Assembly (NCBI GenBank): GCA_951804945.1
Contig: OX638165.1
Span: 41,168,001 to 41,232,000 of the forward strand
Length of the DNA stretch: 64,000 nucleotides
Direction: 5' to 3'
DNA from: Podarcis cretensis
Taxonomy: Eukaryota
Position 1 is the first letter of the stretch. Each line of letters opens with the position of its first letter. The notes beneath the pieces are model-generated. The model made no database searches. It saw only the letters and a program-made list of their open reading frames with translations, and was not told where the DNA came from. The position numbers were made by a program, and so were the translations under genes. This document shows positions 1 through 64,000 of the stretch, one piece after another.

Positions 1-2240
1 GAGAGCATTCTGTTGCAAATCATTCCTCCTGTTTCCTCTGGTAGAGTCAAGCAAATTGGTAGACTTTGTTGCTTCAATTGGTGGAAAGCCCTTTCAGTTC
101 TGGCCCTGCCTGCTCAGTGCTCACAGGCTTAGAGAGGAGATTTCCTCCATCTTTGTGTTTTTGGCTTGCTGCTTGCTCAACTCAGTAGCAGGTTGGTCTT
201 GGCAGGAAAGGCAGAGATTCACCTCTTTAACGCTTTCAACTGTTGTTCAAAGGGCAGGACTGGGCCTAATACTAGGCAGAGTGGGCGTCTGCCTTGGGCA
301 GCTGGTTCTGAGAGGGACATGTGTATGCATTATTTGTTATTGTTCGTATTTATCAATGACCTTCCAATTAAGTTCCAAGGCAATGTACAAACTATAATTT
401 TTTAAAAAAAGTTTTAAAATGGCATGAGAAAAAAAACAGAAGGCAAATTTAAAAACAAAACAAAGTTGACATCCATGACATTTTCCATCCAGCTGAGAAA
501 GCCCATGGAACAAAAAAAGTATTCAACTGTTTCTAGAAAGTGCATTGTGACTTGGCAGGAACGCTAACCTACAGAATAGGGGCAGCCACACTGAAAGCCC
601 TGCTCCAAATTACTGTGGAGCAGGCTTCTGGTATGTTTCCAACTGGAAGGAAAGAGACCTATGGGATATATATGGGATAAGGTCATCACTCAGTGTGGGG
701 CACCATCATATCCTTCAACTCAGGCAGCAAAATATATTGGGCTTGCCCTGTTGAAGAAGTAATAATAGCTGCTCCCAACTGTCACCAGAAGGGAAAAGAT
801 GGCTAAGTACTGCACACAATGTAATGTCCTTAAGAGTCGCTGAGAATTTTCAAGGGGCAAGGTAGCTTCCAAGGCCACTTATGAAAATGAAGGCCTGCTT
901 ATAACCGAGTAGAACTTGGTCAGGTAGCATACACTGCACATGGAATGATGATGATGATGATGCACATATGAATGGGTTGCTCCAGCTACTCTGGGGAGAT
1001 TCCAACAGAGTATAAAAAACATAATGAAACATCAAACAATAAAAACGTCCTGATACAGGAGTGCCTTCACATTTCTTCTGGAAGTCATATAGTAGTTTAT
1101 CTCTTGGACATTTGATGAGAGGGTGTTCCACAGGGCAGGCCTTCTTGGTAGTTTGGTGAACAATTTGAAGATTCCTCTTTTTGATTACATTTGTCCCAGA
1201 TCTTGGGATGGGGGTTGTCCTCCCATTAAAGGGATATATTATTAATTTGCATGGACCTGCCTACTGGAAGAAGTGGAAGGAGCAGCTAACACCAGAACAC
1301 ACTTCATTGACCAGAATAAGTCTTCATGGTAAATCCAGTGTTCCTTTCCCATGACATTTTGTCGCATTTTTTTGCCACACACGGGCTGTTATTTCACTCT
1401 GACGGAGATGGGGAGGGGTACAATCAGTTCTTTGGCCCTTTGTGTGCCTTTCTGGGAGGGCCCTGGTGTGATGAAGCTGTGAGCCCACAGAGTGTTGAAT
1501 CCAGTCGGGAAAAGAGAAAGCAGTGTTTTGCTGGTATTAAGGTTCTAGGAAGCTAATACTGGGTCAGGATGTGCAGGACCTGGGACAGCTCACACTGCAA
1601 ACTCCCAAGGAAGATGAATGTTGTTGATCTGAGTACTTAAATAGCAACACAGGCCTGTTAAGTACCTTTGCTGAGAGCTACTTAGAATTTAAAGACAGAG
1701 CTCTGGCTTGGAACCTGGTACACTGGTATTGCTGGCTGATCCCCTCTGCCTTCTCTGCTTGGAACTTAAATGGGAGCAAGGGGCATCCAGAGAAGCAATG
1801 GAACTATAGTTTCTTTTCTTGAGGAAGGAGGGAAAGCACCAGCATGGGAAAAAAGAAAAAACCTTAAAAGCTAACTAGAAACAATGTTTTAAGACCCAGT
1901 ATAATTTGGATTGTATGATCCTTGGTAGGAGCAACTTAATCAAACTTGTATGCTATCCGATAGGATATGTATTTAATTTGTCCCTGAAGAAGAGCCTTAT
2001 GACCTGAACGCATTGTTTTTGTTGCACCTTTGAGCTCTCCTGCTTCCTTTGTTCCTGTCTCAGACACTTCAATGCGTGCTGATTTCTCAAAGCGTGTAGA
2101 AATTTTTTTTTTTTGGAGACAAACTGATGTGAAATTGGCACACCTGTAACCACTCAAATGTGTCTTTGTCAAGTATCTTAAGATGAGGTGATGCCTGAAT
2201 GAAGCAGTTCTTAACAGTTTCCTTGTGCCTCTTTCTTTAG

Positions 2241-2392
2241 ATATACTGATGGCATAAAACAGATGTTGGATCGCTATCACGCATTAATAGGAACACTGAA
2301 TGAAGCAGAGACCCAGCTTCTGGATGAACAGATACAAGAACTTTGGCGAGTTTTCAGATCTGGTTACAAGAGGCTCAACTGGAACTCATTAG
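2241..2392 (+). CDS. DNAH10: DNAH10 exon w1 ([17 protein letters not shown]...NWNSLG)
   Basis: ctttctttag acceptor, G|gtaata donor, open frame; not in the ORF track. Confidence 0.9.
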
Positions 2393-5300
2393 GTAATACA
2401 TTTTCCCTTGTAAAACAACTTTAAGGCAATAATTATCAGTTAAAATTTGCTAGAACTTGACGTCTTTTTCCTTTTGCCATTCCATCCTATAAAGAGAGCA
2501 ACCTAACACTTGGGTTTTATCTGAGATATATAGTAATTATTCTTTTTTCTTTTCTTTTTAAATATAACAGAGGAAAAAAGAAGTACCATCAGCTGCCATT
2601 AACAATAAAAACATTCCATCAGTCCTGAGTTAACCATATAAATGAATAAAGGCTGTCTGTATGTCCAAATAGGTATCCAAGTAAGGTTCATGGGTATAAG
2701 CTGTATCTTGTTGTATGGTAATTAAAGAAACAATAACACATTTTTAGTTCTTCTTAAAAAAGAATGGGTATAGTGGCCCGCCTGATGCTGTTGGACTTCC
2801 AGCTCCCCTCAGTCCCAGCCATCTTGGCCAGTGGTCAGGGATGATGGGAGTAGAAGTCCATAGAATCATAGAATGGTAGAGTTGGAAAGGACCCAATGGT
2901 CATCTAGTCCACCTCCTGCAATGCCGGAATCTCAGCTCAAGCATCCATGACAGATGGCCATCCAACCTTTGCTTAAAAACCTCCAAGGAAGGAGAGTCCA
3001 CCATCTCTCATGGGAGTCTGCTCCACCACTGAACAGCTCTTACTGTCAGAAAGTTTTCCCATATGTTTAGTCGGAATCTCCTTTCTTGTAATTTGTAGCT
3101 GCCCCTCTGAAGAACTATTTATACTGGTGCCAACTTTGCTATATCTTAGAGCAGAGCTTTCCAAACTGTGTGTCGCAGCTTGTTAGTGTGTCAGCTGCAG
3201 TGTGTAGGTGTGTCGTGCGAAAGCTCCCCGTACTCCTCCTGGGGCTGGAAAGGAGTTAGTTAACCTCCAGTTTGCTAGTAAAACTGAATTACTGCACTGC
3301 GAAATGAAGCATGTCTAAAAAGTGTGTCACCAACATGAAAAGTTTGGAAAGCTCTGTCTTAGTGTAGGTCTCAGAATGGTTTTGTTCACTCCAGCATTTG
3401 AGATATTATGTGCGTGTTTTTTCAATCCTTGCTTCGATTAGTTTCCATCAAATGTATTGGATTGCTATCACTGATACAATATTTTGGATTTTTCTGCTGT
3501 TTTTTATTGACATCCTTGAGGACTTGCTAATGGAAAGCCATGAGAGACATATTTTGAATGCAGTGCGTACATATGGCTCCTGAAGACACACTTGCTTAGG
3601 CAAGCATTCCCCTGGACTGAACTTCTGGTTCTATTGTTCAACCTGTCTTTTCAATGTTGTATCACATAATTTAATTAAGGATGTTTTAATGCCCAATGGA
3701 TATGGTATCATGTATTTTAATTATGTATTGATTTTATAGTTGTAAACAGCTTAGAAGCCATGTTGGCATATAAGCAGTATATAAACTAATAAATAATACA
3801 TACCGTACATACCTGCATACTGGGTGTGGACTAAAGACACAATAATGATCTGGACTCCCTTTTGTTTCAAAGGTATTGGTGACTACATTGTGCGATGTAC
3901 CCAGTCCATTGGGAAGTTTGAGTCACTTGTCCATCAAATTCACAAGAATGCTGAAGACATGTCTAATAAGCTTTTGTTAATAGAATCCACCAATTTGTTC
4001 AAAAGCCCAGCTTCCAAATATGAAGATTATCTTCCTGGTAAGCCTGTCTGTTTTTGCTGATTCTAGGCCTTGTACAGTCATTGGTGTGGTGCAGAGAGTC
4101 TAGGTTTCAGGTAGATAAATTCAGTCTCCATGTAGGAACAGTATTTATGTAATAAGGTGTGAAATGTGATTTGATGTTGTTATGGGTTAAAGGGGCTGCT
4201 TGTGTGTAAATGGTTGAGTTCTCAACTCATGCAATCAGTTTCTAAAACTCTCCCAGACCACGGAGCCATGGGTGCATGGCTACCTCAATCGCTGGCAGAA
4301 TCCGTCAGTGGGCGCTTCCGGAATTTACGCCAACATAAGAGTTCCTTAACGGAAACTCTCCTTCTGGATTCTCTGCGTGACAGTTTCCTGCACGGGGTAG
4401 GCGTCCCCAACGGAGGTCCTGAGACTTCTCCGCTGTTCTCACTGGAAGTATCTTGGAGCCCTCCCTCCGACTGAGTTTCTGCAGGAACTCTCTCTCTCCC
4501 CCTGCTGGTTCCTTCCTCAGTGTCCGAGGGTCTCCTAGCCTCTTGGAGCCCTTCCACCACCTGACTCTCCGATGGCAGTTCCCTGACAGATGTGATTTGT
4601 TTCTGCTGCTTGATAATGGATTTAAAGTAAAAACAAAAGTCTGCAGTGCACTTTGTATGCTACCATGTACACACCTTTTCTTTGTGAAGAAAATGGCTTG
4701 AAGCAGTCCTTGAAGGTCATGTTCACATGAACATGAAGCAAACAGTGTTTCCTTCTTCTCTAGGGGCTATTCAGGAAATTGTTCCAAATATTGTTTTTTA
4801 AAAACAATATTTAAGATTTATTTATATATTACTTATTTCTGAAATCTCTAAGCAGTGCCATTAAAATTATAAAAGCATACAATGGTTCAGTGTTCCAACT
4901 AGTTGTGTTTTCCTTCAAGACATTCCATTCTACTCTCCCTACCTTTTTCCTTCTTTCTCCCAGCCCTCACCAACTGATACTGCGGCCACTGAACATGTTC
5001 AGTCTTCATTGGACTGTTTCAGAGGGAGTTTCCCTTAGGTGCGGGTTTTTTTCTACTTCTGCAAACTTTGGAGTCCTTCCTAGTTTGCTAATATCTCCCT
5101 CTTGTTTCTCTGTAGTCCCATTTCGGCTACATACCCACCATAACTCTGCACTTGAGTTTGCTATTTGTATGCGTGTATAGGTGTGTATATAATATGCTGC
5201 TGTTTCCATTTCTTCATTGATTTTGGGATATCCCAGAGCTTCCTTGTCATTGCTTTTTATTGTACGTGTTGCCATTCTCTCTGCACTAGGTAAAGGCCCG

Positions 5301-8300
5301 CTAGGAAAGAATTGAGAGGCACAGACTCCTTGAAGTGTTTGCATGCACAAGTAGTACTGGTGTTAACGCTATTTGTTTTTGAAAAGGAGATTGTGCACCC
5401 CTTTCTTCCTCCTACATTGAACAGCCCAGGTTTAAACACTGTTATGTGTGTTTTTTTTAGTTATGTGAAGTTACTGTCCTCATAAACATTGCTTAAGATT
5501 GTTTGATTACCCATGTGCTTGAGGACAAGTTATGAAGAAACCTTGAAAATGAAAGCTGGTATTCCAGTGGCTCCTCTAGATGTTATTTTACCCACACATT
5601 GTGTAAACGGGCACCTAAGAAAGTCTAAAGAGTTAGCCCTGGTACTGAAGCTGTAACTTGTATGAATTCCAAATAACTCTTCAAATCTTAATTTTGCAAC
5701 CCACCTTGGCAGGGGCGAAAGAATACTTTGAATACATTAAGCATGAAAGATCCAGGGATGTTGAACATATGGTACACAAGTACATTTCCATTGGCCCCCT
5801 GCTAACAAAAATGGAGGGGCTTATTGTGAACACAAACACTGGCAGGGCCTCAAGACTGGTTCATTATTATGCCTTTTGGGAAAAGAAAGTTTACCAGAGC
5901 TTGACGACCCTGATTCTCAAGTAAGTCTGTTTGAACATATTTCTTCCTCTTCTGTCTAGTTGTTTGCTCTCTGAGTGCAACTTTCATTCATCTTTCCCTG
6001 GTTGGTGTGCAGGAGACACCCAGTAAAGAGTAGGTTAGCATCACCCACCACTTAGGCAAAGCCTCTTCATATGACATAGCTTTGCCGACTAGGCTCAACT
6101 CCTGAATCCCTGCCCCAGTTCCTTTTCCTAGGTCAAATCTCCTGCTATTTCCCTGTTTTATCTTTCCTAGATAATTCCTAGATAATTTCCTAGATAATTA
6201 TCTCCTTTGGTTAGCTGAGTCAAATTCTGCTCTTTACCGCATGCCAAATGGGAAAGGAATATTGTGCAGTTCTTATGCATGTTCTTTCCAAGGAGTCCTC
6301 AGAGACACTCCTGCAGTTTGCCATAGGATGTTCTTCATGTTCATTTTTATCAGGACTGTTTGGAAAGGGCTTTGCCCTTCACATTCCTTTTGTTCTTCTA
6401 CACACGTCATACTCTGGGGCTGACTCAGCTCCTGTTGGAACTGTGTCAGGGGCTTTTGAGCTGAGCATAGTCTACAAAGCTGTGTCACAAGCTGCTTCTT
6501 GGCTTAGGTGGTGGGGGATATTAACCTGCTCTTTACTGGACACATCATGCACACTTCCTGGAAGGAACATCAATGATAAGTGCCAATGTTCTGTTTCTCT
6601 TTGCAGAAATTTGCAGTCTTTCAATGCCGCTGTGACAGGGAACACCCCTCTCTTTCAAGCAGAAACAATTTTATCAGCTCCTGAAATCATCCTCCAGCCA
6701 AATGCTCCTGAAATTGAAAAAATGTGTGTACAATGCATTCGAGATTGTGTGGAAGTTACTAAAGTGAGTATTCTGTGTCAATTTGCAATGAGGTCTAGGT
6801 GAATTTCCTTTTCTTTGATTTATGTAACAAGACAGTAGAATACCATGCTACCTACAATGATTTAGGGGCATTAAAATTAAATATGCATGGTTCAATTAGG
6901 TATATTTCATCAAGATACAGATTTACAGATCAGAAGAAGTCAGTGAAATGATGTAGCCTGATTTTTGTATGATGTATAATCCAGCCTCCTAGTTAAAAAT
7001 ATAAGTGTTTTAGTAGTGGGATCCTCAGTCTGTTACTTGTGCAACCTGCCCCTTTAAGAGAAAATAATCTTCCTGGCTACACTTCTATTCATTAGGCCAA
7101 TAATAAGTTTGAGTATGAACTGGTGAGGGAAGGATCACTCATAAGTGTTCAGCAAATGAATGACCCACTGTTCAAATCAATGCTTTGAAATACTGCATTA
7201 AGGCTGGCTCCATTGGACCAGGACATCATCAAGGGATTGATAGAAATGGAGTCAAGTGACCTGGAAGGAGGAGAAATCCCGAGGAGGGACCAGGAGGATC
7301 AACAAAGTTATATGATCTCATAATGGTGACAAAGAAAAAGGAGCATGAGGGAGGGGGAAGAGGAGCACAGGGCAGTAGTTTGATAAGAGAGGTGTTGGCA
7401 AGAGAGTGGAAAGGAAGGAGTAGAAATTCATGAGTGGCTATGCAAACCCTGAAGGGTAAGGAAAGCAGAATGGGATGTACAGTGATGCCTTGGGTTAAGT
7501 ACTTAATTCATTCCAGACGTCCGTTCTTAACCTGAAACTGTTCTTAACCTGAAGCTCTACTTTAGCTAATGGGGCCTCCTGCTGCTGCCGTTGCGCCGCC
7601 GGAGCATGATTTCTGTTCTCATCCTGAAGCAAAGTTCTTAACCCGAGGTACTGTTTCTGGGTTAGCGGAGTCTGTAACCTGAAGCCTATGTAATCTGAAG
7701 CATATGTAACCCGAGGTACCACTGTACTGAGAGAGCAGGAAGGGCCTTGAGTTATGGGAGTCTAGCAAAGACCTCTGTCTTCTCATATTGCTATGCTGGC
7801 ATCACTGATGCAAATGCAACTGATCTCCATGATAGCCCCCCTCCCCTTGCTGATGCAAAACCTGATACCCAATAAGGTCTTTTGTCTTCAATGCAGCATT
7901 TTGTTCGCTGGATGCATGGCACCTGCATTGATTGTCCACCACAGCAAACTGGTGACGACGAACCCATCATCTTTAGTTTCTTTAGCGATATCTCCCAGAA
8001 CCCTTTAATCATTGAGCAGGCCATCCTCATTTCTCAGAACATGCACAAGCTTCTGGGCTCCCTCACAAAATACCTGAACCGGTGGAAGAGGTACCGCCCT
8101 CTATGGAAGTTAGACAAAGCCATTGTTATGGAAAAGTTTGCTGCCAAAAAGCCAGCCTGTGTCGTCTTTGATGACAAGTTGCAGTTCTACCTGAAGGTAG
8201 CCCAAGAAGTGATGCAGCAGCCCATGGTTAAAGACGAGCAGTGCATTCGCCTTCAGCTCGAACCTTTGGCTTCTACAGTGCAAGAAACTGCTAAAGGCTG

Positions 8301-11300
8301 GATGGCTTCACTCGGGAAACTGCTCAACGAATCAGCCAAAGAGGCACTTTACGAACTCCAAGAAAATATTGAAGTAAGAAACTATTTGACTGGCAATGAA
8401 TCATTTTTATCAGGGGTAGTTAAGCACTGGTCATCCAGAGGTTCTTGTACGCCCACTTCCCATCAGCCACTACCACCATGGCCAGTGCTCAGGGATGGTG
8501 GGAGCCACATCTGAAAGGCCAAAGGCTGTAAAATGCCCTTATCAGCTCTACTGCCCAGTTAAGTTTGCAGAATATGGTCAGGTGGATAGGGGAATGGATA
8601 CAGAAGGATGTAGCGAAGCTTCAATAATTTTCTGTAATTTGTTGGCATGTTAAGTCCACTCTTCTTTCATTTGGGCAAAGGGGAGTAGTTGAAGGGGATA
8701 GTTTGTTCTTCTGAAAGTTTGCTTTAAATTGTACCATGGCTCCACAGGCAAGCAGTTCCTTCTCTTGTTAACCCTTTCCGTCTCCCTAAAACATTTTTAT
8801 GTTCTTTCTTCAAAAGTTCCCATATTTTATTAGTCTCTGTCATCTCAGACACTCCAAAGGTGTTCACACTTTTTCTGACTGTGCAGCACATTCCCCACTG
8901 ACTTCTTTCAGTAAAATAACATAAGGGAAAAATAGTGAATCCAAGGCCATAGAAGAGGAAAGACAACACGTCTTTAATCCATACCAAAAATACTGTATCC
9001 AAAAATATCCACAACTAGAATTGAAGCTCTGAGGCCAGCAGAAGGCTGGAGGACATGTGGGAAAGTGGCTCACCACCTTACCACTGTATCTAAACACTGC
9101 CCCAGGGACCGTATGGCCTCTCCTGATTCAGATGTTATGAAGAAAAAAAGCTATGTGTTATCAGCATACTGACGGTACCTCACCCTGAATCTCCTGATGA
9201 CTGCTTCCAGTGGCTTCAGATAGATACTAAATAGCATTGGGAATAAGATAATGTAGCTGCCAATGCTACTGTCTGGACTTAGTCCCAAATGTAGGACCGG
9301 AACCACCCAAAAATAGTGCCCCAAATTCCCATTCCCTGGAGCTGGTCCAGGAGGATGCCATGGTATCGAAAGCTGACGAGATCAAGAAACAGGAGCAAGG
9401 TTGCAATCCCCCTGTTTCACCCTTTGCAGAGGTCATTCCACTGGGATTGATGTAGCCCTGACTGAAGCTGGCTTGATTTCTCAACCATGGTGGTGCATAA
9501 ATTGTTGCAATCCACTGCCTTCCACTTATATAACAAACAAATATTGTAACCACAATACACGTTATTTTTGCAACCCCAAGCTACTTCATTTTCATATTCT
9601 TGCATAATATAGTTTGCTGCAAGATCCTGAGGATCTATAATTGTATTTTTCATGAACAAATCATCGCTTAGTTAATGATACTGATGAATCATTGAAAGTA
9701 TTTTCAGCTAAATGTTTCTTTTTAATGAACCATTCTCCCCAGAGATTATCGCATAACCTTAAGACAACTCCCAGTACCCTGGAAGATCTCAAATTCGTCT
9801 TGGGCACAATTGCCGAGATCAAAGATATGTCTCTAGAAGTGGAACTTAAATACTTGGATATTCGTGAGCGATACCGTACCCTTGAAATGTATAATATTCC
9901 TGTAAGTGAAATGCTGCAGTATTTGTGATAAGTGCTGCAGAATCTCAAGATAACCTTGCTCTATAATTTCCATTTGTTGGACTGGGAGGATGGGACTTTT
10001 TTGAAAGTCTCATGTCCCCAGACCTAATGAGTCACAGGCAATCAGGGAATTGTTGAAGGACCAGCTCTGGGTCATACACTGGACCTCAGAGTTTGGCAAA
10101 TCTGGGATCATTCTTAGACAGGCTTCCTCAAACTCGGCCCTCTAGATGTTTTGAGACTACAATTTCCATCATCCCTGACCACTGGTCCTGCTAGCTAGGG
10201 ATCATGTGAGTTGTAGGCCGAGTTTGAGGAAGCCTGTTCTTAGGGAATCTGCACTGATTTATATGACAGTAAATTATTATGGGAATGGGCTCAGTGGTGA
10301 AGTGCCAGCTTTGCATGCAAAAAGTGGCAGGTTCAGTCACTGGCATCTCTGGTTTAAAGAGGGAGATGATCAAGACCCTTTTCTCCTGGAAAGTTGCTGC
10401 TAGTCATAGTAGGCAGTGCGAGATGGGATGGACAAATAGTCTGACTTGGTATTGATGCACATGAACAAAATGGGCAAGATGATGAATTGCAGGGTCACAC
10501 TAGACCCTACAGGGCAGGCATGTGTAATAGCCTGCTTTTCTGCTTGCAAGTGCGAAGTGTGAAGACATAGCCAGGGAGAGAAGGGTTAAACAACCCCTTT
10601 CTGTCCTCCTCACTTATGTTCTGCTCATATTTGCAGCCTTCAAATTTGTAACATCTAGTAGTTTAGTCTACAACTTTAACTCATGAGCTACTTTAATTAG
10701 GATTTGCTTGACTTGGTTCTAGGTCATGTGATTCTTTCCCAACTCAGCTATTCCAGGCTAAGCTATTCCAGCCTAAGGTGCAACAAGAATGTTGATGGAA
10801 AAGGGCTAGAGCCACCTCAATAAACAAAGCTGGTACTGCATGTTAGAAGTGCAACAGCAAATATCATTCAGTTAGTAACTTAAAAATTCATTCTATTAGT
10901 GTTAAAGACCTGAACCTAAGGCTCGAACTAAGAAAGACAAAATCTCTCTGTTCATTTCTCCTTAAATTAGACACTGTTTTTGCTAAGTAAAGTGTTATAA
11001 AGGGTTTTGGTTTCTCTGTCATCCAACTGTGTTGTTTAAGTGACTTTGCAGTACAGTGGATCTGAGAAATCTAGCATGCCAAAAGGAATCAAAATGCAGG
11101 GAACTCTTGAAAGTAGGATGGCAGAATACAGATTGGTTTGTGTGTTCTATAATAACAACATGGATTGGCTTGTTGGAAATTTAGAGGGCTATTGCAGATA
11201 GAGACCTTGAGGATAAGTGAGTTGGTAGAGCATGAGACTCAATCTTAGGGTTGTGGGTTTTCACTGCATTGCAGGCGGTTGCACTAGATGACCCTCATGG

Positions 11301-14182
11301 TCCCTTCTATGATTCTAAGAGGGCAGGTTGCTGTTAGCAGTTCTCATAGAAGAACCAAACAAAATGTCTTGTGAGTGACTCCCCAGGTATCATGCTGGGC
11401 TGCACACCAGCAGATTTAGACACGATCTGGAGCCTCAGACACACTTTTAAAAATTGAAATATTATTTTGCTTTAGACAACAGAAGAAGAACAGCAGTTGG
11501 TGGAAAAGATGAAGCTAATGTGGGATACACTTTTTAATGATGCAGCAGCAGTTGATCACAGCCTTGGAAGCATCAAAAAGACATTTACTGAGGTACTGTT
11601 CCTTTAACGTATATTGTAGAATCGGATGAATGCATTTGGAAGAGGAGCTAAACTAATTTGGATCATATTCCCCCTAGATCACAAGGGAGCAGATTGCAAA
11701 CTACAGTAAGGAAATTGATGATTTTTACCATAGGTTTATCACTGAAGGACCAGGTTCTGTTGGTGAGAATCTTGACAGAGGTAAGAATGTGTGCGGGCTA
11801 GTACTCCTCTTATTAGGCAGCTGGAATAAACAATGGATAATGTTGCAGTGGCCCAGAATTCTTCAGACCTTCTTATATGAGAATATAAACACCACGGGTT
11901 TCCGGCCACGCTTACAAATCAATGGTGGTTGTTCTTCGTATCTCTCTGGGGGCTGTGAAGAAGTTCAAGCAGGGGAAGGAGGATTTATAAGGCATAAATC
12001 CTCGCAATGCCTCCCATTGGGGCCTGGGGGGTTGACTGTATCCTGCAGTGCCACGTAATCCTGTGTCTGCCAACTTGGAAGGCAGAATGGGAGTGACCTG
12101 GGAGTGTGTCCCTGCCATGGATGAGCCTCAGCATGATCTGTGGAGGGTTTCTGGATAATTTCTGGATAAAAGATAATTTCTGGATAAAAGATAATTTCTG
12201 GATAAAAAATGACTTTTATAAGACACTTGAAGAAATTCTGTTTGAATATATGAATGAAAAGATAATCCTGATGGGAGTAGCTTCCCTGGAATGGGTTAGA
12301 AATATAAGAAAAAGTGATACAAAAGAAGGGAAGCTACCCAAGGCCTTTTTTCAGATGACAGACAATTTAAGTCTAATTGATATGTGGAGAGAGAGAAAAA
12401 CACTTACTGTACAGACAGTTCACATTTTATTTGAGCGTGCAAGCAAAATAGACGCTGTATGGCTTTCTAAAAAATTGTATATTAAGGTAAAGAAGGTAGA
12501 AATTCTACCTTAGACATTATCAGATCACAACTCTATCATTGTGGAATTAAGAACAGCACAAAATTTCCCAATGAGATGGAGATTAAATGAGAATTTATTA
12601 AATGATCAAGGAATATTAGAAAAGGGGGGGGGAATACAAAAGGATTATTTTGAAGTTAGTTTAAATCAGGAGACAATTCTAAAGGTAGAATGGGATGCGA
12701 GCAATGTGAACATGCAAGGTTTTTTTTAAAAAAAATTTGCATACCAAAAAAAGAAGAGTGTTGAAAAAGCAGGAAATTTTACAAGAAATAAAAAGGAAAG
12801 AAAAAGAATAAATTCTCCTTGAAAAGAGATAGTGAAATGGGATACTAAAATATTGCAAACAGTTTTCAATTATAATAAATCAAGAAGTAGAGTGGGAAAT
12901 TAAATATTTAAAACAGAAACAATTTGAAAAAGCTAACAAACCAGGAAAATTATTAGCATGGCAAATAAAGGAAAGAGAAGAAAAATCCTGTATAAATAAA
13001 ATTAATATAGGAAGGTAGATTTGTGGAAAACCCTAAAGAAATAAGAGATCAGTTTATGAGTTTCTATAGATAATTATATTGAGCTAAACAGGGAATACTA
13101 AAATACCAAAAGATAAAATGTTAATCCTGAATGGACTGGTGACAATGATGGAGATCTGGAAAGCTCTGTTCTGTCCAGGTGAAACTAGGGATGGGTGAAT
13201 CTGTCAATTTCAGTTTCTATTTTTCCAGTCTTAAATTCAGTTCCTGACATTTCCACAGCAATTTGCAAATTTTAGTTAAAATTATCTTCCTTAAAATTTA
13301 TCAACATTTTAGTGCAATTTTATCCTAATACATTTATATGAGAATAATTTTGGCTAATAATAAGCATTTTTGCAAGCAATTTCAGCTAGTATAATGCATT
13401 CTTGAATGTTATTTTCACTAATATATATATATGCTTACGCACATTTTATGCTAAATTTGTACATATTACCCATGTGGAAAAGTGCATTGCAAAATTCTGA
13501 AAATGTGAGTTTCAAGGAAAAGGTGAGTTTTGGTTTGCATATTCCTTTTGGAAAGTGTGCATTAGGTAAGTATGTCTTTAAGTGTGAACTGAATAAAAAT
13601 TATCCTAAGTCTCTATTGGGACTCACTATGGCCTCAGGTGAACTTAGAGGGCACTGTAGAAGAAAACACCCAGAGCTTGCTTGCATCTGTCCATTGGAAG
13701 AGAAGGTCAGTAATGGGGACCAAACTTTCCCATAGGGAAACTTGTTTCCCGTTACTGATCTTTTCATTGAGAATCTGCTGGTAGATTTCCTGGGAAAGTG
13801 TTCTGGGCCAGAATGTGTTTTGTACAAGAAGCAAAAAGCACAGTTAGACCTGACCTGAGCTTCTGTTGTGGATCAGATCTTGTAGAGATTTCACCTATGG
13901 GGATGTCTATAGCTAAGAGTGCTACATATGGTGACTATTCCTCATCCCTTGATGCCATATATTCTCTCTTGCCATCTGCAGGGTTAGAGCTCATGGTAGT
14001 TTTTGAAAAAGAACTGGAGAAGCATGAGAAAAATCGTCAGGAACTGGCAAATGCTGAAAAACTATTTGACCTTCCAATCACAATGTACCCTGATTTAATG
14101 AAAATCCAGAAGGAGATGAAGGGCCTGAGGCAGATCTATGATATTTACAAGTTGCAGCGAGTAAGTGGGTTTGTTTTAAATA

Positions 14183-14228
<46 letters not shown>

Positions 14229-16120
14229 CCGTAGATTCCGGCGTATAAAATGACTTTTTAAACCCGGAAAAGAGGTTAAAAATTCAGGGGTCGTCTTATA
14301 CGCTGGGTATGGAGCCCGCCCACTGCTGCTTCGGAAGCTGCCAAAGCTGCCGCAGCAGCAGCAGCAGCGGGCGGTGGGCTCCGCGCTGGGAGGAAGCTGC
14401 CCAGCGATGCTAAGCCGGCTTCGCTGGGTGGCTTCCTCCCAGCACGTAGCTGCCCAGTGTGTTAGGCGACTGGGATTATAAGACGAACCCCCAAATTGGC
14501 AGCTGCCAATTTGGGGGGTTGTCTAATACGCCCAGCCGCCTAATATGCCGCAATCTACGGTATATATATATATAGAGAGAGAGAGTTCTCATAGCTGAGG
14601 GCTTTGTCTGAATCACAGAAGGTTCATGCTTCAAATCTCACACCAGGTCAGTGGCGCCGTGTTGTGCCCAACATTGGGGGGTCCTGTTGCACATGCATGG
14701 CATCACATATGTGATGCCCCCGCAAACCTGGCCAGGTCAACTCAGCCCACCATCCCCTACCCACTACCAGCTGCCTTACCTTTATGAAAGGGACACGAGG
14801 GGCAAAGATGCTTCACCCTGCATGTCCTTGGCAGAGATTGCCAGTGCTCTAGTGTTCATCAAAGGGACACACAGGGGGAAGATGCTTTGCACTGCTGCAT
14901 CCCTGGGGAGCCTCAAAAGGACGCAACATCTTGGTCCTGGTGCGTCCTTTTGAGGATTGCAACAAAATTTTTGGGGCCCCCTTCTTGAAAGTATGGGGGG
15001 CTGGCCCCCATGTCCCCGCATAGATGGCACACCTGCACGAAATTGCAGTGTATGGCCTATTTCAGTTCAACCATCTGTAAGCAGGGGCTCAGTCCATTGG
15101 GTAGAGAAAGTCAAATGGAATTATCTACTATCTGTACATTAAGCTTTAAAAATAAGAGTGCTTTCTGGACTGGTAGGGGAGAGCAGTACCTTTTTAGGGT
15201 GTGTCTACACTGTATTTTGAAAAAGTTTTGCATTATATGTAGCTGCAGGTATTTATTTTATTACATTTGAATCCCTCAGTTCATCAGAGATTGGCTTCCA
15301 AAGCAACTTATAACAAATTAAAGTCTTGGTGTGTGCACAGTAGTCACTTCTGTCCTTTGACGGTTGGTAATATAATCCAGGTTCCAGGTTTTTCTCTCCA
15401 GAGGGAAAGTTCAGGAGAAACAGTGGGTGGACTTGGAGGCTAGTTGGTGACAGCTAGTATACACAACATCTAGACTACTATCTAGAGATAGATGTATCAG
15501 TCTGTTTCTGGTTTATCAATCTCTCATGTACAGGCAGCGTTCCAGGTCATCATGCAGGATGGTGGAGTGCACATAAACCTGCTCCACCCTGCTACGACAC
15601 TGCCCCACCTTGCTCCCTTTTTCAGCTACTACTAGGTTGCCACGATGTGCGCATGCATGGTCATGCATCAATTGCATGTATGTTAATCAGTTGTTTCCTC
15701 TACTTCATTCATAATTCTGTCCCACCCCATTTGCACATTTGTCTCTGCTGTCTGTACAAGGATTTGTTTTGAAGATAAATATTTTATCACACAATATATA
15801 TCTCAGTGTGAAGATTTCTAAATATATTTTACACTAATACATTTCTTTGTGCATTTTGGTACTTTTTAAAAAAGTGAGAACTGTATTGCAAAACTTAAGA
15901 AACGTGAAAGCTGAAGGATCATTATATTCCAGTCTGATTATTAGTTCAGAAGGTACAAATTAGCTCAATTCTCTTAAATGTGTAGACCAAACAAAATCAT
16001 CCTACGTTCCCAGTTCTTACCCTGATCAGCACTTCCAGGTTTTTATGTGCAATGCTTTGTACATTCTCTTTTTTGGCCAGAGTCTACTCACCTTTCCTAC
16101 TCAACAATGTGTGTGAAAGT

Positions 16121-16193
<73 letters not shown>

Positions 16194-19100
16194 GTATACA
16201 CCTTCTATAAATTGGTTCAGATCTAATTGTTTTGATCCATTAAACCAGGCATGGGCAAATTCCAGCCCTCCAGATGTTTGGGACCACAATTCCCATCATC
16301 CCTAGCTAACAGGACCAGTGGTCAGGGATGATGGGCATTGTAGTCCCAAACATCTGGAGGGCCGGAGTTTGCCTATGCCTGCATTAAACCATGTGAATGA
16401 GCCATGTGGCCATGCAATTCCTCCCCTCTTCTCCCTTATATTGTGTTACTTAATTCAAAACTTCCAAGGTTTCTTAAAGTACAATTTTCAATAGAACCAG
16501 GAAATTAGTTTGAGCAATCCTTGCTAACCAGGACATCAAACTAGTTTGATTCTAGTTTTATACTCTGGTTTGTAGGACCATGACAACTCCAGTGTTCCAT
16601 TTCAGATGTCGCAGGAAACATTAGACATATTGATTTAAGGTGGATTACAGAAGGGGAAAGGAAACAAAGTGGGAACATGCAGGCAGGCAGCTCATTCCTA
16701 GTCTGATATAGGGTTCTTAGACTGACTTTGTTATGACTTAGCCAGACCTCTACTTCCTTCTCAGCGCCTGGAAGCTATGTCTAGTTTTTGAAAAATAGAC
16801 TGTCCCACCTGTTTTTCTTTTTATGGATTCAAGAACTGGCAGAGGAGGAGGAAAGGACTAGAAGTCTCCACCATTTCTCTGGCCATCAGACTTGATAGTT
16901 AGTTAAATAATAATAATAATAATAATTAATGATGTAAAACTGTTGTGAATTTATACCATCAAGAGCAACAAATGTGTTTGCAATATTTCTCCCTTTTCAC
17001 TTTTTGGCTTGACAGATTTTCCCCCTCAGCTAATTAGAATTTACCAAGGGAATTATTATTATCATCCATGTGTCTCTTGTAAATTCCTTGTTGAGGTGAA
17101 TAAGGGAACATTTGCTTTAAAGATCTACTTAGCCTAGGCCTGGCATTCTTAATCTTTTCTTCATAAAAATAAAATAAAATAAAAATCTCTGTCTAATCAG
17201 CAAGATACTGTTACAAAAGCCTGGTACCTGCCCCTCTCTTTGCCAAGCAGTGGCAAGAGTTCATGGGGCTACAGGCAAACACACAGTGTCTGTGTCCCTT
17301 TGGAAACCGTCGTGCTTTAAGAAATATGGTTTATTCACCTATTTGCACCTTCAGTCTGCATGGAGGGGGTCCAGATCTTACAGTCATTCCAAGAGGCAGC
17401 ACCGTAAGATCGATCTCAGCCCTTCCTCCTCCTTCCCAGAAACCCCTTGCCCTCCCCCAGAGCAGTTACATTGGCAACCTTCCAAATCCCTAGTCTGTGG
17501 TCACACCTGGGGCAAGAAGTTATCTTTTCTTGTTAACAACCCTCAATGGCGCTCTATTGTTCCTAGCTTGGCCAGGCTACCCAAGAATTCCTTTGCAGCT
17601 TATATTCCTTCCTTCATACCACAAATAACCAAAATCCTAGCATTTATTAATTTCACCCACATCTATAACAATGTGTTTCTTATAAGTTATTTCCTGTTTC
17701 CAGGCTGCTAAAGAAGAATGGTCTCAGACTCTGTGGGTAAACCTCAATGTGCAGGTGCTGCAGGATGGTATTGAAGGGTATCTAAAAAACCTTCGCAAAT
17801 TGCCAAAACATGTCCGAAGTGTGCCTGTCGCCTATCATCTGGAAATGAAGATGAAGGCATTTAAGGACTCAATTCCTTTGCTGCTGGATTTGAAAAATGA
17901 AGCATTGAGAGAGAGGTTTGATTTCAATTCATTCATATACGGTTGCATGTTAAAGCCAAACATTTCAGTGATTTGAATCTACACCTGATACATTTCACAC
18001 CTGTTTCTTACTCTGTGGTGGGCAAAGCTGTCAAAACAGGCAAGTTTTTCTAATTTTGTCTCTGCTGTTCTGGCCAATGCATTTGATGATATTAGAAATT
18101 CATGTGGGCATAGAAATATCCTTGCTGCAAAATTCCCATGCTAAGCAGCTACTGAGACTTAATGAATACCACAACTCTGATATCATTCCACTTTTAGTTC
18201 TCTTCTTTTGTAATAAAATTCCTTGCTGTTTTAAATGTCCTCTACAGTGGTCCCTTGGTTGTTGAACTTAATCCGTTCTGGGAGTCCGTTCAACTCCCAG
18301 AATGGTTCAAAAACCAAGGCGTACTTCCGATTGGCAGCAGGAGTTTTTTTGCACTCAATTGGAAGCCATGGAAGCTGTGTTGGACATTTGGCTTCCAAAA
18401 AACGGAACACTCACTTTCGGGTTTGCAGCATTTGGGAGCCAAAACGTCCATGTACCAAGGCATTTGACAACCACGGTATGGCAGTATATGGACTTTTTTT
18501 TGAGGGGGGAGCCTCCAAATGTACACACCACCCTTGCATTTGCATCGCAGTGGCAAGTATGGGTATGGGACCAGGTGTTCCCCAAGGTGTAATGTGCAGT
18601 TTTCTCCTAAAGCAACATATCTTGAACCAAAGCACCTTACTGTTGATTTGTTAACACTTTTCAGGCACTGGAAAGAATTGATGCGTCGAACAAATACATT
18701 TTTCGATATGGCAACAGAAACATTCACTCTGGAGAATATGTTTGCCATGGAGCTGCACAAACACATTGATGTTATCAATGAGATAGTTAGTTCTGCTGTG
18801 AAGGAACTTGGCATTGAGAAGGTAAAGTTCCCCTTTGCTATTCCTCTTTCTTTAGGGCTCTTACAGCAATAGCTACAGCAAACGCTTAGAAACTTTGAAT
18901 TTATTTTTTTGTCTTCTCATAGGGTGTAAAGGAAATAGTAGAAACCTGGGAGCACATGAAATTTACTGTGCAAAGGTACTTCAAAGGCACCCAGGAACGG
19001 GGCTTCATTTTGGGAGCTGTAGATGACATAATTCAGATCCTGGATGACAATGCAGTCAACCTCCAGAGTATTTCGGGGAGCAGATTTGTAGGACCTTTCC

Positions 19101-22100
19101 TGTCTCTGGTTCACAGCTGGGAAAAAACTCTCTCCTTGATTGGTGAAGTGATTGAGGTAGGGAAGTAAAACAGAGTCTACTTCATGAGTGGTTTTGTAGT
19201 CTCTTTCATTTACCTGTTATCGTGTGCCGGGCAATGAAATCCACTGCCCCTTTATCTTAAGTAACAAATACAGAAGGACTCGGACAAGCATCTGGGGTTC
19301 AAATTAGGCCACAACTTTATTGATTACAAATGTAAGTGTTTGGCATAGCAATGGGCACATCTGCTACATCTAGCCCACCTGCTGGAGAATTCTGGGGGTG
19401 GTGGCCAAACCTGATAAAGGATGTCCTATGACATACATCAAAGACTTGGCAGGTTTGCCACACTGGGGATTGCTGTGGCCCTCAGCCCCCACCTGGGCAG
19501 AAAGACAGAAGTACCTCCCTCAGGATCCTTTTAATGTGATATCCCGCTGCCATGGAATGGTAGGGACGCTGCCTGCGTTTCCCCCTCTGGCAAGGAGAAA
19601 GGATCATATCCAATGCCATAACTGCCAAACTTGTGATGCTTGCTATGAGGGAGACAAAAAACCCCAGATAGGCTCAATTAGCCTAAGGGCAAAATTCCTC
19701 TTTGGCCCCCAATATGGCAACTGAAATGATCCATAGCAAGGTCAAGCAAATACCAAAACAAGGGAAGGAGGTACACCTGGAAGGTGACTGAAGTGCCGAG
19801 CAAGGCAATTGGCCACTTTATACGCCCAGGGAGCAGATCTGGGTGAAGGCTCTGTATGAGTCTCTGTCAGCTCTGCCCCCCCTCCCTCGAAGCAGCCCCC
19901 ACTGGCCTGCTTGTGATTGGCCAAATTGAGGCAGGCAAATTAGAAATTCCCTCAACCGATGGGAGAGGCAGCTGTGTCTCCCAACAGCCATGGGGGCCTA
20001 GCACAGGGAAGAGGAGGATGGTGGTGGGCCCTGCTGTGCCACAACTGCTGTCCAACTCACAGGCAAGTGAACAGAGATTTTTTTCTTTTTTAAAAAAGCA
20101 ATATTTGACTTCCCTAGGTCTGGATGATAGTTCAGCGAAAATGGATGTATCTGGAGAGTATATTTATTGGTGGAGATATACGATCTCAACTGCCAGAGGA
20201 AGCTAAAAAATTTGACAACATTGACAGGATATTTAAAAGGGCAAGTATCTGACTTGTGGGTTAATGGGAGCATTGAAGTACAGAATATTGACTGCATACA
20301 TGATTTGAATGCATCTTATATGCACAAACACACCTGTAATCCATGGTGTTAGCTATCAGTAGCTTCTCATCTTCTTTATTTATTCTTACCTGCAGATAAT
20401 GTCAGAAACGGTCAAAGACCCAGTAATAAAGAGATGTTGTGAAGCTCCAAATCGTCTTTCAGACCTACAGAATATAAGTGACGGCCTGGAGAAGTGTCAG
20501 AAGAGCTTGAATGATTACTTGGATTCCAAGAGAAATGCTTTCCCCAGATTCTTCTTCATATCAGATGACGAACTGCTTAGCATTCTGGGCAGCAGTGACC
20601 CACTGTGTGTTCAGGAGCACATGATCAAGGTGGATAATGGGCTGATCCAAGAAACCATTAAAGGGCCCTTTCACATTCTCCCTTTCTGTTGCAGCAAGTG
20701 GTGTATACAGCTGGATTATGAGGCAGAAGGCAGGGGCAACATGGGTGCTTCCCACTGGTATCCAAGGGAGCAGGAAAATTATCCAGAATTTCCAGGCCTG
20801 TCCTGCTTCTGACAAAGATTCTGATGTTTATAGAAAATGCTTTTTCACATGATATATTGTTAATCTATGGAGTTCCTTGCCATAAGTTGCAGTGGTGGCC
20901 ACTGGCTAGGTTGCTTCAAAATGGGATCAGACTAATATATAGAGGATAAACCTATCAATTGTTGTTAGCTGTAGCAGCTGACAGAACCACCATGTTCAGA
21001 GGCAATTTGCTATTCAGTGCGAGTTGCTGGGGAGCAAAGGGAGGAGAGGGTTGTTGCCTTCATGTTCTGCTGGTGGACTTCTGATTATTATTAAATTATA
21101 ACCATTAAAATAATTTAAATACTGGTTTTGCTTTTAAGCAGAAATACAAAAGCAGTTGATTGGCCACTGTAGGTACCTGGATGTACAACTAGATGGGAAT
21201 TTGGTTTGAGCCAGCTTTCCTTTAGTTCATTTAAGAGAGTTTTAACTAACTGTATATTTTGTCCAGACACAGAACTAGATCACAGGTATATTTCACATTT
21301 CCAAAATGGTTAGATATCTGATGACTTAATCGCTGTCAGTATTATTCTTGGTCACAGGGCAATGGAGCAGGCAGGAAAGGCTAACCCATCTTCTTGTTCT
21401 AGTAAGGAAACTCCTGGCACATTGAGGGCATCCTCAGAATGAATCAGACTTGCTGTTCTTGTTTTCCACCAGAGGATGGATCAACCCTTTTCCTGCCTGG
21501 CCTCCTGCCCTGAATATCAGAGTGGAACTACATGGAAAATTCAACTTCCAGTTCCTAATATTTATTTACGAAAGTGTGGCTTATGTATTTCTGTAAATTT
21601 GGGAGTTCTCTACTTTCTTGATGGGTATTTCTAGGGCCATAAACTTGCATCTACTAACCAGGGATAAGGCCTTGAATCATCTTTGAATCTGAAGCAAATC
21701 TTTAATCAGGAGAATATACCTGAATTTCATACTGGTGATGCCATTCTTCTATGTGAGTAGTGTCATTGCTTCAGTGTTATCTCCTCCTGGTATGTTTCAG
21801 ATGTATGACAACGTAGCCGCTCTGAGGTTTCATGAAGATGACAGTGGCATGAAGATAGCTACTGCTATGATTTCTGCTGAAGGTGAAGTGATGGATTTTC
21901 GAAAGGCTATCCCAGCTGAAGGTAGAGTGGAGAACTGGATGACTGCTGTACTTATTGAAATGAGGAGGACCAACAGACTTCTTACTAAAGAAGCCATTTT
22001 TCGGTACTGTGAGGACAGAAGCAGGTGAGGTAATCTAATGCAACACATTTGGTTGGCAGCAGGGTGAGCTGAATGAGTCTTGTCAGAAAAGAAGGCAGGG

Positions 22101-24046
22101 TATAAATAAATTAACAACAACAACAGTGTTGTGTAAGATAGTATTTCCATGGCATCTCTTTATGCCAGGCTTCCTCCACCTGGCATCCTCATCATTCTCA
22201 TCATAGCCAGGGATCATGGATGATGGGAGCTGTAATCCAAAATGTCTGGACAATGCCTTCTGCAGTGAAAGTTGTGGTAACCTCAAGGGCCAGGATGGGC
22301 TGTTCAGTCTCCACAATGTCATATTGTATACATAATTCCTACAATTTAATTTAGTATTGTGCTGCTCAATCATGAACATGGGATTCTCTATCCATGTAAG
22401 ATAACATTCTGGTATAAAAATTGTTATCTTATTTGCACCAACATGCTAGGCTTTTACAATCCAGAATCTTTGTCCATCTTGGCTGGGAACTGCTGCCTTC
22501 TGGTTCTGGTTGTCCTTGCTCTTCCTGATTGCTGTAATCACAGCATGATGCATATCAGAGATCAGTGCACTTTTGATCAACAGGAACCTCTGCATCTGCC
22601 ATAAGGGCTATGTTGCTTTGCACACAGATCTAACATTTGTGCCATTGCATTCCACATCCCTAGGGTTGTAACCACCATAGCCTGACTGATATAATCCTTG
22701 CCAATGAGTCTCAACATTTCCTTATGCTTCTCTCTTTGCATTACAGTACTGCACATTTAAGCTCAGCAACCTTTTCTGGCAGTACCAGCGTTAGTTACTG
22801 ACATTTGCCAAGCTGCCCTGTGGTTGTCAGCAAACATGTCCACTAGACATTACAAACTAGAACTCTATATTTCAGTGGTGGTTTTCACAGAAGAGTCCTA
22901 CAGAACATTATTCTACTCACCTATGTGCCCTCCACATTGTAATACTCACTGTAGCATATGATGTAGTTTTTGCAAATCGCTCGGTGTAGATGTTTCACAT
23001 AACAACCTGAGAAAGGAGCATTTGCCCATCTACTGTGAATGGGTTGGCATAATGAGACATTCACAATTATATCCTAATAGTGGAATGGGCTGTCACCACA
23101 CATACAGCTTCAGGCTTGGCTATGCATCTCCATGCTGGGTATGCTTCCCTTTTGTATCCCTGCCTTCTTGGTGTTTTATTTCTCTTGGTTAGCGATCCTC
23201 CTAATTGAGCTGAAAACTGAAAGTGCAACTGGAGGGAGGATAGCCAATATAGACTAAGTGATGTACCTTTGTCAAATCAGAGAACACAACCCTCAACATG
23301 GATGTCTCGGGTCAATCCAGAAGCCCTGTGATTCAGTTTTTGTATCCAATAAGTGATGTGTTATCCATGTTCTTAAGTCAGGCACCATGTCTACTATTTG
23401 AGGCATTTCTGAAAGAAGGTGAGCTAGAAGGCAGCCTAGCCAGGCTTAATGGATGGTGCCTTGCCATCTCAGCTCTCCTGCTACATCCAGAATGCTGTAC
23501 AGTCACCCTTCTTTTCAATATTATAATGATTCTTTGAGATATATACTTTTTATCTTTGTTTTACTTGATTACAGCTGGTCACCTGGCAAAGTGATTCTGC
23601 TTTTTCCTTAGAGTTGACTGGATGCTGATGTACCAAGGTATGATGGTGCTGGCTGCCAATCAGGTGTGGTGGACCTGGGAAGTAGAAGACGTCTTCCGAA
23701 AAGTGAAAAAGGGAGAAAAACAGGCAATGAAAAACTACGCCAAGAAAATGCACTTCCAAATTGACTCGCTAGTAACCCGAATCACCAAACCACTAAGCAA
23801 AAATGACAGGAAAAAATACAATACCGTTCTCATAATTGATGTCCATGCACGGGATATAGTTGATATATTTGTAAGAGACAGGTAATTGCAGGGTCCAGAT
23901 TAGTAAGATTGCTCTGTTTAATAAAAGTAATGAAACCATTCTTGAGGTCCCTTCTGTGCTTCTGTCCCTTTCTAACTTCTCCTGATACCATTTGCTGACC
24001 TCTTTTGATTTTTGATGTTGTATGTTTCATGGAAGCCTGGAACCTA

Positions 24047-24084
<38 letters not shown>

Positions 24085-27000
24085 GCATCATGGAAGCTCG
24101 TGAATTTGAGTGGGAAAGTCAGCTGCGTTTTTATTGGGACCGAGAACCAGATGAACTCAATGTGCGCCAATGCACTGGTGCCTTTTCTTATGGCTATGAA
24201 TATATGGGCTTAAATGGGAGACTGGTCATCACACCACTCACAGACCGGATATATCTAACACTCACACAGGTAAACCAATAAAGGGGCTTTTCATTTAGCT
24301 TAGGTTCTTAAGTGCTGTTGAAAACAATGGAAGGTAAGTTTGGAATGTATATTCAAAGCCATGCTGTTTTTATTGTAATTATTTGTATGGTTTTAATAGA
24401 TGAGAGAGAAAGTTTTAATTCTTTCAATGTTTAAGTGTTTTTTAATTATTGTTTTTTCTATGTTTTTAACAGTTCTTCATTTTTGCTGTAAGCAACCTTG
24501 AGTCCTGTCAGGAAAAAAGACAGGGTATAAATAATAAGTATATAATAAGTATATTCTGCCTATACGGTATACAACTTTCCTTCAGTTAGTGTCTTGGCTT
24601 TGAACAAAGGATCTATTCATGCATGGATGGAAGTGTCATTGATGCAGGATTCTGGTCCCTTAGCTAATGATTCAAGCTCAGAATATGGGATTGGTAATAG
24701 GGGAGCTTCTATGTGGCCTCCCTGGCTTTCCCAGTCTCCTCCTACCCCCCCTCTCTCTGGCTGCAGCAGGGGTGGCCGTGGCGACGGAGGCTGGTGAGTG
24801 CTAGGCTGGGGGGGCAGCTCTGCTGTTCTGTCTGCTCAGCTGTGGAGACTTCCAGACCTCTGAGCTCTGCTGGATTGCTGCCAGGTGATTCCAGTCCTGG
24901 TGGGGCTGAGATTGTTGGGGAAGGGGGTTGGGGGCTCTGCACAGCCCTCACGCCTTTCGCCTTGGGTGCTGCTGGCTCCCCCCCCCCCCCCCGCTTGCAG
25001 CAGCAAGCCTTGTTGGCGGTGCGGGGACCGGCCCGAGGACCTTGTTGATGTTGGCCAACAGGAGTCCTACTGAAAGCAATTTGAAACAGGAGTTGGTTGC
25101 TCATTGTGTGTACACTCACCTCACTTTCACTTCTGATAAACTGGTTCTGCAGTTTTTTGTGTTATTTTCAAAATCTTCCAAACCTGTTTGATTGAGGCTA
25201 CTGCAGGGGAAAATAACTATGCATGCACACCATAAAGAGTGCAAATCTTTTAACTCGTTTTCAGTTCTCTTAAAGACGATTGTCTTTTTCCAGTCATTCA
25301 TTACTAGAGACTGGAGAATCTAGAACTCATTGCAATGGCAAAGTAGATTTTCTCCTTCTTTGCCTCACTTTTCTATGACTTTTCCTCCAAAGGCCTTGTC
25401 CATGTATTTGGGTGGAGCACCTGCAGGTCCAGCAGGAACTGGGAAGACAGAAACAACTAAAGATCTTGCCAAAGCGTTGGGCTTGCTTTGTGTAGTAACT
25501 AATTGTGGAGAAGGCATGGATTTCAAGGTAAGAATATCACCTCTGCATTCCTGTACTGCTCTTTTTTTAATGACAGAAAACCACTTCTATGCCCTCCAAC
25601 TGCCATGATTTGGCTGGGACAATCACGGAAACACATGAGCAATCACGGATTTCTAACTTCACCCTGGATGTCCTGAATTGCTTTTGACTCTACCCTTTTC
25701 TATCTCTAGAATCACTTGACTACCTTTTTATATCTCTAGGGTCACTTTTCTATTTCTATGAACCCTAAGAGTCTACAGAGTCCACAGTGAAAAATAAAAC
25801 CGGCAACATCCTTGGGGTGGGAGAGGGAAGTCCCGTCCCCCCCAGTGCGGCTACCAAGCGCCCACAGGAAGAAGAGAGTCTTCCCCAGCTTAGGCTACCT
25901 GTGCTTTGAGCCTAGCGGCTGCAAAACAACCACCTTCCATCTCCAGCCACTCAAGGACAAAGTGTGCTCTGTGTCCTTGCTTGTCTGGATAAGTCCCTCT
26001 CCAAAAGCCATCAAGGCAGTGGTGGCTGCTTTGGGACAGGGTTTGATGGTGGCTTGAAAGAGTTGAGAGAAGTTTTCCCCCCTTCTTCCGTTTACCATGT
26101 GCAGGGCTCCTATAAACAAACTCCTTCCCAGCAGCACAAACCCAGCCTTCAGCTACCACATAGTGGATCAGCATCCCTCAGGCTCCAGGACAAGCCGTTC
26201 TTTGTCCCTTTATTTATTAAACTTGCACTTAATTGGTAATTCAGTTTAAATTAGCTGCTTGTGCCTCAACTTCCCCGCCTGGGGCTGGAGGAATGCACAC
26301 CTGCCTGGAGCTCGCTGGGCTCAGGAGGGAGGGAGCACTGTCCCATGGAACAGTGGGGCTTACTTCAGAGTAAGCGTGCAGGGCCATGCTTCCCCTGGCT
26401 GCACTCTGCAGGTAGCACTGAAGGAAGCCTGGAGGTGAAGCCTCAGCCATGGGATGGAACTGGGGTGTAACTTCTTCAGGGTGCCTAAGACCTCAAATAT
26501 CTGTCATTTGACTGTGGCTCTCCTGGGTAGCAGTAAGAGAAATCTTAAGCCTGGATGCCTTTTTCACTTTGAACCAGAAGGGACTTTCATGATCAATGGC
26601 TGCCATTCAGTTTTAATGCTTCTTCATCTTTTGCATTCTAGGCAGTGGGTAAGATTTTCTCCGGTCTTGCCCAATGTGGCGCGTGGGGTTGCTTTGATGA
26701 ATTTAATCGGATTGATGCCTCCGTGCTTTCAGTCATCTCTTCACAGATTCAAACCATCAGAAATGCTCTGATGAACCAGCTGAAAACATTTCAGGTAAAG
26801 AGGCAGGGAAGATGATTTTGTGCATAAAGGGTTGGATTAGTTTTCAGGTGCACTAATATGTACATGCATGTAAGTTTGGGAAATGACGATCCTTTAGTGG
26901 GTCCATTTCTTTCTCTTACGTATCTGTCTGAACTTCAATTAGGCTTATGTTTCAGTTTGAAGGGCAAGAAATTTCTCTGGATCCACGAATGGGCATTTTC

Positions 27001-30000
27001 ATCACCATGAATCCTGGCTACGCAGGCCGTACTGAGCTCCCTGAATCCGTTAAGGCTCTTTTCAGACCTGTAGTAGTAATTGTGCCAGATCTCCAACAAA
27101 TCTGTGAAATCATGCTGTTTTCTGAAGGTTTTCTTTTGGCAAAGGTAGGTCAGTGCCTTCACAAAGAGCTGGTTCATTCATAATGCTTATTACATATCTG
27201 TAGTGTTTTGTGAATGTTGTTAGCCAATTTGAGGGCTTTTCAAAACTGGGAATATTATATATATATATATGTATATTGCAAGTTTCACTTAAGGTGTTGA
27301 ACCTATAGTGGTTCATTCACACACGTGATTCATGTAGTTATGTTCATGTATGAATAAAGTGCACATGGGGAGCTTCAGGGCTTTTTTTATTTAAAAAACC
27401 CACACATTTATATGTTCATGCTGCATTTTGTCTGCAAGACCCTGGCCAAGAAGATGACAGTGCTCTACAAACTAGCAAGGGAACAACTTTCAAAACAGCA
27501 TCACTATGATTTTGGGCTTCGGGCTCTGAAGTCAGTGCTGGTGATGGCAGGGGAATTGAAGAGAGGCTCACCGGATCTAAATGAGGTAAGCCTATCCTAA
27601 TCCATTATCCTGGCATCCTGGAAAATAGAGAATCTGGGGGCTTATTCACATGACCCCATGACTATGGGCTAGTCCCCATTAGTGGGGTGGGAGAGCTGAA
27701 AAAAAAAATCACATCTGGCAACCAATGTGCCATTTTGGTTCCCGATAGTCCATAGGTAGACGAGTCTAAAAAGCCCAGGACACAAATTTTTACGGCCCTC
27801 TAGCACTATATCATAAAACCATAGAATTGTAGAGTTGGAAGGGACCCCCATATGTCATCTTGCCCGGCCCCTGCAAATATGACCATAAAACCTTCATCCC
27901 TCCTTATTCGATTTAACAGCATCAAACATGAAAGAAAACAAAATACTCAGAGTGTACTTCATGTTTCAGAGAGAGAAACACCCCTCCCACTGTATGTCTC
28001 ATGTCACTGTCACTAAAGAAAAAAATCATAAACAAACTGTCTCGTCTGGGCCTGTGTTACATATAATTGAGTGCAAGACGTTTCAGTCTTAGTCACAAAT
28101 GTACTATGTGAACAATATAGAGAAAATGGTGTGTGCCCACCCTAGCTGTGTTCCAATATTTTATTTTTCGATGATATATATATTTTAGGGGCATAATCCT
28201 GGTGTTTATTTTGCTCTAGTAAGCTTAGTTTGGTCAGAATCAAGTATAAATTTCCACAGGTAATGCAAAATATATTACTTCTGTTGAATGAGCCACCATA
28301 GCTGCTAGAGGTGTGCATTGCCTGCAAGCCAATTGGGGCATGGGCATGTGGGCATTGGACTGGATCTTTAGCCACATGGGCACTCCATTAAGGGCGTCCA
28401 GGAGGTTGACTCTGCCAGGAGTCCACACGGGAACTGATGGGCCAAAACACCTCTCCCAGTGGCGGGCCTGTGCGGGACTGTGGCACCCAATAAATGTCGG
28501 GGGTGACTCCCCAGCACAGGGCTGACCCCCTGGGTTCCTATCAGCGTGTAGGCTGCCTGATGTCAGATATGTGCACGTAGCCAAACCTACTCTTACCTGT
28601 AATCAATAAAGTTGTGGCCTAATTCAACTCAATACCATTCTCCTGTGTTCATTTCCTTGGTCTCCTCTGCGCTGGCTGTGGATGTTATGCATCTGGGGCA
28701 GCAAAAGTAGCCTGGTGCAAGTGCTTGGCCAGAAGCTGTTGGCCTTTTATTGATTCAGGCAATTTCTAACGCACTTTGTGAAATACCATCCCAGAGCAAG
28801 GTGTAATTTCAAATAAATCATAATACACACTGAAACAATAATTTATCATAAAAACAAACATGTGCTACAATATAGCAATAAAATAATAATAATAAACCCA
28901 GATAGGCAAGGGCACAAACCCACAAATGAAGCAATTCAGCCACAGGCCTGGATGAATAAAATAGTTTTAAACTGGCACTTAAAAGCCATCTAAGTCAGTC
29001 TAGTGTGAAGGAAGGGCATTCGACATTCAACATTCAACATGCATATATCAAGAATGCCCTCTGATAGGTTGCTGCTGAGTGAATACTTGGCAGAAAGACT
29101 GGGAATGATACACATGGGAGAATCCTAAGCTGTATAGGGCTTTGTAAGGGTGGTTGGAGGGTGTGTGGCGGCTAACAGATTGAGGTTGAACCCTGACAAG
29201 ACAGAAGTACTGCCCTATGTTCCACAGGGTAGGTGCGACTATTGGGAAGGCCCTCTGCCTGGTTCCCTGTAACCTCACTCCTCAAAGCGAGGGAACCACC
29301 AGAAGGCCCTTGGAGGTGGATCTCAGTATCCAGGCTGAACAATGGTGATGGAGATCTTTCTTCAGGTATATAGGGCCAATGCCGTTTAGGATCTTAAAGG
29401 TCAGCACCAACACTTTGAATTGTGCTAGAAAACATACTGGAACCAGTGTAGATCCTTTAGGACTGGTTTTATATGGTCTTGGCGGTCACTCCCAGTCACC
29501 AGTCTGGTTGCCGCATTCTGGATTAGTTGTAGTTTCTGAGTCACCTTCAAAGGTAGCCCCATTTGCAGTAGTCCAAGCGGGAGATAACTAGAGCATGCAC
29601 CACTCTGGTGAGACAGGTAGGGTCTCAACCTGTGTACCAGATGAGGCTGGTAGGCAGCTGCCCTGGACACAGAATTGACCTGTGTCTCCATGGATAGCTG
29701 TGAGTTCAAAATGATTTCCAGGCTGCGCACCTGGTCCTGCGCACAGTTACTCCATTCAGGACCAGGGAGCCCCCCATATTCACCCGCCCCCTGCCCCTCC
29801 AAAAAAGTACTTCTGTCTTGTTTCAGCCTCAAACCTTTAACTGTTATGTGGTGAAAGGCAGCAGCTATTTGAGGGAGCTACTAAATTGGGGGCAGGGTGC
29901 TCAAGAAAACCTATTTTGCTCACTAAACATGTTAATTGCTTTTAACAACCACCATCACCCTAGGATGTGGTCCTGATGAGAGCTCTGCGAGACATGAATC

Positions 30001-33000
30001 TCCCAAAATTTGTTTTTGAAGATGTTCCTCTTTTTCTTGGCCTCATCTCTGACCTGTTTCCTGGACTTGATTGCCCTCGAGTACGCTACCCTAATTTTAA
30101 TGATGCTGTTGAGCAAGTGTTGGCTGAAGGAGGCTACGTTGTCCTGCCAATTCAGGTATGAAAAAGAAACACAGAAAAATGGAAAGTATCATAAATGCCA
30201 GGCCACATTTTGGGGAGCCTGTATAAAAGGCAACCTTAAAGCCTGGCTCTGCTGCAGTAAGGTCTTCCATCCAGTCCATAAGTAGCAATAATAATCCTTT
30301 TAGGTGGCGGAAGACACTTCTTTCCATCATCTATTCAGATTATGATGACTTGGAATTTTCTTTTCTTTCTTTTACTTTCAACCTGGGGTATTTGGGTTGT
30401 ATCTTTTGACTTAAATTCTCCTAAAATGGAATTTTGTTGATTTATACAGTACTATTAGAAAAAAAGGCTAATAGTGAGTTTAGCTGATGTATGCTCTATG
30501 AGGCCTTTTAATGGTTTTTTATCAGGTGGATAAAGTTGTCCAAATGTATGAAACTATGTTGACTCGTCATACTACAATGGTGGTTGGGCCGACAGGAGGC
30601 GGCAAGTCTGTGGTTATCAATACCTTGTGCCAGGCTCAGACCAAGTGAGTACAGATTATGAATACAGGTCAATAACTTGGTAAGACTTGTTGCTATCCCT
30701 TCAAAAGAGCAAGAGGATAAGAATACACTTCCTCGCTTCCTCCACTTTCATGGGCATAGCCAGGGGGTGAGAAAGGCAGCAGCTTCGCCTCCCTAAATCA
30801 AGTGAATAAATAAAAATACTCAACCAGAAAGTAGAAACAATCAATATATTTGAAATTGAAATACTTGCTGAGGTCAGTCACCTGGATGATGTTGTGGCGC
30901 ATTCTAGCAGCGCAATTGGCAACCCCATCGAGCAATAGGTGTGGCTTCCGTGAACTGACCAATTGTGTCAGTTGCTGAGGGGAAACAGTGAGGAGGGCTA
31001 CTGCATTTAAGCTCTGCTTATGAGCTTTCCAGGGATATCTGGTAGCCACTGTGGAAAGCAGGATCAAGCTTTGATTTACTTTGATCTGATTCAGCAGGGC
31101 TCCTCATGTTTTTATTGGGCACGAATTGTGAAGTGTTTGTATACAGGAGTTGCTTTGGCAAGTTCTACTGCAATGTGTTTTTCTTCTTAACTGCACCTCT
31201 GATGTCCATTTAGGCTGTCATTGGTGACCAAACTTTACACGCTGAACCCCAAAGCCATGAGTGTTATTGAGCTTTACGGAATCCTAGACCCCACCACACG
31301 AGACTGGACTGATGGAGTTTTGTCCAACATCTTTAGGGAAATCAATAAACCCACAGATAAAAAAGAGAGAAGGTAATTTCTTAAGGGTTAGACCAATATT
31401 TGTATTTGTGTTTAAACTGCATTATTAAGTTTTGTAACCAAACAAACATAAGAGAAAAATGACAGATTATAGATAAATTACAAGAGAATTAATGCAAGGC
31501 CAAGAGCACATTGTAATGTTATCATCAGGACAACAACAGAGAAGGGAAAACTAAAGAGAATCAGATTCAAAGAAATGCAGACAATACAATCAGCTTTTGG
31601 GGAAAAAGAGATAACATGGGATCATTGTGGGGTCATTAATAAAGTACTTGGCTGGATACCTATATCAAAAGAGCAGAGCTAAACATACTCTCCAGCAAGT
31701 GAGAGCCCCCAGCAGAGTTTTAAAACACAGAATCATGCATCAGTGTGAGGAATATAGGCCATTAGACCTTTAAAATATCCTGTTCTAGTCACTTAACACT
31801 GCTTCCCACACCATTAATAAGTTTGAATACTTTACTTAACTCGTAAGATATGATTCATGCATTATTCCATACAGCTGCAAGAAAAACGCAGGTAGTATTC
31901 TGTATTTTGGGTTTACAAAATACAGAAACATATTTCTGAGCACACAAACAACTTGTAGAGAGCAAGCTCAGACACGTCCTGTCTTGGTGAGTTCACAAGG
32001 TGAAAGAGAATGAACAAAGGAGGAAGCTTAACTTCCTTCCAGGTGAGGGGCATGGCCTAGCTGACTCTAGGAATGCAATTCTATTACCTTAACCACTTCA
32101 TGCAAGCCGTATTCTTGCTAGCTATATTTGACTGCAGTTTCCCACACAGCCAAAATCAGTTATTCACAAAGCAGCATGAGTTTGAGGTAGAATAAAATTG
32201 TTTTCCTTGTCAGAAGTGAATGCAATAATATGATATCATATTTCTCCAAATTTGTCTGGCTCTTTTGCTTTTCTCAATGTTTTCATTTTAAGTGCTCATT
32301 TTCCCATCAAAGCAATTGATCAGCTTTTTGGTATACTTTCCAGTATTTTGTTAAATTTAATCTAGCAACCATCAGTAAGATTATCAGCTCTTTAAACATA
32401 ATTTCTCCTATCCAGTACTTTTCAACCAAGGCTCTGTGGAATCTTTGGGTTGAGTGAGCTTTCTGTCAGGGGTTCTATGAAATTTTGGTTAAATTATTTG
32501 TTTTCATGTTTTGTTTTGTTTTGTTTTGTTTTGATTTGTTTAATGCTTCTTGGGGGGGGAGGGAGTTGGACTTCACAGGATATTGTTCCATTACTGGAAT
32601 TATTTAGTAGGGGAAAAGGATTGCAAACCTCTGGGTTAGACATTACACTTGCGGGTCCTTAATAGTTTCAGATTTGTTTTGCTGTAATTTTCCCTCATTT
32701 TCCCAATAACCTTCCTGCAATCCAATGAAAGTACACAGATCAAAATGAATTAGAATAGAAGTGTTTTGGGGATGTGCCATTATATAAGTGCCTTTCTTTA
32801 ATCTTTGTATACAGGTACATTTTATTTGATGGAGATGTGGATGCCCTCTGGGTAGAAAACATGAATTCTGTGATGGATGATAACAAGTTGTTGACTTTGG
32901 CAAATGGGGAACGAATCAGACTCCAAGCCCATTGTGCCCTTTTATTTGAGGTAAGGAAGTCACTTCTGAAGTTTTGAAACAACAGATACTGATGGCCAGA

Positions 33001-36000
33001 CATTTCATTAAATATAACAGCTCAAGTGACCCGTTATCCATCCATTTTGGTCTTGGGAGGTGGTGGTGTTTCTCCATTTTTATCGTATTTATTTATTTCA
33101 CTGTTTTCTTACTCTTACACTCAGCTTTTCTTCTGAATTGCGCAGAGTGGGTTACGTGTGGGTCCAGGCAGTCCTATATCCAAGTTCATTAGGGCCAAAC
33201 TTGCTTCACTTCAGAAATAGAATGCAGCATGCCAGCTTCCATTTTGTGGTGGAGGTTCTCCAGGCACGAGGCCACTCCTCCAACCAGTTTCCAGTAAATG
33301 TGCTTCCTTCCTAGGTTGGAGACTTACAGTATGCTTCACCTGCGACGGTATCACGCTGTGGGATGGTCTTTGTGGACCCCAAGAACTTGAGATACAAACC
33401 TTATTGGGAAAAATGGACGAACCAAAGAAGCAAGGTAGAAAATGTCTCCTTAGACTGAACTTGGAAGCATTTGTTGTAAATCACCAGTTACTGGTTTTCC
33501 AGTATATCCAGACAAGCTAATTTTTATGTGAGGTTTCCAGACAAACTGAGTTCTCTGGTTGGGGTGCAGGATTTGGGAGGGTGTCCCAGGGGCCACAGGA
33601 TATATCAGATACCCCTGACCAGCTCTGGATATGGAGTTCCAGCACTGGAGAGGAAAATCCTAAGTTGGATTCCCCCCTTCTTGCTGCTGCTGAATCCTCT
33701 GGCCTAGCCACTGCTGGTGCTCTGATGTTGGTAGAGCTCAAAGGAGATATAATTATAAATAATAAGAATGGATCACAGGGTGGTTTGCAATATAAAAACA
33801 CAAACACACATAACATAGTAACAAACAAAAACAGTACCCTGCACTACACAGTTTAAAAGGGCACAGATGGCTTAATTAGCCGGGGAGAAGAGGAATGTTT
33901 CTGCCTGGTGCCTAAAGATATGCAATGAAGATGCTAGGTGAGCCTCACTGGGGCGACCATTCCACAAGTGTGGAGCCACTGCAGAAAAGGCCTGTTCTCA
34001 TGTTGCCACCTTCCAGACCTCTTGTAGAGGAGACACAGGGTCTCTGGGTCAGGGTTTGGGTCAGATATGCCCAGGGAGGACCAAGAAACAGCTGGGATCC
34101 AAACGACCCACAGCCATCCCAGTCCCCTGACATGCTCCCATACCAGGAAAAGAATTACACACCTCCCTGCAACCTTGAATCAGGAATGACTAAGCCTCCA
34201 TGGCCTTGAGCAACATTATTAGTTTCTGGATATGTGTAAATATGGCATTTTGGACTGCTTTTTCCTTAAGATGCTAAGACTGTTCTTACTCATGTCAATC
34301 AATATTATTGCAGTTGATTGTCCTTGTAATGGGACGTGGGTGGCGCTGTGGGTAAAACCTCAGCACCTAGGGCTTGCCGATCGCATGGTCGGCGGTTCGA
34401 ATCCCCGCGGCGGGATGAGCTCCCGTTGTTCGGTCCCAGCTCCTGCCCACCTAGCAGTTCGAAAGCACCCCTAAGTGCAAGCAGATAAATAGGTACCGCT
34501 TTATAGCGGGAAGGTAAACAGTGTTTCCGTGTGCTGTGCTGGTGCCAGCTCGCCAGAGCAGTTTTGTCACGCACGACTGGCCCATACGGGCAGGGGTACC
34601 TTTACCTTTACCTATCCTTGTAATAGATGCGGAAGTCTTTTTTGAGGTAGTGCATTGAGGAAGTCTCTGCTGTTCTCTTCTCTGCTCCTACAGTTGTGCT
34701 TCTGATGATATCCTGTGTTGTTCTCATCAAGAAAGGGACTGGAATTGGGGTCGGGGTGGTTGTATATCGTATTCCTTGACTCTGTGAACATTTCCTGCTT
34801 TTGGACACTAGATGGTGTTGGGGCCTACCTAAGAGACTGGTCCCATCTAAAAGATGTTTTTATTGGACAACATACAGGGGTTATCAAACTTTTTCAGCAG
34901 GGGGCCGGTCCACTGTCCCTCAGACCTTGTGGGGGGCCAGACTATATTTGGGGGGGGGGGGATGAACGAATTCCTATGCCCTACAAACAACCCAGAGATG
35001 TATTTTAAATAAAAGGACACATTCTACTCATGCAAAAACACACTGATTCCTGGACCGTCTGCGGGCTGGATTTAGAAGGTGATGGGCCGGATCCGGGCCT
35101 TAGTTTGCCTACCCATGGACAACAATGTTCCTTTCTGATAGCAGAATTGAAAAAACTGCCTGTCCAGCTACAATATTGGAACATGTAGATAGGTTGACAG
35201 AACCTTTCTACAGAGGTTCTGAGAGGTTGACAGAAAAGTGGAAATCTCCCACATGAAGAGCTTCCTTGAGTAATTCACTGGAGCACCTTTCAATTTTTTA
35301 TTTTTATTTTAAATCTCATTACTTTGGACGTTTTAGGAGAACTCACAACATAGCTGTCAACTTTTCCCTTTTCTTGTGAGGAATCCTATTCAGAATATGG
35401 GAATTTCCCTTAAAAAAAGGGAAACGTTGACAGCTATGACTCACAATGTGATGTGAAGTCATGCCTTATTAGCAACTGCCAACAACAAAGAAATGGGGCA
35501 ATGAAATCCACAATTTGGGGAATTTCATTAGGTGCCATGAGGGCCTGGTGGCAAATTCCAGATAGATAGTTAAGATTTGGTTGGAAATCACCCTATCCTA
35601 TTCCAGTCCTGTGTCCTCCATGGCGTTTGGGCTTTCCTGCTCTTACTTCTGACTTACAAGAGCAGGTGTGTTGTGCCCTCCCTTCCATGGATTAGATCTT
35701 GTTATTTAGAAGAGGTTGATCCACAATCACAAGAGGGGAAGAGTATATCCCTCCGAACAGGAAGATACAAATAAAATGGATACATTAGAATTACTTTGTT
35801 TTGATTTTGTTCCTCAGCAAGAAAAACAACTCTTAGATAGATTATTTGCCAAATATGTACCCTACCTGATTGAAATGATCGTAGAAGGAATTGTCGATGG
35901 ACGGCAAGGGGAGAAATTAAAGACCATTCTTCCACAGACAGATCTCAATATGGTAAGAAATACCGGCTTTGCAAATTAATATAAACATTTACAATGGAGG

Positions 36001-39000
36001 TTCTTCAAGCAGTGAACAGTGCAATAAACTTTTCAAACTTCAGGCATATGTCTAAGGAGAATTTAGTAGGACTACCCTTCCCGTCCCTTTTTCTGGACTA
36101 GAGTAAGATTTGGAGAGATTTATATAGACTGAATTTGAAATTTTACGGAAGATTCCAAGACATGGTCTGAAATAGAAAAACTCTCCTTCAGGGTTTGGTC
36201 AACAATGAGAAATAGCTCAGCTCCATTTATGACATTTGCTCCGAGCATCACAGTTTACTGCACTTAAGTATTAGGGCTCTTGACTAATTAAATGAATATT
36301 AGTTGTCTAATCAAATGAGTTTTAATTGAATACCTAATAAATTAAATGTGCACAAATGTGCATTGGACTAAAACAATAGTTTTTGAACAAAATGTATAAG
36401 GGGTAAGATTTTTATTTATTTATAAGACTGTTTACGTCTTATAATCAGGGTGATGTACATCAGCATAAAAACCTTTTAAAAGCAGTGCAAACCACTCAAT
36501 AAAAAACTGGCTACTCAATGAAGTTTTAAACAACTGTATCAGCCTGTTGGCATTAAAGTCTTTAAGAGATGATTGAAAGTCAGAAGCAAGGATACCTGCC
36601 GAATCTCTCCTGAAAGAATTTTCTGTAGCATGGGAGCAACATCATTAGATGCCTGATTTATTGTTGAGGCCATTGTGGCCTCTGTGATACTGGGCACAAC
36701 CAACAGTGCTGCTCTAGATAATCTCAGGGATCAGGGCATGAGCCAGTGTGCTATAGTGGACAGAGTGTCCCTGCTCAGCCATGGAGCTCACTGCCTCTCA
36801 TCCTTATGAAGACAACCGGATGCCACTTTGAGCTCCTTAGAGAAAAAAGTGGGTTATAAATTCAATAAATAAAAAATGGAAATAAAATTATTTTAAAATA
36901 AATAAAAAATACTTCAAAAAATCTCAATGACCAGGTTTAGACAGTCCTTAGGGATCTTGGACTCAAGCTGTAAGATCAGCTTGCAAGATCAATGCAAGAT
37001 TTCTACTGAATTACGTCCACCTGCTTGTGCAAAAGGAACTCCAGTTGCACAATGGGTCTTCCAGTTTCTACTCTCCAGCCCCCACTTCTGCTCTGGCAAG
37101 ACCCCAACCTCCCTAAGCAGATTTGGAGGGCATGCAGGTGGCTGGAGTGGGTAGAAACCCCATGGAGGTACTCCATTGCATCATTGGATTTCATACACTG
37201 TATTTTAGGTGGTGCATATTGCAGCAGCTGCCATTTTAGAAGAGTCATTCCCTTTTATGTGAGAAGAAAGGGCAATTCCTCTTCTAAGAGGTATCTGCCA
37301 TCTGCAAATTTTTAAAGAAGTATTTACATTTTAAAAAGCAATATTTTGGGGACTTCCGGTGGAGCGCGAGCCCGTCGCAAGCGAGCGATTTTTCCGCTAG
37401 AGGAATCCCAGCTATTTCGGTCGAAATGGGGGGTTATTGGGTGAAATACCCCCCCCCCCCATAAAGCCTCTGGAGGGTGTTCAGAGGGTCAGGTTCCCGG
37501 CAGTGCCTAGAGCTAACCTACCGGCCGTCAGGTAACCCCGAAAAGGGGCGAAGAGCACGGAGGGAGGATCAGCAGGCTATCAGGAAGCGATTGCTATGGC
37601 CGATTAGCGAAGCCCCGACCTTGCAAGGAACAGCGCTCCGCTCTCAAATTTAATAAATTCGGACTCAACAAAATTATAATTTGGAAGAAATAACATTGAG
37701 GAAGGTTCCGTAACTAAAAAGGATTAATACAGAGTTCAGCTGTCATCTGGAATCAGCGCAGACGCAGCATTGTAAGCAGAGCTGGAAATTGAAAGTGAGT
37801 TGCCGCTAGCGGCTATTGTTTCTGTTTCTCTCTAAACTTTTAGAACTAAAGTTAAAAAGTATAAAAGAGACTTTGGAAGTATAAAAGAGACTTTGGAAGA
37901 CTTTACAAGGACACAGGAAGATTATTACAGTAAAAGGGGGATCAGAAAGTTACTATAGTGGCAAATAGACGTCTTTGGTGTAGCGGAGGATATATAAGGC
38001 TTGAAGTGTTTTCCCACTTTCACTTTTAAAGACAAAGAGCCGTGTTGGAAGGAGAGCCTTCGACTCCATTGTTAAGAGTTAAAAGGCTGCTGTTGCAGAG
38101 GGAGAATTAAAGCCTCTCTTCATATTTCGGTCGATATAGACTCTTAAGAGGATAAAATTAAATATAGCACAATCTGGAATTGAGGTGGTTTTCCCTTTAT
38201 TTTTATTTTTTTCCTTTTGAGACTGACATTTATATGAATTTTAGATCTACGCCACTTATCTGGACTTCGGTTCCCTAGTGGATGGAATGAGACATTACAA
38301 CTTGTTTTTCTATGATTTTCCTTGCCAGTGGAATATTTTTAAGAAACAGGAAATCTGACTTCTCCCACTTCATGTTTTGGGTGCTATGTGGAATACTCCT
38401 TCTGGGACTCTACTGATTCATCTTTAAAAGTATTTAAATATATTTTGGAATTAATACCAACTAGACAATTAAGAAGGGACGCAGGTGGCGCTGTGGGTTA
38501 AAGCCTCAGCGCCTAGGACTTGCCGATCGAAAGGTCGGCGGTTCGAATCCCTGCGGTGGGGTGCGCTCCCGCTGCTCGGTCCCAGCGCCTGCCAACCTAG
38601 CAGTTCGAAAGCACCTCCGGGTGCAAGTAGATAAATAGGGACCGCTTACCAGCGGGAAGGTAAACGGCGTTTCCGTGTGCGGCTCTGGCTCGCCAGAGCA
38701 GCGATGTCACGCTGGCCACGTGACCCGGAAGTGTCTCCGGACAGCGCTGGCCCCTGGCCTCATAAGTGAGATGGGCGCACAACCCCAGAGTCTGTCAAGA
38801 CTGGCCCGTATGGGCAGGGGTACCTTTACCTTTACCTAGACAATTAAGAATCAATTTTCTGAGTTGATATTAGAGGCTATAAAATATTTGGATTTTTGAA
38901 AAATCATTTTTGGAAAATAACTATATTTGGACATTATATTTGAATTATAAAAGAAATTATTTGGATTACGATCTTCTTGGATCGTAATTGGATTACAATT

Positions 39001-42000
39001 TTATATGGGAGGAAGTGCAAGAGAAGATTCTAATTAAGGATTAGCCCGATTGGGGACAAGAAGACTGTCCTATACTTTGGTTTGGATTTTGGATTTGGCC
39101 TCTCCTTTTCTCCTTTGAAGTTATTAAAAGGAGATAATCTGACAACTTACCTATCTGGGTACCCCTTCTCTCAAAAGTCACCCCTCCCTACATACTATAT
39201 TTTTCTTTTTTCTTTTTTTTTACCAATTTAAAATCATTCACTACTACTCTACTCCCTATTTTACTCCCTACTCTACTCCCTACTTTTTTGGAAGTGACAT
39301 ATCATAAATCAAAAATTGAAATTAATTGTTTAAAGTGTATCAGCTGAATTTGGTATACAATAATTGACTATTGGCTAATTTAATGAACAGGGTTTTGTAC
39401 TGTATAGCAGTTTGGTGAAGGATTGGGGAGGGAGGTTGTAGAAGGTAGAAATGGCACACCAACAGAAGAAAGGGATGGAGGGGGTGACACCGACAGAAAG
39501 GAGAGCATCTAAGCAAGAATCAGACTTCAAAGCAGAAATATTGAAAATGTTTGCAGAAATTAAACAAAGTAAAAAGAATCTGGAAACAAAATTAGAGCAA
39601 GTGGATAGAAAAATTGGCGAAATGGACAAAAAAATTGATGAGACGGTCAATGAACTGAAAGGACAAATAAGAGAGGTTTCAAAAAGAACTTTATCATTGG
39701 AAGAAGGGATGAAAAAGGTTAAATTAGAAATGAAAGAGGTGAAACGGGAAGAAAAGAAGATGAAAGTGGAGATGATGGAAATAAGTAAAGCACAGGAAGA
39801 TATTAAAGATGCGATGGCTATGAATGAACTGAGACAGAGGGAGGTGAATCTAAGGCTGAGATCTGTGCCGGAGATACAGAACAAAGATATTAAAGAGAGA
39901 TTGATAATGGAGTTAGCGCAATGGCTGGAGTTACCAGCAGAAGTTGTAAAAACAGTACAAAGTACATTTAAAATGAAAGTAAGATCAAACAAAGCAAGGA
40001 AATTTCCAGGGGACTGTTTAATTACATTTAAAGACAGAGGAATGAGAAATTTGATATTACAGAAAAACAGAGAGAAAAGATTATACATAGATGGAAATTA
40101 CATAATCATTTTTAAAGATATACCAATAAGATTGCTGAAACGAAGAGACCCATACAAGCCATTGGTACAGATTCTTAAGAAAAACAAAATTGATTTTAAG
40201 TGGGAATTCCCTGAGGGAGTCTCGTTTTTCTACAAAAGTAAGAAGCACAGGTTGACAAGCCCAGAAGAAACAGGGAAATTTTTGAGAAAATACAAGGAAC
40301 TAAAAGCAGAAGAGGAAGAAGACAAAGGTGCAGAAGGAGGAGCAGGATCTAAGGAAGAGTCAGAATCGGGGGAGGAAAAAGAAGAGAACGTAAAGAAGTC
40401 GGATGAAGAGGTAGAAGAAGAAGAAGGAGAAAAAAAGGATACGTTATAAGAAAATTAATTTAATTTTATTTAATTGGAATCCATCATGGCGCTAAAATTA
40501 TGGAATTGGAATATTAATGGGATGAATGATAAGAAAAAATGAAATAAAATTGAACAATTTTTGAAAAAGAAAAATTTGGACATTATATGTTTACAAGAAA
40601 CACACGTGGCAAGGAAACAGAAAAATACTGGTTAATAAAAGATTAGGGAATGAATTTGTATCTTTGGACAAAGAAAAAAAAGGGGGGTAGTTCTATATAT
40701 CAAAAATAAAATCGAATCTCAACAAATCCTTAAAGACGAAGAAGGAAGAATTATAGCAGTCCAGATCAAATGGCAAGGTGAAAATTTGATAATTGTCGGG
40801 ATCTATGCACCTAATGGAAACAAGACTGATTTCTACAAAATCTTGGAAGAAAAACTATTTGATTATATGGATCAAAAAATTATAATAATGGGAGACATGA
40901 ACGGAGTGGTTTCATTAGAAATGGACAGACTAAGAAAAGGAACAAATAAGGAAGGGAAACTACCTAAGACTTTTTTTATGATGACTAAGAACTGCGGTTT
41001 GATTGACATTTGGAGACTTAGACACCCATTGGAGAAGCAATTTACTTATTATTCGGAACCAAATCAGTCAATGTCAAGAATACAGTGGTGCCCCGCAAGA
41101 CGAATGCCTCGCTAGACGAAAAACGCGCAAGACGAAAGGGTTTTTCGTTTCTTGAGTTGCTTCGCAAGACGAATTTCCCTATGGGCTTGCTTTGCAAGAC
41201 GAAAACGTCTTGCGGGTTTGCTTCCTTTTTCTTAAAGCCATTAATACCCAGGGAATCCGCGCTCCGCAAGACGAAAAAATCGCAAGACGAAGCAACTTGC
41301 GGAACAAATTAACTTCGTCTTGCGAGGCACCACTGTAGATCAAATATGGGTTTCGAATGAACTAACACCAAGAATCCAACAAATTGAAATACAACCTAAA
41401 GTAATTTCGGATCATAATCCAATAAAAATGGAATTAAAAGGTTTTGAGGAAAGGACTTATAGATGGAGAATCAATGAACACCTATTAGATGATCAGCAAA
41501 CTCTAGAAAAAGCACAAAAGAAACTAACGGAATATTTTGTGGACAATATCAACAAAGGGACAAAGATGAATGTGGTCTGGGACGCAAGCAAAGCAGTTAT
41601 GAGAGGCTTTTTCATTCAGCAGAATTAATTGAGGAATAAAAATAGAGGAAAAGGAAAAAAAGAAATTTTGAAGCAGATTATGGACAATGAACAAAAACTA
41701 ATTAGAAAACCAAATAACCTAAAAATTAAACAAGAAATCAAGACCTTACAAACTCAATTTGCAATGATAATAAACAAAGAAGTGGAATGGAACATAAAAA
41801 GGTTGAGACAGAAAAACTTCGAATTTGCTAACAAATCAGGCAAATGGTTAGCATGGCAAATTAAAAAGAGAAAGGAACGAAACACAATTAATAAAATCAT
41901 TGTAAATGGTGAAGAGATAGTTAATCTGAAAGAAATCAGAAAAGGATTCTTGGACTTTTATAGACAATTATATAAAAATAAAGAAAGGAACAATATAAAG

Positions 42001-45000
42001 AAAATAGAAAGATTTTTAAAAGAAAAAAAGGTGCAGAAGATCCCGACAGAACAAAAAGACCAGCTGAATGCCCCAGTAGAAATGGACGAGATAAAAGAGA
42101 CTATACAACGGTTGGGAGGAATGTTTTTGCCAAAAATCTCAGAAACCTCATCAGGAGGGCTTTAAACTGACTAATGTGGGGGAGGGAGACAGTGCTCCTG
42201 AAGGTAGGAGTCTATCAATTGATGAAGATGATCCTCCAGATGTCATAGACCAAATGGAGCAAACAGCACGCAGACCTAGTGGTGGGAGGAAAAAAACCTT
42301 AGATAAGAGACACGGGGGAATGATTAATGGACTTCAATGCCTGTACACTAATGCGCAAAGCATGGGAAATAAACAAGATGAGCTTGAGCTCTTGGTACAG
42401 CAAACTAAATATGACATAATAGGCATCACTGAAACCTGGTGGGATAAGTCCCACGATTGGAATGTAATAATGGAGGGATACAATTTATTTCAGAGAAACA
42501 GACCAGACAAGAAAGGAGGAGGAGTGGCGTTATATGTCAGGGATGTGTATACCTGTAAAGAGATCCAAGATTTAGAACCTCAAAGCCAAAGTGAGAGCAT
42601 TTGGGTCAAAATTAAGGGAGAGAAGAATAACAGGGACCTCATTGTGGGAGTTTACTATAGATCCCCAAGCCAAACGGAGGACACAGATGATGCCTTCCTG
42701 GAACAGATGGCCAAGCATGCAAAAGGAAGAGAGTAGTAATGGGGGACTTCAATTACCCAGATATTTGCTGGATGTCAAACTCAGCCAAGAGCATAAGGTC
42801 AAACAGATTCCTCACTGGCCTTGCAGACAACTTCGTTGTCCAGAAAGTGGGAGAAGCAACAAGAGGAACAGCCATTTTAGATCTGGTCCTAACCAATGTT
42901 GATGACCTGGTTAGTGGGGTAGAAGTGGAAGGATCATTAGGCGCGAGTGATCATGCTCTTCTGAAGTTTACTATACAGCAGAAAGGAGCAGCCAAGCATA
43001 CTAGGACTCAATTTCTTGACTTTAAGAAAGCCGACTTCATAAAACTTAGGGAAGTGCTGTGTGAGATCCCATGGACAGTAATACTAAAAGGAAAGGGAGT
43101 TCATGATGGCTGGGAGTTTGTTAAGAGGGAGATAGTAAAAGCACAACTTCAGGCAATACCAATGAGACGGAAACATGGAAGGTGCCTAAAGAAGCCAGGG
43201 TGGCTATCTAAAGAACTTTTAACTGAGTTAAGTTTAAAAAAGGATGTGTACAAAAAATGGAAAAGGGGGGAAACCACCAAAGAGGAATTCAAACAAATAG
43301 CCAGCACGTGTAGACACAAAGTCAGAAAAGCTAAAGCACAGAATGAACTCAGGCTTGCTAGAGAGGTTAAAAGCAACAAAAAAGGCTTTTATGGGTATGT
43401 TCGTAGCAAAAGGAAGAACAAAGAAACAGTGGGGTTACTCAGAGGAGAAGATGGTGAAATGCAAACAGGGGACACAGAAAGGGCTGAACTCCTCAATGCC
43501 TTCTTTGCCTCAGTCTTCTCCGATAAAGAAAACAATGCCCGACCTGAAGAATTTGGAGCAAATGATTCAGCAGAGGAAACACAGCCCAGAATAACTAAGG
43601 AGATAGTACAAGAATGCTCGGCTAGTCTAGATGTATTCAAGTCTCCAGGGCCAGATGAACTGCATCCAAGAGTATTAAAAGAACTGGCAGATGTGATCTC
43701 AGAACCACTGGCAGTCATCTTTGAGAATTCCTGGAGAACAGGCAAAGTCCCGGCAGACTGGAGGAGGGCAAATGTTGTCCCTATTTTCAAAAAGGGGAAA
43801 GGAGAGGACCCAAATAATTACCGCCCAGTCAGTCTGACATCAATACCAGGGAAGATTCTGGAACAGATCATTAAGCAAACAGTCTGTGAGCACCTAGAAA
43901 GGAATGCTGTGATCACTAATAGTCAGCATGGATTTCTGAAAAATAAGTCATGTCAGACTAACCTGATCTCGTTTTTTGACAGAATTACAAGCCTGGTAGA
44001 TGAAGGGAACGCAGTGGATGTAGCCTACTTTGATTTCAGCAAGGCATTTGACAAGGTGCCCCATGATATTCTTGTAAAGAAGCTGGTAAAATGCGGACTT
44101 GACTATGCTACCACTCAGTGGATTTGTAACTGGCTGACTGACCGAACCCAAAGGGTGCTCATCAATGGTTCCTCTTCATCCTGGAGAAGAGTGACTAGTG
44201 GGGTGCCACAGGGTTCTGTCTTGGGCCCGGTCTTATTCAACATCTTTATCAACGACTTGGATGATGGACTCAAGGGCATCCTGATCAAATTTGCAGATGA
44301 CACCAAACTGGGAGGGGTGGCTAACACCCCAGAGGACAGGAACACACTTCAAAACGACCTTGACAGATTAGAGAACTGGGCCAAAACAAACAAGATGAAT
44401 TTTAACAGGGAGAAATGTAAAGTATTGCACTTGGGCAAAAAAAATGAGAGGCACAAATACAAGATGGGTGACAACTGGCTTGAGAGCAGTACATGTGAAA
44501 AGGATCTAGGAGTCTTGGTTGACCACAGACTTGACATGAGCCAACAGTGTGACGCGGCAGCTAAAAAAGCCAATGCAATTCTGGGCTGCATCAATAGGAG
44601 TATAGCATCTAGATCAAGGGAAGTAATAGTGCCACTGTATTCTGCTCTGGTCAGACCTCACCTGGAGTACTGTGTCCAGTTCTGGGCACCACAGTTCAAG
44701 AAGGACACTGACAAACTGGAACGTGTCCAGAGGAGGGCAACCAAAATGGTCAAAGGCCTGGAAACGATGCCTTATGAGGAACAGCTAAGGGAGCTGGGCA
44801 TGTTTAGCCTGGAGAAGAGGAGGTTAAGGGGTGATATGATAGCCATGTTCAAATATATAAAAGGATGTCACATAGAGGAGGGAGAAAGGTTGTTTTCTGC
44901 TGCTCCAGAGAAGCAGACACGGAGCAATGGCTCCAAACTACAAGAAAGAAGATTCCACCTAAACATTAGGAAGAACTTCCTGACAGTAAGAGCTGTTCGA

Positions 45001-48000
45001 CAGTGGAATTTGCTGCCAAGGAGTGTGGTGGAGTCTCCTTCTTTGGAGGTCTTTAAGCAGAGGCTTGACAACCATATGTCAGGAGTGCTCTGATGGTGTT
45101 TCCTGCTTGGCAGGGGGTTGGACTCGATGGCCCTTGTGGTCTCTTCCAACTCTATGATTCTATGATTCTATGAAAAGAATTGAAGAGAGGAAAGGCCCCG
45201 GGACCAGATGGATTTACATCAGGTTATTACAAAGAAATGAGAGATGTATTGTCGACACCATTGAAAGAAGTTATGAATAATATTTTAAAAGAAAGAGAGA
45301 TCCCAGATACATGGAAAAAAACATTTATTACCTTGATTCCAAAACAAGATTCGGATTTAACACAAGTCAAAAACTATAGGCCTATTTCATAATTGAATAC
45401 GGATTACAAAATATTTGCAGGGATTTTAGCGAAGAGAATGAAAAAGATATTGTTGAAAATCATCCATAAAGATCAAGCAGGTTTCCTTCCAGGCAGACAA
45501 ATGAAAGATAATATAAGGAATATAATTAATATTTTGGAATATCTGACTGCCAGGAATGAGAAACAAGCGATATTAATGTTTGTGGACGCAGAAAAGGCCT
45601 TCGACAATATAGTATGGGATTTTATGCTGAAAAATTTAGAGTACATGGATGTGGGGAAAGAGTTCTTCAATGGAATTAAGGCAATATACACAGAACAGAG
45701 AGCTGAACTGCTAGTCAATAATGTAATTACAGAGGATATAAAAATATCAAAAGGAACAAGACAGGGTTGTCCGCTCTCGCCATTATTATTTATAACGGTC
45801 CTAGTGGTCTTTTTAAGTGCGATTAGACAAAATAAATCAATTAAAGGGGTAACAGTGGGGCAGAATGAATATAAAGTGAAAGCCTTTGCCGATGATCTGG
45901 TTATAACGATTGAAGAACCACTGGAAAGTGTAAAAGAAGTTTTGGAGGAAATAGAACAATTTGGAAAAATGGCAGGATTTAGATTGAATAAGAAAAAGAC
46001 TAAAATAATTGCTAAAAATATGGAACAAAATAAGATAGAAATAATGCAACAACAGACAGAGATAAAGGTTGTGAAAAAAGTAAAATATTTGGGGATTTGG
46101 TTAACACCCAATAATATTGACCTGTTCCAGAATAATTATGTACCGGTTTGGAAGGAAATAAGGAAAGATCTAGGGGTGTGGGGCAGAATGAAACTGTCCT
46201 TTTGGGGCAGAATTTCCACAATAAAGATGAGTGTGCTTCCAAAGATGTTATTTTTATTTCAGACTATCCCCATTATAAAAGGGATAGGGATCTTTAAAGA
46301 GTGGCAAAAAGTGATTTCAAGGTATATCTGGCAGGGCAAGAAGCCAAGAATAAAATATAAGTTATTAACAGATGCGAAAGAAAGAGGAGGCTTCGCCCTG
46401 CCAGATATGAAACTATATTATGAAGCAGCATGTCTTTGCTGGTTAAAAGAATGGATAAAATTAGACAATAAGGAATTATTAGACCTTGAAGGTTTTGATA
46501 ACAGATTTGGATGACATGCTTACCTATGTTGTGATAAGAAGAAAATTCATAAAGGTTTTGGGAACCACATCTTCAGGAATTCGTTGATAGAGGTATGGGA
46601 CAGGTACAAAAATTTATTGGAACCAAAAGTTCCACACTGGCTATCTCCGTTAGAAGTTATGAGTGTAAAGAAAATTAATATGAGAGGTAATTGGATCACA
46701 TATGGTGAAATGGTGATTAAAGAGGAGGGAAAATGGAAGTTAAAGCCATATGAACAAATTAAAGAACATGTATATGATTGGTTGCATTATTTACAGGTTA
46801 ATGAAATGTTTTAAAAAGACATAAAAGAATGTGGATATGGAGAAAAAGATTCAAAGTTTCAAGTAGATATAATAAATAATGAATGTAATTTTTTTTCAAA
46901 AATGTATAAAATACTGTTGGAATGGAACATGAAAGATGAAGAGGTTAAATCGGCAATGATACAATGGGCCAAAGACTTCGGTTATAATATACAATTTGAC
47001 GATTGGGAAAAATTGTGGAAAGAAAATCTGAAATTTACTGCATGTACTGCGTTGAAGGAAAATGTTATGAAAATGTTTTACAGATGGTATATCACGCCGG
47101 TAAAATTAGCAAAAATGTATAAGACATGTAATAAGTGTTGGAAATGTAAAAAAAAAGAAGGAACATTTTACCATATGTGGTGGGAATGTAAGAAGCTGAA
47201 AGGTTTCTGGGATGCAATTTATAATGAATTGAAAAAGATGTTAAAATTTACTTTTGTGAAGAAACCAGAAGCCTTTCTTTTAGGAATTACAGGAAAAGAA
47301 ATAAGAAGAAAAGACTGTAAACTCTTTCAGTATGCAGTTACAGCGGCAAGGATTTTATTGGCTCAAAAATGGAAACAAGAGGAATTACCGACAATAGAAG
47401 AATGGAGATTGAAATTGACAGACTATGCGGAATTGGACAAATTAACTGGGAAAATCAGATATGCCCAAGACCAAAGGTTCATCGAAGACTGGGGAAAGTT
47501 TGTAGAGTATCTGAAAAATGTATGCGATATACAAACAACGCTAGTGGGGTTTCTAGAGGCGTTGTAAAAACTGAGAGATATTGTTAAAAAAGAAATAGAA
47601 GGGAGAGGGAAGACAAACGGCAATATATGTAAATAGAATGCGTAATTAAGAGATAAACATGGATGATTGCCAGAGAAGCTGAAGGAAGTCCAAAAGAGAT
47701 GTTTTGTTACAATTTGGTTAAAAATGTATAAATGTATTGGAAAATTAATAAAAATCTATTTAAAAATAAAAAGCAATCTTTTGTTGATTAATTGGGGGTT
47801 GCCTTTGCAGTTGATTAAAAAGATTTCTAAATAAATTAGCTGTACCAATTAATTGTTTAATGTTGCACACAAATGCACACTAACTTTCATTGTAATAGTG
47901 TTACATTTATTTCTTGAAACCTGCCAAGTTTCCTTAGACTCTGTAGGGAGCCTTTCTCCAACAATTTCTTCACTGATCTCCAAATCATAACAGTCTGGAA

Positions 48001-51000
48001 GAGTGGTCATTGCATTATCTTCTCTGCCATGCTACACTTTCAAACAGAGCTGGCCTAGCAATTAGGCAGCAGAAGTGCTCCCAGGTGGCACCACCACCAT
48101 TAATGCCAATTTTGGGCAAGATTGTGTCCATTTTGTGTGAGATCTCACACAATTTTGGGTAAGATCTTACAGAGAATTGGTGCAATCATGCCCCAAATTG
48201 GCACCAATGGCAGTACCACTTCTCCGCCAGTGTCAGATGTGGCAGGATGTGTAGTGGCAGCAGAACAGACCGTGGTGGCAGGAGCAGGTGGCTGGGGGCA
48301 GGAGTGGCTGTGCAAAGTAGCACTTTTCACTTTGCTTCAGGCGGTGAAACAGGACATTTTGCCCTTGCTTGCAAGCTGCTTTCTACATTGAAGAAAATCC
48401 TTTGCTGGTCTGCTCATAGAATGTAATAATGAAACACCTTCCAAGACCTTGCTCATCTCTCTTCTTCAGTTCCAGATTTGTTTTTAGTGTTGCTCTCCAC
48501 TTGGTGCCCCCTTTAAAGACAGTTTATAGCAGTGTGTTGCAGGGGAGGGGAGAGGCGCCAAAAGATTTTCACCAATATAGTATTTGTTGCTTTGTGATTT
48601 CATATGGCAGGTGACACAGTTGACCAAGATGCTGGATGCTCTCCTTGAGCAAGAATATGATGACCCTGATGTGCTCGAGTGCTACTTCCTTGAAGCTCTA
48701 TATTCTTCTTTAGGAGCCTGCCTCCTTGAAGCTGGAAGATCAAAATTTGATGACTTTATCAAACGTCTCTCCTCTATGTCAACTGTTAATGATGAGATGA
48801 CTCTAGCTAAACCAGGAGAGTTGCCAGGTAGGATATAATCAGTCTTGTATGACATGGTTTGTTTCTGAAAGGAATTCCTAGGTACTGCAGCTTCACTTGC
48901 CTTCTGCAGTTCAGCACGTATCCCACAATGAAGATTTTCCTGCTCCTGCTCCCAAGCTGCTATTAGCACAACTGAGGGGAAAATACAGGCCACTGTATTT
49001 CTCTTAGCCTGCCTAATAGCAGCCTCTGAGAGATGACTCAGATTTGAGGAATGACATCAATCCACTTGACCCATGAGGGCATAGGTGGCAACTATCCAAG
49101 GCTTACAGATAGTTCTACTCTATGAGCTAAGAGCTCAGCCTTCCAGGGCCCACCAAGAAGCATAGCAGCAAAGCAAGCTTATTAGCATATATCAAAGCAA
49201 GTGCATAGATAAACACATGTAAACTCATCCTTGCAAAACTAGCAATTAGTTTTGGGGTTATACTGACTAGTCTCGCCTTTGGTTCAACACAGGGGTACAC
49301 ATCCTTTACAGTGGCTGAATAGGGCTTTGCTGCAAGCCAAGTGAAAAACTCTGAAACCCATGCCTTTTCTGTTTAGCCCTGTGGCACTGAGGGAGTTTCA
49401 TCTTGGTAATTTTTACCTTCCTTGAACTATGCTACGCAGCATAGAGACAGGACTTGGGGGGCTGCTGAGTAAGGACTTCAGTTCTTTGAAGTAAATAAGA
49501 AATGTTAATAGATTTTTCAGACAATTGTTATGTAAAGTAGAACATATTCTGTTTCTGCTTGATTACTTACTGAAACTGAGTTTCCTTCAATGGAAACTTC
49601 ATGATCTACACTGAGTCACATGGCACTGTCTATGGAGCAAGTAGGAAAAAGAACCTGTCTCAGGATAACCCTATAATAATAATAAAAAGATTTGTTGCAC
49701 TTAGTATGATATCTTCTCCTCAGTGGATTAAGGTTATGTCCTACCCTTGGAACCCCAGGCAGGTGCAGTAGGTTCCCAAGGGAGGAAGTAGAGTCCCTGA
49801 ACCATAAGGACATTCTGCCTGAAACAGGTGCTTTACAACAGTAATATTGAGAGCATAAAATTCATACTAAGGCCAAGGTATACACATACATTATCTGCCA
49901 ATCTTTTGGGCCTAATTCTAGTGCTTTCTGATAATTTGGACAATGTGTTCAGCATGTTGCTTTGCATACTATACTGGATGTCTCATTTGCAACATACCTC
50001 CAGTAATCATGAATGACTAATCTCTGACCATAAGTATGGTCTAAGCTATCATAATTGATTTATCTTCAGGCCAGCTTCCAACTTTATATGACTTTCACTT
50101 TGAGGGACTGATGAAAAAGTGGGTGCCTTGGAGCAAATTGGTCCCTGAATATATCCACTCACCCGAAGTGAAATTTATCGATATTCTGGGTAAGTGTGAC
50201 TAAAGCTTTGCATAATTTAGTGGGAGTAATTAATGTCACAAGTTAATCAATTGCAGCTTGCAAACCTATTTATGCCTTGTCCAGTACATGAGAGGCATCC
50301 TTACATGGCTCATCTTCGTTGATCATCCCTGGGAGGCAGGATCACATGACAACATCTTGTAGCTCTAAGCTGGCTCAGGAGGCTCCACCCCAGTTACTGC
50401 CTTGCCTTGCCCAAGTTCAGAGCAGATTCCTTTACTTAGTGTTTCTACCACCAGTTTCTTCGTATCTGTAGCTTTCTTGCTACCTGTTTTTCCTTAGAGT
50501 CCCTTCTCTAAGGAGAGCCAGTGTGGTGTAGTGGTTAAGAGCGGTAGATTCATAATCTGGGGAACCGGGTTCGCTTCCCCGCTCCTCCACCTGCAGCTGC
50601 TGGGTGACCTTGGGCTAGTCACACTTCTCTGAAGTCTCTCAACCGCACTCACCTCACAGAGTGTTTGTTGTGGGGGAGGAAGGGGAAGGAGAATGTTAGC
50701 CGCTTTGAGACTCCTTCGGGTAGTGATAAAGCGGGATATCAAATCCAAACTTGTCTTTTTCTTCTTCTCACGTTCTGGTGACCCTCCATCATCATCACCA
50801 CCACCATCATCATCCTGTCTTTAGTCTGTCACCTTCAGCCCTTCAATATAAGGAGTGGACATGTCCCATTTCTGGATGTCTTCCTTCCACTGAACAGAAC
50901 AAACATTGGTCACTTACCATGAAAGTTCCTCTGATTCATAGAGTTATCCAGCTTATCCTCTTTAGGTAGCATACTACAAATGGGTACAGCTTGGTCTACC

Positions 51001-54000
51001 CAAATGACCATGGTTTGGCCACCCTGTACTTTCATCCACTTCTGCTTGGCCTTCTCAGAGGAAGCTTCTGTTATTTTCTTTTAATGTTCCCCCCGCCTCA
51101 GATTTAGTTTACATGTGCTGTTCTCTGCTTGACTGTGGAGCCTCCTGAGCCAGTCTAGGCATACGAAACATCACCACATGAGACTTGACTTTCCTGGGCT
51201 ATGGGTGGAGACAACCCATCTCTGGATATCTCCCTAAGACTGGGCAATAAGGGTTAGGGTTAGGGTTTAGTCGATATTTTAGATTGTAAAATGCTGTTTT
51301 ATCTATTGATTTGTTTTACCTTGTGGGCTTATAGCCGAATAAAGTATTATCTATCTGGGCAATAAGGGGCCAATGCTCCATTCTAAAATAGTGTGTCTAG
51401 AAACATTTTTCTTTTATCCTCTAAGCTGCTAGAGGAACAAACGACCCCTGGATCAGACAATGGGTCTTGTGTCTCTAAATGAATTCTCTACTGGAGTGAT
51501 TGTGCATTGAGTATCTATGCAAATCTATCATATCTATGCAAATCTATCATTTTAAAGCTGCTTGGTTTTCTTTTGCTCTCTGTATTCCAAGTTAACATAC
51601 ACACTCTTTAGTTCCCACAGTGGACACAACCCGTACAAACTGGCTACTAGAAAAGATGGTAAAAATCAAACACCCCGTTGTTCTGGTTGGAGAATCTGGA
51701 ACCTCAAAGACGGCAACAACACAGAACTTTCTTAAGAAACTAAATCAAGACACAAATGTAAGGGTCCAGATTTTATGTAATTAGCCCTACACCTTTACTC
51801 CACTTCCAGATAAGGAAAGAAGCTCATTCTTCTGTTGCAAAAAGGAGAGAAGGAGCAAAAAGCTGAGGGATGAGTATAGGGGACAGATCCTTTGCTGCGC
51901 AGGTCCCCAGAATCTCTGGTTTCATACATACCCCTTTTTGCCTATTTAAGTCATGTCCTATGAGTGTCTACTGAGAAACAACTAGTGTGTTCAGTGAGGT
52001 TTATTGCCCTCAGGTAAATGTGTATAAGTTTGCAGACTTAGTCTGCTCCAGCAATGACTATATTTTAGTATTTTATTAAACAGTATATCCACTTGGCCTG
52101 ACATTTTAAGAGAGAGAATGTATCAAAGTCAGTAAGATGCTTTTAAAAGCAATTTTTAAACTTAGTTATTTATTCTGTAAACTGGTACAAATGTGATAAT
52201 CTTCCACAAATCAATAGAACATTAGAATGATTCAGATTTTAGATTAATGTCCTTTGTTGTTTAGAAATTTTTTTAGAGAATTTATGTAAATATTAAATCT
52301 TATTTTTTAAAAATCCTCTTCTATACAGCAGCAGCAGAAGGTTTCCCAAGTTTTCAAATATTACATTTATCTAATATGACTAATATAACTAAATTGCTTC
52401 GTGCATTCTTGACTTATTTGTAGTGTTATTTTTGGTAGTGTTATTTGTAGTGTGAATTTTCTAAACCATTTTATATTTTTCAAAAATCTACCTGATATCA
52501 TTGCCCTTGAACTAGTCACCCTCTCTCATGCAAACGTACCTCACAAGGGTGCTGCAATGATAAAATGGAAGGTGATAATGTATGCCACCCTGAAATCCTT
52601 GGAGGAAGGATAGGATAAACATGTAAATAAATAAAAGTAACTAATCTGAGACATTCTTATTACCATAATCTCCTATACCTTGCCTGTCCACAAAACTGTT
52701 CTTTTCGAGAACTGAGTGCTAACATATTTTTGCTGCCATCAATCAGAAACACTGAAATGCATCTGTAAATCACAATTCCCCAGTAAGTGGAGAAATACTA
52801 CTGGGATTGTGTCTACTTCCTGAAATTAATATATTCTCTGTAATGATAGAGACACTCTGTTTTAATTTAACTATCACATATATAATCCCTTCTCAGCTTT
52901 TTACCTCTGCCTGCTGAGTAGGAAGTCCTTGGCATGAGCCTTCATTTCCCAATAACTCATTTTTAATCTTCCACTTCCAGGTGCTGCTTATCATTAACTT
53001 CTCCTCTCGCACTACCTCCATGGATATTCAAAGGAATATGGAAGCAAACGTGGAGAAACGGACCAAAGAGACCTATGGTCCCCCAATGGGAAAGCGCCTC
53101 ATTGTCTTTATGGATGATATGAACATGCCCAGGGTAAGAATATACATACAAGTATGCAAGAACATCTCAAGACACATTCAAGCATTTTTAATGGAGCTGA
53201 TGCCGGGAAGGGAATGCTTTGCATCCTTTGTTTCTGAAGAAACTTACATGTGTAAGAGGTGCTATTCTGGATCAGACCAAGGGTTCATTTAATCCAGGAC
53301 CCTAACTGTAGTCAACTATATGCCAAGGGAAGCTCACAGACAGTGATATAATAGCAGTGCCCTGTGGTTTGCCCCCAGCTTCTAGCAATCAAAGAACACC
53401 GCCTCTATCACAAAAGGTTCCATTGGGCTAGTCATGGCTATTGTCATTGGAGTACTCACAATATAAATCAGGCTCTGAGTAAACCCATTAAAGGATATGA
53501 CTAATTTAGGTCCATTAGTCTTGATCTGAGTGGAATTTAGCTGGTTACAACTAATTGTCCAACATGTTTTCTGTTAACTTACTGTGATTCAGCCTTCCTT
53601 TGCATGATGCTCTCCAGATGTTTTGGACTGCAGCTCCCATCAACTCCAGCCAGCATGTCCAGTGGTCAGAGATGATGGAAGTTATAATGCAGAACATCTG
53701 GAAGGTTGGTCTACTCCTTCTACAGAACCATCAAAGCTTGCAGCAAACAACTTGGGTGTAAGAGGAAGGCACTGTACCTTCTTGTTGCAGTCATTGTTTA
53801 TTTTCTGTCACCTGATAGAAAATGTACCTGGTATATTTGTAAAAGAGAGCCCATGCAACTTAGTGGTCAGATTGTCAGACTAGAACTTGAGCGACAAAGG
53901 TTCTGTTCTCTGGGTGACATTGGGTCTATCATTCTCTCATAGGAAAAAGAGAAAACCTGTCACAGGACAGATGGAAAACCCATGTATGTTGTCCTGAGCT

Positions 54001-57000
54001 TTTGGAGGTGGTGTGGGATATAAATGTAGTAGTAGTAATAATAAATACTGAATAATAATAGATCACTCTTCAAGGTTTACTAACAATTTATCAATTAAAT
54101 TCAAAATAAAGAAAAAAGAAAAAAGAATTTGGGGGGCAGTAGCACCTTAGAGACCAACATTATGATCAAGGCATGCTTACTTCTCCAGGCATGTGAAAAT
54201 TGTGTTGAATTTTTCACATATGAACATTTATTCCTTATTGTGAACCTGTGTGGAAAGTAGCAATGTGGAAAAAATATAATTAGTTTGCATCTTAATGCAG
54301 ATTTCCCAAATTTTACACTTTTCAAACCAATGCACAAATTGAAACAAGGCTTTCTTTTTAAATTCTCCCTTCTCCAAATTTTGCAAAGCAGTTCATAAGC
54401 CAAAGAATGCAAAAAACTGTACTACTGAATCAGCATACAAAAATGTATTCTAGGCAAATTGTGTGCATAAATATGTATATTAGGAGACATTAACAAAAAT
54501 ACATTTTCACTTGCCATGGCATGCTTGGCATCCGTCTGTCTCCAGAGGTAATTGAAGAGTGTGCCATTGGGGGTAAAGTCAAACTGCTGGAGCCTTACAG
54601 CACCTGCTGTGGCTGTAGAGACCAATATGAGAGAGACATGCTTTATTGCAGCTGGGGAAGATGAAGGCATCTGGTTTCACTGTTACAAATACACCATGAC
54701 ATTTTTTCCTCTGCGTTCCTCCCAGCAGTCATTTCTCCTCTGGTCACTGCTGTGGATACTCAACCTGACTGCGTCTCCAGGCACTGCAGTTGTCTGCAAA
54801 GGATTCCCACACAGTGGGGTTCAAGTTGCTGGCCTTCATACCACATTTGCAGACATTTTTATAACACAGAGTCGGTCTGCCAACAGGCCTGGTGCCTGAG
54901 GTCAGCTTCTTGTAATGCACATCCTTGTGGAACCTGCCTTGGGGCAAACTGAATTTAAGATTGGAAAACTTGAGTGAAATCAAAGCCATCAGATTCAGTC
55001 ATCTGTCATTGACAGGAGGTTTATAAATATTGTTGATGGTAGTTGAAAAGAGGGGTATAACTCAAGCTGCTTGTTGGTAGCCCTTCTGTTTTTTGTTTAA
55101 GCATTTTAACTTTCTTGTTGTTCAAAGGTTGATGAATATGGGACCCAACAGCCTATTGCGCTGCTGAAGTTACTCTTAGAGAAAGGCGCCTTGTATGATC
55201 GTGGCAAGGAGATGAACTGCAAGTACCTCCGTGACCTTGGCTTCATTGCTGCCATGGGCAAAGCTGGGGGAGGCCGTAATGAAGTTGACCCACGATTCAT
55301 TTCGCTCTTTAGCGCTTTCAACGTGCCATTTCCTTCAGAGTCGTCACTGCACTTGATATACGCCTCCATTTTAAAAGGCCATACTTCGGTAATCTGAATT
55401 ATTTATACAGAGAGATATTGATTAAATTATTGTTGAGAGACCTGTACAGAATTTCAATACTTGTCTAAGAATTGCCCTCAAACCTCCCCTGCCCCAGAGT
55501 AATGGATCACTGTCAAAAATTGTAGCCATGCTGTCGTTTGATGGAAAACATTGCAAGAAAAAGTAAGCTTTAAAGAAAAACCCTTCTCACAATTGTCTCT
55601 TGAAAACATCTTCCCCTATTTTATGTTTGCAGATTTTCAATGAATTGATAGCTGCAATTGCTGACAAGATGACAGCCTCTACACTGACACTTTATCAAAT
55701 GATAGTCCGTGACTTACCTCCAACTCCTTCAAAATTCCATTACATTTTTAACCTGCGGGACTTGTCCAGAGTTTACAATGGACTTGTTCAAACAACACCA
55801 GAACGGTGAGTGAACAGGCACCTAGCTTTTCACTGGAATTGTAACAATATTCAAATTGTTCATTCAGTTCAAGCATACCAATTCATAAAAAGTTACTCCA
55901 AATTGGAAGAAGTGGGAACAGATAAGTTACAAATTCTGCATTTGTGAAAGGCAGCCCACTAAGTCCCATGTTTTGTATTTACTGATTTGACCCAGTTTTT
56001 GTTTTATTATAGGTTCCAGACAGTTGCACAGATGGTGAGAGTATGGCGCAATGAGTGCCTGCGGGTTTTCCATGACAGGCTGATTAATGAAGTTGACAAA
56101 GCTCTGGTGAGTTCTATCCTTTTTACTGCTGCTGACTTAATATCCATTTGGCTACTTTAAGACAGCTGTGTGCCACTCTGAAATAAAATCATTGGCTCAA
56201 GCAATGCTCTGTATGATGCAGTTGCTTCACTTGCATCCAGAGCTTTTTTCAGCTGGAACTCACAAGAACTCACACCTCTCAGGTTGGTTCTGGCACCTCT
56301 CAGGTGGGGACCATTGCCATTCTAAGAGAACAAGGGAAGCGTTCATGATTACTTCTGACACCTCTTTTTCTAGAAAAATAGCACTGCTTGTATCCCATGA
56401 ATTTGTAAGAGGGTTGCTCCTACTAAAGACTGGCTTTCAGAACTGAGCTGCGATAACATAGAATGGACACTGTCGTATGGGCAGGCAGGAGCTAGTGCCC
56501 CATGGACTGTTACTTCTACTGATACAGGAAGGTTTGTTTTTGGCTTCATGCTTGAACTGGGAGCCGTAGCAGTCATTTTTAAATCCATATCAAACCTTAA
56601 AACAGCCTCTCAATCCCTCTGCTAATCCAGAGCCTCCAAAATAGTCACATTCCTAGCGTTTCCGTCACATTTCATACCATAAACACCAAGATGTTCAAAA
56701 TCCCACAAAAGTAAACATTGTCACCCCATTAAAGGGGCATGTAAATTAAACCCCTGAACATAGTTGCTATATCTGCAGAACACACATTAGTTGTAGAATC
56801 TCTCCCTTCTGCCACTCTTGCTGTTTCTGTCTCTCTCTCACAGACTCGCAATGTGGAATGTTGGTTGCCATTAAGAATTTACAATCCATTGGCATCATCA
56901 GTACTCCGAGACTGAGCTCAGTGGTAAACTGCACGCTTTTCGTATGGAAGACTCCAGTTTCAGTCCCAGTCACCTTTATTTCAAAGGATTTCTGGTAGCA

Positions 57001-60000
57001 GAACTGGGAAAGACCTGTGCCTGAAGCCTTGGAGAGCAGTATTGATTGAATGGCCTGATGAATTATAAAGCAACTTCCCATACACATAGGTTCTGATTAG
57101 ATTCTTGCACAAAACATTCCTTGGGATGAATTCTGCAGACCTTTGTGGGGTTTTTTTATTTAATCAAGTTAGTACATGAGTCCTTGTGAGGCAGAATGGA
57201 GAGGACTGGTCCTAAATAAAGAATTGAAAATTTCTTTCTTTTTTTCTTATATATTATAAGGTTGAAGGCCATATACAAGCCCTGGTGGAAAGCAATTTCA
57301 AAGACGACTTAGAGCATGTTATGAGAGACCCTATACTTTTTGGAGACTTTAGGATGGCCCTAAATGAAAGTGAGCCTCGTGTTTATGAAGATATTCAGGA
57401 CTACGATGCTGCCAAAGCTCTCTTTCAGGTATAGAGACTAAATTGGTGTATGGTGTATTTGTTTTCATTGTAGAAGGTTTGAAGATTTCACTATAGAAAA
57501 GGAGATTAAAAGACACATATATGGGATTCTTCCTGTATTTTTTGTGTATGTTACTTGGTTATAACAACTGGATATTTGTTATGTATGCCCTTATCATTAG
57601 TATTAATTCACCTGTTGGGTGTGACTATTAGTGGACATCAAAAATAAGTAGCATTCTCTTTTGGCCAAGTGAGAAATTAAGACTACAATTTTATGTACAC
57701 TTACGTGGGTGTAATCTCCATGGAACACACTGGAATTTATTTCTGAGTAAATGTGTATAGGGTTACATTGTAAAATTCTGATATTCCTTTCATTCAGTGT
57801 TTCCAGCATTTAATTATTTATTTAAAAATATTTGTATACCGCCAGAGCATTCAAATATATCAAAGCGGTTTGCAGCAATAAAGTCGTAAAACCTTACAGT
57901 AAATGCGTAAAAAGTTGAAAACAAACACCAGTAAACCATTATGGAAGGATGTTCTCTTTAACTGCTTGCATAGGCCTACCTAGTAGAATAGAAGAGTTTT
58001 CAGCAGGCATTTAAAAGGTTTTCTTCTGTTCTGAAGGGTAGGACCCAAACCTATGGATTCAAGTTACAAGCAATGAGATTCTGAGTAAAAATCAGGAAGA
58101 ACTTTCTGACAGTAAGGGCTGTTCGACAGTGGAATGGTCTTCCTCGGGAGATTGTGGACTCTCCTTCCTTGAAAGTTTTAAAGCAGAGGTTGAATGTCCA
58201 TCTGCCATGGATGTTGTAGTTGAGATTTTTGCATTGCAGGGGGTTGGACTAAATAACCCTTGGGGTCCCTTCCAACTCTACAAGTCTATGATTCTATGAT
58301 AAGGTGCCTGCTAAATCTCTAGTGGCAGAGGGTTCCACAGGACTGGGCCAATGACACAAAATGCTCGATTTCCCACTGTTGTCAAACTAGCCTCACCAAC
58401 TCGGGGAACAATCAGCAACACTCCTGCCAATGATGTCTGTGATTAAGCAGGGATATCAGGATTCAGGTAATCCCAGTGTTGCTATTGTTTAACACCCTGC
58501 TCTTTTGGTGTTGAAACCCTTCCACAAGCTCACTCTTTTCGCCTTTCCCTTGCAGGAGATTCTTGAAGAGTACAATGAACTGAATACTAAAATGAACCTG
58601 GTGCTGTTTGACGATGCCCTGGAGCATTTGATTCGTGTTCATCGCATCATAAGGATGGACCGTGGTCATGCTTTACTTGTTGGAGTTGGTGGCTCAGGGA
58701 AGCAGTCCCTGGCAAGATTAGCAGCTTATACAGCAGGATGCGAGGTTAGTGGGTCATTAGTTTGCTTTTTTATTTTAGATGATCACCTTTCCCTGTCCTT
58801 GAAGGCTTGGATTACATACTAGCTTTGAGTTGTACCCAAAGCTAGCCCTACTCACAATAGACCCACTGACGTTAATGTACACTACTAACGTAGATCCATT
58901 AATATCAGTATATCTGTTCTGAGTACAACTTAGTTGGATATAAGTACTGTAATTAATTTTAAAAGCCCGGGGGGGGGGGGGGAAGGCAAATTGTCAGCTA
59001 CCAACTCGCCTAAATAAAATGGCCTTATATCACCCCGGGAGAGACAGAATCAGGTTTTGTTTTACTTCTTAAATGAAGGAATTGCAACTCAAGGGAATGT
59101 CCCTACCTGCACTTCACCAATCAATGCTTCAGGTGAAAATAATACAACTAATTTCATACTTTACTTTTAGGTTTTTGAAATAGTTCTGAGCCGTGGTTAT
59201 GGAGAAAACAATTTGCGGGAAGATCTTAAATCTTTGTATGTAAAACTTGGGATTGAGAATAAAATAATGATATTCCTATTTACTGATGCTCATGTGGCAG
59301 AGGAAGGGTTCTTGGAACTCATCAACAACATGCTAACATCAGGTAACGACATACCCATGGTGTGACCACACGGTGGACCACCCATGAGACATTGTGAGGC
59401 AACAGCCTTGGCTGGCAGGATTTGCAGGGGCATTGCCTGCTGCTGCCGCCACAGCCACAGTGGCAGTGACAGCTGCAAATGCTCCTTGGAGTCTGGAACT
59501 GTCACCTCTCCAGCAGACTCTTGGTGAATAGGAGGCACTGCTGGTCTCCTCCCACCCTTGTTTCCAATGCAGATCTTTATCCCCACCCCCCTCGTTTCTG
59601 ATGTAGATATTTATTCACCTCTTCTTTCCAGGGGGAGGATCCATTTTGTGGTCACCTCACATTCCAAAATGTCTTGTGTTGACCCTGATGGTGCATCCAC
59701 ACTTGGAATAATGTGTATAGTTCTGGTCACCTAACCTCAAAAGCTATTCTAGATTTGGAAAAGGTTCAGAAAAGGGCAACCCAAATGATCCTGGCAATCA
59801 CAAGTGGATAGACTGGTGTTGCATTCAGATCTTGCTTGCAGGCTTCCCACTGAAAGAACATGATTTTGTACCAGATGGGCTCTTGGTCTGCTCTCTTGTT
59901 CTTTAAAGTGCTGAGCCTTAATTCTCTACGATTCTTCATATTTTATAGAGTGGAGTTGGAGGGTGTGGGGGCACTGTAGCCATCTGCCTCTGTGCAATGG

Positions 60001-63000
60001 TAGGAAATCCCACTTGGAAGAAGATGAGTGTGCTTTGCATCACATAAAATAATCATGGTCATTATGCACAGTAATCTGAAGTTTATTGGGTGAGATAATC
60101 CAGACAGCAGATTACCGGAGGTGGTCGGGTGGGCGGGATGTTCACCATGGAGTAGTAGCTTCTTTTAACTTATCTTCATTTAATAGGAATGGTGCCAGCC
60201 CTATTCCCAGATGACGAAAGAGACAATATTTTAAATCAGATTACAAATGAAGCAATGAAAGCTGGAGCTGCCCCAGCCAAAGAAAGCGTCTGGCAGTACT
60301 TTGTAAACAAGAGTGCCAACAACCTCCATATTGTCCTTGGGATGTCCCCAGTTGGTGAAACACTGAGAACACGTTGCCGAAATTTTCCAGGTATGTATGT
60401 ATGTATGTTAACAGGCATCCCCTCTCTGCCTCTGGGATGCAGATAAATGAAACTGAAAAGTGGGTATTAGCTTAGTTTTCATAAGTGGAGAGCAATGGTT
60501 TTGAATCTCTGTTCTGTTGAACTTTGAAGTTATTATTACTATTTTAAAAAAATATTGGTCACTTTTCATCCCCAAGGTAACGCAAAGTGGCTTACAATAT
60601 AAAAATGAGCACATGCATTGAAACTGACATGAAAGGAGGGAGGGGGACAAATAGAAATCTAACAGATTTTTAAAAGGCAGGAGTAAAACATTCCACTCAC
60701 TTGAGCCCACTGATTATTAAGGACCAAAGGCCTGGCGAAAAAATCAATCAATCAATCAATCAGTCAGTCAGTCTTTATTATGGTCCAGAGACCCAACAAA
60801 TCATTACAAATCAATATACAATTCATACAGCCTACCTCTAGGTTAATCAAGCATTTTGTTTAGAATATAGGGCTCATTTGTTCTTGCAACCACCAATAAA
60901 AACTTTGCCACTGCTAACGTTCTAGCTTTTGTCCGGTCTTCCAGTAGGAACCTGACATAGTGAGCCTTTGATTTTCCCGGGAAAGGTACCAGCAAGGGTA
61001 GTATCAGTTCAACCCTGGCCTGCTCATATTTTGTTAAATGCAACAAAATGTGATTTATGGAATCAATGTCTTGAGCACACGAGCAAAGTCTGTCCTGGTA
61101 GGGAACTCCTCTCAACCTACCATCCAACACTGCAGAGGGGAAGACATTTAGTCTGGCTTTGGTGAAAAGCCTTCGGTAGTTAGGTACTGTCAGGTTTTTG
61201 ATGTAGGATGTTAACTTAAAGACATACCCGTATTGAACTCCTACTGCCAGCGGACTGCAGGTTGATAACCGATAGACTACAAATACTAAAAACAACAAAA
61301 GCGAAAGTAGGGACCTGATCCTACAAAGAACTCAAGTAGCTCTCGATATATATCCTTTTAATGGTATGCTGCCTTACTGGAAATCAATTGACAGTGTGAA
61401 GAGAAACTTTAAGCTTTTACTAAATATCCATTGCAACACTCTGATCGCAATAAACTTGCTTTGCACGGACCCCCAGCACACTAGATTCATGCTGACATTT
61501 TCTGACTCAGCTACCCCTAAAATGCTACTGAAATATAGGGCCATTTTGCAGGAAAAATAAATGGTTTTGCCTGACACCTAAAGAAAGTAGATAAGAATCC
61601 CTGAGAACAGATAACTATAACTACTTGTTTTCTCCTGAAGTGTGCAATCATGGGAAGGTGTTGGCTGTGCTTTAGAGCAGACTTTCCCAAGCTTTGATCC
61701 TCAGATCATGTTGGATTACAAAGCCCATCATCCTTGACCATTGGTTGTGCTTGCTGGGGCTGATGGAAGTTGTAGTTCAGCAACATCTTGACCCAAGGTG
61801 GAGAGAGGCTGCTTTAGAGTGTGATTTTAGGGTTCACAAGGCAACAGTGAAGCCTAAGAAGCCTGACCAGTTTCTGTGTCTTAGAAAATTACCCAGGATC
61901 CTCTACAATATACAGTGTCATGTGGCAGGAACACAGGAAATCTTTGGAAGCCAAGGCAACACGAAAGGAATTCCTTGAAGGTAGAAAGTTTGAAAGCCCT
62001 AGGTGTAGCAAGGTATCAAAGCTTTGAGTTCCACAGAAAACTTTTGCGGCAAGCCTATAAACCAGTTCATTTAATGGGCATCATTTAATTTGTTCTGCAT
62101 CAGGCTTGCCACTGACACAGGGTGGTATTAAGGCAACAGTGATTTTGGCAAATGGTGCCCCCTTTTAGTATAGCTATGACAGAGTAAAGATGTAAGAGGA
62201 GGAAGAACTGGGGGAGGGTGTTGTAAACAAAAATTGCCCTTTTCCCTTATGGGGTATCCAAGAGCCCATATAGAGTCCTTACGTAGGTTCCCTATTGGTA
62301 AGAGAAAATAACAGGCCAACCAGAGACTATTGAGAAGCAAAGCAGCTAGTAAGCCTGATCTTTATTGATCTGATACAACAGGGTGCTCCCCTCACACGCA
62401 GGAAAGGAGGAGGAACCCAGAACAATGGCGCGCAAGGCCTTATATGGACTTTTGAAATTGACACCCTGTAGATCAAGACCACCCCCAGAAACATCATACA
62501 TACATCACAGAAGGGGTGTAACCTAAGACCACCCCTCAGATATATCATACCTACATCACAGAAAAGGCGGTCTACAACAGAAATTTGAATGTTGTTTTTC
62601 TCCTGTTGTTGTTTATCTCTTTTCTGGCAAGTTACTTGATTGGATTGCCTGGGGAGCCTGGCCAGTCTGATAAATACTTAGTTCCTGGGCCATGTCACAG
62701 GCTCACACCCTATTCATATCTTAAATGTGCCCTTAAGACAGGATTTGTGAGGAAAGAGACAATGGGGAGGTTTGCCACTTTGACCTTGCAGAGAAAACAT
62801 TTGCTCAGTTTGGGAATCAAAATGGTTTCAGGTCGGTCTTCCTGTGCTGATCTATGTACGTGCTTGGTTGATACACTTATGAATATTACCATATATCTAA
62901 GACCTCAACATTCCTATCACAAGGGAAAAGATCAACTTGCTGCCCTGCATCACTAGTATCAACCTTGTTATTTCTCTTCAAAGGTCTTGTCAATAACACT

Positions 63001-63850
63001 GGGATCGACTGGTTCTTGCCCTGGCCACCCCAGGCTCTAGATGCTGTTGCTAAGTTCTTTTTGGGTATGTAAACATTTTTGAAGCAAGAGGCTAATGGGC
63101 ATGTAATTGAAGGAAACATATTCTTCCCCGTGCCTTAATTTCCCCCTTCCTTTACTGTTTTCCTATTCCTTGTTTAACTTATGACCTGCCATAGCTCTTC
63201 TTCTCCCAGTGCTGTTACCTATGGAGGAAAGAAGCAAATACCCTTCCCTTCGTTTTCCTCTGTGAGGCCAAAAGCAGCTTGGGGTGGAGAGGCACTTGAT
63301 TTTGGAGATGAAAAACTGGAAGAGAATAAAGGGTTAAGACATCTTATCTTCCACCCATGCCCCACTAGCCTCCACCAATCTTCTATTGGAGATTGCAACC
63401 TGAGAAACTACTTTAATTAAACAAAAAAGAAAACACTGGAGTGGAGGGAACTACTCATGATTAATTGTGTGGGTTCATCTTAAGTGAAATGCACCTTTGA
63501 TATGACAGAGACTAGTATTTCTTTGAGCCACAAAGACCAATAACAACTTGTGTGTCTCTCTACAATGTTTGTGTGTTGCAACACTGACCTCCAGCATCTA
63601 CTCTGTTCGCCTTCTGTACTTTGCAGGTAAGCATGTTTTTTCTCTTTCCCAGGGAACAATCCACTGATCCCATCTGAAAAAACTGAGGCAGTCATTGAAC
63701 ACAGTGTCATGGTCCACGGTTCAGTGGGGCTCTACAGCAAAAGATTTCAGCAGAAACTCAGACGGAGCAACTACGTCACCCCCAAAAATTATCTTGATTT
63801 CATCAACACCTACTGCAAACTGCTGGATGAAAAGAATCAGTTCATTTGGG
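2241..63850 (+). CDS. DNAH10: Axonemal dynein heavy chain 10, partial multi-exon gene (40 coding exons in window, 5' and 3' ends outside)
   Basis: Exons join in frame across AG/GT(GC) junctions. Four P-loops: [33 protein letters not shown]; Walker B CFDEFNR; [13 protein letters not shown]. Peptides such as [24 protein letters not shown] and GESGTSKT match my recollection of the DNAH10 paralog. Confidence 0.93.
2859..3095 (-). mobile_element. CR1 LINE 3' fragment
   Basis: CATAGAATCATAGAAT is the reverse complement of the (ATTCTATG)n tail; body resembles the 3' end of the CR1 at 44900-45172. Confidence 0.8.
3152..3356. mobile_element. hAT-type MITE
   Basis: 16-bp TIR CAGAGCTTTCCAAACT; 8-bp TSD TCTTAGAG/TCTTAGTG. 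Confidence 0.8.
3873..4037 (+). CDS. DNAH10: DNAH10 exon w2 (IGDYIVRC...EDYLP)
   Basis: ttcaaag acceptor, gtaagc donor. Confidence 0.9.
4178..4588. mobile_element. Solo LTR
   Basis: TGTTA...TGACA termini with perfect 5-bp TSD GATGT (4173-4177 and 4589-4593). Confidence 0.7.
5713..5920 (+). CDS. DNAH10: DNAH10 exon w3 (AKEYFEYI...TLIL)
   Basis: ttggcag acceptor, gtaagt donor. Confidence 0.9.
6607..6763 (+). CDS. DNAH10: DNAH10 exon w4 (NLQSFNAAV...VEVTK)
   Basis: ctttgcag acceptor, gtgagt donor. Confidence 0.9.
7480..7724. mobile_element. Tc1/mariner (Tigger/pogo-like) MITE
   Basis: TA TSD; TIR about CAGTGGTACCTCGGGTTA; internal TAACCTGAAG repeats. Confidence 0.8.
7897..8373 (+). CDS. DNAH10: DNAH10 exon w5 (HFVRWMHG...QENIE)
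   Basis: atgcag acceptor, gtaaga donor, 159 open codons. Confidence 0.92.
9743..9901 (+). CDS. DNAH10: DNAH10 exon w6 (RLSHNLK...MYNIP)
   Basis: ccccag acceptor, gtaagt donor. Confidence 0.9.
10119..10236. mobile_element. hAT-type MITE
   Basis: 21-bp TIR CAGGCTTCCTCAAACTCGGCC; 8-bp TSD TTCTTAGA/TTCTTAGG. Confidence 0.85.
11215..11317 (+). mobile_element. Degenerate tRNA-Lys-derived SINE with CR1-type tail
   Basis: GGTAGAGCATGAGACTC..AATCTTAGGGTTGTGGGTT resembles tRNA-Lys(CTT); 3' GGTCCCTTCTATGATTCTA resembles the CR1 tail. Confidence 0.55.
11476..11592 (+). CDS. DNAH10: DNAH10 exon w7 (TTEEEQQLV...KKTFTE)
   Basis: ctttag acceptor, gtactg donor; not in the ORF track. Confidence 0.85.
11678..11780 (+). 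CDS. DNAH10: DNAH10 exon w8 (ITREQIA...[11 protein letters not shown])
   Basis: cccctag acceptor, gtaaga donor; 85-nt upstream intron. Confidence 0.88.
12205..13100 (+). mobile_element. Decayed internal L1 ORF2 fragment (endonuclease C-half and spacer)
   Basis: [29 protein letters not shown] and RWRLNENLL align with L1 ORF2 at 40820-41990; many stops; ends approximate. Confidence 0.8.
13982..14160 (+). CDS. DNAH10: DNAH10 exon w9 (LELMVVF...YKLQR)
   Basis: ctgcag acceptor, gtaagt donor; [14 protein letters not shown]. Confidence 0.92.
14186..14226. repeat. (GT)n microsatellite
   Basis: About 20 GT units, 25 nt after the exon w9 donor. Confidence 0.95.
14229..14560. mobile_element. pogo/Tc2-like MITE
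   Basis: TIR CCGTAGATTCCGGCGTATA vs CCGTAGATTGCGGCATATTA; TA flanks; CpG-rich. Confidence 0.75.
16108..16190. repeat. Compound (TG)n(AG)n microsatellite
   Basis: Read directly from the sequence. Confidence 0.95.
16246..16381. mobile_element. hAT-type palindromic MITE
   Basis: Near-complete hairpin CAGGCATGGGCAAA...TTTGCCTATGCCTG; perfect 8-bp TSD CATTAAAC. Confidence 0.88.
17704..17915 (+). CDS. DNAH10: DNAH10 exon w10 ([11 protein letters not shown]...EALRER)
   Basis: tttccag acceptor, AG|gtttga donor; linker start. Confidence 0.9.
18245..18484. mobile_element. Degenerate Tc1/mariner MITE related to 7480..7724
   Basis: TA+CAGTGGTCCCTTGGTTG left end; degenerate inverted right end followed by TA. 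Confidence 0.55.
18665..18821 (+). CDS. DNAH10: DNAH10 exon w11 (HWKELM...ELGIEK)
   Basis: ttttcag acceptor, gtaaag donor. Confidence 0.92.
18923..19156 (+). CDS. DNAH10: DNAH10 exon w12 (GVKEIVETW...GEVIE)
   Basis: ctcatag acceptor, gtaggg donor. Confidence 0.92.
19215..20060 (-). mobile_element. LTR-like element, boundaries uncertain
   Basis: TG start; minus-strand AATAAA (~19316) and TATAAA (~19817) in LTR order; 27-nt identity with 28598-28624; no TSD found. Confidence 0.4.
20118..20240 (+). CDS. DNAH10: DNAH10 exon w13 ([16 protein letters not shown]...IFKR), followed by a GC donor
   Basis: ccctag acceptor; conserved WMYLESIF; donor AGG|gcaagt. Confidence 0.9.
20396..20629 (+). CDS. 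DNAH10: DNAH10 exon w14 (IMSETVKD...QEHMIK)
   Basis: ctgcag acceptor; [17 protein letters not shown]; donor gtggat. Confidence 0.92.
21801..22024 (+). CDS. DNAH10: DNAH10 exon w15 (MYDNVAAL...CEDRSR)
   Basis: tttcag acceptor, gtgagg donor. Confidence 0.92.
23612..23881 (+). CDS. DNAH10: DNAH10 exon w16 (VDWMLMYQG...[15 protein letters not shown])
   Basis: ccttag acceptor, gtaatt donor. Confidence 0.93.
24052..24083. repeat. (CT)n microsatellite forming the polypyrimidine tract of exon w17
   Basis: CT repeat runs directly into the acceptor AG at 24084-24085. Confidence 0.9.
24086..24269 (+). CDS. DNAH10: DNAH10 exon w17 ([17 protein letters not shown]...LTLTQ)
   Basis: (CT)n-ag acceptor, gtaaac donor; [16 protein letters not shown]. 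Confidence 0.94.
25393..25527 (+). CDS. DNAH10: DNAH10 exon w18, AAA1 Walker A GPAGTGKT
   Basis: ccaaag acceptor, gtaaga donor. Confidence 0.95.
26642..26794 (+). CDS. DNAH10: DNAH10 exon w19, AAA1 Walker B ([10 protein letters not shown])
   Basis: ttctag acceptor, gtaaag donor. Confidence 0.94.
26956..27144 (+). CDS. DNAH10: DNAH10 exon w20 ([16 protein letters not shown])
   Basis: tttcag acceptor, gtaggt donor. Confidence 0.95.
27439..27585 (+). CDS. DNAH10: DNAH10 exon w21 ([19 protein letters not shown])
   Basis: tgcaag acceptor, gtaagc donor. Confidence 0.93.
28282..28700 (+). mobile_element. LTR-like element, boundaries uncertain
   Basis: TG start, GC-rich body, TGTAATCAATAAAGTTGTGGCC polyA region shared with 19302-19328. 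Confidence 0.4.
29210..29832 (-). mobile_element. L2-clade LINE RT C-terminal fragment
   Basis: [15 protein letters not shown]...[12 protein letters not shown] and [12 protein letters not shown] are typical L2 C-terminal motifs. Confidence 0.8.
29964..30155 (+). CDS. DNAH10: DNAH10 exon w22 ([16 protein letters not shown]...LPIQ)
   Basis: ccctag acceptor, gtatga donor. Confidence 0.94.
30526..30644 (+). CDS. DNAH10: DNAH10 exon w23, AAA2 Walker A GPTGGGKS
   Basis: ttatcag acceptor, gtgagt donor; not in the ORF track. Confidence 0.93.
31214..31372 (+). CDS. DNAH10: DNAH10 exon w24 ([13 protein letters not shown]...DWTDGVLS)
   Basis: atttag acceptor, gtaatt donor. Confidence 0.93.
32815..32950 (+). 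CDS. DNAH10: DNAH10 exon w25 ([25 protein letters not shown])
   Basis: atacag acceptor, gtaagg donor. Confidence 0.94.
33315..33434 (+). CDS. DNAH10: DNAH10 exon w26 ([16 protein letters not shown])
   Basis: tcctag acceptor, gtagaa donor. Confidence 0.92.
34331..34614 (+). mobile_element. Sauria SINE (internally deleted copy)
   Basis: tRNA-like head with B box GGTTCGAATCC, (ACCTTT)n tail, 10-bp TSD TCCTTGTAAT; lacks about 80 bp present in the 38476 copy. Confidence 0.88.
34875..35117. mobile_element. hAT-type MITE
   Basis: CAGGGGTTATCAAACT...AGTTTGCCTACCCATG imperfect TIR; GACAACA on both flanks. Confidence 0.65.
35349..35438. mobile_element. 90-bp hAT-type MITE
   Basis: TIR CATAGCTGTCAAC; perfect 8-bp TSD ACTCACAA. 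Confidence 0.88.
35818..35952 (+). CDS. DNAH10: DNAH10 exon w27 ([10 protein letters not shown]...QTDLNM)
   Basis: cctcag acceptor, gtaaga donor. Confidence 0.9.
37349..37660 (+). promoter_or_regulatory. CpG-rich L1 internal promoter region
   Basis: Many CpGs in an otherwise CpG-depleted locus; begins GACTTCCGG (ETS-like); promoter activity is inferred. Confidence 0.55.
38476..38835 (+). mobile_element. Sauria SINE inserted in the L1 5'UTR
   Basis: A/B box head, (ACCTTT)n tail, perfect 15-bp TSD CTAGACAATTAAGAA (38461-38475 and 38836-38850). Confidence 0.92.
39451..40449 (+). CDS. L1 ORF1p (coiled coil, RRM, CTD, acidic tail), open 332 aa
   Basis: Heptad-rich N-half, [28 protein letters not shown]; lies directly upstream of ORF2. 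Confidence 0.85.
   Translation: MAHQQKKGMEGVTPTERRASKQESDFKAEILKMFAEIKQSKKNLETKLEQVDRKIGEMDKKIDETVNELKGQIREVSKRTLSLEEGMKKVKLEMKEVKREEKKMKVEMMEISKAQEDIKDAMAMNELRQREVNLRLRSVPEIQNKDIKERLIMELAQWLELPAEVVKTVQSTFKMKVRSNKARKFPGDCLITFKDRGMRNLILQKNREKRLYIDGNYIIIFKDIPIRLLKRRDPYKPLVQILKKNKIDFKWEFPEGVSFFYKSKKHRLTSPEETGKFLRKYKELKAEEEEDKGAEGGAGSKEESESGEEKEENVKKSDEEVEEEEGEKKDTL
41083..41335. mobile_element. Tc1/mariner (Tigger-like) MITE inside the L1 endonuclease
   Basis: TA TSD; 22-bp TIR CAGTGGTGCC(C/T)CGCAAGACGAA; removing it restores S-R-I-D-Q-I-W. Confidence 0.92.
42106..45172 (+). mobile_element. 5'-truncated CR1 LINE inside L1 ORF2
   Basis: End of CR1 ORF1 ([18 protein letters not shown], stop at 42168-42170), ORF2 EN+RT, (ATTCTATG)n tail; removing it restores L1 [18 protein letters not shown]. 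Confidence 0.95.
42176..45093 (+). pseudogene. CR1 ORF2 (endonuclease and reverse transcriptase) with one frameshift at about 42733
   Basis: [58 protein letters not shown]; 186-aa and 784-aa ORFs in different frames. Confidence 0.92.
48611..48827 (+). CDS. DNAH10: DNAH10 exon w28 ([12 protein letters not shown]...PGELP)
   Basis: tggcag acceptor, gtagga donor; follows the 12.7-kb L1-containing intron. Confidence 0.92.
50070..50189 (+). CDS. DNAH10: DNAH10 exon w29 ([10 protein letters not shown]...FIDIL)
   Basis: cttcag acceptor, gtaagt donor. Confidence 0.92.
50512..50768 (+). mobile_element. tRNA-derived squamate SINE (Squam3-like)
   Basis: GGAGAGCCAGTGTGGTGTAGTGGTT A box, GGTTCG B-box region, CORE-like GGGTGACCTTGGGCTAGTCAC, (TTC)n-like tail. 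Confidence 0.7.
51254..51354 (+). mobile_element. Short LINE 3'-tail insertion headed by telomeric repeats
   Basis: 14-bp TSD CTGGGCAATAAGGG; TTAGGGTTAGGGTTTAG, then T-rich UTR, AATAAAG and a TATC-type tail. Confidence 0.75.
51612..51757 (+). CDS. DNAH10: DNAH10 exon w30, AAA3 P-loop GESGTSKT
   Basis: ctttag acceptor, gtaagg donor; VPTVDTTR. Confidence 0.93.
52981..53133 (+). CDS. DNAH10: DNAH10 exon w31 (INFSSRTTS...FMDDMNMPR)
   Basis: ttccag acceptor, gtaaga donor. Confidence 0.94.
54515..54950 (-). mobile_element. RTE-clade LINE 3' fragment
   Basis: [17 protein letters not shown]...[12 protein letters not shown] matches the RTE C-terminal GxRxxGRPxxRW...WR pattern. Confidence 0.7.
55128..55388 (+). 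CDS. DNAH10: DNAH10 exon w32 ([13 protein letters not shown]...KGHTS)
   Basis: ttcaaag acceptor, gtaatc donor. Confidence 0.93.
55633..55805 (+). CDS. DNAH10: DNAH10 exon w33 ([20 protein letters not shown])
   Basis: ttgcag acceptor, gtgagt donor. Confidence 0.94.
56013..56106 (+). CDS. DNAH10: DNAH10 exon w34 ([15 protein letters not shown])
   Basis: ttatag acceptor, gtgagt donor. Confidence 0.93.
56238..56386. mobile_element. hAT-type MITE
   Basis: CAGAGCTTTTTTC...GAAAAATAGCACTG TIR; 8-bp TSD CTTGCATC/CTTGTATC. Confidence 0.7.
57261..57428 (+). CDS. DNAH10: DNAH10 exon w35 (VEGHIQAL...RDPILFGDF...KALFQ)
   Basis: tataag acceptor, gtatag donor. Confidence 0.92.
58020..58300 (+). mobile_element. 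CR1 LINE 3' fragment
   Basis: Homologous to 44890-45172 (AGGAAGAACTTTCTGACAGTAAG...), ends CTATGATTCTATGAT. Confidence 0.85.
58556..58744 (+). CDS. DNAH10: DNAH10 exon w36, AAA4 P-loop GVGGSGKQS
   Basis: ttgcag acceptor, gttagt donor. Confidence 0.95.
59171..59342 (+). CDS. DNAH10: DNAH10 exon w37 ([10 protein letters not shown]...[11 protein letters not shown])
   Basis: ttttag acceptor, gtaacg donor. Confidence 0.93.
59696..59790 (+). mobile_element. Decayed CR1 RT fragment
   Basis: Resembles the HLEYCVQFW...[11 protein letters not shown] region at 44660-44750. Confidence 0.55.
60187..60390 (+). CDS. DNAH10: DNAH10 exon w38 ([10 protein letters not shown]...RCRNFP)
   Basis: taatag acceptor, gtatgt donor. 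Confidence 0.94.
60743..61550 (-). mobile_element. RTE-X-like LINE 3' fragment with C-terminal zinc-knuckle remnant
   Basis: LFTKARLN...GR...DRLCSC...HILL...Y...R; minus-strand AATAAAG+(ACTG)n(ATTG)n tail; splits an older repeat at GAAAAA. Confidence 0.65.
62219..62921 (-). mobile_element. Solo ERV-type LTR, antisense to DNAH10
   Basis: TG...CA termini, 4-bp TSD AGGG; on the minus strand a tandem ~49-bp U3 repeat (62477/62526), CATATAAGG TATA (~62442) and AATAAA (~62364) in the expected order. Confidence 0.75.
62984..63064 (+). CDS. DNAH10: DNAH10 exon w39 ([18 protein letters not shown])
   Basis: ttcaaag acceptor, gtatgt donor. Confidence 0.92.
63653..63850 (+). CDS. DNAH10: DNAH10 exon w40 (NNPLIPSE...[11 protein letters not shown]...QFIW)
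   Basis: ttcccag acceptor, G|gtaaca donor. Confidence 0.9.
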
Positions 63851-64000
63851 GTAACATCTGTGTTCTTAAGAAGATTTGCAAATCTCATACAAAATATTGT
63901 GCAAAGTCAGTTCTGTGCATGGCCTAAGGCTGCAATCATAACTGCACAACTTGGGAGTGAGCTCCATTGAATTCAGTAGGATTGTACTGTAAATTACGTA

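What the first reader, a model, noticed from the sequence alone, without database searches (positions are those of the whole stretch)
51240..51368. Telomeric repeats, in telomerase register, forming the 5' junction of a TSD-flanked LINE insertion
Seen: a perfect 14-bp direct repeat CTGGGCAATAAGGG (51240-51253 and 51355-51368) brackets a 101-bp insert. The insert is TTAGGG TTAGGG TTTAG (51254-51270), then a T-rich LINE-type 3'UTR with a GGCT-TAT-AGCC mini-hairpin, AATAAAG and a TATC tail. The left TSD ends in TAAGGG, one base from TTAGGG. Known: the vertebrate telomerase template (3'-CAAUCCCAAUC-5') pairs with a primer ending AGGG, adds TTAG, then GGTTAG units, and stops at TTAG. That is the register seen here apart from one extra T. 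Inference: the upper-strand 3' overhang of a target-primed reverse transcription break was extended by telomerase and then joined to a severely 5'-truncated cDNA, so two reverse transcriptases built one insertion. If recurrent, this would be a telomerase-assisted 5'-joining route for this LINE family.
Basis: partly seen in the sequence, partly recalled or inferred. Interest (0 to 1): 0.8.

Follow-up and report, generated by a model that had tools for sequence, protein, structure and literature searches.

The report
Telomere repeats inside a young LINE insertion
A very recent jumping-gene insertion in this lizard-like genome carries two perfect telomere repeats at its truncated front end; they came in with the insertion, perhaps written by telomerase, but one locus cannot prove that.

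Summary
A perfect 14-bp duplication (51240-53, 51355-68) brackets a 101-bp insert.

Contigs of four other genomes all carry the empty site, with one copy of the 14-mer and no TTAGGG. One of them has flanks identical to the window, so the insertion is very young or polymorphic.

The right-hand 89 nt (51266-51354) are the 3' end of a high-copy, 5'-truncated retroposon family on the + strand with an (ATCT)n tail. The family reads GCGTTGAAATAT upstream of 51266, not TTAGGG. The foreign filler is therefore exactly TTAGGGTTAGGG (51254-65). The upstream duplication does end in AGGG, in register.

Telomerase extension of the 14-nt 3' overhang is my preferred mechanism, at about 0.45. I could not exclude two rivals: a template switch to a UUAGGG-repeat RNA, or a source RNA that already carried the repeats.

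None of seven other truncated copies seen has a telomeric junction. One unchecked scan note (s1-836713) reports a second such case in this genome, on other DNA.

It is a new variant of known kinds: telomeric-repeat insertion at breaks, and LINE 5' extra nucleotides.

The parts
51240..51253 (+). Upstream target-site duplication CTGGGCAATAAGGG. Its last four bases, AGGG, are in register with the telomeric filler. In the target-primed model this is the 14-nt 3' overhang of the top strand.
   Evidence: A single copy is present at the empty site in X15 and X1 (table 5: skips 115, 'both' = 14).
51254..51265 (+). Filler of exactly two perfect TTAGGG units. It is absent from the empty site and from the family consensus.
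   Evidence: In one search the family contigs start matching at 51266, with GCGTTGAAATAT before that point, and no contig of the four runs covers 51240-51265.
51266..51354 (+). 89-nt 5'-truncated 3' end of a high-copy non-LTR retroposon family. The first two bases (TT) are ambiguous between the telomeric tract and the LINE. Contains the hairpin at 51326-36, AATAAA at 51338-43 and the tail TATCTAT at 51348-54. G at 51296 is private; all family contigs read A there.
   Evidence: Summed word depth rises from 17 in the flank to 833, 2966, 13567 and 17160 toward 51358. Contigs end in unrelated flanks at 51353-56 or continue as ATCT repeats.
51355..51368 (+). Downstream target-site duplication. Its first two bases (CT) also match the family's (ATCT)n tail, giving priming microhomology for the bottom-strand nick.
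   Evidence: In one search table 7, family matches run to 51356 and then continue as ATCT...

Best explanation
**Shown.** One recent target-primed retrotransposition event put an 89-nt 3' fragment of a microsatellite-tailed retroposon into a CTGGGCAATAAGGG target. It made a 14-bp duplication. It brought in exactly two TTAGGG units between the upstream duplication and the truncated 5' end.

**Inferred sequence of steps.**
1. The bottom strand was nicked between 51239 and 51240. Its ...CAG-3' end primed on the ...AUCU tail through CT/AG microhomology.
2. The top strand was cut 14 nt downstream, leaving a single-stranded 3' overhang ending ...TAAGGG-3'.
3. Telomerase aligned on AGGG and added TTAG, then GGTTAG, then GG(TT).
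4. The extended end annealed by 0-2 nt (TT) to the 3' end of the truncated cDNA and primed second-strand synthesis.
For: - **Single event, shown:** the duplications are perfect. All four other genomes carry the empty site, including X15 with no differences over 686 flanking bases.
- **Orientation and family, shown:** the + strand pile-up rises toward 51354-56, with an ATCT-repeat tail and diverse flanks beyond it.
- **Filler is foreign, shown:** high-depth family contigs of organisms G and A read GCGTTGAAATAT before 51266.
- **Not chance:** a random 12-mer is telomeric in the given strand in any of the six registers with probability 3.6e-7. AGGG at the overhang end has probability about 0.003.
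- **No local template:** TTAGGGTTAGGG occurs nowhere else in the window.
- **Precedent:** short telomeric tracts are inserted at germ-line breaks, with strong excess of in-register bases (AGGG among the examples) at the break's 3' end. Some come with target duplications or with extra non-telomeric sequence (PMC2246262; PMC7215372).
Against: - Only one locus was examined.
- None of seven other 5' junctions of this family seen is telomeric.
- The tract ends mid-repeat (GGG, GGGT or GGGTT), not at the TTAG pause that established knowledge of vertebrate telomerase predicts.
- AGGG microhomology is equally expected if a cDNA ending in CCCTAA repeats annealed to the overhang.
- The genome is reported to hold many hAT MITEs with TTAGGG units (unchecked notes). 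UUAGGG-bearing RNAs may therefore be common.
- The private G at 51296 hints at an unusual source copy.
- No telomerase-RNA-derived sequence lies next to the repeats (Rfam blank at E up to 10).
Confidence: 0.45

Rival explanations
1. Template switch. The LINE reverse transcriptase left the LINE RNA at the position matching 51266 and copied about 12-16 nt of a UUAGGG-repeat RNA. That RNA could be TERRA, or a transcript through an interstitial telomeric tract or a TTAGGG-bearing MITE. The CCCTAA-ended cDNA then annealed to the AGGG end of the top-strand overhang.
For: It gives the same orientation (TTAGGG in LINE sense) and the same AGGG microhomology as observed. Chimeric retrocopies made by a switch to other nuclear RNAs are established (U6/L1; cited in PMC2246262). 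Unchecked notes report many TTAGGG-carrying hAT MITEs in this genome.
Against: The acceptor segment would have to lie wholly within perfect repeats, with no non-telomeric bases. I found no paper reporting TERRA-LINE chimeras in the library searched. Known switch chimeras usually copy the acceptor RNA over a long stretch.
Confidence: 0.25
2. The RNA template already carried the repeats. The source could be a minor subfamily, or a truncated copy lying just downstream of a telomeric tract and transcribed through it. It could also be a LINE with a TTAGGG microsatellite elsewhere plus an internal deletion. Reverse transcription ran into the repeats and was joined at AGGG microhomology.
For: The window copy has G at 51296 where every family contig in four genomes reads A (table 3). 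That suggests an atypical source. Only the 12 nt just upstream of 51266 are known for the family, and the rest of the element was not seen.
Against: No laid contig in the four genomes shows the TTAGGG|TTTAG junction, and X9 has zero depth over 51251-77. That listing was truncated, so this is weak evidence. The high-depth consensus upstream of 51266 is non-telomeric in two organisms.
Confidence: 0.17
3. Repair filler. A fragment of telomeric double-stranded or extrachromosomal DNA was captured by end joining at the 5' junction, or a repair polymerase made the filler.
For: Extra nucleotides at 5' junctions are common for some LINEs, about half of ZfL2-2 copies in zebrafish (PMC4245944). Capture of telomeric fragments was considered for interstitial telomeric tracts (PMC2246262).
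Against: Blunt capture does not predict the 4-nt in-register AGGG (probability about 0.003). No local CCCTAACCCT template exists for templated filler synthesis. The single CCCTAA at 51232-37 would, by snap-back, template AGATAT..., not TTAGGG.
Confidence: 0.08
4. The element lies on the minus strand and ends in a CCCTAA-repeat tail, as in telomere-associated retroelements. Alternatively, the feature is an assembly artefact or a pre-existing telomeric tract.
For: Read on the minus strand, the insert ends in CTAAACCCTAACCCTAA next to the duplication.
Against: The family pile-up rises toward 51354-56, with a common end there and an ATCT tail. Other copies are truncated at 51312-51324 from the left. 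The empty site lacks any telomeric tract. The perfect duplication and the genuine family 3' end argue against an artefact.
Confidence: 0.03

Closest known systems
Short interstitial telomeric sequences inserted at germ-line double-strand breaks, attributed to telomerase (Nergadze et al. 2007, PMC2246262; Santagostino et al. 2020, PMC7215372)
   Same: Perfect TTAGGG units appear suddenly relative to an empty orthologous or allelic site. [quoted passage not shown] Some loci have target duplications or co-inserted non-telomeric sequence. Insertion polymorphism is described in horse.
   Different: Here the break is a LINE target-primed intermediate with a 14-bp stagger. The co-inserted sequence is a retroposon 3' end. 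The tract is only two added units, whereas those surveys searched with (TTAGGG)4. No telomerase-RNA fragment is present.
LINE 5' extra nucleotides and microhomology-mediated 5'-end joining (Yamaguchi, Kajikawa and Okada 2014, PMC4245944, and works cited there)
   Same: Non-element bases sit between the upstream duplication and a truncated 5' end. Short microhomologies are present at the joins.
   Different: The filler here is 12 nt of perfect telomeric repeat, not a few seemingly random bases.
Chimeric retrocopies by reverse-transcriptase template switching (U6/L1 type; from my own knowledge and the citation in PMC2246262)
   Same: Two RNA-derived segments in the same orientation lie inside one pair of duplications, with the LINE 3' part downstream.
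   Different: The upstream segment is only 12 nt and purely repetitive, so no donor RNA can be identified.
Endonuclease-independent L1 insertion at dysfunctional telomeres (Morrish et al. 2007, cited) and telomere-specific LINEs (TRAS/SART)
   Same: LINE sequence is physically joined to telomeric repeats.
   Different: Those use an existing telomeric array as target or primer, and the repeats abut the LINE 3' end or flank both sides. Here the target has no array and the repeats sit at the 5' junction.
Squamate LINEs with microsatellite 3' tails (Pasquesi et al. 2018, PMC6050309)
   Same: The family ends in a tetranucleotide microsatellite, (ATCT)n, the complement of (AGAT/ATAG)n.
   Different: The clade of this family (CR1-L3, Rex, L1, RTE) was not determined, because only its last 100 nt or so were seen.

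Membership tests
5'-truncated non-LTR retroposon insertion by target-primed reverse transcription | Perfect target-site duplication flanking the insert, with a single copy at the empty site | tested here: met
   In one search table 5, X15 and X1 skip 115 nt with 14 shared bases.
5'-truncated non-LTR retroposon insertion by target-primed reverse transcription | The insert's 3' end coincides with the common 3' end of a dispersed family, and copy depth falls toward the 5' side | tested here: met
   tables 2, 7 and 8: depth runs 17160, 13567, 2966, 833 from right to left. Unrelated flanks follow 51353-56, and other copies start at 51312-51324.
5'-truncated non-LTR retroposon insertion by target-primed reverse transcription | A full-length family member encodes endonuclease and reverse transcriptase | not tested
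   There is no longer copy in the window. Collections of vertebrate genomes were not available, and two metagenome scans were blank.
Telomerase-mediated insertion of telomeric repeats at a break (short interstitial telomeric sequence) | Exact TTAGGG hexamers present at the filled site and absent from the empty site | tested here: met
Telomerase-mediated insertion of telomeric repeats at a break (short interstitial telomeric sequence) | [quoted passage not shown] | tested here: met
   The duplication ends in AGGG, with TTAGGG next. TRF finds a perfect tract at 51250-67. This feature does not exclude annealing of a CCCTAA-ended cDNA.
Telomerase-mediated insertion of telomeric repeats at a break (short interstitial telomeric sequence) | Tract of at least four hexamers (the operational search criterion of the published surveys) | tested here: not met
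   Two units were added, or 3.0 units counting shared bases. The published method is given in PMC2246262.
Telomerase-mediated insertion of telomeric repeats at a break (short interstitial telomeric sequence) | Synthesis depends on telomerase and its RNA template | not testable with these tools
   This needs a template-mutant or knockout assay. No telomerase-RNA match lies next to the repeats.
Template-switch chimeric retrocopy | The upstream segment is identifiable as a copy of a specific cellular RNA | tested here: inconclusive
   12 nt of pure repeat fit TERRA or any UUAGGG-bearing transcript, but identify none.
Telomere-targeting LINE, or endonuclease-independent insertion at telomeric DNA | The target is a telomeric repeat array | tested here: not met
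   The empty site in four genomes holds no array.

The most novel reading that the evidence does not exclude
In this lizard lineage, telomerase recurrently extends the top-strand 3' overhang of LINE integration intermediates. LINE endonuclease breaks would then be a regular source of new interstitial telomeric repeats, and telomerase would provide a 5'-joining route. The second, unchecked case in the same genome (note s1-836713) would be another product of it.
Probability: 0.15. Interest if true: 0.75.

Novelty: new variant of a known kind. Interest (0 to 1): 0.5.

Why it matters
If telomerase wrote the repeats, this is a natural, dated, insertion-polymorphic example of two reverse transcriptases acting on one break. 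It would link two literatures: the origin of interstitial telomeric repeats at germ-line breaks, and 5'-end joining of LINEs.

It would also point to LINE endonuclease breaks as one source of the breaks that telomerase 'heals'. Because the empty allele still exists, the event is recent enough to study in populations. The idea can be tested directly with a template-mutant telomerase RNA in a retrotransposition assay.

If the repeats instead came from an RNA, it is a minor curiosity among chimeric retrocopies.

Tried and rejected
- **Minus-strand element with a CCCTAA tail:** rejected by the direction of the family pile-up and its common end at 51354-56.
- **Family consensus holds TTAGGG at this point:** rejected, since GCGTTGAAATAT precedes 51266 in high-depth contigs of two organisms.
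- **Repeats pre-existing at the site:** rejected by four empty sites.
- **Local templated filler or snap-back on CCCTAA at 51232-37:** this would give AGATAT..., not TTAGGG.
- **Telomerase-RNA or known RNA family next to the repeats:** Rfam was blank at gathering score and showed only noise at E up to 10.
- **Structured 3' element:** the fold is not better than shuffles.
- **Other copies in the window:** none found.
- **Family copies in JGI metagenome contigs:** two exact-pattern scans were blank.
- **Literature:** searches for telomeric repeats at LINE 5' junctions found no direct report. The library is incomplete.
- **Scan notes by sequence:** the look-up was blank, which per the operators means nothing.
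- **Not attempted:** fetching full-length LINEs through the protein tools. The yield was expected to be low and the search costly.

Full report
**What is in the sequence**

The 14-mer CTGGGCAATAAGGG stands at 51240-51253 and again at 51355-51368, both copies perfect. It is the only non-tandem direct repeat of 14 nt or more within 300 nt anywhere in the 64-kb window. Block shuffles give 0.145 such repeats on average.

Between the copies lie 101 nt that begin TTAGGGTTAGGG. This is the only such 12-mer in the window. Tandem Repeats Finder sees a perfect 18-nt telomeric tract at 51250-51267. That tract consists of:
- the last four bases of the upstream copy (AGGG);
- twelve filler bases;
- two T that follow.

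The 91-nt stretch 51266-51356 does not fold better than shuffles (z -0.59).

**The empty site**

I found 19 public runs that hold the flanks. I laid the contigs of four of them, from four differently labelled organisms, on 50900-51700. All four have the empty site.

| Run | Organism | Flank differences | Joint | Shared bases |
|---|---|---|---|---|
| X15 | G | 0 in 686 flanking bases | 51239 to 51355, skips 115 nt | 14 |
| X1 | A | 2 substitutions, plus one extra base and the missing 19-bp unit | 51239 to 51355, skips 115 nt | 14 |
| X5 | E | 8 substitutions, plus the same kind of indels | 51234 to 51363, skips 128 nt | 4 |
| X9 | F | 8 substitutions, plus the same kind of indels | 51234 to 51363, skips 128 nt | 4 |

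In X15 and X1 this is one copy of the 14-mer and nothing else. X15 also shares the window's 19-bp tandem duplication at 51512-49. In X5 and X9 the target additionally lacks 13 nt bounded by TAAG repeats.

No contig of any run covers 51240-51265. The best holders carry 0.89 of the sampled words, which fits loss of the insert's words.

The duplication, the telomeric units and the retroposon fragment therefore arrived together. They did so recently enough that a genome with identical flanks lacks them. Contigs can drop an allele, so heterozygosity in X15 is not strictly excluded.

**What the 89 nt are**

Summed word depth is 17 in the X15 flanks. It rises to 833, 2966, 13567 and 17160 across 51251-51358, with the same shape in the other three runs (table 2).

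Family contigs stop matching at 51353-56 and go on into unrelated flanks or into ATCT repeats. Other copies begin at 51312-51324, preceded by unrelated sequence (tables 7, 8). This is the signature of a high-copy, heavily 5'-truncated non-LTR retroposon family on the + strand, with an (ATCT)n tail. Its 3' end abuts the downstream duplication.

The first two bases of the duplication (CT) also match the tail. That is the usual priming microhomology. This refutes my alternative that the element lies on the minus strand with a CCCTAA tail.

Squamate LINEs with microsatellite tails are well known (PMC6050309). The clade of this family was not determined.

**Where the family ends and the filler begins**

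High-depth consensus-like contigs of organisms G and A match from 51266 on and carry GCGTTGAAATAT before it. A contig of organism E also starts matching at 51266. Three things follow:
- TTTAG is LINE sequence.
- The filler is exactly TTAGGGTTAGGG (51254-65).
- The family does not carry TTAGGG at this position.

The tract ends at GGG, GGGT or GGGTT, because the two T are shared. The register at the left side holds: AGGG of the target, then TTAGGG.

**Is it chance?**

A random 12-mer is telomeric in the given strand in any of the six registers with probability 3.6e-7. AGGG at the overhang end has probability about 0.003. Even allowing for the very many junctions read in this scan, chance is not credible.

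No local template exists. The nearby CCCTAA at 51232-37 would, by snap-back, template AGATAT... rather than TTAGGG.

**Mechanism**

The event itself is secure. The bottom strand was nicked between 51239 and 51240. The ...CAG-3' end primed on the AUCU tail. The top strand was cut 14 nt downstream, leaving a 14-nt 3' overhang ending TAAGGG-3'.

For the 12 nt I prefer telomerase, at about 0.45. From established knowledge of the vertebrate template, an overhang ending AGGG aligns on it. TTAG, GGTTAG and GG(TT) are added, and the end then anneals to the truncated cDNA.

The precedent is the work of Nergadze, Santagostino and colleagues. Short telomeric tracts appear at germ-line breaks with a strong excess of in-register bases at the break's 3' end. 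Some come with target duplications or extra sequence, and some are insertion-polymorphic (PMC2246262; PMC7215372).

Three rivals give the same sequence:
- **Template switch (0.25).** The LINE enzyme switches to a UUAGGG-repeat RNA, and the CCCTAA-ended cDNA anneals to AGGG.
- **Chimeric source RNA (0.17).** The source RNA already carried the repeats. The private G at 51296, where all family contigs of four genomes read A, hints at an unusual source.
- **Capture or repair filler (0.08).** This does not predict the register.

**Recurrence**

Seven other 5' junctions of this family visible are non-telomeric, so this is not a family habit.

The scan's notes hold one unchecked first-stage title from another piece of the same genome: 'Telomeric repeats at the 5' junction of a TSD-flanked truncated L1' (s1-836713). 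I could not see that sequence. It is a lead, not support.

Several unchecked notes describe hAT MITEs with TTAGGG units in this genome. These raise the prior for UUAGGG-bearing transcripts.

**Comparison and novelty**

My searches of the paper library found no report of telomeric repeats as the 5' filler of a duplication-flanked LINE insertion. The library is incomplete.

The finding sits between two known kinds: telomeric-repeat insertion at breaks, and LINE 5' extra nucleotides (PMC4245944). I rate it a new variant of a known kind, with interest 0.5. The locus is clean, young and well controlled, and the reading is attractive. The key mechanistic claim cannot be settled from one locus.

**Limits**

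I could not lay the raw reads of the species-labelled 2026 runs, and I could not search the genome for a source copy. Two metagenome scans for family copies were blank.

Noticed in passing
window 51512-51549: A perfect 19-bp tandem duplication (TATCTATGCAAATCTATCA x2). It is present in the window and in run X15 but single-copy in X1, X5 and X9 (table 4), so it is a lineage marker that ties X15 to the window's species.
   Followed up: partly
window 51235-51247 (target site): Organisms E and F lack 13 nt (TAAGACTGGGCAA) at the target. The indel is bounded by 4-nt TAAG repeats (table 5: skips 128, 'both' = 4). The 14-mer target therefore exists only in part of the clade.
   Followed up: partly
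window 51296: The inserted copy has G where every family contig of the four genomes reads A (table 3). This could be a reverse-transcription error, a rare source copy or an assembly error.
   Followed up: no
window 51551-51593: A 43-nt stretch also matches other contigs of X1 and X9 with 8 differences (table 8, records 7 and 28). It is a second, low-copy repeat next to the site.
   Followed up: no
window 41629-47770: Two LINEs lie head to tail. One has endonuclease and reverse-transcriptase ORFs (42176-45093) and ends in (TCTATGAT)n at 45151-73, a CR1-like tail. It is directly followed by a 5'-truncated element with a reverse-transcriptase ORF (45393-46514) and an A-rich end near 47770, which looks L1-like.
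   Followed up: partly
other pieces of the same genome (scan notes): Many first-stage notes describe a young hAT MITE family carrying TTAGGG units. One note describes telomeric repeats at the 5' junction of a truncated L1. All are unchecked.
   Followed up: no
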